DNA from: an uncultured bacterium | GTDB taxonomy: Bacteria; Desulfobacterota_D; UBA1144; Nemesobacterales; UBA2774 | Assembly (NCBI GenBank): GCA_965365595.1 | Contig: CBDUCG010000001.1 | Span: 1 to 47,827, forward strand | Reading direction: 5' to 3' | Length of the DNA: 47,827 bases | Part shown: positions 1 to 47,827 of the stretch, piece after piece | Layout of the letters: each line of letters opens with the position of its first letter | Position numbering within the stretch: the stretch's first letter is position 1 | The notes under the pieces: generated by a model | What the model was told of the DNA's origin: nothing | What the model saw: only the letters and a program-made list of their open reading frames with translations | The model's database searches: none | Made by a program: the position numbers and the translations under genes

Positions 1-142
1 GTGTAAGCTTCGCATATGGAATCATATGAATGTTGAGCTGATTCAAGATTCAAATCAAATGTGTAAAGATCTAAACATGATAATACATATTTGTTAGTAA
101 TTTCAAGGTATTACAGCTAGTTAGACACCTTGTATAGGTTCT

Positions 143-158
143 TGGCATATCTCTTGCA
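143..158 (+). promoter_or_regulatory. Candidate sigma-54 (-24/-12) promoter upstream of amt
   Basis: TGGCATatctcTTGCA has the same spacing as the consensus TGGCACG-N4-TTGCA. It lies about 60 nt upstream of the amt ATG. Confidence 0.5.
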
Positions 159-217
159 TTCTAAAGGTTGATAAAATCTGTTTTTTTTAAAGACCTTGCC
201 AAAGGAGGAGTGCAGAG

Positions 218-1606
218 ATGAAAGATTTTTTATACAGATTCAAAGATAAGCCCACGAAGGCTACTATTTTTACAATGTTGAGTTTGCTTGTTTTAGGAGC
301 TTACTCGGCATTTGCTCAAGAGGATGCAGGCCCAACAGCTGCAGACGCTTTATTTACTGCAAATAATGTTTGGATGCTTGTGGCGACATTCCTTGTGTTT
401 ATTATGCACCTCGGATTTGCTTCGCTTGAATCAGGACTTACCAGAGCTAAAAACACAACGAACATTCTATTTAAAAATGTTTCAATTATTTCAATTGGTA
501 TTCTCACTTACGCAATAGTTGGTTTTAACCTCATGTATCCTGGAGATTTTTCAATCGGTCAATATTTCGGATTTGCAGGTTTTGGAATTGCTTCTCCGGA
601 AGGAGCTGCAGGCTTAATAGAATATGCAGATGGCGGATATACATATTGGACTGATTTTATATTCCAGGCGATGTTTGCAGCAACAGCAGCTACAATTGTT
701 TCAGGTGCTGTAGCTGAAAGAATCAAACTTAGCAGTTTCTTAGTATTTTCGATAATTTTTGTTGCAATCGTTTATCCAATAGCAGGTTCTTGGAAGTGGG
801 GTGGAGGATGGTTGGATGCTATGGGTTTTTATGATTTTGCAGGATCCACACTGGTGCACAGCGTAGGAGGATGGGGGGCACTGATTGGTGCGCTCATACT
901 TGGACCTCGTCTTGGTAAATATACAAAATCTGGACTAAAGCCTATCCCTGGACACAGCCTTCCGTTGGCAGCTATCGGTATGTTCCTGCTATGGTTTGGA
1001 TGGTATGGGTTTAACGGCGGTTCAGTTCTTTCTGCTGACCCAGAACTCATATCATTAGTATTTGTTACAACCTCACTTGCCGCAGCAGCAGGAATAATGG
1101 GAGCTTTATTCCTATCTTGGATAGTGTTTAAGAAACCAGACCTTTCAATGATTCTCAACGGGTCTCTCGCAGGACTAGTTGGTATCACTGCCGGAGCGGA
1201 TGTTATAAGCCCATTATATTCAGTAATAGTTGGTTTTATCGCTGGAATCATTGTTGTTGCTTCAGTTCTGTTCTTCGATAAATATGCAAAAGTTGACGAC
1301 CCTGTGGGTGCTATTTCCGTTCACCTCGTGTGTGGAATATGGGGAACACTTGCTGTAGGTATTTTTGCTGCTGACTTTAGCTTTATTACTCAGCTGATAG
1401 GTGTTCTTGCCTACGGTGTATTTACAGTGGTTTGTGCGCTTATTTTGTTCTTTGCAATCAAGTTGATAATGGGATTAAGAGTTTCAGAAGAAGAAGAAAT
1501 GGCAGGGCTGGATATTGGCGAGCACGGTATGGAGGCATACCCTGACTTTCAGCAATTGGCTGAATCAGGCGGTTCCACAATGAATTATCCCCCGTCACAA
1601 GGTTAA
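218..1606 (+). CDS. amtB: Ammonium transporter (Amt family) with N-terminal signal peptide
   Basis: 462 aa and polytopic. Amt-type motifs are present (DFAGSTLVHSVGGWGALIGALILGPR, WFGWYGFNGGS, ISVHLVCGIWGTLAVG). An AGGAGG SD precedes the ATG. Confidence 0.95.
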   Translation: MKDFLYRFKDKPTKATIFTMLSLLVLGAYSAFAQEDAGPTAADALFTANNVWMLVATFLVFIMHLGFASLESGLTRAKNTTNILFKNVSIISIGILTYAIVGFNLMYPGDFSIGQYFGFAGFGIASPEGAAGLIEYADGGYTYWTDFIFQAMFAATAATIVSGAVAERIKLSSFLVFSIIFVAIVYPIAGSWKWGGGWLDAMGFYDFAGSTLVHSVGGWGALIGALILGPRLGKYTKSGLKPIPGHSLPLAAIGMFLLWFGWYGFNGGSVLSADPELISLVFVTTSLAAAAGIMGALFLSWIVFKKPDLSMILNGSLAGLVGITAGADVISPLYSVIVGFIAGIIVVASVLFFDKYAKVDDPVGAISVHLVCGIWGTLAVGIFAADFSFITQLIGVLAYGVFTVVCALILFFAIKLIMGLRVSEEEEMAGLDIGEHGMEAYPDFQQLAESGGSTMNYPPSQG

Positions 1607-1681
1607 TAATAGAATAAAGATAATAAGTGCAAATAATGATAATAAAAATAAAAGCAAATAAATAAAAAGGATTCAAGGTTG

Positions 1682-1711
1682 GCTACTCCCCTGAAAAAGG
1701 GGAGTAGCTTT
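1682..1711 (+). terminator. Rho-independent terminator-like hairpin after amt
   Basis: A perfect 10-bp stem (gctactcccc / ggggagtagc) with a 7-nt loop, followed by ttt. Confidence 0.55.
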
Positions 1712-1752
1712 GAAAAGCAGTTAAATCCAATTCAAAGGAGGATAAGTCAGAT

Positions 1753-3093
1753 ATGAAAAGGTTAACGATATTTGCTCTTATGTTAACGTTTTTACTGCCA
1801 CTAGGCACTTTATCATCTAATGCTCAGTCAAGGGATCAGCAGATCCAGGAACTTAAGCAGATGGTAGAGCAGAATCGTCAGCAGAACGAAGCTCTGATGT
1901 TGAAAATTCAGCAGATGGAGGCTGAAAAAGCAGCAACACAGGTGCAAGTTGAAGAACTGGCGACAAAGCAGGAGGATACAGACCTTAAGGTTAATGGTTT
2001 CTTGACGTTTTTTGACGCCATTGATATAGGTTTCTATGTTGATACCACTTATCAGTATGTATTTGATCGTGGTTCAACAAGTGATCTGCAGTTAAGGTCA
2101 CTATATCCAGACAACCAGCAGTTTGCTATAAACGCTTTTACAGTTTCGGTATCCAAGACTCCGACACTTGAAGGCGGAGTTATGGATCTATTAGGTTTCA
2201 GAGCTGACATTCTGTTTGGAGAACAGGCACCTCTGCTTGCTTCAAATGGACTAAGCAGTGATGTTGTAGATCCGTATCAGGCGTACCTGCAGTTCTTGGC
2301 ACCTGTTGGTAACGGACTCAATGTTTACGCTGGTAAGTTTGTAACACTCGCCGGATATGAGGTTATTGAAGCTAAAGACAATCCTAACATTACACGTTCG
2401 ATTCTGTTTGGATTTGCCATTCCTTTTACACATACAGGTATCAGAACAGATTACACTGCCGGGCCACTTACTCTGACTGCCGGTCTAAACAATGGATGGG
2501 ATCAGGTTAAAGACGAAAATGGCAATGTAACAATAGAGAGTCAGCTGGCGTTCAGCCACTCAGGCGGCGCTATCAGCGATCTCTGGATAGGTGTTACCGG
2601 ATATTTCGGTAGAGAACCTGGTGATATAGGGTTTGAAGAAACAAATGGCTGGAGAGAGCTCATTACCGCTGTGGGAACAGTTACCTTAAACGACTGGCTA
2701 ACATTCATTGTTGATGCTGACTTTGGTTGGCAGCAAGATGTTATTTTCAATGAGCTGGGAGATGAAGAAGGTGTCTCATGGTGGGGTATCGCCGGTTATA
2801 TCGTAGCTGATGTGCATCCTGCAATCAGTCTTGCGCTAAGAGGTGAGTATTTTGATGACGAAGATGGTTTTAGGACAGGTACATCACAGAAGCTATTTGA
2901 ATTAACACCAACAATTTCCATTAAACCGTTTAAAGGCTTAATTGCCGGAAACAGATTTATTGATAATTTCGAAGCAAGAGCCGAATTCAGATGGGACCAC
3001 TCGGACGAGAGGTACTTTGAAACGGAAGATGGAGGATTTGAAAAAGACCAGTACGGCGTAATGGGACAGTGGCTGTATTGGATTGATATATAA
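1753..3093 (+). CDS. Outer-membrane beta-barrel porin-like protein with N-terminal coiled coil
   Basis: It has a signal peptide (ending SSNAQS), then a Q/E-rich heptad region. The rest shows alternating aromatic/Gly beta-strand patterning, and the sequence ends in an aromatic-rich C-terminal strand (GQWLYWIDI). An AGGAG SD is present. Confidence 0.6.
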   Translation: MKRLTIFALMLTFLLPLGTLSSNAQSRDQQIQELKQMVEQNRQQNEALMLKIQQMEAEKAATQVQVEELATKQEDTDLKVNGFLTFFDAIDIGFYVDTTYQYVFDRGSTSDLQLRSLYPDNQQFAINAFTVSVSKTPTLEGGVMDLLGFRADILFGEQAPLLASNGLSSDVVDPYQAYLQFLAPVGNGLNVYAGKFVTLAGYEVIEAKDNPNITRSILFGFAIPFTHTGIRTDYTAGPLTLTAGLNNGWDQVKDENGNVTIESQLAFSHSGGAISDLWIGVTGYFGREPGDIGFEETNGWRELITAVGTVTLNDWLTFIVDADFGWQQDVIFNELGDEEGVSWWGIAGYIVADVHPAISLALRGEYFDDEDGFRTGTSQKLFELTPTISIKPFKGLIAGNRFIDNFEARAEFRWDHSDERYFETEDGGFEKDQYGVMGQWLYWIDI

Positions 3094-3171
3094 AAATCAA
3101 GAGATTATAAGATACATCGACTCTATTCTATTAGAGTCCTTATCTCTCCATATCTCCTTTGTGTGGGCGGG

Positions 3172-3220
3172 GGGAGGACGGTTCTTAGGGCTAAGGCTGT
3201 TCTCCCTTTTGTCTTTTTTT
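3172..3220 (+). terminator. Rho-independent terminator after the porin gene
   Basis: A long imperfect hairpin (gggaggacgg...ctgttctccc) is followed by ttttgtcttttttt. Confidence 0.6.
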
Positions 3221-3350
3221 ATATATGTTGATGACAGACAATTTTTTTCCTTGCGTGAAAATATCTGATTAGGTAGAATAACAACCGCTTTTTAATGAAG
3301 ACATTAACATCTCATTAACATTGCATTAATTTCAACTACAAGTTCAGTAT

Positions 3351-3423
3351 GCCCGGATAGCTCAGTCGGTAGAGCAGAGGATTGAAAATCCTCGTGTCGG
3401 CAGTTCGATTCTGTCTCCGGGCA
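3351..3423 (+). tRNA. tRNA-Phe (anticodon GAA)
   Basis: Cloverleaf read by eye. The acceptor stem is GCCCGGA/TCCGGGC, the anticodon loop is tTGAAaa and the T-loop is TTCGATT. CCA is not encoded. Confidence 0.95.
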
Positions 3424-3604
3424 TCTTACTTATCAAGGGTGATAATCTCCCTAACTTCCGTATAAGCAAATATGATTTTAGTTCCATTGTAAGGATATAT
3501 AGTGTTATATTATAGATTTACGATTACTTCTTGATATTATTATAAATTTTATGAGAATTAGTGTTGCTATTTGGCTGGTTTATCATGTAGAATAATATAA
3601 AATA

Positions 3605-3638
3605 ATTGTAATATTAAGGGGTTGGAAAAAATTACAAT
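3605..3638 (+). promoter_or_regulatory. Inverted repeat (possible operator) just upstream of the XRE gene
   Basis: attgtaat and attacaat are separated by an 18-nt spacer and lie directly before the GGAGG SD and the ATG at 3656. Confidence 0.3.
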
Positions 3639-3655
3639 GCTGGAGGTATTAATAT

Positions 3656-4072
3656 ATGAGGTTCGGTGATTATTTAAAGAGCAAGAGGAAACAGAGAAAT
3701 ATTACCCAAGAAGAACTTGCTCGCAGTTTGGAAGTATCAAGTGTCTTTATACATCAGCTTGAAACGGGCAAAGTTGACGCCCCATCCATAGACCGTTGCC
3801 ATCAGATGGCTGCAATCTTGGAGATAGAGATCGAAGAGTTGTGGACTGTAGCCAAGAAGGAACGCCTCAAAAGGTTTATGGAAAAAGAAGATATAGAGCA
3901 GGACAGCTTCGAAGTCTTAACAGATTCGGAAAAGGCATTGATTAATCTTTACAGAAGCCTGGACAGTGATATGAGGCGTGATTTCAGCGGTATGATCTTT
4001 ATGTTGCTAAGACATACAAAAGACCAGGGCGTACAGGAGATACTCGAAGAGTTTATGAAAAAATGCGCTTAA
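3656..4072 (+). CDS. XRE-family helix-turn-helix transcriptional regulator
   Basis: The N-terminus (LKSKRKQRNITQEELARSLEVSSVFIHQLETGK) is a typical Cro/CI HTH. The C-terminal ~70 aa is helical and of unknown function. Confidence 0.85.
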   Translation: MRFGDYLKSKRKQRNITQEELARSLEVSSVFIHQLETGKVDAPSIDRCHQMAAILEIEIEELWTVAKKERLKRFMEKEDIEQDSFEVLTDSEKALINLYRSLDSDMRRDFSGMIFMLLRHTKDQGVQEILEEFMKKCA

Positions 4073-4806
4073 CGAATAATCTTTCTTTCATATTTAAAGC
4101 AATCGGAATAGAGATCTGCATTCTGGCTCTCATAGGACTGGTTTTTTTATTTCAGTTCAATCGGGCCAAAACGGAATTCGTCTCTAAAACAAGGGCAATA
4201 TCGGAAACGATAGGTGATCTTGCGATTGATTATTACACTGAGGAAGGTATAGAGCCTACTAGTGGGGACTTTTATCTCTTTCTGGATAAAAGGCTGGGCA
4301 GAAAAAAGCTCTTCAATACATTTGAAATTTCTCCGAAATTTTTCAGTGTGGTTTTTAACAATGAAGGATTGTTGACTAACGAATATAATTTTGAGGGCGG
4401 TTATTCCGTTAAAGATTCAAACGGGATATTATCCGTACTTGTCCCCTTTTCAGGGACCAATCAGAGCGAACAGCTGGGTATTGTGAAGATTGATTCCGAT
4501 ACAAGGGCGATTTTGAAAAAGGTATTCGCTAATAATTATCTGCTATATGCGGCTATGTTGATCGTTCTTAACAACCAGGCCTTTATTTTCTATCTTCTAA
4601 TGAGAAGAAAAAGAGAGGTTGTCTTTGAGAAAGGATATCTCAAAGAGCACTCAATCGGCGCACTTAAGATCATGCATAAAGTTCTAGGTGACATAATAGA
4701 AGACCATCAGAGCGAATTTGAGCCGGAAGATAATAAGAGGAAAGCACAAGAGGAAGACAAGAACGTAATATCGATTTCAGATTTGGCGGATAAAAGGAAA
4801 GGATGA
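4063..4806 (+). CDS. Membrane protein with TM, ~125-aa extracytoplasmic domain, TM and a charged tail (sensor-like, no output domain)
   Basis: Two hydrophobic segments lie at about residues 10-30 and 158-180. The gene overlaps the XRE gene by 10 nt and the next gene by ATGA. Confidence 0.6.
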   Translation: MRLTNNLSFIFKAIGIEICILALIGLVFLFQFNRAKTEFVSKTRAISETIGDLAIDYYTEEGIEPTSGDFYLFLDKRLGRKKLFNTFEISPKFFSVVFNNEGLLTNEYNFEGGYSVKDSNGILSVLVPFSGTNQSEQLGIVKIDSDTRAILKKVFANNYLLYAAMLIVLNNQAFIFYLLMRRKREVVFEKGYLKEHSIGALKIMHKVLGDIIEDHQSEFEPEDNKRKAQEEDKNVISISDLADKRKG

Positions 4807-5171
4807 AGAAATATCTATTAGTAGTTTTAGCTATCATGTTTTTTGCATGGGGATGCGACACACCGGAAGATGACGGAGTAGTCGGTCTGGACGGGCCTAT
4901 TCTTGAGAGTGTGGACAGTAACGGTTTATTAGAATTTAATGGAGCTGTTATTAATAATGGCGATACGCCGGTGCAATCAGTATATGTTGTTATTATTTTA
5001 AAAGACGAAGGCGGCAATATCATAGAAGCCAACTCTATATCTCTGTTTGAAGAGGGCAGCGGCGCTCTTTTATACCCAATGGAAAGAGCGTTCTTTAGTG
5101 TATCGATAGGTACCGATCCAAACAGGGTCTTCTCAAAAGATGTTGAAATTTATTACGAAGATCCCATCTAG
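4803..5171 (+). CDS. Small lipoprotein, probably a beta-sandwich domain
   Basis: The signal peptide carries a lipobox (FFAWG|C). The start overlaps the upstream stop as ATGA. The C-terminus (VEIYYEDPI) loosely resembles FxLYD-type domains. Confidence 0.6.
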   Translation: MKKYLLVVLAIMFFAWGCDTPEDDGVVGLDGPILESVDSNGLLEFNGAVINNGDTPVQSVYVVIILKDEGGNIIEANSISLFEEGSGALLYPMERAFFSVSIGTDPNRVFSKDVEIYYEDPI

Positions 5172-5431
5172 AATTATAAACTAAACGGAATTATATTCTG
5201 ATCCTGAAGTAGTTTCATAAACCTTTATACAAAAGCGATTAAATCTAGTTTTATGTTTAACTGTTTCGTGAATGCGAGATTCGTAGATCAGAATTAACTG
5301 TCTTGCGGGTAATTTGTTAATTATTGGATCAAAAATAGGGAAATATCTCAAATTTACTAGATATACTTAGATAGATCGTTTAATTATAAATATAGTTGAA
5401 TTTATTGTTTTATGTTCTAGAGGAGCTGAGT

Positions 5432-6469
5432 TTGTTAATAGGCAAAGGTGGAGTAGTCGGTGTAGATATCGGTACTAACTCTATAAAGATTGTTGAACTT
5501 GAAGAAGTTGGAACGACTTATAGGCTGAAGAATATCGGTGAAGCCCCTATAGCTCAGGGGGTAATTATCAACAAAATCATACAAAATTCAAACGTTTTAT
5601 CAAATATTCTTTCCTCGCTTGTTGAAGATCTTGGCATACAAGCTGATGACGCTGCTGTTTCAATTTCGGGTAACCCGGTTTTATTAAAAAGAGTCAGTCT
5701 TCCTGCCATGTCTAGTGCGGAGCTTAACAAATCCATCAAATGGGAATTTGAGCAGCTTTGTTCAAACGGAATCCGGGATTTCAATTATGATTACCAAGTT
5801 ATAGATTCACAAAATTCAAATGATCGGATAGATGTTTTAATTGTTGCTGTTAACAAAGTTATTGCAAAACAATATCTCTCAATAATTTCGGCAGTGGGTC
5901 TGAATCCTGTCCTAATAGATCTGGACGTATTTTCTCTGGCGACAATGTATCAGGAAAATTATCCCGATTCCGAGGGCCAGATAGCCTTGGTTAATATAGG
6001 CGCTTCTGTGACAAACATTTTAATATTACAGAGCGGAGAGGTAGTATTTGCAAGAGACTTGCTAATCGGGGGTGATGTTTATTCCCATACTATAATGACA
6101 GAAATGGACTTTACTTATGATCAGGTTGAAGAAGTTAAACACAGCCAGAGCGCAGGGTTCACTAGCCCAGTTGTTGATCAGCTTGCAAGTGATTTCATAA
6201 AATCCATATCTTCTGAAATAAAAGAAGCAACAGATTATTATTCAGCCGCATATGGTCAGGATAAAGTTAAACGAATAATGATCGGCGGCGGAACTGCTAT
6301 GTTGCCGGGTTTAAAAGAGATGATTTCAGAGTTGACTCAATCTTATGTCGGGGTGCTTAACCCTTTTAGGAATATTGATTTGAGAAATGACATTTTTGAT
6401 CCGGAATACGTTGAGGATGTTTCCCCCAAGATGTGTATTGCCGCTGGACTTGCACTTAACAAAGCCTAG
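5432..6469 (+). CDS. pilM: PilM-like actin/HSP70-fold ATPase (type IV pilus assembly PilM family)
   Basis: VVGVDIGTNSIKIVELEE is a phosphate-1 motif, and IMIGGGTAMLPGL and a further actin-fold motif follow. The start is probably the TTG at 5432, after an AGGAG SD; the ORF track starts at 5396. Confidence 0.8.
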   Translation: MLIGKGGVVGVDIGTNSIKIVELEEVGTTYRLKNIGEAPIAQGVIINKIIQNSNVLSNILSSLVEDLGIQADDAAVSISGNPVLLKRVSLPAMSSAELNKSIKWEFEQLCSNGIRDFNYDYQVIDSQNSNDRIDVLIVAVNKVIAKQYLSIISAVGLNPVLIDLDVFSLATMYQENYPDSEGQIALVNIGASVTNILILQSGEVVFARDLLIGGDVYSHTIMTEMDFTYDQVEEVKHSQSAGFTSPVVDQLASDFIKSISSEIKEATDYYSAAYGQDKVKRIMIGGGTAMLPGLKEMISELTQSYVGVLNPFRNIDLRNDIFDPEYVEDVSPKMCIAAGLALNKA

Positions 6470-6616
6470 GACATGAAATACTCACATATATTGAATTTAA
6501 GCGGTTACTAATAAATGCTTTCTTGGAATATATCATCTTGATGAATGTTGAGAGAATGATATCCTAAATTCCATCAAACAAGCAAAATATTTTCTGTAAA
6601 CAGTATAAGGATTCTT

Positions 6617-7255
6617 ATGAAGTGCGAACTTTGCAATAAGAGAAAACCTAAAAGATACTGCCCTGCAAAGAGAACCTCAATTTGTCCGGTATGTTGTGGC
6701 GAAAAAAGAGGAATTGAAATTAACTGTCCTCCAGATTGTCAGTATTATGTTGAGGGTCAGAAACATCACCAGCAGAAGATAATGCAGCAGAGAATTAAAA
6801 AAGACGGTGCTCGGAGCTATGTAAGAAAAGCAGAGCTTTACAAGCATAATCCGGAATTATTCGCACATCTTGAGAAGGGATTCGTAAGCATTTTCAGAGC
6901 CGACAAAAATTTAACTAACAAGGACCTTGTTTCAGGCCTTGATCTGGCCCACCAAACACTTGAGACGGAAAAGAAAGGAATAATATTTCAGCATCAGAGC
7001 GGCAATAATTATGCTGATGAAATTTCAAACCATGTTTTGGGTATAGTAAGACATTTTAAAGATAATCCGGAGGTCGGAGAAAATAGAATAAATCTCGATT
7101 TTGCAATATTGGTTGTAAAAGAGTTTTTAGATGAGGCCCGATTTTATATGAAAAACGATGCTAATTCCAAGAGTTACTTTATTTATCTATTGAGATACCA
7201 CCCGGATGAGGAAGCTCCTGTTCAGGCAGAAAGTAAGTTAATCATAACACCCTGA
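6617..7255 (+). CDS. Hypothetical protein with N-terminal 8-Cys metal-binding cluster
   Basis: The N-terminal Cys pattern is CxxC-x7-C-x7-CxxCC-x9-C-x3-C, followed by a helical ~165-aa region. I did not recognise a family. Confidence 0.55.
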   Translation: MKCELCNKRKPKRYCPAKRTSICPVCCGEKRGIEINCPPDCQYYVEGQKHHQQKIMQQRIKKDGARSYVRKAELYKHNPELFAHLEKGFVSIFRADKNLTNKDLVSGLDLAHQTLETEKKGIIFQHQSGNNYADEISNHVLGIVRHFKDNPEVGENRINLDFAILVVKEFLDEARFYMKNDANSKSYFIYLLRYHPDEEAPVQAESKLIITP

Positions 7256-7280
7256 TATATTGGGTAGTTAATATTGTTTT

Positions 7281-7472
7281 TTATTTTTTGGAATTGCTCG
7301 ATGGCACGGTATTGATAATAGCTGAAATTATAAAAGCAATTACTGCTACTACAGCCAGATATTTGAAATAGGGTTCCCAACTTATTGAAACTCCCAGATA
7401 AAAACCAATACCAACGAATGTGAACAATATAAGGCAAATAAATATAGCACCTGGAATATTTTTACTTAACAC
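7281..7472 (-). CDS. Small two-TM membrane protein
   Basis: GTG start with an AGGAGG SD 10 nt upstream. Two clear hydrophobic helices and a basic C-terminus. Confidence 0.45.
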   Translation of the reverse strand: MLSKNIPGAIFICLILFTFVGIGFYLGVSISWEPYFKYLAVVAVIAFIISAIINTVPSSNSKK

Positions 7473-7713
7473 TTGGATCGTTCCTCCTGTAATGAATAAG
7501 GCTATGGAATTCTATCTGAATACAGCGAAACATTCAAATTTTGCAATGAAAAATATTGTCCAAATATTGACTCTCAATTTCCGCCGGATTGAAGTTACCC
7601 TTAAATGAATGTAGACTTATTTAAAATTGCAAAAATTTGATATACGGCACTTTTATCTATCCTTGTTTTAAAGCATACTTTAAGCGGCGATTAAAAATCT
7701 CCCGTGGTTATTT

Positions 7714-9648
7714 ATGAACATCCCCAAACCTAAAGAAATTGTCAGATTGCTGAAGAACTCAAATGGCAGAGCTATGAGATCTAAAGAGATCTCCAGACGT
7801 CTCGGTATGCCCAAGGAAGCACGTCCGATCTTAAAAAAGATAATACGTAAGATGATATCACAGGGCAAATTAGAAAGGGTTGAGGGAGGAAAGTATACTG
7901 TACCCGGTTATAAAGAATTAAGATCTAAGGGTAAAGGAAATAATCAAAAACCGGCATCTTCGGGTTCAGGAGTCAGACTCAAAGGGGTAGCAAAAAACGG
8001 GCTTGTAATCGGCAAGTTCATAAGAACAGGAAAAACCGGCAAAATTATCCCAAGAGATGTGCTCATACCTCACATTCTTCTACAACCAGCGGATATCAAG
8101 CAAATCAGAAATAACACCCTTGTTGTGGCAGAGCTCCAAAACAAGATTTCAAGAAGCGGCAGGTTAAAAGGAAGGATTATTGAGGTCCTAGGCAGATCGG
8201 GTGATCTTGATACAGAGAAGAAGGGTCTTCTGGTAGAATATGATCTTTCTCAAGAGTTTCCAAATAATGTCAAATCAGACCTTGATAAAATATCCGAGCA
8301 AATCCCGGGCACAGAAATAAAACATAGAGTTGATTTAAGAAAAAGGACAATATTTACGATTGACGGAGAAGATGCGAAAGATTTTGACGATGCTGTGGGT
8401 ATTCAAAAAACCAAGGGTGGATACAAACTCTGGGTGTGTATAGCGGATGTGTCCTATTATGTATCAATGGGAAGCGCAATAGATAATGAAGCTTTAAATA
8501 GGGGAACCAGTGTTTATTTGCCCGGTCATGTGATACCGATGCTGCCTGAGAAACTATCAAACAATCTTTGTAGCCTAGTGCCGTTTGAAGACCGTCTTAC
8601 TAAAACTGCTGAGATGGATTTTAATTCCCAAGGCGAGATGACCGGGTTTAAAGTTTACAATAGCATTATTAACAGCACCGCCCGTCTGACCTACACGCAA
8701 GTTGTAAAAGATGTTTCCAGTAAAGGGCATGTTCCCAAAGAGAAAAAAGATATCATTACCGTCCTTAAAACCATGCAGGAGCTATATGAAAAGATAAGGA
8801 AGCAAAGGATAAAAAGCGGCAAGCTAGATTTTGATATACCTGAGCCGAACTTGGTTAGAGATGAACTTGGAAGAGTGGTCGACGTAATCAAATCAAAAAG
8901 GAACTTTGCCCACGAGATGATTGAGGAGTTTATGATTGCTGCTAACGTAGCTGTCGCAAGTTATCTCTGTGATCTGAAAGTTCCCTCGTTATACCGTATC
9001 CATGAAACACCCGATGAGGACTCGCTTATAAAGCTTAAAGAAGGTTTGAAAAAATTAGGCTATATGCTTTCGGCAAGCCAGGATATTAATACTCATGATC
9101 TTCAAAGAATTATTGACCAATCCAAGGGGACGAATGAAGAAGTGCCAGTTAATATGTTAATTCTCCGTTCATTAAAAAGAGCTTTTTATTCCGCACTTGA
9201 TGAAGAGCATTTCGGTTTAGCTCTGGTGCATTATACACATTTCACTTCTCCAATAAGACGATACCCTGACCTCATAGTTCACAGAATACTCGATTCTATC
9301 TTTGTAAAAAAATCTCCCCCATATGATGAAAAAACCGTCGAATGGATAGCTGAGCATTCTTCCAAGATGGAGAGACTTGCCAACGAGGCCGAACGTGAAG
9401 CTATGAGTATTGAGAGAACTCAGCTGATGAAGCCATACATCGGAGAAGAGTTTGACGGAATAGTTATAAGCGTGTTGCCGTTCGGGATGTTTATAGAGAT
9501 TAAAGAGATGTTCGTTGAAGGGCTTGTCCCGAAAGACAGTGTTCCCAATTGGAGAAACAGATGGTTTGATATAGGACAAAAATTAAGAGTTAAAGTTGTA
9601 GATGCAAACCTTGAAAAGAGGGGTGTTACGCTTAATCTGGTTCATTAA
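7714..9648 (+). CDS. rnr: Ribonuclease R (RNB-family 3'-5' exoribonuclease)
   Basis: It has an N-terminal winged-HTH-like region. RNB motifs are present (IDGEDAKDFDDAV, HFTSPIRRYPDLIVHR), and a C-terminal S1 domain follows (GEEFDGIVISVLPFGMFIE). Confidence 0.93.
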   Translation: MNIPKPKEIVRLLKNSNGRAMRSKEISRRLGMPKEARPILKKIIRKMISQGKLERVEGGKYTVPGYKELRSKGKGNNQKPASSGSGVRLKGVAKNGLVIGKFIRTGKTGKIIPRDVLIPHILLQPADIKQIRNNTLVVAELQNKISRSGRLKGRIIEVLGRSGDLDTEKKGLLVEYDLSQEFPNNVKSDLDKISEQIPGTEIKHRVDLRKRTIFTIDGEDAKDFDDAVGIQKTKGGYKLWVCIADVSYYVSMGSAIDNEALNRGTSVYLPGHVIPMLPEKLSNNLCSLVPFEDRLTKTAEMDFNSQGEMTGFKVYNSIINSTARLTYTQVVKDVSSKGHVPKEKKDIITVLKTMQELYEKIRKQRIKSGKLDFDIPEPNLVRDELGRVVDVIKSKRNFAHEMIEEFMIAANVAVASYLCDLKVPSLYRIHETPDEDSLIKLKEGLKKLGYMLSASQDINTHDLQRIIDQSKGTNEEVPVNMLILRSLKRAFYSALDEEHFGLALVHYTHFTSPIRRYPDLIVHRILDSIFVKKSPPYDEKTVEWIAEHSSKMERLANEAEREAMSIERTQLMKPYIGEEFDGIVISVLPFGMFIEIKEMFVEGLVPKDSVPNWRNRWFDIGQKLRVKVVDANLEKRGVTLNLVH

Positions 9649-9753
9649 AGCTGATAACTATAGCCTCTTATATCTCTACTTTAAATAAACCTTTCATTCC
9701 AAATATAAGCACTATATAGATAGCAAAAAGATTATTACTATCCAGTCGACGTG

Positions 9754-9922
9754 CTATTTGTACACTCCAAATGAGTTTCTTTTGTAATCAATATGAATTT
9801 CCTTAATCACTCCGTCTTTTCCCAGAGGTTTTTGTCCGGGATAAACCAGAGAAGTCCAGAAATCTGCAACCAAAAACCAGTTCGGGGTCGGCGCAATCAA
9901 GGCCGATTATCAATAACTTCAT
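9754..9922 (-). pseudogene. Possible degraded remnant of an alkaline-phosphatase/nucleotide-pyrophosphatase-family gene
   Basis: A 40-codon ORF (MKLLIIGLDCADPELVFG...) starts by ATGA overlap with the protease stop. A second frame continues as ...DFWTSLVYPGQKPLGKDG.... Both pieces resemble N-terminal motifs of that family, but they are frameshifted and truncated. Confidence 0.25.
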
Positions 9923-11958
9923 ATTTTATTTTCTTTTCGTTTCTTAATTAAAATGCTTCCGCCAAAAACTATAGCGGGGATAAATAATACAAGTAAATTT
10001 AATAAAGCGCTGTTTATCATGCTATTTGCAACAGGTCCCTGTAGCGAACATCCGCCGCCACCATCATTGTTATCATTTCCAGGCGGTTGAGTGGTAGATG
10101 GAGTTGGTGTACCTGTTGGAGTTGCTGAGGGAGTAGGCGATGCAGATGGAGTTGCTGTTGCAGTCGGCGTAGCTGTGGGGCCTGCAGCCAAAATAGACTG
10201 GACTGCAGCAAAGGCGTCTATTCGTCCAAATCCCGATGTGTTGTCGAATCCGGGTTGACCGAGATCCACTGCAGTGCTCGTCATAGCGTTTTTAACTTCA
10301 GTAACTTGTCTTTGTGCAATAGAAGGATCAGATGCAGCAGAAAGAACCTCTGTAGATTCCATGGCCTCCAATACTAATGCACCAACTGCTGCTGCATGAG
10401 GTGCTGCTGCTGAAGTTCCAAAGAAAGTCCCGAATCCCGGAGCCGTTGTTGAAACACCGTCAGGTGCTGCGAAGTCAGGTTTTGGTCTCAACTCAGAGAC
10501 CTCAACTTTGGTGGATATTGCGGCATCTGAAGGTGAGATTATGGATACGGGTCCACGGGAGCTGAAAGATTCAATTGTATCTGGGGTTAGCCAGTCAAAG
10601 GCTGCTGTTGCCAGAACACCAGAAGCGGCTGGATGCCCAAATATGGCGTCTTCCGGTACGTTGTATTCAACGGGACCGCCGTCCAGATTAAATTGCAATT
10701 CAAGCGTCTGTGCCGTTCCCGAGAATTTAAGTACAATTATGTCAACAAAACTTGAGCTAAAACCACTATTTTGGACTGCAGCAAACTCAAGAGGATCATC
10801 ATCTCCATTTTGCTCATCTACGCTGGAATTCAATATATCTCCTGTAATGCTATCTACGATATATAAGTCATAATCATTTGAAGAAGCCCCAAACGGATCG
10901 CTCCATTGTAAAAAGAATGCTGCAATTCCGCCGCCAGGGATTTCATATGTCATTCCCAAGTCACTGCTCTCCCCTGCCGCTGCTCCGAAATTATGTAAGT
11001 CATCATCTGAGTCTATTCCTCCGTCATCAAGATAAAATGCCTGATAGTGAGCTAGAGCGTCGTTTCCTGCTGCAGAAAAGAATAGGATTCCACTATCAAC
11101 GGCATCCTGAGCTGCCTGGGCAACCTCTCCATCCTGGAAGTAGGGCTGAGTTAAAAATCCAACATCATCTACTATTATTTCGACTCCAATACTCATAAAA
11201 TAGGATATAGCATTTAAAAACTGAGTGCTTGTAGGAAAAGCCGTGTGAAAAGCCAAATCTGCCCCGGGAGCTATGTCATGAATAATTTCAAGCATGGCTG
11301 TACCTTCGTCACCACCGAAAGCATTGCTGCCGACCTCAACAGTGCCGGGCAGGTCGCCTGTAGCTTGGGAAACCGCAAGACTGTCCACACCATCTGAAAT
11401 AACTCCAATTTTTATTCCCGTACCGTCAAATCCAAGTACACTCCTTACATTATCCGAATTTAATACACCATCTCCCTCGGTAGTTACTGATCCTGCTCTT
11501 AAGTGCGCATAGTCAGGGGGCCTCACCTTGTCGACAAATTCCAACCCGGCGGCTTCTTCCAAATTTTGATAAGGGACCCAGCCATGAACAATTTTATACT
11601 CCTCATTCATGTCCTCAACAATGAGTCCGCTGGACTTAAGCTCAGAGAGATTTTCATTACTAACTTCATTACAATAGATGAATACTTCTACATTTCCTCT
11701 GTCATCAATTTTAATAAACGGGTTTGAAAGACTGCTTAAGTTTAAGTTCTGGTCAGTGCCTCTGGTTGCAGCCTTTTCGGATATCTTTTTCACTGTTTTT
11801 CTTAAATTTGAATTCAACTTTGTACTGCCGTTTAATTCTTTTGATTTATAAGCTGAAAAATCTTGTCCGATCGAATAGTGATATGGTAGCAAACAAAAAA
11901 TACTAATAGCCATAAATAGAACTTTCTCGGATATAGTTTTCATAAAATTCCCCCGCAT
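9919..11958 (-). CDS. Secreted subtilase-like (clan SB, S8/S53-type) serine peptidase with Pro/Thr linker and C-terminal sorting signal
   Basis: It has a signal peptide. An Asp motif (GVISDGVD) and a Ser motif (GTSAAAPHAAAVGAL) are present. The C-terminal part is a PT-rich linker followed by GGGGCS, a TM helix and KKRKENKI. The start may be the ATG at 11943. The expected His motif reads DEGTAM, so the catalytic type is uncertain. Confidence 0.8.
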   Translation of the reverse strand: MRGNFMKTISEKVLFMAISIFCLLPYHYSIGQDFSAYKSKELNGSTKLNSNLRKTVKKISEKAATRGTDQNLNLSSLSNPFIKIDDRGNVEVFIYCNEVSNENLSELKSSGLIVEDMNEEYKIVHGWVPYQNLEEAAGLEFVDKVRPPDYAHLRAGSVTTEGDGVLNSDNVRSVLGFDGTGIKIGVISDGVDSLAVSQATGDLPGTVEVGSNAFGGDEGTAMLEIIHDIAPGADLAFHTAFPTSTQFLNAISYFMSIGVEIIVDDVGFLTQPYFQDGEVAQAAQDAVDSGILFFSAAGNDALAHYQAFYLDDGGIDSDDDLHNFGAAAGESSDLGMTYEIPGGGIAAFFLQWSDPFGASSNDYDLYIVDSITGDILNSSVDEQNGDDDPLEFAAVQNSGFSSSFVDIIVLKFSGTAQTLELQFNLDGGPVEYNVPEDAIFGHPAASGVLATAAFDWLTPDTIESFSSRGPVSIISPSDAAISTKVEVSELRPKPDFAAPDGVSTTAPGFGTFFGTSAAAPHAAAVGALVLEAMESTEVLSAASDPSIAQRQVTEVKNAMTSTAVDLGQPGFDNTSGFGRIDAFAAVQSILAAGPTATPTATATPSASPTPSATPTGTPTPSTTQPPGNDNNDGGGGCSLQGPVANSMINSALLNLLVLFIPAIVFGGSILIKKRKENKI

Positions 11959-12108
11959 TGTTTAATATGATGTAATACTATAACCAATCTCTGATTTGTA
12001 AGTACAAATTATTGCAGGTCTGGTATGCTGCACTCCTATAATTAATATTCAACCATTGATTTGTTAAGAAGTATCCCAAACACATAATTTCAATACCCAG
12101 AGATTAAC

Positions 12109-12198
12109 TGGCGGAGGGAGTGGGATTCGAACCCACGAGAATCTTGCGACCCCACTGGTTTTCGAGACCAGCGCCTTCGTCCGCTCGGCCATCCCTCC
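12109..12198 (-). tRNA. tRNA-Ser (anticodon CGA), long variable arm, CCA encoded
   Basis: The reverse complement reads GGAGGGATGGCCGAGCGG...ctCGAaa...GGTTCGAATCCCACTCCCTCCGCCA. Confidence 0.93.
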
Positions 12199-12299
12199 CG
12201 GCTTTTATCCAGATAAACTACCAAACCATCTATATTAAGGCAATAATCAGGAAGTTGTGCAGTCTGTGAAACTTTAATAAATAATGTAAACTTCACTCT

Positions 12300-14810
12300 G
12301 TGCAAAAAGATTTTTTCTCTAACGGCGTAAAATCAACCATTAAAACAACTATAGAAAATGCCTCGGGCAACGAGGTTTTTTTCGTAGGCTCTTTTTCAAA
12401 GGATAAAGTTATTGATAATGTGCAGGTGATCGCCAGGGGAAATGACTACTCTGTCCCGGCGGTAATAGAAGCCGCAAGCCCTGGAGAAGTGGTTATTCAC
12501 AATCACCCCTCAGGCAAGCTTTCTCCGTCCAACCAGGATATTCAAATTGCCTCTGTTTTAGGTAACCACGGGGTGGGTTTTCTGATAATAAACAATGACG
12601 CTTCGCTAGTTTATGTCGTTGTTGAGCCATTTTTCGAAAAAGAAATTGAGCCGCTTGATGTTGAGGAAAACAAAAAAACTCTTCTTCCTGAGGGCCAAGT
12701 TGCTCGTGGAATGGGAGATAAATATGAGCTCCGTCAGGAACAGCTCCAGATGCTCGAATCTGTTACCACAGCATTTAATAATAACGAAATATCTTTGATT
12801 GAAGCAGGTACCGGGACAGGGAAAACACTTTCATATTTAGTTCCGGCTGTGAATTGGGCATTAAAAAATGAAGAGCGGGTCGTTATTTCCACCAACACTA
12901 TTAATCTTCAAGAACAGCTCATAGATAAAGACATACCGCTTTTATACGACGCGTTTGATGATGATTTCAAATACTCTTTGGTAAAGGGGATGAGAAATTA
13001 CCTCTGTTTATTAAGAACCGAGACGATTCAGGACGGACTTTTTGAAATGGCGGACGAGGACGAGGTCGGCTCTATTGATGACATCTTGGAATGGGCAAAA
13101 ATTACTGAAGACGGATCATTGTCCGACCTTAACTTTACTCCTCCGGATAGTGTGTGGGAGAAAGTATCAGCGGAAAGTGACAGCTGCCTCAGGGCAAGAT
13201 GTCCCTATTATTCCAGATGCTTTTTCTATAAATCCAGAAGAGAAATTGCATCATCTCAGCTATTAATCGTAAACCACCATCTCTTATTCTCCGACCTTGC
13301 CATTAAAAGCGCGTCTGAGAGCAGTGAAGCGGGGATTTTGCCGCCGTTTAAAAGAATTATTTTTGACGAGGCTCATCATCTAAATGACGCCGCAACATCA
13401 CATTTTGGCATGCGCGCTACCAAGTTCGGAATTCTGAGAGTGCTTAGAAGACTCAAGCGGAAAGGCAAAGGAGGGCAGGGGAAGGGACTTATTTACTACA
13501 CAGCCGCGCTGGCTACAAAGCTCATAAAAATGCAGAAAAAAGGGGTAGTTAACGACCTACTTAAAAAAGTGGATGACTTACTGTCTACTAAGGTAGATAC
13601 GCTCGAGCAGTATGTTGGGGACTCTTTCGATGCTCTGTATACATTGTGTCTGGGTGTGGTGCAGGAGAATGAAAGCGGAAAGGAAGAGATCAATATCCGT
13701 ATTACAGATGAGATCCTTAAGCTCGAAGGTTGGGGTAATATAGATAAAAAATTCTCCATCCTCAGAATAAGACTCAAAGAACTGCATGAAGAAATAAAAG
13801 CTATAACGGATATCTTGATTGACTACGAAGTTGAAAATGATATTGCTAAGCTCATAGTTGAGTTCAGGGGGATAGGAAACAAACTCGATTACTACTCTGA
13901 CGTAGTTAGCACCTTCCTAAGCGCGGAAGACGATGGATTTGTTAGGTGGGTAGAGGGAAGGATGGGAAGAGGGGGCATTTTATCAGGTATAGGTCTGTCT
14001 CCTCTTGATGTGTCGCCTAGGCTCAAGGAAAGGCTCTACTCAAAATGCGATACTGTTGTTATGACTTCGGCGACCATGGCAGTTAATAAGAACTTCGGAT
14101 TTCTTAAATCCGGCCTCGGCCTCGAAGACGAACAAAGAGTTGATGAGCTGATATTGCCTTCACCCTTTAATTATGAAGAGCAGTTGTTATTGATGATTCC
14201 CGATGATATACCTGAGCCCGGGAATATCGGATACGCAGAAGCAATCTCCGTCCTAATCAGGGATGCTGTAATGGCTTCTAAAGGTAACGCGCTAATATTG
14301 TTTACATCCTATGCTCTTCTTGAGACTGTTTATAGAAATATTCACAGTGAGCTTGAAGACGATGGGATTCTTGCTCTTAAACAGGGCGCCTTCCCAAGGG
14401 CGAGACTTCTGGACAAATTCCGAATAGAAGACAACTCTGTCCTCTTTGCTACAGATAGTTTTTGGGAAGGGGTAGATGTTCCCGGTGATGCGCTCAAGCT
14501 AGTTATTATCGCCAGGCTCCCATTCAGAGTCCCGACCGAGCCGATAATAGAAGCCAGGGTCGAGTATATGGAGAACCAGGGGCTCAATTCCTTTACCGAC
14601 TACAGCGTGCCTGTAGCGGTGCTAAAATTTAAACAGGGTTTTGGCCGGCTAATCAGGACAAAAACTGACAAGGGTGCTGTACTCGTTTTGGATAAAAGGG
14701 TGATAAGTAAATTCTATGGTAAGTATTTTTTGAACTCCCTGCCGGACTGTGCCAAGTTAATAGACAGCTCAGATAATGTAGTATCCGTGCTAAAGGCATT
14801 TCTAATGTAA
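12300..14810 (+). CDS. dinG: DinG/XPD-family Fe-S ATP-dependent DNA helicase with N-terminal RadC-type JAB (JAMM) domain
   Basis: GTG start. Residues 1-~110 carry E25 and H67-N-H-PSGKLSP-S-NQ-D80, which matches HxH-x7-S-xx-D. The helicase part has Walker A (AGTGTGKT), a 4-Cys cluster (YLCLL...CLRARCPYYSRC), DEAH (FDEAHHL) and C-terminal helicase motifs (ATDSFWEGVD, QGFGRLIR). Confidence 0.9.
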   Translation: MQKDFFSNGVKSTIKTTIENASGNEVFFVGSFSKDKVIDNVQVIARGNDYSVPAVIEAASPGEVVIHNHPSGKLSPSNQDIQIASVLGNHGVGFLIINNDASLVYVVVEPFFEKEIEPLDVEENKKTLLPEGQVARGMGDKYELRQEQLQMLESVTTAFNNNEISLIEAGTGTGKTLSYLVPAVNWALKNEERVVISTNTINLQEQLIDKDIPLLYDAFDDDFKYSLVKGMRNYLCLLRTETIQDGLFEMADEDEVGSIDDILEWAKITEDGSLSDLNFTPPDSVWEKVSAESDSCLRARCPYYSRCFFYKSRREIASSQLLIVNHHLLFSDLAIKSASESSEAGILPPFKRIIFDEAHHLNDAATSHFGMRATKFGILRVLRRLKRKGKGGQGKGLIYYTAALATKLIKMQKKGVVNDLLKKVDDLLSTKVDTLEQYVGDSFDALYTLCLGVVQENESGKEEINIRITDEILKLEGWGNIDKKFSILRIRLKELHEEIKAITDILIDYEVENDIAKLIVEFRGIGNKLDYYSDVVSTFLSAEDDGFVRWVEGRMGRGGILSGIGLSPLDVSPRLKERLYSKCDTVVMTSATMAVNKNFGFLKSGLGLEDEQRVDELILPSPFNYEEQLLLMIPDDIPEPGNIGYAEAISVLIRDAVMASKGNALILFTSYALLETVYRNIHSELEDDGILALKQGAFPRARLLDKFRIEDNSVLFATDSFWEGVDVPGDALKLVIIARLPFRVPTEPIIEARVEYMENQGLNSFTDYSVPVAVLKFKQGFGRLIRTKTDKGAVLVLDKRVISKFYGKYFLNSLPDCAKLIDSSDNVVSVLKAFLM

Positions 14811-14858
14811 TGAACATGGCACGATACTATATTTCTTTAAGTTGTTGTATTAAAAATA

Positions 14859-15023
14859 TTAGCTCAAATTAATTGACGATGCGCTACCTTCGGGCACATC
14901 AACGGAGCCTGAGCAGTGAACGACTCCCGGCGCTATCAGCACAACGGCCAGGCTTGTGAATAGAAATGATACTCTAAGAGCTTTTAATAACTTTTTTGGC
15001 AATTTCAATTGGTAATCCTCCAT
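14859..15023 (-). CDS. Possible small secreted peptide (54 aa), not in the ORF track
   Basis: MEDYQLKLPKKLLKALRVSFLFTSLAVVLIAPGVVHCSGS... has a hydrophobic signal-like core then a Cys. The SD is weak. It starts 20 nt after the upstream small ORF. Confidence 0.25.
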   Translation of the reverse strand: MEDYQLKLPKKLLKALRVSFLFTSLAVVLIAPGVVHCSGSVDVPEGSASSINLS

Positions 15024-15043
15024 ATAAATCTGGTTTTTTTAAG

Positions 15044-15211
15044 CTAATTGCTTTCAACTATAGTGTTAAGAATTTTAATTTTTTCAGAGTCTTTTGAAGA
15101 GTTCCCTATACTACCCTCACACTGGCATCCGTAAATAAATGTCACCGTTATCAATAAGGTTAGTGTGAGCAAAGCATTTTTATTTTTTCTTATTATTGAT
15201 ATGAGCCTCAT
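15044..15211 (-). CDS. Possible small lipoprotein (55 aa), not in the ORF track
   Basis: MRLISIIRKNKNALLTLTLLITVTFIYG|CQCEGS... has a lipobox-like site, and a GAGGAGA SD lies 4 nt from the ATG. Confidence 0.4.
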   Translation of the reverse strand: MRLISIIRKNKNALLTLTLLITVTFIYGCQCEGSIGNSSKDSEKIKILNTIVESN

Positions 15212-15308
15212 ATCTCTCCTCAAATGGTAGTGATTAAATCAAAGGATATCATAGTAAGAATATCTGGGCAACAAGTTTTATACTTCCTTCCTTACTCAAT
15301 TAGGCAGT

Positions 15309-16082
15309 TTAGGAGTTAAGTTTTTTGGCGATTTTTCTTACTAAAAGTCTTGGAGTGAAGCGGTTTAAGAATGGCACAATTTGCTGTTTCAACCCGGGGA
15401 TTACAATTGTCTGACCTTTCCTGAATCCCTGGTATCCTGCTTTAACTACAGGTTCCATATCCATTAGACTGACTTTAAAAAGAAGAGAGTCTTCAAGGTC
15501 GGACTTTTCGCCGAACTCGGTTTTTACTGGGCCTGGCGCGAGGCATGAAATTTTGATATTAGGGTTTGATACCTCTTCCGCAAGTGCCTCAGTAAAAGAA
15601 AGCACAAAAGCCTTTGTAGCAAAATAAACTGCAAGGTTGGGTCCCGGTTGAAATCCTGCGAGTGAACCCACGTTTAATACACCGCCATAACCCCTTTCAA
15701 TGATTCCGGGAATAAACAGTCTTGTCAGATGAAACAGCGCCACCAAGTTTACTTGTATCATATCCAGCTGGAGATCGGTATCAAGATCTGCGACATGTCC
15801 CTTGTTGCCAAATCCGGCGTTGTTCACTACTATGTCAATTTGGATATTTTCTTTGTTTAAATGGCTAAATATTTCTTTGGGGGCAGACTTTTTTGAAAGG
15901 TCTTTGGGTAGGACGTGGATTTCAACACCGTGTTCAGATTTTAACTGTTCAGCAAGTTCATTTAACCTTTCCTCTCTTCGTGCAACTAGGACCAGGTCCG
16001 ACCCATCTGCCGCGAATAATTTTGCAAGCTCCATTCCAAGCCCCGACGAAGCGCCGGTAATTAAAACAGTTTCTTTAGCCAT
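15309..16082 (-). CDS. Short-chain dehydrogenase/reductase (SDR family)
   Basis: It has TGASSGLG (the TGxxxGxG motif), NNAG and YFATK (the YxxxK motif). Confidence 0.9.
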   Translation of the reverse strand: MAKETVLITGASSGLGMELAKLFAADGSDLVLVARREERLNELAEQLKSEHGVEIHVLPKDLSKKSAPKEIFSHLNKENIQIDIVVNNAGFGNKGHVADLDTDLQLDMIQVNLVALFHLTRLFIPGIIERGYGGVLNVGSLAGFQPGPNLAVYFATKAFVLSFTEALAEEVSNPNIKISCLAPGPVKTEFGEKSDLEDSLLFKVSLMDMEPVVKAGYQGFRKGQTIVIPGLKQQIVPFLNRFTPRLLVRKIAKKLNS

Positions 16083-16159
16083 TTTTTACCTCGTTTAAAA
16101 ATTGATTACTAATTGTTTTACACCTAAGCGTATATGATGTCAATTGCCTATGCCCATAC

Positions 16160-16858
16160 CTATTTTATATTTTTTAGATAACTAGTTCCCCCCAAACCGT
16201 TTATCTGATTTCTTATCCATCTCTCTCTCTCAATCAGATAATCAGTGGGTTTTGCCGGGGACCACAGCCTAGGATTGGGAAGTATTGCAGCAATTAACGC
16301 CGAATCAACTATATCCAAATGTTTGGCGGATTTTCCGAAGTATACTTGAGCCGCTTTATCCACTCCATATATTCCGTCTCCAGTTTCTATGACGTTCAAA
16401 TAAACCTCAAGGATCCTCTTCTTCCCCCATATTTTATCAATCAAAACTGTGAAATACGCCTCCATAAGCTTTCTCAACCAGGAGCGCTTTGGCCAGAGGA
16501 ATACATTCTTTGCCGTTTGCTGGGTAATCGTGCTTGCCCCTCGCAAGCGGCCGCCGTCAAGTTTTTCGTCAATAGCTTCTTCTATCGCCTGAAAATCAAA
16601 CCCGTCGTTAAAGGGAAAAGTCTGATCCTCTGCCGCTATAACGGCCATCTTCATATTCCCTGAAATCCCGTCATAACTTTTCCATTCTTTTTTGATTGAT
16701 CTTGTGCTTCCATCCTCTTCAAAATAGCGGATTAGCATTAACGGTGTGACGGGAGGATTCACAAATTTATAAATCATAACCCAGGCGAGGGAAATAATTA
16801 TTAACAAGACCAACAACTTGAGTATAAATATGGATAAACGTCTGAATAGCTTCTTCAT
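16160..16858 (-). CDS. mtgA: Monofunctional biosynthetic peptidoglycan transglycosylase (GT51)
   Basis: It has an N-terminal TM anchor and the GT51 motifs AAEDQTF and GASTITQQTAKN. At 232 aa it has no transpeptidase domain. Confidence 0.9.
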   Translation of the reverse strand: MKKLFRRLSIFILKLLVLLIIISLAWVMIYKFVNPPVTPLMLIRYFEEDGSTRSIKKEWKSYDGISGNMKMAVIAAEDQTFPFNDGFDFQAIEEAIDEKLDGGRLRGASTITQQTAKNVFLWPKRSWLRKLMEAYFTVLIDKIWGKKRILEVYLNVIETGDGIYGVDKAAQVYFGKSAKHLDIVDSALIAAILPNPRLWSPAKPTDYLIERERWIRNQINGLGGTSYLKNIK

Positions 16859-17034
16859 AGGCTGTATTTTTAGTGCTTTGTTTGAGTTTTAATGTTATAA
16901 TTATGTTTTAGTAAAATAATCTATTTTCTATAATATTTCCAGCATATTAAGGTGTCTGTTTTAATTGACTTTAGCTTTCAGTCATATAACATTATTGACC
17001 AATATTTAATGATGCTTAGGAGGGTTTTACCCAA

Positions 17035-19491
17035 GTGACAACACCATCTCAGATTATACCCATTAACATAGAAGATGAAATGAAAGAGTCTTATCTCTCC
17101 TATTCGATGAGCGTTATTATTGGACGTGCTCTTCCGGATGTGAGAGACGGCTTGAAACCCGTTCACAGACGAATTCTTTTCGGCATGGATGAGGTTGGCA
17201 ACCAATGGAACAGACCGTATAAGAAGTCCGCCAGAATTGTGGGAGATGTTATGGGTAAATACCATCCCCATGGAGATGCCGCAATATACGACACCCTCGT
17301 TAGAATGGCGCAGGATTTCTCGATGCGCTACACGCTGGTAGACGGCCAGGGTAACTTTGGCTCAATTGACGGTGATCCTCCGGCAGCAATGAGGTATACA
17401 GAGGTCAGGCTCGACAGAATTGCAACGGAAATGCTTGACGATCTGGAAAAGGAAACAGTGGATTTTGTTCCTAATTACGACGGAGGTGAACATGAGCCGA
17501 TTGTATTGCCTTCTAAAATACCAAACTTACTCCTAAACGGCTCCTCTGGTATAGCTGTAGGAATGTCTACAAATATTCCTCCGCACAACTTGACTGAACT
17601 AATCAATGCGGTTATTGCGCAGGCTGCTAACCCCGAAATTACAGTAGATGAATTGATGAAGCATTTGCCAGGTCCAGACTTCCCGACAGGCGGTTTTATA
17701 ACCGGGAAAAATCCTATAAGAGAAGCTTATGAGACTGGTCGGGGAATCATAAAACTCAGAGCAAAAGCAAAAATTGAAAAGCAGAAGAAAGGCGATAGAG
17801 AAGTAATTATTGTAAATGAAATTCCCTATCAGGTTAATAAATCCAGACTTATTGAGCGAATTGCCGATCTTGTGAAAGATGACAAGATTAAGGGCATATC
17901 AGATATAAGAGACGAGTCCGACAGGGACGGAATCAGAATAGTAATAGACGTAAAACGCGGCGAGATCGCAGAAGTTGTATTAAACCAACTATACAAACAC
18001 ACGCCGATGGATACTTCCTTCGGCATAATAATGCTTGCACTGGTTAGAAATCAACCACGCGTTCTTTCTTTGAAAGAAGTTATAAATCACTTCCTGGAAC
18101 ACAGAAAAGAGGTCGTAACCAGACGAACACAATTTGAACTGGCAAAAGCCGAGGCAAGACTTCACATATTAGAAGGTCTTAAGATTGCGCTCGATCATCT
18201 AGATGAAGTGATTGCTTTAATCCGTAAATCAGACAGCCCGCAGGTTGCGAAAGACGGTCTGATGCAGAAGCTCGGCTTGAGCGATATTCAGGCACAGGCC
18301 ATTTTGGATATGCGTCTTCAAAGACTCACTGCGCTTGAGAGAGATAAAATTCTTGATGAAAGAAAAGAGCTCATAGCAACTGTAAAACGCTTAAAAGAAA
18401 TTCTTGATAATGAGAGTCTTATTCTCGGGATAGTAACAGATGAGCTTGGAGAGATCAAAGACCGTTATGGTGATGAGAGAAAGACTGAAATTCTGGACAG
18501 CTCAGAGGAAATCTCCATTGAGGACCTCATAGCTGATGAAGATATGGTTGTCACAATTACTCATGAGGGTTATATAAAAACCACATCATTGAGCGTATAC
18601 CGCAGTCAGCGAAGGGGTGGGAAGGGTCGCACCGGTATGACTACCAAGGAATTGGACTTTGTTGAGTCCCTGTTTATAGCCTCTCAGCATAATTATGTCC
18701 TGTTTTTCTCTAACTTTGGTAAATGTTACTGGCTAAAAGTACACGAAATCCCAGAAGCGGGCCCTACGGCCAGAGGTAAAGCCCTTGTGAACCTGCTTAA
18801 CCTTGCTGAGGGCGAGAAAGTGGCCGCTGTGCTACCGGTAATTGAATTTAACGATGATCAATCCATTATCATGGCTACCAAAGAAGGAATTGTTAAGAAA
18901 ACAAAGTTAAGCGCTTACTCAAAGCCAAGGATTGGCGGGATAATTGCTGTGACTATTAGGGATGATGATGAGCTTATTGAGGCTAAACTTACAAGTGGAA
19001 GTGATGAAATACTGCTCTCTTCACACTTTGGACAAGCCATCAGGTTTAAAGAACAAGATGTAAGGGATATGGGTAGAACAGCAACAGGTGTCAGGGGAAT
19101 CAAGCTAGATAAGGGTGACGAAGTTGTGAGTCTTGAAGTTATTCAGAACTCGGAAGCTCAAATTCTAACTGTCACAGAAAAAGGATATGGAAAAAGAACA
19201 TTGGTTTCTGAATACAGAGTCACCGGAAGGGGTGGAAAAGGAGTTATCACTATAAAAACTACCGGTAAAAACGGTAGAGTTGTTGGTACATTCCAGGTTA
19301 CAAATGACACAGAGGTAATGATGATAACCACTCACGGTGGCAAAGTGATACGTATGAACGCGTCAGAAATAAGCATATTTGGCAGAGGTACACAAGGTGT
19401 AAGGCTGATTGGACTTGCTGAAGACGAGCAAGTTGCCGCTGTTGCTAAAGTTGTAGAAAGAGAGCAAGGCCCAATAGATGAAATCCAGTGA
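17035..19491 (+). CDS. gyrA: DNA gyrase subunit A
   Basis: GTG start after an AGGAGG SD. It has [16 protein letters not shown], the [18 protein letters not shown] and the active-site AAMRYTE. C-terminal beta-pinwheel repeats are present. Confidence 0.97.
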
Positions 19492-19516
19492 GTTTCTATT
19501 ATAGAATTTCCATTCA

Positions 19517-20011
19517 ATGATTCGAGAGATTGAAAATATATTCCTTGATTTTCCAGACTACGGGTGTTTTGCCTGTGATCCGAGAAACAAGCTTGGGTTA
19601 CGCCTGAAATTCTTTGCTGATGAAGATAAAGGCGATGTTTTTACTACATTTAATCCTGAAACCTATCTGGAAGGCTTCCCTGGAATTTTGCATGGGGGAA
19701 TACAGTGCGCATTGATCGATGAGGTAGCCTTTTGGACAATGTTCGATAAATTCCGCAAAATCGCACTCACTTCCAAGCTCGATATGGAATTTTTAAGACC
19801 TGTGGACGCGTCATCCGAGCTGACAATAAGAGGCAGAGTAACAGAAACAGAAGGCAGGAAGGTCAGCGTAGAAGTGAATCTCTTAAACGATAAGAATAAA
19901 ATTTGCACAAAAAGCAAAGTGGATTATACAATACCTAAAAGGGAAGTTACCTATAAAATTATAGGAAGAGATAGATTCACTGAAAAATTTGAGAAATATC
20001 TGGAAGACTGA
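19517..20011 (+). CDS. Hotdog-fold (PaaI-like) acyl-CoA thioesterase
   Basis: The size and the GILHGGIQCALIDE motif are typical of PaaI/4HBT-type thioesterases. Confidence 0.7.
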   Translation: MIREIENIFLDFPDYGCFACDPRNKLGLRLKFFADEDKGDVFTTFNPETYLEGFPGILHGGIQCALIDEVAFWTMFDKFRKIALTSKLDMEFLRPVDASSELTIRGRVTETEGRKVSVEVNLLNDKNKICTKSKVDYTIPKREVTYKIIGRDRFTEKFEKYLED

Positions 20012-20013
20012 AC

Positions 20014-20619
20014 ATGCTAAAACTTTATGATCACCAACTCTCGGGAAACAGCTATAAATCCCGGCTCTTGTTAAATCACTTGGGCATTGAATATGAGAGA
20101 ATAAATGTTGATGTGTTTAAAGGTGAGCAGAACGATCCCAAGTTTGCGGCACTTAATCCTAACAAGAAAATACCGGTGCTTGTTGACGAAGATTTTGTAA
20201 TGTGGGAATCAAACGCGATTCTCTTTTATATTGGGAAGAAGTATTTACCTAATATTTATTATCCTGAAAACCCAAGAAATCACGGCTTAGTAGCTCAGTG
20301 GCTCCTTTATGGAAAAACCACAATTGATCCTAATCTGGCAATGGCCAGATATTTGACCCGGTTTGTCTCACGGGAAGACCGCGAAGAACAGGATCTGGCT
20401 AAATTCAGGGCTCACGGAATGATGACTCTTAAAATACTTGATGATCATTTGCGTGATAATGAATTTCTTGCTGGGGATTATTCCATAGCGGACATCGGAT
20501 GCTATCCCTATGTGCATTTAGCGCCTGAGGGTGAAATTGATATCGAAGCATACTCCTCTGTAATGTCATGGATCAAGCGTATAGAATCTCAGCCCGGGTA
20601 TATTTCGATGGAAGATTAA
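20014..20619 (+). CDS. Glutathione S-transferase
   Basis: It has an N-terminal thioredoxin-like GST fold (SGNSYKSRLLL, KIPVLVDEDFVMWESNAI) and a helical C-terminal domain. Confidence 0.85.
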   Translation: MLKLYDHQLSGNSYKSRLLLNHLGIEYERINVDVFKGEQNDPKFAALNPNKKIPVLVDEDFVMWESNAILFYIGKKYLPNIYYPENPRNHGLVAQWLLYGKTTIDPNLAMARYLTRFVSREDREEQDLAKFRAHGMMTLKILDDHLRDNEFLAGDYSIADIGCYPYVHLAPEGEIDIEAYSSVMSWIKRIESQPGYISMED

Positions 20620-20639
20620 GGAAGTGAGAAAAAGAAACA

Positions 20640-20716
20640 TGGAGCGGGAAACGGGATTCGAACCCGCGACCTTCTCCTTGGCAAGGAGACGCTCTAGCCA
20701 GCTGAGCTATTCCCGC
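20640..20716 (-). tRNA. tRNA-Gly (anticodon GCC), CCA encoded
   Basis: The reverse complement reads GCGGGAATAGCTCAGCTGG...ttGCCaa...GGTTCGAATCCCGTTTCCCGCTCCA. Confidence 0.93.
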
Positions 20717-20812
20717 TTAGCAAGCCCATTAAATGTATCAAGCCAACTCATTGTTGTCAAGAATTACCTTATTTATAGACATTTAAGGTAAAATATAGGT
20801 TTGGAAAAAAAG

Positions 20813-21952
20813 ATGAGCCAAAAACTGAGAAAAAATATAATTAACAAAGTGAGCCGGGTAATTATCAAAGTTGGGAGCAGTGTGCTTACTGACAATGACG
20901 GTAGTTTGTCAGAATCCATCTTTGAAAAGCTATCTCATGAAATTTCAAAGATTAGAAATAAAGATATTGAGGTAATAATAGTCTCCTCAGGGGCGATTGC
21001 TTCGGGCATGAAGAAGCTCAGGCTTACTGAAAGACCTACAGAAATATCAATGAAGCAGGCAATTGCCGCAGCGGGTCAAAGTACACTTATATGGCATTAT
21101 GAGCGGGCATTTTCAGAGTTTAACCTCAATGTAGCACAAATTCTCCTTACACTTGACGGTTTATCCGATAGGAAGAGATTTTTAAATGCCCGTAAAACTC
21201 TAACTACCCTTCTTTCTATGGGGATAATTCCAATAGTTAACGAAAATGATACTGTAGCCGTAGAGGAGATAATGCTGGGAGACAACGACAATCTAGCGGC
21301 CCATATAACCTCACTTATTGAGGCTGATTTGTTAATCATGCTTACTGATATTGACGGTTTGTACAATAAAGACCCAAGGGTTAATAAAGACGCCGAATTT
21401 CTATCTCTGATTGAGAAAATAGGACAGGATGTGGAAAGCACGGCAGGGGACACCTTTGGAAGGACTACAATAGGCGGTATGAGGACCAAGATTGAGGCTG
21501 CAAAGAAGGCCGTAGCGTATGGAGTTCCGACAATAATTGCTAATGGAAACAATGGACACACTCTTGAGGAAATATTTGAAGGCAAAGAAGTGGGGACACT
21601 GTTTTTACCTTCGGAGCAAAGCTTGAGCGGGAGAAAACACTGGATTGCTTTTACTCTTAAATCTGCAGGTGAAATTGTCATAGATGAGGGAGCCATGAGG
21701 GCTATTTCCTCCTCGGGCAAGAGCCTGCTTCCCTCTGGAATTAAAGATGTAAAGGGTACATTCGGGGTAGGAGAGTCTGTTACATGTGTCGATGAAAAAG
21801 GTAACGATGTGGCGCGGGGCCTAACATCTTACAGCGCTCAGGACATAAGAAAAATCATGGGTTCCAAAACTTCTGAGGTTGAAAGTATTTTGGGATACAA
21901 ATATAGTGATGAAGTTATTCACCGGGATGATTTGGTTGTAATATCAGAATAA
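20813..21952 (+). CDS. proB: Glutamate 5-kinase with C-terminal PUA domain
   Basis: It has VIIKVGSSVLT, IVSSGAIA and NENDTVA motifs plus a PUA-like C-terminus. The start could instead be the TTG at 20801. Confidence 0.93.
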   Translation: MSQKLRKNIINKVSRVIIKVGSSVLTDNDGSLSESIFEKLSHEISKIRNKDIEVIIVSSGAIASGMKKLRLTERPTEISMKQAIAAAGQSTLIWHYERAFSEFNLNVAQILLTLDGLSDRKRFLNARKTLTTLLSMGIIPIVNENDTVAVEEIMLGDNDNLAAHITSLIEADLLIMLTDIDGLYNKDPRVNKDAEFLSLIEKIGQDVESTAGDTFGRTTIGGMRTKIEAAKKAVAYGVPTIIANGNNGHTLEEIFEGKEVGTLFLPSEQSLSGRKHWIAFTLKSAGEIVIDEGAMRAISSSGKSLLPSGIKDVKGTFGVGESVTCVDEKGNDVARGLTSYSAQDIRKIMGSKTSEVESILGYKYSDEVIHRDDLVVISE

Positions 21953-21971
21953 TTTTATTACCGATCCAGAT

Positions 21972-22973
21972 ATGAAGTCCAGAAATTTACTTTACATATC
22001 AATATTTTTAATACTCCTTTTAGTTACTCTTGCAGCTTCTTATCTTACTGTGTCGAACTACATAAACACCACTCCTAGTGTTACGGAGGATATTCGGATA
22101 GAGATTCCCAAAGGCTCAGGACTAAGCGGGATATCTCAAAAACTTATGGAATCAGGAGCTATAGCAAACGATACGCTTTTTATTTTATATGTTATGAAAG
22201 AAGGCTGGCAGGATAAATTAAAAGCCGGTGAATACAAGTTTGAAAAAGGCTCATCCATGGCCGGCGTAGTTAGAAAAATTGTCAATGGGGATGTTGAACT
22301 TCATAAAGTTACTATACCGGAGGGCTTGACGGCAAGGGAAATTGCCCGATTGCTAGATGAAAAAGGTGTTGTTACAGAATCGGAGTTTTTAGAAGAGACT
22401 CAAAACGAGACGCTAGTAAAAAAACTACTTGGACCCGATGTAACCAGTCTGGAGGGATATCTTTTTCCAGAAACTTACTCATACTCGGGGTCTCTTAAAG
22501 CCGGGGAGCTGATTGAGTTGATGGTGGAAAGGTTTAAAGCCGTGTATGAGCCGCTTTCGGAACAAAGAAAAGGCGTAAATCTGACTGATAAGGAAATTTT
22601 AACACTGGCATCAATTGTAGAGAAAGAAACAGGTGCTTCTTTTGAGCGCCCCCTGATCTCGGCAGTTTTTCAAAACAGGATCAAAATAGGCATGAAGCTC
22701 GACAGTGACCCGACAGTGATTTACGGAATGGGAGAGAACTACAAAGGCAACTTAAGCCGGGCAGATTTGAAGCGATATTCGGACTACAATACTTATGTTA
22801 TTAAAGGACTACCTCCGGGTCCTATTGCCAACCCGGGCAAGGACTCCATACTTGCAGTACTAAATCCGGCTGACGTTAAATATCTATATTTTGTTTCCAA
22901 GGGTGATGGCACGCACCATTTTTCAAACAGTTTCAGAGAACACCAAAACGCTGTGAATAAATATCAAAAATAA
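21972..22973 (+). CDS. mltG: Endolytic murein transglycosylase MltG (YceG-like)
   Basis: It has an N-terminal TM anchor and the YceG motifs LASIVEKET and LDSDPTVIYG. Confidence 0.9.
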   Translation: MKSRNLLYISIFLILLLVTLAASYLTVSNYINTTPSVTEDIRIEIPKGSGLSGISQKLMESGAIANDTLFILYVMKEGWQDKLKAGEYKFEKGSSMAGVVRKIVNGDVELHKVTIPEGLTAREIARLLDEKGVVTESEFLEETQNETLVKKLLGPDVTSLEGYLFPETYSYSGSLKAGELIELMVERFKAVYEPLSEQRKGVNLTDKEILTLASIVEKETGASFERPLISAVFQNRIKIGMKLDSDPTVIYGMGENYKGNLSRADLKRYSDYNTYVIKGLPPGPIANPGKDSILAVLNPADVKYLYFVSKGDGTHHFSNSFREHQNAVNKYQK

Positions 22974-22991
22974 TCATCATTCAAAAAAGAA

Positions 22992-24122
22992 TCAGGCAAA
23001 AACTTCGCTGAACGGATCGACTCTGGTCTGATCCGCAACGGGTTTAAGTATTTTTTTGTCCTGTCTTTCTATTCTGATAAGCCCGTTTTTCTTCTTAGTT
23101 GCTATAAATTGCGTGCCGCTTGTTTCCTGAGAAATCTTTTCAAGAATCCGGGGATAATTTTTGGATCCTATGAATATGGAATGAATGCATACGCCCAGCT
23201 TCTTGGCGCGTATTCTTTCATTTATTACATCACAGTCTCCCGAGGTCGGAATCCCGTCAGTAATAAATAGAATATGCTTGTTTCTGAGTCCTCGGCCCCT
23301 GAACTCTGAAATCGCGTCTTTTAGTGCATCTTCATAGTTCGTATTTCCTGAGCATTCGGTTTTTGAAGCCAAATCGAGCATCCAATTGTAGTCGCGGGTA
23401 AAGAATTTGGCGTTTCTTTTGTACTTGTATGATCTGTGATTAAATTCCACATAGCCCACTTTCATTCTCTTTGACCGGGCCAGTTCTACGACCCCTCTGA
23501 CAACCGATGATGACCATTCGCTATAAACCCCCATCATTGAAGTGCTAACGTCGCGTAAAATGGCGATTTCCCCGCCCATCATTTCTTTTTCCCTCTTGTG
23601 TACGCGCGGCAGTGTAGGTGTAGTGTTATCCGTCCATATTGTTGCCTCATACGGATCGATATCTTCGATTTCATCAAAATAATTCATACGTTTCCATGTT
23701 CTCGGCATGCCGCCCGGGTGAGGCGCTTTAAGAGCTATACTTCTCTGGAAGTTCCCTTCCAGAACTTTCATTATAATTCTGACATTATCCGCTGAATCGG
23801 TATTTTTATTGCCGCCGATCCAGTAGTCCTCTTCATCTCCGGGGTCTGGAGATTTGCTGGCGAAAACCTTGTTTGATTCAGGCGGTTCCCTGTCTTCGCT
23901 ATCTCCGCCGTCATCACTCAATTGACCGCTAGGATCGTTTGGAGCATTCTGGTCTTCGGGAGGGGACATCTGGCCTTCTTGTTCAATATTTTCTTTTAAT
24001 TCTTTTAGGGCTTGAAAAAAAGTCTTCCGGGCTTCGGATAGCTCGTCGTGATCCTCTGACTGCTTTTCACCTTCATCATCGGGGATTTCCTGGTGCTGTT
24101 CCAAATCGTCTTCACCAGGCAT
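22992..24122 (-). CDS. VWA (MIDAS) domain protein with ~95-aa acidic disordered N-terminus (CoxE/ViaA-like partner of MoxR)
   Basis: The MIDAS motif DVSTS (DxSxS) and a downstream ITDG are present. The N-terminus is rich in D, E and P. The gene lies 41 nt downstream of moxR on the same strand. Confidence 0.85.
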   Translation of the reverse strand: MPGEDDLEQHQEIPDDEGEKQSEDHDELSEARKTFFQALKELKENIEQEGQMSPPEDQNAPNDPSGQLSDDGGDSEDREPPESNKVFASKSPDPGDEEDYWIGGNKNTDSADNVRIIMKVLEGNFQRSIALKAPHPGGMPRTWKRMNYFDEIEDIDPYEATIWTDNTTPTLPRVHKREKEMMGGEIAILRDVSTSMMGVYSEWSSSVVRGVVELARSKRMKVGYVEFNHRSYKYKRNAKFFTRDYNWMLDLASKTECSGNTNYEDALKDAISEFRGRGLRNKHILFITDGIPTSGDCDVINERIRAKKLGVCIHSIFIGSKNYPRILEKISQETSGTQFIATKKKNGLIRIERQDKKILKPVADQTRVDPFSEVFA

Positions 24123-24163
24123 GTTGGGGTCGGGCTGTGCCGCTTGTTCTTCCTGTTCCGGGT

Positions 24164-25126
24164 TTAGCTTATCCGGTCTGTCCCTGTCTTTTTTTTTTTA
24201 GAAGTCAGGTCCTCAAGAATCTGATCCAGCTGGAGAAAAACGTCTTCAGGGATTCTAAATGCAGTCATATACCTGAGCGCGTTTAAGTCTTCGATCGTAC
24301 ATTCTTCTCTGTCATGAAGAAGTGCATGCGCACGCATGATTTTTAATGTTTTAACAAAAAATGTCCTATCCGATATCAAAGAATTGGTTTCATTACATCC
24401 GTAATCTTCAATGAGTGTCGCAACGAATTTAGCTAAAGCCTCCTGAACTTCAGTCGGTATCACTACGCTTCCGAGCTTATCATAATATTCGTCAAACACT
24501 TCCCTGCTGACCCTGGCCGGAACTTCGTAATCGGTTGGTCTCTCACTATAAAGCTTGATAACCTCTTTTGCTTGTTCCCACTTTCTTCCATAAGAAAGCC
24601 CTTGGGAAGTTATCTGAAGAACAAACCTGTCCAGGTTTGCAGGATCCAGAGGTTCGTTGTAATACTCGTCAGCCGTAGGGTTACTTGTTCCAATGGCTGT
24701 AAGAAGGGGGATATTTTCATTAAAGAATTTTCTTTCGTTAAGAATTCTAAGAAGCACGTTAAGAGATTCACCGGGGGCTCTTGAAATGTCATCCAGCAGA
24801 CAAATCTCTGATGTAAGAATGCCGCCCTTTACAACTTTCTGCTTAATTATTTCTCCATCCTCTGTAGTTTCTTTTGAAATTACCAGGTCACCAATTAATT
24901 CTGACAGCCTTGTATCTCTATGAAGCTGGTAGAAAAAAAATCTCAGACTTGCCGCAGCAGACACAATTTCTGAAAGCATGGTCTTCGCGGTTCCCGGAGG
25001 ACCCTCCACATAAATATGTTCTCTTGCGATGATACCCAGCAGCAAGGACAACTTTACTTCCTCATGTCCTACTACCAGATTATCCATTTCTTCTTTGAGA
25101 ACTACGAAAGGATTTTCAGTACTCAT
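24164..25126 (-). CDS. MoxR-family (RavA-like) AAA+ ATPase
   Basis: It has Walker A (GPPGTAKT), Walker B reading LLDDISRAPG, sensor-1 (GTSNP) and an Arg finger (NLDRF). It is 320 aa. Confidence 0.9.
   Translation of the reverse strand: MSTENPFVVLKEEMDNLVVGHEEVKLSLLLGIIAREHIYVEGPPGTAKTMLSEIVSAAASLRFFFYQLHRDTRLSELIGDLVISKETTEDGEIIKQKVVKGGILTSEICLLDDISRAPGESLNVLLRILNERKFFNENIPLLTAIGTSNPTADEYYNEPLDPANLDRFVLQITSQGLSYGRKWEQAKEVIKLYSERPTDYEVPARVSREVFDEYYDKLGSVVIPTEVQEALAKFVATLIEDYGCNETNSLISDRTFFVKTLKIMRAHALLHDREECTIEDLNALRYMTAFRIPEDVFLQLDQILEDLTSKKKKTGTDRIS
24189..24199 (-). repeat. A11 homopolymer (T11 on + strand) in the last codons of moxR
   Basis: Counted directly. It encodes KKKK, and the VWA reading frame opens exactly at this tract. 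Confidence 0.9.
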
Positions 25127-25317
25127 TATAGGGTCTTGCCTCCCTCTATTTCATTTCTATATAAGTGCAATTATTAATTGTACATAAGGGCTGTTTTTTT
25201 GCAATAAAATACTCATTCAAAAACAAAATACTCTTTTGCTCTCTTATCTCTTTCAGCTTTACTTTTCATAAACTAGTATGATAAGTTTAGAGCTACAATT
25301 TTTTTTGAGATAATTCA

Positions 25318-26670
25318 ATGCAGCAGACAATATTAAACATACTATCTGGCCTGAGCGGGTTAGTTTGGGGCTTGCCTCTTATTATTCTTCTGCTCGGTAC
25401 AGGTATATACCTTACTATATTACTAAGGGGCATACAGTTCAGGGCGTTAGTTCCCGCATTATATCTCGCACTGGTTAAAAGGAAGGATGACGGTGATCCA
25501 GAGGGGGACATCTCCCAGTTTCAGTCCCTTATGACAGCTCTATCGGCAACAGTAGGTGTCGGCAATATCGCAGGTGTCGCAACTGCAATTGCAGTTGGGG
25601 GGCCGGGCGCACTCTTTTGGATGTGGGTCACAGGGCTTCTCGGAATGGCTACAAAATATTCCGAGGCGGTTCTCGCCGTTAAATACAGAGAAGTAGATAA
25701 AACCGGGACTATGAGCGGTGGCCCTATGTACTATATTTCAAGAGGGCTCGGGCTTAACTGGCTGGGATTATTGTTTGCCGTCTTTGCTTCAATCGCGGCA
25801 TTTGGTATAGGGAACATGGTTCAGTCAAATTCCGTAGCCGATGCACTGGGCGAGGCTTTTGGAATACCCTTTTGGATAACCGGATCTGTACTTTGTGTGG
25901 CGACGGGGTTAGTTATAGTTGGAGGCATAAAAAGCATTGCTAAGGCCACAAGCGCAATAGTTCCAATTATGATATTGCTATATCTTTTTGGGGCGATTCT
26001 TACGCTAATAGTATTTTGGAAGAATATTCCCCATGCTTTTCACCTAATTTTTTACCATGCCTTTTCACCCACAGCCGCAGCCGGAGGATTTCTGGGCGCA
26101 ACGATAAGTCAAACTGTCAGAATAGGAGTTGCCCGGGGGATTTTTTCAAACGAATCGGGACTCGGCAGCTCGCCAATCGCTGCAGCAGCAGCAAAAACAA
26201 ATAATCCGGTCGGACAGGGTCTGGTTTCAATGACTCAGACTTTTATCGATACAATAGTCGTTTGCACTTTTACGGGCCTTGTTCTTTTATCCAGTGGAGT
26301 CTGGTCCGACGGAGATACCGGGGCGGGACTTTCGGCCACAGCTTTTGAAAGCGCAGTGCCATTATTTGGGGCGGAAATAGTAGCTGTGAGTTTGGCTTTT
26401 TTTGCTTATTCAACTTTATTGGGATGGAGTTATTATGGCGAGAAGGCAATACAGTATATATTTAATGACAAAGCAATAATGCCCTACAGAGTACTTTTCA
26501 CTGCAGTAGTTTTTGTAGGAGCCATTGTCAAACTCGACCTAGTTTGGACCTTTGCAGATGTGATGAACGGACTGATGGCTTTCCCCAACCTAGTCGGACT
26601 CTTGGGACTTTCAGGTGTTGTAGTGGAAGAGACAAAGAAATACCTGAGTCTCGAGTTATCAAAAAAATAA
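25318..26670 (+). CDS. Alanine/glycine:cation (sodium) symporter, AGCS family
   Basis: It has [20 protein letters not shown] and [16 protein letters not shown] motifs, with about 11 TM segments. Confidence 0.92.
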
Positions 26671-26757
26671 TTGATGCCGTCTTGAATTATTCCCACGATA
26701 TTTTTTGTTGATAATAATAATTCATGTTTTAAAATTACTATACATTTGTGAGGCATT

Positions 26758-27210
26758 ATGATTAATACCAGAAATTTCGACAAATTCTCAAAACTTCTAA
26801 TGATACTTTGTGCTGTTATTTTCATAGGACTTTTCTCCTGTGGAAATGATCAAGAATCTTCGGGAGATGAATGGACATATCTAGGAGAAGTCAGGGATGA
26901 AAAAGGGAAATACGTATCTGTTTACATTGATTTGAAAAACATGGAAATTAAAGACAAGATTAGAACATTCTGGATCAGATACTATGCTCCTATTAACGAC
27001 GGCGAAACGGAAGAAAGGTATATTAGGCAACTAGGCTTATGGGAAGTTGATTGTCAAGATAGAAAACTTTATGTGCTGAAAGAAAAATATTATGGTCCCA
27101 ATGGTCAGGTCTTGGGCAGAAGTGACAAGAAAATTAAAGAAGAATATGATGAGAACTCTATAGGTAACAAAATGTCTGCTGCGGCATGCCGTTATGCCGG
27201 CCGAAATTAA
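26758..27210 (+). CDS. Lipoprotein, possibly surface-adhesin-E-like
   Basis: It has a lipobox (LFS|C). The W..DC....Y.........G pattern (LWEVDCQDRKLYVLKEKYYGPNG) is reminiscent of that family, but this is a by-eye call only. Confidence 0.5.
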   Translation: MINTRNFDKFSKLLMILCAVIFIGLFSCGNDQESSGDEWTYLGEVRDEKGKYVSVYIDLKNMEIKDKIRTFWIRYYAPINDGETEERYIRQLGLWEVDCQDRKLYVLKEKYYGPNGQVLGRSDKKIKEEYDENSIGNKMSAAACRYAGRN

Positions 27211-27437
27211 TGGATAGTATTGTCAGGTATCAATACCATTTCCCAGAGTGAGATTATAATCTCTTCCTTTTCAGTGAGATCCGGCTTTTTCCCCTGTAGA
27301 GTGTCCTGGGCATATTTATTTGCAAACTCATTAAAATCATTTATAGAGATTTCAAATTCCTTGCTATCATCATGGCTGACTACATGAAACCCCTTGTTTG
27401 TTTGTGTGGCTGTGAAACCGTTTAATTGTCCGTTCAT
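27207..27437 (-). CDS. Hypothetical small acidic protein (76 aa)
   Basis: A strong AAGGAG SD lies 7 nt upstream of the ATG. No family was recognised. Confidence 0.5.
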   Translation of the reverse strand: MNGQLNGFTATQTNKGFHVVSHDDSKEFEISINDFNEFANKYAQDTLQGKKPDLTEKEEIIISLWEMVLIPDNTIH

Positions 27438-27615
27438 TTTTATACTCCTTATTTTTCAATATCTAAATTTTAACTCTTCCTTATATTAACTTCATACAGT
27501 TTAAATATATGTACGAAAAAAGTGTTTTAAAGGGGTATTTCTCAACGGGCGACTATAATTTAATAAAGAGAGCGAAAAGGGAGGACTGATCGGACTTAAT
27601 CCTGCGCCTTTACTC

Positions 27616-27825
27616 TTATCTGCCTTTGAGAAGTTTGTTTTTGGCCTCTTTGGGAAGGTGTCTTTTCAGGTATTCAAGTACAGCTTCTCTTACTATCTGA
27701 GCGGGTTTCATGCGTAGATGCCATTGTGATTCGTTAAGCATATCGACAAATTCTTGGGATGCTTTTACATATATGGCTTTGTTCAGCATTTCTTTTCTTG
27801 TATTGGTTTTCTTTTTGGTGGCCAT
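27616..27825 (-). CDS. Ribbon-helix-helix (CopG/Arc/MetJ-like) DNA-binding protein
   Basis: It has a basic N-terminal tail, then a beta-strand (KAIYVKAS) and two helices (QEFVDMLNES, PAQIVREAVLEYLKRH). It is divergent from copA. Confidence 0.55.
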   Translation of the reverse strand: MATKKKTNTRKEMLNKAIYVKASQEFVDMLNESQWHLRMKPAQIVREAVLEYLKRHLPKEAKNKLLKGR

Positions 27826-27990
27826 GTTATATATACTACCTATTTGTAATATGTTTTCAATAAATATGTTACCGGGGAGAAAATCAAAAATTATTGTTTA
27901 AAGTTTATTCTCTGTATTTCTTGTAGACCCTGGAAAAAAATATAACCCATTATTTGTATATATTGAAAGACTTTTTTGGTATGTCCGCTT

Positions 27991-28009
27991 GATTATAAGT
28001 ATTATAATC
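27991..28009. promoter_or_regulatory. Perfect 8-3-8 palindrome (candidate operator) upstream of copA
   Basis: GATTATAA-GTA-TTATAATC lies 55-90 nt upstream of the possible copA starts. Confidence 0.35.
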
Positions 28010-28063
28010 TCCTGAATATTGCAGTATATTTAGTTAGAAAACAATTAGTTTTCAAAAATTACT

Positions 28064-30325
28064 ATGTGGTACTCTATAGTGGATTGGCGTTTTAATATGA
28101 ATACAAAATCTGATAAATATCAAAGCCTCTATGTATCTGACATTAGCTGTGCCAGCTGCGTAAACACTATCGAAAACACTGTAAGGTCTATTCCGGGAGT
28201 AAATAGTGTGGAGGTCAACTTTGCCGACAAAACCGTAAACGTTACCGGTGATGTGGCAGAGGATGTTTTGATTAAAGCAATTTCAGGCTCAGGTTATACA
28301 GCTTGCTCAATCGATAGCACATCAGAAACTGAAAATAAAGAGAACCAGGAACTGGCTCATTATAAAGAGCTTTTAAAAAAAACCGCAGTTGCGGGAGTTA
28401 TTAGCGTAATCATTCTTGCGGTAACTATGCTGGACCTGATTCCTGATTTGAGTACTTTCAGGGGTCAGCTTTGGTGGGGTATTGCATCTCTACTATCTCT
28501 TTTCGTACTCATATATGCTGGCGGCAGGTTTTTTACAGGAGCTCTTAAATCATTTAGAAACCATAATGCCAATATGGACACCCTGGTCGCGCTCGGAACT
28601 GGAGTCGCTTGGCTCTATTCTACATTTGTCGTTGTTTTTCCGGGTTCAGTCTCAGAAATAGCAAGACATGTGTATTTTGATACTGCTACACTGATTATAA
28701 CTTTCATAAATCTCGGCTCGGCGCTTGAAATGAGAGCGCGCGGAAAAACCTCAGAAGCCATTAAACGCCTGATCGGGCTTCAGCCTAAAACCGCAAGAGT
28801 CATTAGAGACGGAAATGAAGTTGATATTCCGATAGAGCAGGTTGGTCTTGATGATGTTATCCGCGTAAGGCCGGGCGAAAAAATACCGGTCGATGGAGTA
28901 TTGACCGAAGGCTCATCACACGTGGATGAATCCATGATTACTGGAGAGCCGATACCGGTTGGCAAAAACATTGGCGATGAAGTTGTAGGCGGGACAGTAA
29001 ATAAATCAGGAAGTTTTCTCTTTAAAGCGAAACACATAGGAAAAGATACGGCTCTGTCTCAAATAATAGAAATGGTTAAGAAGGCACAAAATACCAAACC
29101 CGAAATTGGGCGTCTTGCGGATAGAATATCTTCAATTTTCGTTCCAACAGTAATGATTATTGCAGTATTAACTATGCATGCCTGGTTTAATTTCGGCCCT
29201 GAACCTAAATTGACTTATATATTAGTTACGACGGTAGCGGTTTTAATCATTGCCTGTCCATGTGCTCTTGGTTTGGCGACTCCAATATCAGTCATGGTTG
29301 GGGTTGGGAAAGCCGCCGAATATGGAGTGTTAATTAGAAAAGGCGATGCTCTTCAAAAAGCGGGTCAACTTACAACTGTGATCTTAGATAAAACCGGAAC
29401 CATCACCGAGGGCAAGCCTGCTGTTACAGCTATAGTGCCTTCTGAATTGTCTAACGATAACGAGCTGTTAACAATTGCGGCAAGTGTAGAAACTAATTCA
29501 GAACATCCTCTAGCCGAGGCTATTGTTGAAGCTTCAAAAGAAAGAAATCTATCTCTTTCGCAAGTCGAATCATTTGAAGCCATATCAGGTCATGGTGTTA
29601 AAGCGCAATATAATAATAAGACAGTGCTTCTCGGGAACTTAAAATTAATGAAAGACCATAATATAGATTTTGATATTCTGGAAGAGAAGTCACAGGGGCT
29701 GGCCAAACAGGGGCAGACTGTTGTATTTCTCAGTTTGGATTCACGTCCACTGGGGTTGCTTGGAATATCTGATCCAATAAAATCGGATTCACAAGAAGCT
29801 ATCAAAAAACTTCAGCAATCGGGGATTAAAGTAGTGATGCTCACAGGTGATAACCGCGCAACTGCCGAGACAGTTGCCAACACTGTAGGAGTGGATGATT
29901 TTATAGCAGAAGTTCTTCCACAGGATAAAGCACATCAAATTACAATGCTTCAGGAAAAAGGTGAAAAGGTTGCCATGGTTGGGGACGGAATAAATGACGC
30001 ACCCGCCCTTGCTGGAGCGGATGTGGGGTTTGCAATAGGAACAGGTACTGATGTGGCAATTGAAAGCGCCGACATAACTTTAATGCGAGGTTCTTTAAAC
30101 GGAGTTGCCGACGCAGTGGCGATCTCCAAAGCAACTCTCAAAAACATTAAACAAAATCTGATAGGCGCTTTTGGATATAACACTCTTGCCATACCGATAG
30201 CGGCGGGTGTGCTATATCCGGTAACGGGAATATTGTTGAGTCCGATAATAGCAGGAGCCGCAATGGCTTTATCCTCGGTAACGGTTGTAACAAATGCCAA
30301 CAGATTAAGGTGGTTTAAACCGTAA
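28064..30325 (+). CDS. copA: Copper-translocating P1B-type ATPase
   Basis: It has one HMA domain (CASCV), the TM CPC motif ([11 protein letters not shown]), the DKTGT phosphorylation site, HP (SEHPLA) and GDGINDAP. The start may be the ATG at 28097. Confidence 0.95.
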
Positions 30326-30687
30326 TGAGCATTTTAGTAAACTTTGTTGGAGCATTACTGATTGTTTTCATAATCTGGTGGTTCTGGCTGTATAAAAAAA
30401 AGCAATCTGAAGCAACAATTGAAGGCAATTCGATAGATATAATTGTTGACTCAGGCGTGTATGAACCCTCTGTGATTCATGCTAAGTCTGGACAGGAGAT
30501 AACGCTTCGATTTCTCCGCAAAGACACCAATCCATGTTCAGAGAAGGTCCTTTTTAATGATATTGATGTCAGTGCCGATCTCCCTATCGGAAAACCGTAT
30601 GAGCTGACTTTCACACCTGAAAAAAAAGGTGAATTCGAATTCACCTGTCAGATGGCAATGTACCGCGGCAAGCTTATTGTAGAATAA
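30325..30687 (+). CDS. Membrane-anchored cupredoxin-like domain protein
   Basis: It has an N-terminal TM helix and a ~90-aa beta domain ending FTCQMAMYRGKLIVE. TAATG overlap with the copA stop. Confidence 0.7.
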   Translation: MSILVNFVGALLIVFIIWWFWLYKKKQSEATIEGNSIDIIVDSGVYEPSVIHAKSGQEITLRFLRKDTNPCSEKVLFNDIDVSADLPIGKPYELTFTPEKKGEFEFTCQMAMYRGKLIVE

Positions 30688-30823
30688 CAAACAATCGTGT
30701 AATTGATCTCATTTTAATAATAATCGTTTACCGAAAATTTTATTGACATTAAAGTCTATTCTATATAGCCTTGAATCGATTTTAATTACATTTGGAATCA
30801 AACTAATTAGGAGGCAGTTTATC

Positions 30824-31342
30824 ATGGCAGAAGAAAGAACAGGAGTTGTAACTTTAAAAGGAAATCCGTTAACACTTATCGGTCCGGAAATAAAAGTTGG
30901 AGATAAAGCGCCTGATTTTTCGGCTTTAAAAGGTCTTGGAGCGCCTATTTCGCTTTCGGATATGGAAGGGAAAGTAAAAGTGTTTAACGTAATTATTTCA
31001 GTGGACACACCTGTGTGTGATGTTCAGACAAAAAAGTTTAATGAGGAAGCGGCTAAGCTTGGAGACGATGTTGAAATATTAACATTAAGCATGGACCTTC
31101 CTTTTGCTCTAGGTCGCTATTGCGCTGCAGAAGGCATAGACAAAGTAAAAACAGCATCGGATTACAAAGATGCTTCATTCGGAGAGGCGTACGGAGTGCT
31201 GATTAAAGAGCACAAACTTCTTGCAAGGGCCATATTCGTAGTGGATAAAGACAATATTGTAAGACATGTTGAATATGTCCCAGAAGTTGCAACAGAACCT
31301 AACTACGACCCCGCAATTGCAGCCGTAAAAGAATCACTCTGA
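30824..31342 (+). CDS. tpx: Thiol peroxidase (Tpx, atypical 2-Cys peroxiredoxin)
   Basis: It has the VDTPVCDVQ peroxidatic Cys motif and a resolving Cys in GRYCAAEG. An AGGAGG SD lies before the ATG at 30824; the track ORF starts at 30743. Confidence 0.92.
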   Translation: MAEERTGVVTLKGNPLTLIGPEIKVGDKAPDFSALKGLGAPISLSDMEGKVKVFNVIISVDTPVCDVQTKKFNEEAAKLGDDVEILTLSMDLPFALGRYCAAEGIDKVKTASDYKDASFGEAYGVLIKEHKLLARAIFVVDKDNIVRHVEYVPEVATEPNYDPAIAAVKESL

Positions 31343-31358
31343 TTACTATAAAATTTAT

Positions 31359-31382
31359 AGGAGCCTTCAATCGAGGGCTCCT
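31359..31382 (+). terminator. Hairpin after tpx (possible terminator, no U-tract)
   Basis: The stem is aggagcc / ggctcct with an ~8-10-nt loop, and the downstream sequence is not T-rich. Confidence 0.3.
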
Positions 31383-31494
31383 GTATTCCTTATCCAAACA
31401 CTAAAACTACTATGAAATCTTTACATCTTTGAAATGCATCACAATATATGTATCCTTAATTTATATTTATAGTTGTGTGTGAGGGGGTCCGAAA

Positions 31495-31977
31495 ATGGGC
31501 ATTGGCAATATGATCAACAGACTTTTGAACAATGAGTCAAATGAAGAAAAAGACGAAAGACTGAATATTTCAGAGGAGAAAAAAACTCAGGAGGATTCTG
31601 TTGCATCGACTGCAGAGCAAACTGTTGACGAATTAGTCGCGAAAGACTCCCCGAAAACCCAGCCTGATAAAGCTGGAGAAATTACGGAAGAAAAGGTTTT
31701 AGAAGTACTGAGTGAAGTTTATGACCCTGAAATACCTATAGATATAGTAAATCTGGGGCTTATTTACGGTATAGATATTAAAGGCAAAAATGTGGTGATT
31801 ACCATGACTATGACCGCTCCGGGGTGTCCCGCTTCTACTCAAATTGCGGGGGAGTCTAAGCTTATGGTTGAAGAGCTTCCGGAAGTTGATTCAGTTGACA
31901 TAGATATAGTTTGGGACCCGCCCTGGGATCCAAGCAAAATGAGCGAAGAGGCCCAGCAAAGCATGGGTATGATATAG
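31495..31977 (+). CDS. DUF59/SufT-like Fe-S cluster assembly protein with ~60-aa acidic N-terminal extension
   Basis: It has the VYDPEIPIDIVNLGLIY and MTAPGCPA motifs characteristic of MIP18/DUF59. Confidence 0.8.
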   Translation: MGIGNMINRLLNNESNEEKDERLNISEEKKTQEDSVASTAEQTVDELVAKDSPKTQPDKAGEITEEKVLEVLSEVYDPEIPIDIVNLGLIYGIDIKGKNVVITMTMTAPGCPASTQIAGESKLMVEELPEVDSVDIDIVWDPPWDPSKMSEEAQQSMGMI

Positions 31978-32027
31978 TGAAACTTGTTGTTACTTTTCTA
32001 TACTTCCTAATACTCAAAAAAGTCAAT

Positions 32028-32059
32028 ATTTAATAGACCAAATTTAATAGACCAAATTT
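32028..32059 (+). repeat. Tandem 14-bp direct repeat (2.3 copies) upstream of bcp
   Basis: ATTTAATAGACCAA occurs twice, followed by ATTT. The repeat ends 7 nt before the bcp SD (AGGAG). Confidence 0.85.
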
Positions 32060-32078
32060 TTAACAGGAGAATTTTATC

Positions 32079-32537
32079 ATGAGTGATATACCCAAAGCAG
32101 GAGATAAGGCGCCGGGTTTTGAAGCTGAAACATATGGTGGCGAAAAAATCAGATTAAGTAACTACAAAGGCAAAAACACGGTCGCTCTGTATTTCTATCC
32201 AAAAGACAACACCCCGGGTTGTACTAAAGAAGCCTGCTCTATGAGAGACGGTATGGATGAGCTTAAAAAACTGGGAGTAGAGGTTTTAGGCGTAAGCACA
32301 GATGGTGTCAAGGCGCACGAGAATTTCAGGGATAAATTCGATCTCAATTTTCCTCTAATTAGCGATAAGTCAAAAGAGATTATTACTGCTTATGGGGTTG
32401 AAAGCGATTATGGATCTGCAAGAAGAATCACTTTTCTGATAGACAAAACCGGCGTGATCAGACACGTCTGGATGAAAGTCAAAACATCAGCGCATTCTGA
32501 GGAAGTTTCAGAAAAAGTAAAAGAGCTAGGTCTATAG
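32079..32537 (+). CDS. bcp: Peroxiredoxin Bcp (thioredoxin-dependent)
   Basis: It has FYPKDNTPGCTKEAC (the CxxxxC motif). It is 152 aa. Confidence 0.92.
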   Translation: MSDIPKAGDKAPGFEAETYGGEKIRLSNYKGKNTVALYFYPKDNTPGCTKEACSMRDGMDELKKLGVEVLGVSTDGVKAHENFRDKFDLNFPLISDKSKEIITAYGVESDYGSARRITFLIDKTGVIRHVWMKVKTSAHSEEVSEKVKELGL

Positions 32538-32593
32538 AAAAATATTTATTGGATTTACAGATTTATTTAGATTACATATAATAGCTCTTTAGT

Positions 32594-33334
32594 ATGAGCA
32601 AGTTCCCAGAGGGTATGTTTGTAACCGGAACCGATACCGGAGTTGGTAAGACCATAGTTACAGCGGCAATTGCCTGGAATCTTAATCGTGCAGGCAGGAG
32701 CGTTGGTGTTATGAAGCCCGTTCAAACAGGCACGGTAATAAGTGGTCCGACTGACATAGAATTTGTCCAGAAATTAATAGGTGAGGACGGTTCACTGGAT
32801 TATTCCTGCCCATATATGTTCCCTGACCCTGTAGCGCCGCTTGTCGCTTCGATGCTTGCGGATGAAAGAATAGAGACCGGAAAAATTAAAGATGCATATA
32901 AGAAACTCAAAGAGGATAATGATACTGTTATTGTTGAAGGAGCGGGCGGCTTACTCGTCCCGATTTTAGAAGATTATTTTATGTCGGATCTAGCTCTGGA
33001 TTTAAATATCCCGATTCTTATTGTCACGCGCCCGAATCTCGGCACCATAAACCATACTCTTTTGACTATTGAATATGCTAAACGAAAAGGGCTTGAAATA
33101 GCAGGCATCGTAATAAGCAATTATCCATGGGATCCCGGAATTCCCGAACAAACCAATCCCGAGCTTATTCTGAGCATGACGGGAGTAAGCATTTTGGGCA
33201 TTGTACAAAATGACAATTCAATTTCCGTAGAAAAAGGAGATATAGGCAATTTAAGAGAGCTGGCTGGGACAGGTCTTTCACCGATTTTGGGCGGAACATT
33301 TGATATGGAAGAGTTTGTGTCTTCGTTTGAATAG
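32594..33334 (+). CDS. bioD: Dethiobiotin synthase
   Basis: It has the GTDTGVGKT P-loop and VEGAGGLLVP. No other bio genes are present in the window. Confidence 0.88.
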   Translation: MSKFPEGMFVTGTDTGVGKTIVTAAIAWNLNRAGRSVGVMKPVQTGTVISGPTDIEFVQKLIGEDGSLDYSCPYMFPDPVAPLVASMLADERIETGKIKDAYKKLKEDNDTVIVEGAGGLLVPILEDYFMSDLALDLNIPILIVTRPNLGTINHTLLTIEYAKRKGLEIAGIVISNYPWDPGIPEQTNPELILSMTGVSILGIVQNDNSISVEKGDIGNLRELAGTGLSPILGGTFDMEEFVSSFE

Positions 33335-33415
33335 GTTTATTTTAAAGGCTTTCGTTAAAATTAGGCTAAATTCTTCAATAAATCTGAACAATTTAAAAGA
33401 AAGCAGCTTTAAAAC

Positions 33416-33445
33416 TTGACAGATTTCCACGGCATGATATATATA
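33416..33445 (+). promoter_or_regulatory. Candidate sigma-70 promoter for the act operon
   Basis: TTGACA, an 18-nt spacer and TATATA lie about 70 nt upstream of actA. Confidence 0.35.
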
Positions 33446-33513
33446 GTAGGCGTTTTAAGAATTTGGGATTTAAATCTTTCCAAATCGACACATTTCAGAG
33501 CTAAGGAAAAAGG

Positions 33514-34080
33514 ATGAAAAAAGGGATTAAAATACTTTCTGTACCTCTATTATCTATCTTTATTCTTCTTGGTTTTTATTTCTATAATGCTGAAAGCAGT
33601 GACCAAGGCCCAAAACAACCAATCCCATTTAGTCATAAGATACATGCTGGCGAAGATGAGATTCCTTGTGAGTATTGTCATAGCTTTGTAGATGTGTCAC
33701 CCAACCCTGGAATACCTTCAGTAAAAAAATGCATGGGTTGCCATCAACACATAGTAGGCCGTGATGTTGAATACGACTTTGACGGCACCACGATAAACAT
33801 TAAAAACGAAATAGCTAAAGTGAGAGACTACTGGGCTAAAAAAGAACCCATACCATGGATAAAAGTTAATTCACAACCTGGTTATGTGCATTTTACTCAT
33901 AAACGCCATATACAAAGAGGTTTTGAATGTGCTCAGTGTCACGGAGATGTGGCAAGCATGAATCAGGTGTACCCTGCTTACAGGTTAAACATGGGATTCT
34001 GCATATCATGCCACACAGAAAATGCTAAAGATCAAGTAGAACTTTCACACTTAAAGGATTGTTTGACCTGTCATTATTAA
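33514..34080 (+). CDS. actA: Alternative Complex III subunit ActA (pentaheme cytochrome c)
   Basis: It has an N-terminal TM/signal segment and five CxxCH motifs (CEYCH, CMGCH, CAQCH, CISCH, CLTCH). Confidence 0.85.
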   Translation: MKKGIKILSVPLLSIFILLGFYFYNAESSDQGPKQPIPFSHKIHAGEDEIPCEYCHSFVDVSPNPGIPSVKKCMGCHQHIVGRDVEYDFDGTTINIKNEIAKVRDYWAKKEPIPWIKVNSQPGYVHFTHKRHIQRGFECAQCHGDVASMNQVYPAYRLNMGFCISCHTENAKDQVELSHLKDCLTCHY

Positions 34081-34092
34081 GTGGAGGATAAG

Positions 34093-37029
34093 ATGTCCGA
34101 AGAGAAAAAAGGTGGTATAAAAAGAAGGGATTTTCTAAAAATCATTGGTGTAGCGGGTGGCACTGCGGCTGTTGCATCATCTTGCTCAGAACCAGTTGAG
34201 CAAATTATCCCTTATGTAATTCCACCTGAAGGAATTATCCCAGGAGTGCCAAATTACTATGCAAGTACCTGCAGAGAATGCTCTGCCGGGTGTGGTATAG
34301 TAGTTAAAAACCGTGAAGGTAGAGCTATAAAGATTGAGGGCAACCCTGAAAGTCCTATAAACGGCGGAGCTAGTTGTGCAATGGGCCAAGCCGCACTTCA
34401 AGGCCTATATAACCCCGACCGAATCAGATCCCCACTTTCTAACATTAATAACGATAAGCTTCAGCCACTGGGGTGGGAAGCCGCTGAAAAAGCATTAGCT
34501 GAAAAAATTGAAGAACTAAGAGGAAAAGGTAAGACCGGAAATATTGTATTCCTCTCAAATAACATTACGGGCACTCTAGGCACTTTGGTGGACGAGTGGA
34601 TGGATGCGCTGGGCGGTAAGCATATTCAGTATGAAACATATGGTTATGAGCCGATGAAAGAAGCAAACAAGATTTCATTTGGAATAGATAAGATTCCAAC
34701 ATATCACCTTGAAAATACCAAATATTTACTTTCTTTCGGTGCTGATTTTATTGAAACATGGTTATCTCCGACAGAATACACAAGACAGTTTAGTCAGATG
34801 CATGGCGTCAGAGATAAAAGTGTGGGAAGATTTGTGCACATTGAACCCAGGGCATCTCTAACAGCGACCAACGCAGATGACTGGATTTCAATAAAACCAG
34901 GTACAGAAGCAATTCTTGCCCTTGGTATTGCAAATGAAATAGTAAGAAGCGGAAAATCACCAAACAGCGGGGGAGGGCTGACAGGGCTTCTTTCAAAGTA
35001 TTCTGCCGATAAGGTTTCCGAAATTACAGATGTTCCTAAAGAGGCTATTGTCGAAATTGCCAATGATTTTTCTTCAATGCAGCCAAGCCTTGCCATTGGA
35101 GGCGGAGTTTCTGTTACAGGAACCAACGCAACTCAAACATTGGTAGCAATTAACATACTTAACTATATAGCTGGAAATATCGGTGATACTATCGATTTTG
35201 GCGATACGTTGTCTATTTCAAATACCGATTCGTTCCAGGATATCATTTCTCTTGTAAGCTCAATGGAAAACGGCGACGTTGACATACTATTTATATATGA
35301 TGTAAACCCGGTATTTACTCTATCTTCTCAATTAAACTTTAAGGATGCTCTAGGTAAAGTTCCATTCATAGTCAGCTTTTCAAGTTTTATGGACGAAACA
35401 ACTGAACTTGCTAATTTGATTCTTCCCAACAATACCACGATTGAGAGCTGGGGAGACACATTTCCTCGAGAGAGTGTGTATGGACTCATTCAGCCAGTGA
35501 TGACCCCGGTGTTCAATACTAAAAATACAGGAGACGTAATCCTTTCTGTCAGCGGACAGGTTGAACAAATAAAAGGAAGGTTTACACAAACAACATTCTA
35601 TGACTATTTACAAAATTCTTGGAAGGAAATTTGGGCTGGAACCTCGGGCGAAGGGGATTTTGAGACATTTTGGAACAAGTCGCTTGAGAGAGGCGGATTC
35701 TACAAGGATCTACCGTCCAAGCAAGTTTCGCTATCACCTGCCGTTGCAAGTATCAATTTTGCAGAGCCGGAATTTATAGGCGAAGGCGAATATTACTTTA
35801 TGGCATACCCTTCCTATAAATATTATGATGGAAGAGGCGCTAATAAGCCGTGGCTCCAGGAATTGCCAGAAGCTATTACCACAGGTGTATGGAGCTCGTG
35901 GGTTGAGGTCCATCCGGATACTGCTGAGAAACTTGGAGTTAAGCTCGGAGACTTTCTTTCAATCGAATCACCTCAGGGTGTCATTGAGACACAAGTGTAT
36001 GTATATCAGGGCATAAGGCCTGATACGCTTTCGGTTATGATAGGTCAAGGGCATACAAGTTATGGAAGATATGCTAAAGACAGAGGCGTTAACCCGATTA
36101 CAATTCTCCCTCTTGCAACCGACACTAAATCTGGCGGGTTTGCTTGGCTGTCTACCAAAGTTTCAGCGGCAAAAGTAAACAAAAGTGAACAATTTGTACA
36201 AACTCAATATACAACAACACAGCACGACAGAGATATTGCTCAGGCTATTAGCTTGACGGAGCTTGAAAAAGGCATACCTCATGAAGAGCATCCCGAGGCT
36301 GATTTTTATCCTCCAAGGGAATACCATAAATACCGTTGGGGTATGGCAATTGACCTTCAGAAGTGCACAGGATGCGGTTCTTGCGTTACAGCATGTTATG
36401 CGGAGAACAATATTGCGTTTGTTGGTAAAGAACTCGTTGCAAAAAGACGAGATATGGCATGGATGAGAATAGAAAGATATTTTGAAAAATCAAACAATAA
36501 TGCCGGTTTTCAAACCCGGTACCTTCCAATGCTGTGTCAACAGTGCAGCAACGCTCCTTGTGAGCCTGTATGCCCTGTTTATGCTACATACCACAACCCT
36601 GAGGGGTTAAATGGAATGGTTTACAATAGGTGCGTTGGAACCAGGTACTGCGCTAATAACTGCACATATAAAGTTAGAAAATTCAACTGGTTTACATACA
36701 AATGGCCGGAGCCGCTCAACTGGCAGCTAAATCCTGACGTAACAGTAAGAAGTAAAGGTGTGATGGAAAAATGTACATTCTGTGTACAAAGGATCAATCA
36801 TGCAAAAGATCTAGCTAAAGACCAGGGACGTGACGTCCGTGATGGAGAATTTAAAGTGGCATGTGAGCAAGCCTGTGCCAGTGAAGCAATAGTTTTTGGG
36901 AATCTTGAAGATCATGACAGCAAAGTCTCAAAAATGTCACATGATGACAGAGGCTATAGAGTGCTTGAGCACGTGAATACTCAACCTGGAATTACATATC
37001 TTAAAAAAGTGACACAGGATAAGGCATAA
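34093..37029 (+). CDS. actB: Alternative Complex III subunit ActB (molybdopterin-oxidoreductase-like domain fused to 4Fe-4S ferredoxin domain)
   Basis: It has a Tat signal (RRDFLK) and an N-terminal Cys cluster (CRECSAGC). C-terminal Fe-S motifs follow (CTGCGSCVTAC, CQQCSNAPC, CANNC, CTFC). A GGAGGA SD lies before the ATG at 34093. Confidence 0.9.
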   Translation: MSEEKKGGIKRRDFLKIIGVAGGTAAVASSCSEPVEQIIPYVIPPEGIIPGVPNYYASTCRECSAGCGIVVKNREGRAIKIEGNPESPINGGASCAMGQAALQGLYNPDRIRSPLSNINNDKLQPLGWEAAEKALAEKIEELRGKGKTGNIVFLSNNITGTLGTLVDEWMDALGGKHIQYETYGYEPMKEANKISFGIDKIPTYHLENTKYLLSFGADFIETWLSPTEYTRQFSQMHGVRDKSVGRFVHIEPRASLTATNADDWISIKPGTEAILALGIANEIVRSGKSPNSGGGLTGLLSKYSADKVSEITDVPKEAIVEIANDFSSMQPSLAIGGGVSVTGTNATQTLVAINILNYIAGNIGDTIDFGDTLSISNTDSFQDIISLVSSMENGDVDILFIYDVNPVFTLSSQLNFKDALGKVPFIVSFSSFMDETTELANLILPNNTTIESWGDTFPRESVYGLIQPVMTPVFNTKNTGDVILSVSGQVEQIKGRFTQTTFYDYLQNSWKEIWAGTSGEGDFETFWNKSLERGGFYKDLPSKQVSLSPAVASINFAEPEFIGEGEYYFMAYPSYKYYDGRGANKPWLQELPEAITTGVWSSWVEVHPDTAEKLGVKLGDFLSIESPQGVIETQVYVYQGIRPDTLSVMIGQGHTSYGRYAKDRGVNPITILPLATDTKSGGFAWLSTKVSAAKVNKSEQFVQTQYTTTQHDRDIAQAISLTELEKGIPHEEHPEADFYPPREYHKYRWGMAIDLQKCTGCGSCVTACYAENNIAFVGKELVAKRRDMAWMRIERYFEKSNNNAGFQTRYLPMLCQQCSNAPCEPVCPVYATYHNPEGLNGMVYNRCVGTRYCANNCTYKVRKFNWFTYKWPEPLNWQLNPDVTVRSKGVMEKCTFCVQRINHAKDLAKDQGRDVRDGEFKVACEQACASEAIVFGNLEDHDSKVSKMSHDDRGYRVLEHVNTQPGITYLKKVTQDKA

Positions 37030-38363
37030 TGAGTGAGCAAAACACATTAACTTACGCAAGAGTCAATGATGATATAATAAGAATGCTAGATAAGCCCACT
37101 TTTAAGTGGTGGGCTCTATTTTTGCCGACACTTCTTTTTGTTGGTTTCGGTTTATTCTGTTTTATATATCAGGTTCATACCGGACTTGGTGTTGCAGGTT
37201 ACAGACACCCTGTTTTCTGGGGAGTCTACATTACTGATTTTGTGTTCTGGGTAGGTATTGCGCACTCAGGTACTTTGATTTCCGCAATTTTATTCTTGTT
37301 CCGCGCCAATTTCCGAATGTCTATTTACCGTATTGCTGAAGGTATGACTGTTTTTGCTGTGTTAACTGCCGGACTATTTCCTATTATTCACCTCGGTCGT
37401 CCATGGAATTTTTACTGGCTATTTCCATATCCCAACCAGAGAGAGCTTTGGGTAAACTTCAAATCACCTCTTCTCTGGGACGTTTTTGCGGTAAGCACAT
37501 ATCTTACCGTGAGCTCAGTATTCTTCTTTATCGGATTAATTCCAGACATAGCAGCCGTAAGAGACAGAGTAAAAGAAGTTCCAAGAAAAATTATCTATTC
37601 CGTGCTTTCACTAGGGTGGAAGGGTTCAAACTGGGAGTGGCTGCACTATTCCAGGGCATATCTGTTTTTTGCCGCATTTGCAACTCCGCTGGTCCTATCA
37701 GTTCATAGTGTTGTATCTTGGGACTTTGCAATGTCCAACCTGCCTGGATGGCATACTACTATTTTTGCTCCTTATTTTGTCGCCGGTGCTATTTTCTCAG
37801 GTCTGGGAATGGTTATTACACTCACAGTTCCTATTCGAAAAATATTCCACCTGGAAGACTACATAACTCTTGATAACTATGACGGTATGGCAAAGCTTAT
37901 AATGCTTACCTCTGGAATAGTGGGTTATGCGTACGGTATTGAATTCTTTATGGCGTGGTATAGTGGAAGCCCTGCTGAATGGGGTCAGTTTTACTATAGA
38001 GCAGTAGGTGAATATGCATTATTTTACTGGATCATGGTCGTATGCAACGTGATCATCCCGCTACCGCTCTGGTTTAAAAGCGTACGCCGAAACATAAAAG
38101 CTCTATTTATTATTTCTATCTTCATTAACATCGGTATGTGGTTTGAAAGGTTTAACATCATTGTTATATCCCTGTCCCGAGGGTTTGATCCTGCGGCATG
38201 GGGTATATACAAGCCTTCATGGGTAGAGATAGGTATTACTGTAGGAAGTTTCGCTTGGTTCTTTATGTTCTTCCTCCTTTTCTTAAAAACTCTGCCATCA
38301 GTTTCAATAGCTGAAATGAAGGAAATATTGCCTATACCTAAGAAGGAGGCAAAAACATCATGA
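37029..38363 (+). CDS. actC: Alternative Complex III subunit ActC (NrfD/PsrC-like quinol-interacting membrane subunit)
   Basis: About 10 TM helices of NrfD type. TAATG overlap with actB. Confidence 0.88.
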   Translation: MSEQNTLTYARVNDDIIRMLDKPTFKWWALFLPTLLFVGFGLFCFIYQVHTGLGVAGYRHPVFWGVYITDFVFWVGIAHSGTLISAILFLFRANFRMSIYRIAEGMTVFAVLTAGLFPIIHLGRPWNFYWLFPYPNQRELWVNFKSPLLWDVFAVSTYLTVSSVFFFIGLIPDIAAVRDRVKEVPRKIIYSVLSLGWKGSNWEWLHYSRAYLFFAAFATPLVLSVHSVVSWDFAMSNLPGWHTTIFAPYFVAGAIFSGLGMVITLTVPIRKIFHLEDYITLDNYDGMAKLIMLTSGIVGYAYGIEFFMAWYSGSPAEWGQFYYRAVGEYALFYWIMVVCNVIIPLPLWFKSVRRNIKALFIISIFINIGMWFERFNIIVISLSRGFDPAAWGIYKPSWVEIGITVGSFAWFFMFFLLFLKTLPSVSIAEMKEILPIPKKEAKTS

Positions 38364-38872
38364 GCGATAAACAAGGTGTATTAGGAGTTTTTTCATACGT
38401 TGATGTTACAATAGAAACTATTAAAAAACTCAAAGACGCAGGATTTAAGAATCTTAGAGTTTTCTCGCCGCTTCCCAACCATGAGATTGAACATGTAATG
38501 GATGAACCCGAGAGCATTGTGCGGTTTTTTACTCTCGGAGGAGCTATGCTGGGAGCTGCGTGCGGCGTGGGTTTTACTGTTCTCACATCAATGGACTGGC
38601 CGATATCCGTAAGCGCAAAGCCAATTGTTTCCTTGCCGCCTTTTATGGTAATTATTTTTGAGCTTACAATTTTAATGGGTGCTCTGGCCACACTACTTGG
38701 TTTACTTGTGAATTCACGTTTAAGAAGGAATGCCCCAAGGACTATGTATGATCCTAGGTTTTCGGAAGATAAGTTCGGAGTTATGATTACGTGCTCCAAA
38801 GACGGGGTAAAAGATGTAGAGGAGATATTAACTTCTCAAGGCGCCGAAGATATCAAGATTGACGGTGTGTAA
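38360..38872 (+). CDS. actD: Alternative Complex III subunit ActD (DUF3341-like)
   Basis: It has an N-terminal soluble domain (GVLGVFSYVD...LKDAGF...VFSPLPNHEI) and two TM helices. ATGA overlap with actC. Confidence 0.75.
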   Translation: MSDKQGVLGVFSYVDVTIETIKKLKDAGFKNLRVFSPLPNHEIEHVMDEPESIVRFFTLGGAMLGAACGVGFTVLTSMDWPISVSAKPIVSLPPFMVIIFELTILMGALATLLGLLVNSRLRRNAPRTMYDPRFSEDKFGVMITCSKDGVKDVEEILTSQGAEDIKIDGV

Positions 38873-38902
38873 TGGTTTCGACTATTAGGAGGTAAAACGG
38901 GA

Positions 38903-39493
38903 TTGTTTCTACTAAATAGGAAATATTGTCTGCTTTTAATACCTGTTATGTGTCTGATAGGTACAGTAAAGGCTTTCTCATTCCCATGGTCTTTCGACAT
39001 GTGGATTCAGCCTTCTATACTTCCATATGAAGAACCTGTGATTTATCCGGATCTTTCCGTTTCAACTGGAGGACTTAGGATAAAACCATTGCCAAGAGAA
39101 GATTTTGAAAATATTTCAGTAAACCCGGTTCCTGCAACAGAAGAATCTCTTGCTCAAGGAGAAAAATTATATAACAGATACTGTTTTGTATGTCACGGGA
39201 TGCAGGGTCAGGGAGATGGGCCTGTAATCAAAAGAGGTTTTTATCCTCTCAATTTGACAACACCAGGAGTAATTGCAAGAACAGACGGATACATATACGC
39301 ATATATTAGATATGGTGGAAAGGTAATGATGCCCAGCTATCGTGAAAGCATTAGTTCAGAAGATGCCTGGGATGTAGTGAATTACGTAAGAAAGCTTCAA
39401 GGCAACCCAGTCAGAGAAACTGCAGTTGAAGAAACCCCTGCAACTACTGATGCCCCGGCAACTGAGGACACTGAACAGGAGAGCGCTGAGTAA
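38903..39493 (+). CDS. actE: Alternative Complex III subunit ActE (monoheme cytochrome c)
   Basis: It has a signal/anchor segment, a single CFVCH and a distal Met region (KVMMPSY). TTG start 10 nt after an AGGAGG SD. Confidence 0.8.
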   Translation: MFLLNRKYCLLLIPVMCLIGTVKAFSFPWSFDMWIQPSILPYEEPVIYPDLSVSTGGLRIKPLPREDFENISVNPVPATEESLAQGEKLYNRYCFVCHGMQGQGDGPVIKRGFYPLNLTTPGVIARTDGYIYAYIRYGGKVMMPSYRESISSEDAWDVVNYVRKLQGNPVRETAVEETPATTDAPATEDTEQESAE

Positions 39494-39494
39494 G

Positions 39495-40736
39495 ATGGAT
39501 GATAAAATGAGAGACGATATATTAGCCAAGAGATCGCTGATCCCCACTTGGTCTGTTTATTTATTCCTTATAATTGCTGTAATAGGTTTCGGCACTTTTG
39601 TTTACAAAATAACCGGGTCTACTCCCGAAAACGCTTGGGAAATATTTTTGATTAACTTCCTCTTCTGGACCGGAATTGCGCAAGCCGGAATAATTTTTTC
39701 CTGTATTCTCAGGATTACTAACGCAAGGTGGGCAAGGCCTCTTCTAAGGATAGCCGAGGGGCTTGGAGCCTTTCTGCCTATCTCTCTTATACTTCTTTTA
39801 GTTGTTTTTGCCGGCAGGGACTATGTACTGCCCTATGCTACAGAGCATTATCACCATCCAAAAGACGTATGGCTTAATATGACTTTTGTTTTTGCTAGAA
39901 ACATGATCTCATTCATTATTCTTTTAATATTGAGCGCTTTTTATCTTTACTATTCACTAAGACAGGATCTGGGCGGGTCGGGAGAGAAATTAAGCGGTAT
40001 GGCAGCTTGGATAGCTTCCGGATGGTCTGGAGAAGAAGAAAGAAAAGCAATATGGAAGAAGTTGGGACAGTTCGCTCCCGCAGTGATTATCTTCTATGCA
40101 ATAGCCTTTAGTTTCTTCGCCTGGGATTTCATGATGTCGCTTGATCCTCACTGGTTCAGTACTCTATTTGGACCTTATTATTTCATGGGTAGTTTCCTGG
40201 CAGCTCTTGGTACAACAATTGTGCTTTCAATTATGCTAAGGAGAAGACTTGGGCTGGAGGAATATCTGGTTGATACCCATTATCACGATATGGGCAAGTT
40301 GCTTCAGGGATTTTCCCTGTTCTGGGTCTATCTGTTCTTCTCACAGTTACTCCCGATATGGTATGCAAATATGCCTGAGGAAACAGCTTTTGTTATCAAA
40401 AGAGTTCAGGAAGAGCCTTTTCAGTCTCTTGCGTGGACCGTGTTAACATGTGTATTTATCTTCCCATTCCTGTCACTCATACCTAGAACTAATAAGATCG
40501 TAAAACCAATAGTTGTTTTTATAGCTGGCGTATCGTTAACAGGACTCTGGCTGGATAAATTTGTACTTGTAGTTCCTTCTTTATCCAATACAATTAATAT
40601 TGGAATAACGCAAATACTCATAACTCTTGGTTTCTTGGGAGCCTTTGTTATGATGTTCCTATTATTTATCAGAGCATTTCCGTCAATACCTGTGGGTGAT
40701 CCATTCTTTGGCGGCAAGGCAAAAGGAGGACATTGA
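39495..40736 (+). CDS. actF: Alternative Complex III subunit ActF (second NrfD-like membrane subunit)
   Basis: A polytopic paralog of ActC. The ATG at 39495 follows the actE stop directly. The track start at 39426 would overlap actE by 68 nt. Confidence 0.85.
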   Translation: MDDKMRDDILAKRSLIPTWSVYLFLIIAVIGFGTFVYKITGSTPENAWEIFLINFLFWTGIAQAGIIFSCILRITNARWARPLLRIAEGLGAFLPISLILLLVVFAGRDYVLPYATEHYHHPKDVWLNMTFVFARNMISFIILLILSAFYLYYSLRQDLGGSGEKLSGMAAWIASGWSGEEERKAIWKKLGQFAPAVIIFYAIAFSFFAWDFMMSLDPHWFSTLFGPYYFMGSFLAALGTTIVLSIMLRRRLGLEEYLVDTHYHDMGKLLQGFSLFWVYLFFSQLLPIWYANMPEETAFVIKRVQEEPFQSLAWTVLTCVFIFPFLSLIPRTNKIVKPIVVFIAGVSLTGLWLDKFVLVVPSLSNTINIGITQILITLGFLGAFVMMFLLFIRAFPSIPVGDPFFGGKAKGGH

Positions 40737-40879
40737 TGGACGATAAGCATCTCGATATAATAGCTCAGGGAGTTGTTGTCGGTATTTGTCTTGGAGTTGC
40801 GGGATTTATTTCCTTAATAGCAGCCGTCGCCCTTTTTGGTCCTCATATAGCTCCTTTGATGAATAAGCTGCCCTGGTAG
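40736..40879 (+). CDS. 47-aa single-TM ORF coupled to actF (possible small ACIII accessory subunit)
   Basis: TGATG overlap with the actF stop. MDDKHLDIIAQGVVVGICLGVAGFISLIAAVALFGPHIAPLMNKLPW has one clear TM helix. It is below the 60-aa cutoff of the ORF track. Confidence 0.4.
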   Translation: MDDKHLDIIAQGVVVGICLGVAGFISLIAAVALFGPHIAPLMNKLPW

Positions 40880-41022
40880 TATCTCGTAAGTAATTGTTTT
40901 CTGATTAATAATTCCCTCTATCTAGAATTGCCCTGATTGTTTTATTCTCCAGGATTTAGTTTGTAAATACTTCCGTTTAATGTAAAAATTCTAGTACTCA
41001 AATACATAGTAAGGAGAAAATA

Positions 41023-41871
41023 ATGGCTGCTACCAAAACCGCTACAAAAAAAACTACTAGAAAAAGGACTGTAAAAAAGAACCACGGTTTACCTTTAAAG
41101 AACGTGCTTTATGAAAAAAAAAGGAAAGTAGCTTACGTCACAATTAACAGACCTGAGGTGCGTAACGCATTAAATTCACAAACCAGGGAAGAGCTGGCTA
41201 TGGCACTTGAGGACGCCTGGCTTGATGACAGAATCGGGGTAATTGTCCTCACGGGTGCCGGAGGGAAAGCCTTTTCGGCGGGGGGAGATCTATCTTGGAT
41301 TGTCGATCCCAAAAAGAAAGTTGATGCCAAATATATGCTGGTTCATTACAGGCTGGCTACAGCCATGCGTTGTTGCGGAAAACCTATCATAGCCAGAGTA
41401 GACGGTTACTGTGTTGGCGGCGGGAATGAGCTCAATATGCTTTGTGACCTTACCATAGCTTCAGATACTTCGATTTTTGCGCAAGCCGGCCCGTTGGTCG
41501 GAAGCGCTCCTATCTGGTACGGGCTTCAGCAGCTTCAGCATTCCGTAGGTGATAAAAAAGCAAGAGAAATAGTTTATCTATGTGAGCGCTATACTGCGCA
41601 ACAGGCGGCCGACATGGGTTGGGTTAACAAAGTAGTGCCGAAAGACAAGCTTGATAAGGAGGTAGACGCATGGTGCAAGAGCCTTCTTCAGAAAAGTCCT
41701 CAATCACTCAGGATTGCCAAATTTCAGATTAATTTCGCTTCCGACATGGCTCACCCGCAGATAACACACGGACTGGAGCTGGCCAGGTTTTTTATGAAAG
41801 CCCCCGAAATGGTGGAGGGAGCAAATGCATTCCTTGAGAAGCGCAAGCCTGATTTCTGGGGTGTTAAATAA
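41023..41871 (+). CDS. Enoyl-CoA hydratase/isomerase (crotonase) family protein with Lys/Thr-rich N-terminal tail
   Basis: It has the crotonase motifs INRPEVRNALN, LTGAGGKAFSAGGDL and GYCVGGGNEL. A strong AAGGAG SD precedes the ATG. Confidence 0.85.
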   Translation: MAATKTATKKTTRKRTVKKNHGLPLKNVLYEKKRKVAYVTINRPEVRNALNSQTREELAMALEDAWLDDRIGVIVLTGAGGKAFSAGGDLSWIVDPKKKVDAKYMLVHYRLATAMRCCGKPIIARVDGYCVGGGNELNMLCDLTIASDTSIFAQAGPLVGSAPIWYGLQQLQHSVGDKKAREIVYLCERYTAQQAADMGWVNKVVPKDKLDKEVDAWCKSLLQKSPQSLRIAKFQINFASDMAHPQITHGLELARFFMKAPEMVEGANAFLEKRKPDFWGVK

Positions 41872-41903
41872 TAAGTATAAAATTCAAAAAGCAGGGGTAA
41901 TTA

Positions 41904-42242
41904 ATGGCCAAAGAAGCTGAAATTAATTTTATTGTAAAGCTGGATGAGGACAATTCACCTTCAGAAATATTCTGGGGGGCGTCAGAGGCGGATTTTGAAG
42001 GGTTAAAACCATGCGAATCGCTCATGATATCAATGTGGGACAGGGTTGAAAAAAATACACTAAGTATTGATCTCTGGACTAAGGATATTGAAGTCGGCGA
42101 GATGAGCGCTCATTTTTATTTCACTTTTATGAAAATGGCCGATACTTATCAAAGAGCGACAAACAATAATGAACTATCAGAGATGATAAGAAATTTCGCC
42201 AGGGAATTTGCCAGGAAAGTTGAAGAACTGGCTAATGACTGA
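41904..42242 (+). CDS. Small cytoplasmic protein resembling the GldC family
   Basis: At 112 aa, the pattern EINF.VKLDE...P..I.W.A....(gap)..M.S.WD....TL.IDLWTKD...EM matches my recollection of GldC proteins. This is unverified. Confidence 0.4.
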   Translation: MAKEAEINFIVKLDEDNSPSEIFWGASEADFEGLKPCESLMISMWDRVEKNTLSIDLWTKDIEVGEMSAHFYFTFMKMADTYQRATNNNELSEMIRNFAREFARKVEELAND

Positions 42243-42261
42243 ATTATATCAAGCGGTTAAT

Positions 42262-43191
42262 TTATAAAGCCGACATAACCTCTTTCGCGAAGAACCTGAG
42301 AGTATCGTGGTTCATAATGTCTGAAAAGAAAACTGTGTATTTAGTAATGCCTTTCTTTTCATTCTCCAGTATTTTTTCTATACATTGCTCTGGCGTTCCA
42401 ACTATTCCAAATTTGGAAATATCACCAAAGAAGCCGTATCTCTTTTGACCTTTTTCAAGCTTGACCTCAAACTCAGCCTTGTCTTTAGCAATTACACACA
42501 CTGTTTGCTGTGAAATTCCTATCTCGTTTATATCCCTTCCCACATCCTTGCAGTGTTGTTTCAATACATCTAGTTTGTGATCATATGCTGTGGCGTGATT
42601 TGCCGGGCAGTTCCATTCATCCGCAAGCTCAGCTACCACTCTGAGTAAATATTTTTCTCCGGCTCCCCCAATCATAATCGGCGGGTGAGGGGTTTGCACG
42701 GGCTTAGGGTTACAGAATGCCTCATTAATGCTATAGTGATTTCCATTAAAAGAGGGCTTTTCTTCGGTCCACATCGCTCTGATTATTTTTACAGACTCTG
42801 AAAGCTGCTCTATTCTGGTTCTGGTATCTGGGAATTCATATCCGTATGCTTTGTACTCAGCCTCAAACCATCCGGCTCCCATCGCAAATTCAAGCCTTCC
42901 GTTGCTGATAACGTCCAGAGTGGAGGCCATCTTTGCCAAAAGTGCAGGTGGCCTAAATGAATTGCATAGCACCATAGTGCCGATTTTGATCTCGTCAGTC
43001 GTGCTTGCAAGGGCCGCCATTGAGGTCCAGGCCTCATAAATGTCCATCTCTATCGCGCCCATCCCGAGTATGTGGTCGTAAAACCAGACGGAATGGTATC
43101 CAAGCAGATCGCATAGCTCTGCTGTTTCCCTTATCTGAGAGAAATCTATCTTCTGCTGCCTTAACATTACTCCAAACTTGATTCTGCTCAT
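42262..43191 (-). CDS. Luciferase-like monooxygenase (LLM) class flavin/F420-dependent oxidoreductase
   Basis: It is a TIM-barrel LLM, with the motifs GYHSVWFYDH, LDVISNGRLEFAMGAGW and PPIMIGGAG. Confidence 0.85.
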   Translation of the reverse strand: MSRIKFGVMLRQQKIDFSQIRETAELCDLLGYHSVWFYDHILGMGAIEMDIYEAWTSMAALASTTDEIKIGTMVLCNSFRPPALLAKMASTLDVISNGRLEFAMGAGWFEAEYKAYGYEFPDTRTRIEQLSESVKIIRAMWTEEKPSFNGNHYSINEAFCNPKPVQTPHPPIMIGGAGEKYLLRVVAELADEWNCPANHATAYDHKLDVLKQHCKDVGRDINEIGISQQTVCVIAKDKAEFEVKLEKGQKRYGFFGDISKFGIVGTPEQCIEKILENEKKGITKYTVFFSDIMNHDTLRFFAKEVMSAL

Positions 43192-43337
43192 TTGTTCACC
43201 TTTATGCCGTAGTAGTTAGAATGACAATTTAACAGAGGCGAACTTTATAATCAAATAATACAAACAGCCAGTTTGACACCCTATGGCTTATCCTATAAAT
43301 TAAGAGGCCGAGAGAAACACAAAGGAGGCTATAAGCC

Positions 43338-44081
43338 ATGTATAAATCTTTATCAAAGTATTCATTAATTCTTGCGTTAATTCTGTTGATTCCGGCGGTT
43401 TTTTATTTAACCGGCTGCAACCAGGAAGAGACCCAGAACGAGACAGCGACCGAAACTGCTTCAGAGACTGATCAGAGCACCGAAGAAACTCCTGCAGCTG
43501 ACGCGGCAACGGAAGAACCTAGTGCGGAAGAGACCACAAATGATCAAATAACCAATGATGAAACAAGCAGCAATGACGAAGCGGTAGAAAAAAAAGGAGG
43601 CAATCCAGTGGTAATAATCAAGACTACAAAAGGTGATATTAAAGTTGAATTGGACAGGGAAAAAGCGCCAATAAGCACTGATAATTTTTTAGCCTATGTT
43701 GAAGACGGTTATTATGATGGAACTATCTTTCACAGGGTCATAAACAATTTTATGATTCAAGGTGGGGGATTCATGGCCGACGGACAACAAAAGCCTACTA
43801 AAGCGCCTGTTAAAAATGAAGCAGATAACGGGTTAAAAAACAAAAGAGGTACAATAGCCATGGCACGTACAGGAGTTGTGGACAGTGCTACATCACAATT
43901 TTTTATTAATACTGTTGATAACGATTTCCTAAACCACGGTAAAAGGGATTTTGGCTATGCGGTGTTTGGAAAAGTGGTTGATGGAATGGATGTTGTTGAC
44001 GCTATTGCCGTTGTTCCAACTGGACCCGGAGACGTTCCCGATGACCAGATTGTTATTGAGTCGGTCACCGTTGTGGAATAA
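43338..44081 (+). CDS. ppiA: Cyclophilin-type peptidyl-prolyl cis-trans isomerase, lipoprotein with acidic low-complexity linker
   Basis: It has a lipobox (YLTG|C), an E/T-rich linker of about 70 aa, and the cyclophilin core ([22 protein letters not shown]). Confidence 0.92.
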
Positions 44082-44088
44082 ATAAACT

Positions 44089-44688
44089 TTATGCTAATAC
44101 GCCCTTGAATGATTTCCTGTGAATAGGGCAGGGGCCATGTTTTCTGATCGCATCATAATGCTCTTTTGTCGGATATCCTTTGTGTCCCTTAAAATTATAT
44201 TCAGGATATACCAAATCGTATTCCTCCATTATTGAATCTCTTGTTACTTTGGCCATAATGGATGCCGCGGCAATGGAGCAGGACTTGGAATCTCCTTTGA
44301 CTATGGTTTCCTGCATTAGAAGCAGCGAAATTCTCTGGTTTCCGTCAATTAGCAAATGATCAGGTTTGGTCGTGAGTTTCTTGACTGAAATTTCCATCGC
44401 AAGCAAGGCCGCGCGAAGTATATTGATCCTGTCTATCTCATCAGGTTCAACTATCCCGATAGCATATGAAATGGCAACTGACTTTATTTCCTCAAAGAGG
44501 ATATTCCTTCTGGAAGGGGTAAGTTTTTTTGAGTCATCAAGACCCTTTATTTCGCAGTCATCTGGCAATACTACAGCGGCTGCAACTACAGGGCCCGCAA
44601 GTGGGCCTCTACCGGCTTCGTCAACTCCGGCGGGTATTCGGCCTTTTGCCCATATTTCTTTTTCATAGTTCAGGTTAGGCGGGCTCAA
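44089..44688 (-). CDS. rnhB: Ribonuclease HII
   Basis: It has the GVDEAGRGPLAGPVV and DDSKKL motifs. Confidence 0.93.
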   Translation of the reverse strand: MSPPNLNYEKEIWAKGRIPAGVDEAGRGPLAGPVVAAAVVLPDDCEIKGLDDSKKLTPSRRNILFEEIKSVAISYAIGIVEPDEIDRINILRAALLAMEISVKKLTTKPDHLLIDGNQRISLLLMQETIVKGDSKSCSIAAASIMAKVTRDSIMEEYDLVYPEYNFKGHKGYPTKEHYDAIRKHGPCPIHRKSFKGVLA

Positions 44689-44710
44689 GGTATTTCTCCG
44701 GCCAATGTTA

Positions 44711-45589
44711 TCAGCTGACCAATCCGTAATCTAACAGAGCCGCTTTAAGCTCTTCAAAGTGGGCGTCAGTCATTTCGGTCAATGGTAAGCGATATTCATA
44801 TTTGATCTTGTCCATAATGCTGAGAGCGGCTTTAATAGGAATGGGATTCGTCTCTATGAATAATGCTTCATTTAATGGTTGTAGTTTATAGTGCAGTTCT
44901 CTGGCTTTCTCAAAATCACCGCTGCTGAAATGGTTATATAAATCGGCAACATCTCTTGGAGCAATATTTGCTGTAACAGTGATAAATCCTCTTGCACCTA
45001 TTGCCATTAATGGGAAATTAAGCGCGTCCTCACCTGAAAGAACTATAAAATCCGGGCCGCAAAGCTGAATAACTTTACTTGCCTGCGGCACTGATCCTGT
45101 CGCTTCCTTTACGCCAACTATATTTTTGAAATCCCCCGCCAGTCTGGCAACTGTCTCAGGCGCCATATTCACCACTGATCTGCCCGGTATGTTGTAGAGG
45201 ATAATCGGTATATCTACCTGTGAGGCTATTTGTTTAAAGTGTTGATAAAGCCCTTCTTGAGTAGGTTTATTGTAATATGGAACGACAACCAGAGCCCCGT
45301 CAGCCCCGATTTCTTTAGCAAATCGGGTGAGCCTGATAGCTTCCTTTGTACTGTTGGATCCTGTTCCTGCTATCACGGGAACTCTTTTGTTAACCGTCTT
45401 TACCGTGAGCTCGATTACGTATTCATGCTCTTCATGCGAAAGGGTGGGCGATTCCCCTGTTGTTCCGCAGGGCACAATTCCGTGAGTGCCGTTTTCTATT
45501 TGAAATTCTATTAGTTCAGTTAAGGCGTCTTCATCTATTTTGCCGTTTTTAAATGGAGTTACTATTGCTACCAATGATCCGTGAATCAT
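44711..45589 (-). CDS. dapA: 4-hydroxy-tetrahydrodipicolinate synthase
   Basis: It has the GTTGES, YYNKP and YNIPGR motifs and is 292 aa. Confidence 0.95.
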   Translation of the reverse strand: MIHGSLVAIVTPFKNGKIDEDALTELIEFQIENGTHGIVPCGTTGESPTLSHEEHEYVIELTVKTVNKRVPVIAGTGSNSTKEAIRLTRFAKEIGADGALVVVPYYNKPTQEGLYQHFKQIASQVDIPIILYNIPGRSVVNMAPETVARLAGDFKNIVGVKEATGSVPQASKVIQLCGPDFIVLSGEDALNFPLMAIGARGFITVTANIAPRDVADLYNHFSSGDFEKARELHYKLQPLNEALFIETNPIPIKAALSIMDKIKYEYRLPLTEMTDAHFEELKAALLDYGLVS

Positions 45590-45668
45590 AATAAATCTCC
45601 TCTGCTTTCATTATATTTAAGCCGGGATGTAAATCAAGGAATCCACTAAAATTGAAAGATAGATAATG

Positions 45669-46217
45669 TTAAAATGCGTCTAATCTGGCTCCACATTCCG
45701 AGCAGTATTTGCTTTGACTTTGTATCTTGCTTCCACATTTATTGCAGTTGATATATTCGTTGTTGCCGGATTGTGCAGTCCTTTTCTTCGCGTTCTCTAA
45801 TGCCACTTCTATTTTTATCTCCAGATTCCGACAATGCTCAGCTCCGGCTTTTGTGAACTCTATTATGTCTTCATTACCTGGTGTTGTGATTGAAATTCTG
45901 GGCTCTGTGTTATCCATTTCATAAAACATCTGTTTTATTTCTCTGAGCGGTATGTCTCTGAATCTTTTAAACTTTGAGGAGTTTCTTGCAACGATAATTC
46001 TTTCATTTGTTAGAATGAACCATGAGTTAAAGAATGTGTTGCTATCTATAAATTTAGGGGCTTTGTAGATTGCTCGATAATTCAAAAGAGTTAGGATTAC
46101 TTCTTCGTCACTTTTTAAATAATTCTGAAGTCCGGAGTTAATATTCTCTGGTAATTCAGTGTAGTTTGTAGTAACAAAACTGCCTACAAGATCCTTAATC
46201 GAATCAACAATTGCCAT
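45669..46217 (-). CDS. PH-like (bacterial PH/GRAM-like) domain protein with C-terminal zinc ribbon
   Basis: The start at MAIVDS is taken from the TAATG overlap with the asd stop. The C-terminus is CNKCGSKIQSQSKYCSECG (CxxC-x10-CxxC). The track ORF extends upstream into asd. Confidence 0.6.
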   Translation of the reverse strand: MAIVDSIKDLVGSFVTTNYTELPENINSGLQNYLKSDEEVILTLLNYRAIYKAPKFIDSNTFFNSWFILTNERIIVARNSSKFKRFRDIPLREIKQMFYEMDNTEPRISITTPGNEDIIEFTKAGAEHCRNLEIKIEVALENAKKRTAQSGNNEYINCNKCGSKIQSQSKYCSECGARLDAF

Positions 46218-47251
46218 TATATATAGTCTCCGATTAATAGTTCCGCAATTTGTACGGCATTTAATGCGGCTCCTTTTCTTAGTTGGTCGCCTACTACCCA
46301 AAAGCTAAGACCGTTAGGCACAGTATAGTCTTCCCTAATTCTTCCGACTATACAATCATCCTTTCCTGCAACATCAATCGGCATTGGATATTTCAATTCG
46401 GAAGGCTCGTCAAGAACTTTTACTCCCGGAAAGTTGCTCAAAGCTTCCCTGGCTTCTTCTGCCGAGATTTTCCTTTCGGTTTCTATATTTACCGAAACGG
46501 AATGAGCTCGGAAGACAGGTACTCTGACGGTTGTAGCAGTAAGGGCCATATCATTATCGCCCAGTATCTTACGGGTTTCGTTATGAAGCTTCATTTCTTC
46601 TTTTGTGTAGCCGTTATCAGTAAAGCTGTCGATTTGCGGCAAGAGATTAAAAGCAATCTGATGGGGGAAAGTTGCAGAGTGAATTTCTTCAGAGTTTGCC
46701 CATGCAAGGGTTTGCTTGCGGAGCTCTTCAATGGCTTGCGCACCGGCTCCAGAAACGGCCTGATAACTTGAGGCGATTACGCGTTTGATTTTCCCTAAAT
46801 CGTGAAGCGGTTTTAAAGCCATTACTGTTACGGCAGTTGTACAGTTTGGGTTTGCTACTATTCCTTTTTTCTTGTATCCAGCTAATGCCTGAGGATTAAT
46901 TTCAGGAATAACCAAAGGAACGTCTTCGTCCATTCTGAACGCGGAGCTGTTATCCACAACGATAGCGCCGGCTCGGACCGCTATTGGAGCGAATTCTTTG
47001 CTCCTTGAGCCACCCGCTGAAAATAGCGCTATATCTATATCTTTGAAAGAGTCAGCATCCAGCTCCTGAACTGTGATTTTTTTGTTGTTGTATTCAAGTT
47101 CTTTACCCGCAGACCTGTTTGACGCCAGAAGCCTTAACTCGTTGATGGGAAATTTCCTCTCAATAAGAATATCCATCATTTCTTGGCCAACTGCGCCTGT
47201 TGCGCCCGCTATAGCAATATTGTAACTTTCTTTCTTCATCAAAATCTCCAA
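46217..47251 (-). CDS. asd: Aspartate-semialdehyde dehydrogenase
   Basis: It has GATGAVGQ (NAD(P) binding), the active-site NPNCTT, and SYQAVSGAG. Confidence 0.95.
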   Translation of the reverse strand: MEILMKKESYNIAIAGATGAVGQEMMDILIERKFPINELRLLASNRSAGKELEYNNKKITVQELDADSFKDIDIALFSAGGSRSKEFAPIAVRAGAIVVDNSSAFRMDEDVPLVIPEINPQALAGYKKKGIVANPNCTTAVTVMALKPLHDLGKIKRVIASSYQAVSGAGAQAIEELRKQTLAWANSEEIHSATFPHQIAFNLLPQIDSFTDNGYTKEEMKLHNETRKILGDNDMALTATTVRVPVFRAHSVSVNIETERKISAEEAREALSNFPGVKVLDEPSELKYPMPIDVAGKDDCIVGRIREDYTVPNGLSFWVVGDQLRKGAALNAVQIAELLIGDYI

Positions 47252-47279
47252 ATCAATTTATCAAATTTATTCTACTTTT

Positions 47280-47723
47280 TTACTGTGAATATTTGCGTTC
47301 TATCTCGTGTACTTTCTCAATATTAACCTTCTCTTCATCTTCAACCGATGCATTGAACCAGGCATCAAGAATCTCTTTTGCAACCATCAAGGAAGTTGCT
47401 CTGAGGCTCATTGTGAGAATATTCGCATCGTTCCACTTTCTCGCACCTTCGGCTGTTTGTGCGTCAGTACATAGTGCGGCCCTTATTCCGGGAACCTTGT
47501 TTGCAGCTATAGTTACACCTGTTCCTGTCCAGCAAAAGAGTATACCCTGCTCGCAAGCCCCGTCTTTCACCCTTTCTGCAACTTTGTGTGCAACTTCAGT
47601 CCATTGGATGTCTTCATCATTTAAAGGACCGTGCAATTCTACCTCAAGACCTCTGTTTGATAGCTCATCTAATACAAAGTCGGTTAGGTGATTTTTTTCA
47701 TCACTGCCTACGGCAATTTTCAT
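47280..47723 (-). CDS. rpiB: Ribose-5-phosphate isomerase B (RpiB/LacAB family)
   Basis: It is 147 aa. It has MKIAVGSDE, the CWTGTGVTIAANK motif with the catalytic Cys, and a conserved Arg region. Confidence 0.9.
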   Translation of the reverse strand: MKIAVGSDEKNHLTDFVLDELSNRGLEVELHGPLNDEDIQWTEVAHKVAERVKDGACEQGILFCWTGTGVTIAANKVPGIRAALCTDAQTAEGARKWNDANILTMSLRATSLMVAKEILDAWFNASVEDEEKVNIEKVHEIERKYSQ

Positions 47724-47827
47724 TTTTCAGTCTCTGTGAATCAACTTTTGAACTAGTTTAATTAAGTTGTGCGGATGCATCAAGTTGAGGATGTTAACAA
47801 CTCTGCAATTTGTTTAGAGTATTACTT

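Follow-up and report, generated by a model that had tools for sequence, protein, structure and literature searches.

A poly-A tract probably makes one recoded gene of an annotated MoxR ATPase and VWA protein in Dadabacteria

The stretch of DNA analyzed here (hereafter, the window) comprises 47,827 nucleotides from an uncultured bacterium, and gene callers annotate two genes on its minus strand at 22992-25126. The first, moxR (24164..25126), encodes a 320-aa product consisting of a MoxR-class AAA+ ATPase and a tail, while the second is listed as a VWA ORF of 376 aa (22992..24122). A Shine-Dalgarno-like sequence, GAGGGAGG (minus strand, 25139..25146, read from the sequence), lies 12 nt 5' of the moxR ATG (25126) and is the sole ribosome-binding site seen for the whole moxR-VWA unit. 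Directly past the last helix of the AAA lid, moxR contains a run of 11 A (minus strand, 24189..24199) preceded by a T at 24200; the minus strand around it reads GAC CTG ACT TCT AAA AAA AAA AAG ACA GGG ACA GAC CGG ATA AGC TAA. This putative slippery tract is phased AAA AAA AAA AA|G in the zero frame and contains the heptamer A_AAA_AAG, after which moxR continues for 8 codons (KTGTDRIS) to a TAA at 24166-24164.

Relative to moxR, whose zero-frame phasing at the run is A_AAA_AAG, the VWA ORF lies in the -1 frame. Past a TAA at 24200-24198, this frame reads AAA AAA AAA GAC AGG GAC AGA CCG ... AAC ATG with no stop, and it is therefore open from 24197, within the run, to a stop codon at 22994-22992. 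The resulting -1-frame ORF (minus strand, 22992..24197) encodes an acidic disordered linker and a VWA domain and supplies the C-terminal 398 residues of a conceptual long product of 711 aa; with 12 A, the junction reads KKKK-DRDRPDKLNPEQEEQAAQPDPN-MPGEDD. Re-reading the exact run and frames thus agrees with a preliminary description of this DNA, which had placed an A11 tract at 24189-24199 and expected a twelfth A to fuse the ORFs into a protein of ~710 aa. Its further statement that the homopolymer is exactly where the VWA frame opens holds in the window but is not conserved, as the -1 frame is open for 10-169 nt 5' of the run in many relatives. The TAA that closes this frame is not conserved; its position just 5' of the run is a coincidence, a by-product of the preceding TCT codon.

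Within the window, the tract is the only A11/T11 run and the longest homopolymer, an A9 coming second. Shuffled sequence yields a mean of 0.52 A11/T11 runs, with at least one in 30 of 100 shuffles. The tract is unremarkable on composition alone, and its significance comes from the comparative data described below.

The AAA+ part is MoxR-class by both profiles and structures. Its Pfam matches are bpMoxR (1e-21), AAA_5 (4e-18), AAA_3 (1e-10) and AAA_lid_8 (3e-7), bpMoxR being the best (77 bits vs a cut-off of 27); by sequence, MoxR 2r44 is the closest solved structure (E 8.5e-26), followed by RavA (1.5e-12), and Foldseek matches the AAA+ part to 2r44 at 6e-16. Walker A (GPPGTAKT, residues 42-49; minus strand, 24980..25003) is invariant in the alignment. 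Walker B reads CLLDD (residues 109-113; minus strand, 24788..24802), with Asp replacing the usual catalytic Glu. The LLDD reading had been remarked on in the preliminary description, and it recurs in every family member: D112 and D113 are invariant across the family, where the aligned 2r44 segment is ilaDEvnRsP, and the LDD form is also found in both paralogues of the two-gene relatives. N149 and R167, which we assigned as candidate sensor-1 and candidate Arg-finger, respectively, are invariant as well. As read from these sequences, the invariant DD hints that the ATPase is slow or acts like a switch.

Between the run and the first -1-frame ATG lie the codons for DRDRPDKLNPEQEEQAAQPDPN (minus strand, 24123..24188). 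They correspond by homology to the linker in in-frame orthologues, evolve at a dN/dS of about 0.2 and, given their position, can be translated only via a frame change. Further along lies a conserved linker helix, LSEARKTFFQALKELKENI (minus strand, 23970..24047; fusion residues about 361-386, matching a predicted helix at 361-386), with a dN/dS of 0.05-0.06, which is 5' of the first ATG in many split relatives. The VWA domain (minus strand, 23058..23570) spans fusion residues about 520-690. Its MIDAS is intact, with D526-x-S528-x-S530 at 23552-23538 plus T596 and D624, and all five residues are invariant. Profiles VWA, VWA_2 and VWA_3 pass their cut-offs, VWA_CoxE falls slightly under, and the predicted structure has an alpha/beta fold over 520-690 (pLDDT 75-88). 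Profile search and invariant residues thus agree with the earlier reading of a VWA domain with an intact MIDAS, the fold being that of the predicted model; the domain order that had been likened to BchD/ChlD (AAA+, acidic/Pro-rich linker, VWA) is likewise found by profiles, alignment and predicted structure.

Sequence comparison shows that the -1 frame is without a conserved start codon of its own. Its first ATG lies 66 nt past the run in the window and at +34 to +393 nt in relatives, in which it is often 3' of the conserved ARKTFF helix in split loci. The Met at 24122 is an internal, non-conserved residue in orthologues, and no Shine-Dalgarno sequence precedes this ATG in the window. A scan for terminators and promoters gave neither a minus-strand terminator nor a convincing internal promoter between the two ORFs.

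We then compared the locus with its relatives. A search with the conceptual fusion retrieved about 110 proteins of 630-715 aa at 95-100% coverage; KKK at the junction is nearly invariant in the alignment, and the window's spacer aligns to the linker of the fused proteins. A search of NCBI, JGI, ENA and Logan with the 320-aa ORF returned >110 distinct clusters of MoxR-only ORFs (307-352 aa) and no fusion at >=78% identity. Among 80 species representatives, 49 have a frame change at residue about 310-315, which is in the -1 direction in 47; 22 are in frame, each retaining a pure A9-A12 run; and nine have no run. In eight of these nine run-less relatives a separate MoxR-only gene (325-348 aa), ending at the aligned position of the run, lies immediately downstream, and the ninth contig is cut off there. 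No separate MoxR-only gene was found within 3 kb of any run-bearing locus. In the in-frame species, both alternative frames hit a stop within 3-18 codons, so that slipped messages would yield a short product.

The split species form deep clades, one of about 23 species with A11 and one of about 24 with A10, and this clade-specific length is consistent across MEGAHIT, SPAdes, IDBA, HiFi-type and ONT assemblies. The window's own A11 is present in all five independent metagenome assemblies at 98.1-100% nucleotide identity to it, which came from different assemblers, and A11 is shared by the six strains of this species, which diverge by up to 2%. Across all 71 single-gene genome loci and 27 homologous metagenome contigs, the run is at least 9 A long. 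Among the A11-clade metagenome contigs (n = 27), 21 have an out-of-frame length, five are in frame, with A12 in three and A9 in two, and one has A10, while an out-of-frame length is kept in all 21 A10-clade loci. Two sister pairs differ in the run, L007 (A12) from L046 (A11) and L049 (A10) from L017 (A11); since run length differs between sisters and between contigs, DNA-level change does happen. In some of these instances, or in their opposites, the length may reflect an assembly error (ONT or 5x coverage).

The preliminary description had named, as the mark of an ordinary operon, orthologous pairs that lack the homopolymer and have stop codons in the spacer; the comparison came out the opposite way, all single-gene orthologues having a pure A9-A12 run and a spacer that is coding in the VWA frame. 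The alignments show 22992-25126 to be one ancestral gene, not two, and the stand-alone gene pair of that description gives way to one recoded core gene whose chromosomal position is conserved in Dadabacteria.

Both the run and the frame beyond it bear signs of selection. In the 71 single-gene loci, all with a pure A9-A12 run, the Lys codons of the run are 100% AAA, while Lys elsewhere in the gene is encoded by 1671 AAA and 1733 AAG (49% AAA), or 7-23% AAA in GC-rich relatives; the log10 P of an all-AAA run is -71, assuming independence. This codon usage indicates that the nucleotide run itself is under selection. For comparisons within the split clades, where dS exceeds 1, dN/dS ranges over 0.033-0.052 in the VWA portion and 0.035-0.045 in MoxR; strains of this species differ in their linker/VWA frame by 55 synonymous and 4 non-synonymous changes. 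Judged by these substitutions, the downstream frame is expressed and under strong purifying selection.

The reading that we consider probable is that programmed slippage at the poly-A tract yields both MoxR alone and a MoxR-linker-VWA fusion from one gene. Standard decoding of the A11 allele would give the 320-aa MoxR-only protein, with its stop 8 codons past the run, and in a fraction of expression events a switch to -1 at the run would produce the 711-aa MoxR-linker-VWA protein. Slippage with these two products was among the explanations offered earlier for this locus, and it now gains comparative support: the site and its direction are conserved, synonymous sites at the run are conserved, and the downstream frame is selected without a start of its own. 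Most likely, RNA polymerase would slip and leave the transcript one A longer, and -1 ribosomal slippage or sliding on A_AAA_AAG could contribute. There are precedents for such recoding: fs-chlD runs of 7, 9 and 11 A give 10, 40 and 63% frameshifting in E. coli (PMC3711429), and the A9 of Thermus thermophilus dnaX gives about 50% short product via transcriptional slippage (PMC1088944). Polymerase slippage becomes significant at 9 nt, which is also the length at which selection against coding A/T runs begins (PMC1088944).

RNA structure was examined by consensus folding from -45 to +90 nt about the run with 16 A11-clade and 15 A10-clade sequences. It gave 0 base pairs in both split clades, that is, no conserved structure flanks the run, and the window RNA folds no better than shuffles (z = 0.41). 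A stimulatory 3' RNA structure, which efficient -1 PRF needs and polymerase slippage does not, was thus not found. In some relatives a GAGG...CCTC mini-hairpin of 4 bp lies 5' of the run; it is not conserved in the window.

These results bear on the main rival, purely translational recoding, in which ribosomes shift -1 on A_AAA_AAG or A_AAA_AAA, or slide on AAA codons, and transcripts stay A11. We regard this as possible, if rather unlikely. The dnaX-type heptamer A_AAA_AAG is present in the window, every split configuration has either A_AAA_AAA or A_AAA_AAG, and the same length dependence in chlD has been interpreted as programmed ribosomal frameshifting (PMC3711429, PMC5009743), so that run length alone cannot settle transcription versus translation. 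Against it, neither clade has the conserved stem-loop or pseudoknot 3' of the run that chlD signals usually have (PMC9227772), and -1 PRF needs only 7 nt, yet not one of the 71 genome loci and 27 contigs falls below 9 A. An SD-like GAGG does lie 5' of the heptamer, but at 16 nt it is more distant than the dnaX stimulator. The lack of flanking RNA structure together with the minimum run of 9 favors polymerase slippage over stimulated ribosomal frameshifting. Transcriptional and translational slippage are not mutually exclusive.

The preliminary description had also raised phase variation, in which replication mispairing toggles A11 and A12 and so switches the VWA fusion on and off with no slippage by RNA polymerase or ribosome. 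Long homopolymers are hypermutable (PMC1088944), the two sister pairs above differ in run length, and the five in-frame contigs among the 27 of the A11 clade would fit such toggling. We nevertheless hold it improbable as the main mechanism. The six strains are uniformly A11 despite up to 2% divergence, out-of-frame lengths prevail in 21 of 27 A11-clade contigs and in all 21 A10-clade loci, the protein databases hold >110 split clusters vs no fusion at >=78% identity, and the gene is a syntenic core gene, no contingency locus. Moreover, the split persists past synonymous saturation: with the off state fixed that long and a downstream dN/dS near 0.04, the off allele must be expressed.

An ordinary MoxR/VWA two-gene operon, with the VWA protein starting at ATG 24122 and its frame relation to the run due to chance, is highly improbable. 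Separate MoxR and VWA genes are usual in RavA-ViaA, CbbQO and NorQD, gene callers give two genes here, and the ATG 66 nt past the run might permit some independent initiation. However, that ATG has neither a Shine-Dalgarno sequence nor a conserved Met, the codons between run and ATG are conserved as protein, the in-frame orthologues are all fusions, and the run is conserved at synonymous sites. Initiation at ATG 24122 as a conserved mechanism is rejected on the alignment and on the variable position of the first ATG. A homopolymer sequencing or assembly error, as had been suggested at first, or a recent inactivating frameshift of a plain fusion is scarcely credible, for although homopolymers invite errors, ONT data or low coverage underlie some related MAGs, and the odd lengths in L048, L068, L093, L049 and L007 may well be errors, an error in the window is excluded by its five assemblies and about 49 similarly split species, with clade-specific lengths across assembly types and a -1 direction in 47 of 49, and a pseudogene by the dN/dS values and the 55 vs 4 changes between strains.

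Recoding at the poly-A tract, the reading we prefer, has a close parallel in fs-chlD, in which an AAA+ domain likewise leads into a poly-A site of up to 11 A, with an acidic linker and VWA domain encoded beyond it in the -1 frame (PMC3711429, PMC5009743, PMC9227772). There, too, standard decoding gives a small AAA+-only subunit and recoding a medium AAA+-VWA subunit, annotation gives two neighboring genes, some homologues are fused in frame, and other lineages have a separate small-subunit gene (chlI). In contrast to fs-chlD, the AAA+ part here is of the MoxR class (bpMoxR/AAA_5/AAA_3, with 2r44 and RavA nearest), there is no conserved downstream RNA structure, in-frame orthologues also conserve the run, and neither chlH nor cobN occurs within 3 kb of any locus, mltG and proB being found instead. 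Mg_chelatase (PF01078) matches the AAA+ part over 38 residues only (E 0.0055; 16.6 bits vs a cut-off of 20.3), Foldseek ranks ChlI 46th, and no ChlI/BchI chain was found at E <= 1e-3 in the sequence search of solved structures. ChlD/BchD membership is rejected on these profile and structure results.

The second parallel is dnaX, a single AAA+ gene that gives long and short subunits of the same complex. Its orthologues occur in both layouts, in-frame with slippage and out-of-frame with recoding, and its alternative frames stop near the run. Its tau and gamma products arise by -1 PRF on A_AAA_AAG in E. coli and by transcriptional slippage on A9 in Thermus thermophilus (PMC1088944), and a 'reverse' organization makes recoding necessary for tau (PMC1088944; PMC3711429). 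The dnaX product differs in being a clamp-loader subunit whose short form lacks something other than a VWA adaptor. In E. coli, dnaX is stimulated by an SD-like element and a stem-loop, whereas the MoxR-VWA gene conserves neither.

At the protein level, the locus resembles CbbQ/CbbO, NorQ/NorD and RavA/ViaA, which pair a hexameric motor of the MoxR class with a VWA/MIDAS adaptor (PMC4660213, PMC13036017, PMC9976466). The stoichiometry is CbbQ6:CbbO1 in one (PMC4660213), and a single NorD finger occupies the NorQ pore in another (PMC13036017); one VWA protein per hexamer is the sub-stoichiometric ratio that low-frequency recoding would supply. Unlike in these two-gene systems, the adaptor here would be covalently fused to a motor copy, with both from one gene; Walker B is DD rather than DE, and the locus lacks a Rubisco, NOR or Frd context. 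Rea1/midasin, cited by Tsai et al. as the fused counterpart of MoxR6:VWA1 (PMC4660213), has six AAA+ modules, a long acidic linker and a single C-terminal MIDAS/VWA domain, but it is one giant eukaryotic polypeptide and involves no recoding.

The genomic context is that of a housekeeping gene. In the window, MltG/YceG and a Na:Ala symporter were identified as neighbors, in line with the initial placement between mltG and an AGCS transporter, and ProB and an Adhesin_E-like protein were also among the neighbors examined; Rfam matched three tRNAs across the whole window and nothing else. The mltG-proB synteny is common to all split-clade loci, and these two convergent genes are the only conserved neighbors. 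As mltG-proB is convergent and belongs to another operon, no client can be inferred from the neighborhood. The MoxR-vWA-beta-propeller ternary conflict systems share bpMoxR PF20030 (Kaur et al. 2020, PMC7159879), but no beta-propeller or effector gene is adjacent here, and housekeeping mltG-proB synteny extends across the phylum. Such a three-gene unit was rejected for want of the beta-propeller/effector partner among the neighbors. A conflict or defense module, entertained in the preliminary description, was likewise rejected, PADLOC giving only a weak IetA match (E 3.8e-4) in this housekeeping context.

We envisage that both products co-assemble into a MoxR hexamer bearing a few tethered VWA adaptor arms, which would be the one-gene counterpart of the MoxR6:VWA1 remodeling chaperones CbbQO, NorQD and RavA-ViaA. 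Which machine slips, in what ratio the products arise and how the assembly is composed we infer, and a 5:1-type assembly is conjecture. Very different product ratios are expected between in-frame and split species unless slippage is highly efficient. A broader reading, which we find plausible without leaning toward it, is that the tract is a family-wide stoichiometry device that places short motor-only and long motor-plus-adaptor subunits in one ring, a bacterial 'mini-midasin'. This state would be reached in three interchangeable ways: by two genes, by an in-frame gene with slippage to the short form, or by an out-of-frame gene with slippage to the long form. Run-length changes from clade to clade, A9 to A12, would then retune the subunit ratio.

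Poly-A recoding is known from chlD and dnaX, and we found no published description of it for a MoxR-class protein from Dadabacteria and relatives. A literature search on MoxR or Dadabacteria with frameshifting or slippage found no relevant report; most subscription journals and GeneTack/Recode lay outside the search, so absence is unproven. Annotations of Dadabacteria and related MAGs at present give the gene as two entries, a 'MoxR family ATPase' plus a VWA protein with no name, or may take it for a pseudogene; this concerns more than 110 database clusters, for which a single recoded gene would be the proper annotation. The family has an unusually clean comparative signature, with split, in-frame and duplicated-gene states within one orthologous family. 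Besides dnaX and chlD, it would be a third AAA+ system to obtain truncated and full-length subunits by way of a poly-A tract and, should the stoichiometry-device reading be true, a third AAA+ machine to converge on poly-A recoding, in a core gene of a whole candidate phylum. For the sub-stoichiometric use of VWA partners by MoxR hexamers, it would offer a natural system with the VWA arm on a minority of protomers; as that arm would be covalently attached and run length should set the number of arms, it may provide a direct handle on how MoxR hexamers use such partners.

On the minus strand of the window, the moxR ORF (24164..25126, 320 aa) and the VWA ORF (22992..24122, 376 aa when counted from its first ATG) follow one another, and moxR ends in ...GAC CTG ACT TCT AAA AAA AAA AAG ACA GGG ACA GAC CGG ATA AGC TAA. 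As the preliminary description had stated, the 3' end of moxR carries a run of exactly 11 A residues (24199 to 24189, minus strand), and the VWA frame is shut just 5' of it: the sole upstream stop is the TAA at 24200-24198, and from 24197 the frame stays open as far as 22992. In the zero frame the run is phased as A_AAA_AAG. The VWA frame is -1 relative to moxR, and inserting a single A yields a 711-aa fusion. The A11 tract is the longest homopolymer and the only run of 11 in the 47.8-kb window; a run of such length is expected from composition alone in about 30% of shuffles, so the window sequence by itself proves nothing. The second-longest homopolymer, an A9 at 41114-41122 (+), lies in frame within ORF 41023..41871, where it encodes the stretch ...YEKKKGK... 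close to the N-terminal end of an enoyl-CoA hydratase (ECH_1, E 9e-63); at nine bases it reaches the size from which transcriptional slippage is appreciable.

When the fusion was compared to a protein database, the roughly 110 best matches were all single proteins (630-715 aa, query coverage 95-100%), originating from Dadabacteria/'Thermodesulfobacteriota' MAGs, bacterium HR37, Tectomicrobia/Entotheonella and others. In an alignment with in-frame proteins, K310-K312 at the junction are nearly invariant, the 22 codons from the run to the window ATG (DRDRPDKLNPEQEE...) match the linker, and the Met at 24122 is an internal, variable residue. By these comparisons, the moxR and VWA interval is one gene rather than two. 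A sequencing or assembly error, proposed earlier as one explanation of the split, is contradicted by five assemblies made independently (three from ENA and two from Logan). In their contigs an identical 320-aa ORF precedes the 376-aa ORF; over 2.3-2.6 kb these contigs match the window at 98.1-100% identity, each with A11, so that the split is real and reproducible. Additionally, the best 120 clusters retrieved with the 320-aa ORF (63-90% identity; drawn from NCBI, JGI, ENA and Logan, some on up to 121 contigs) are MoxR-only ORFs of 307-352 aa, and no fusion was found among them at an identity of at least 78%.

Scanning one genome per GTDB species yielded 80 loci, which were grouped by tblastn with the fusion and by inspecting their junctions. 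The gene is split in 49 species, with the frame switch at residue about 310-315, in frame in 22, and without the run in the remaining nine. The downstream part lies in the -1 frame in 47 of the 49 split species, the exceptions (L048 and L068) each being one A shorter than their relatives, and all 71 single-gene loci, GC-rich Entotheonella genes included, have 9-12 uninterrupted A residues at the junction. In a simple neighbour-joining tree of the loci, the split state is deep and clade-specific, comprising the A11 clade to which the window belongs (about 23 species), an A10 clade (about 24 species), and smaller split lineages (L062/L063, L031 and L049); the ancestral state appears from these sequences to have been an in-frame A10. 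All Dadabacteria loci, whether split or in frame, are convergent to mltG-proB, a shared position that marks them as genuine orthologues of a gene of the chromosomal core; mltG-proB are the only conserved neighbours and point to no client. Elsewhere in the window, a 150-aa ORF with an Adhesin_E match (26758-27210 (+), E 7.6e-10) lies upstream of a Na:Ala symporter throughout the A11 clade, and the sole Rfam matches are tRNA genes at 3351-3423 (+), 12112-12198 (-) and 20643-20716 (-), the last just upstream of proB.

A census of metagenome contigs bearing the A11-clade motif returned 27 homologues, with A11 in 21, A12 in three, A9 in two and A10 in one, and none with a run shorter than 9. Some close relatives differ in run length (L007 versus L046 and L017 versus L049; also L117, L135, L137, L127 and L130), pairing in-frame A12 or A9 with split A11, or in-frame A11 with split A10. 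Either the frame state has flipped several times or the run is mis-counted in some assemblies; the odd lengths may in part be assembly errors, as in L007 (5x coverage), L049 (ONT), and L048 and L093 (short contigs). In the Dadabacteria MAG locus L038 (about 3930-3945), NNNN directly follows the A11, the assembly or its masking breaking exactly at the homopolymer.

Lys codons outside the run are divided almost evenly between AAA (1671) and AAG (1733), with AAA as low as 7-23% in some relatives, while inside the run they are AAA without exception in the 67 genes analysed. This bias (log10 P of -71 if species were independent, which they are not) holds across phyla and GC contents of 36-63%, and we conclude from codon usage that the run itself is under selection. 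In the split clades, the VWA part has a dN/dS of 0.033-0.052, the MoxR part 0.035-0.045, the linker about 0.1 and its conserved helix ARKTFFQALKELKEN about 0.05, values that are approximate because dS is saturated (above 1). Strains of the species that the window comes from differ in the linker/VWA frame by 55 synonymous and 4 non-synonymous changes. From the run onward, the -1 frame stays open for about 390-398 codons in all split loci; its first ATG falls +34 to +393 nt past the run, beyond the conserved helix in many species, and no Shine-Dalgarno sequence is seen at the window VWA ATG, while moxR has GAGGGAGG. These patterns argue for expression of the downstream frame that does not depend on a start of its own.

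The product has the domains initially ascribed to it: Pfam bpMoxR, AAA_5, AAA_3 and AAA_lid_8 were matched, as was a VWA domain, and the MIDAS motif is intact in the alignment. The Walker B reading LLDD in place of hhhhDE (24788-24802, minus strand, in the window) is common to all members, both paralogues of two-gene relatives among them, and this hhhhDD form suggests an ATPase cycle that is unusual and may be slow. Walker A is invariant, as are N149 and R167, which we assign as the likely sensor 1 and Arg finger. In an AlphaFold model of the fusion (mean pLDDT 66), the AAA+ module is folded over residues 1-308, with the final lid helix (300-308) stopping right at KKKK; residues 311-444 are acidic and disordered apart from one helix at 361-386, and the VWA fold is confident over about 520-690. 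Since the lid helix ends at KKKK and disorder begins after it, the model places the proposed recoding site exactly at the domain boundary. The nearest structures are MoxR 2r44 and RavA, ChlI being far more distant.

Regarding mechanism, the ribosome may contribute by slipping -1 or sliding on A_AAA_AAG. In E. coli reporters, chlD poly-A sites with 7, 9 and 11 A gave 10, 40 and 63% frameshifting, read as ribosomal (PMC3711429). At the MoxR-VWA run, no conserved RNA structure was detected, as both split clades show zero consensus pairs in the flanks and the fold of the window does not improve on shuffles. The shortest runs, with 9 A, coincide with two published figures: in many bacteria, selection against coding A/T runs appears from this length, and the A9 of Thermus thermophilus dnaX gives about 50% slipped product (PMC1088944). 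Because of this minimum length and the lack of conserved structure, we favour RNA polymerase slippage, which would add +1 A to the transcript.

The closest known case is frameshifted chlD, which likewise has an AAA+ module and a poly-A site, after which acidic linker and VWA lie in the -1 frame, yields small and medium subunits from one gene, and has both fused and separate-gene homologues (PMC3711429, PMC5009743, PMC9227772); the structure that chlD signals typically have downstream is, however, absent here. As in dnaX, in-frame and recoding-dependent organisations both occur. The protein is not ChlD itself, being of the MoxR class and failing the Mg_chelatase profile. Nothing relevant linking MoxR or Dadabacteria with frameshifting or slippage was found in the literature searched, whose coverage was incomplete, and we file MoxR-VWA as a probable further case of a kind of recoding already known from chlD and dnaX.

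The nine run-less loci belong to more distant relatives (SAR324/Lambdaproteobacteria-type MAGs) whose fused-gene junction is acidic instead of KKK. In eight (L050, L051, L052, L055, L057, L059, L060 and L065), a separate MoxR-only gene (325-348 aa) lies directly downstream of the fused gene, for example at L051:2953-4995 and 5173-6150; the ninth contig is cut. The product of this separate gene ends where the run aligns. Its identity to the window MoxR is 55-58%, compared to 45-52% for the neighbouring fusion's N-terminal portion, and the fused gene at L059:224-3298 (1024 aa) is extended N-terminally by about 340 residues ahead of Walker A. No second moxR was found within 3 kb in any run-bearing locus. 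In in-frame species, both alternative frames reach a stop 3-18 codons past the run, so that slipped messages would give the same short product. The MoxR-VWA family thus seems, from gene organisation, to need a short and a long subunit, supplied by two genes or by a single gene whose run is slippery. In known MoxR/VWA chaperones, each hexamer binds a single VWA protein, as in CbbQ6O1 (PMC4660213), and the NorQ pore holds a single NorD finger (PMC13036017); by analogy, short and long products would assemble together as a ring bearing few tethered VWA arms. Subunit ratios would then be very different between in-frame and split species, unless slippage is efficient.
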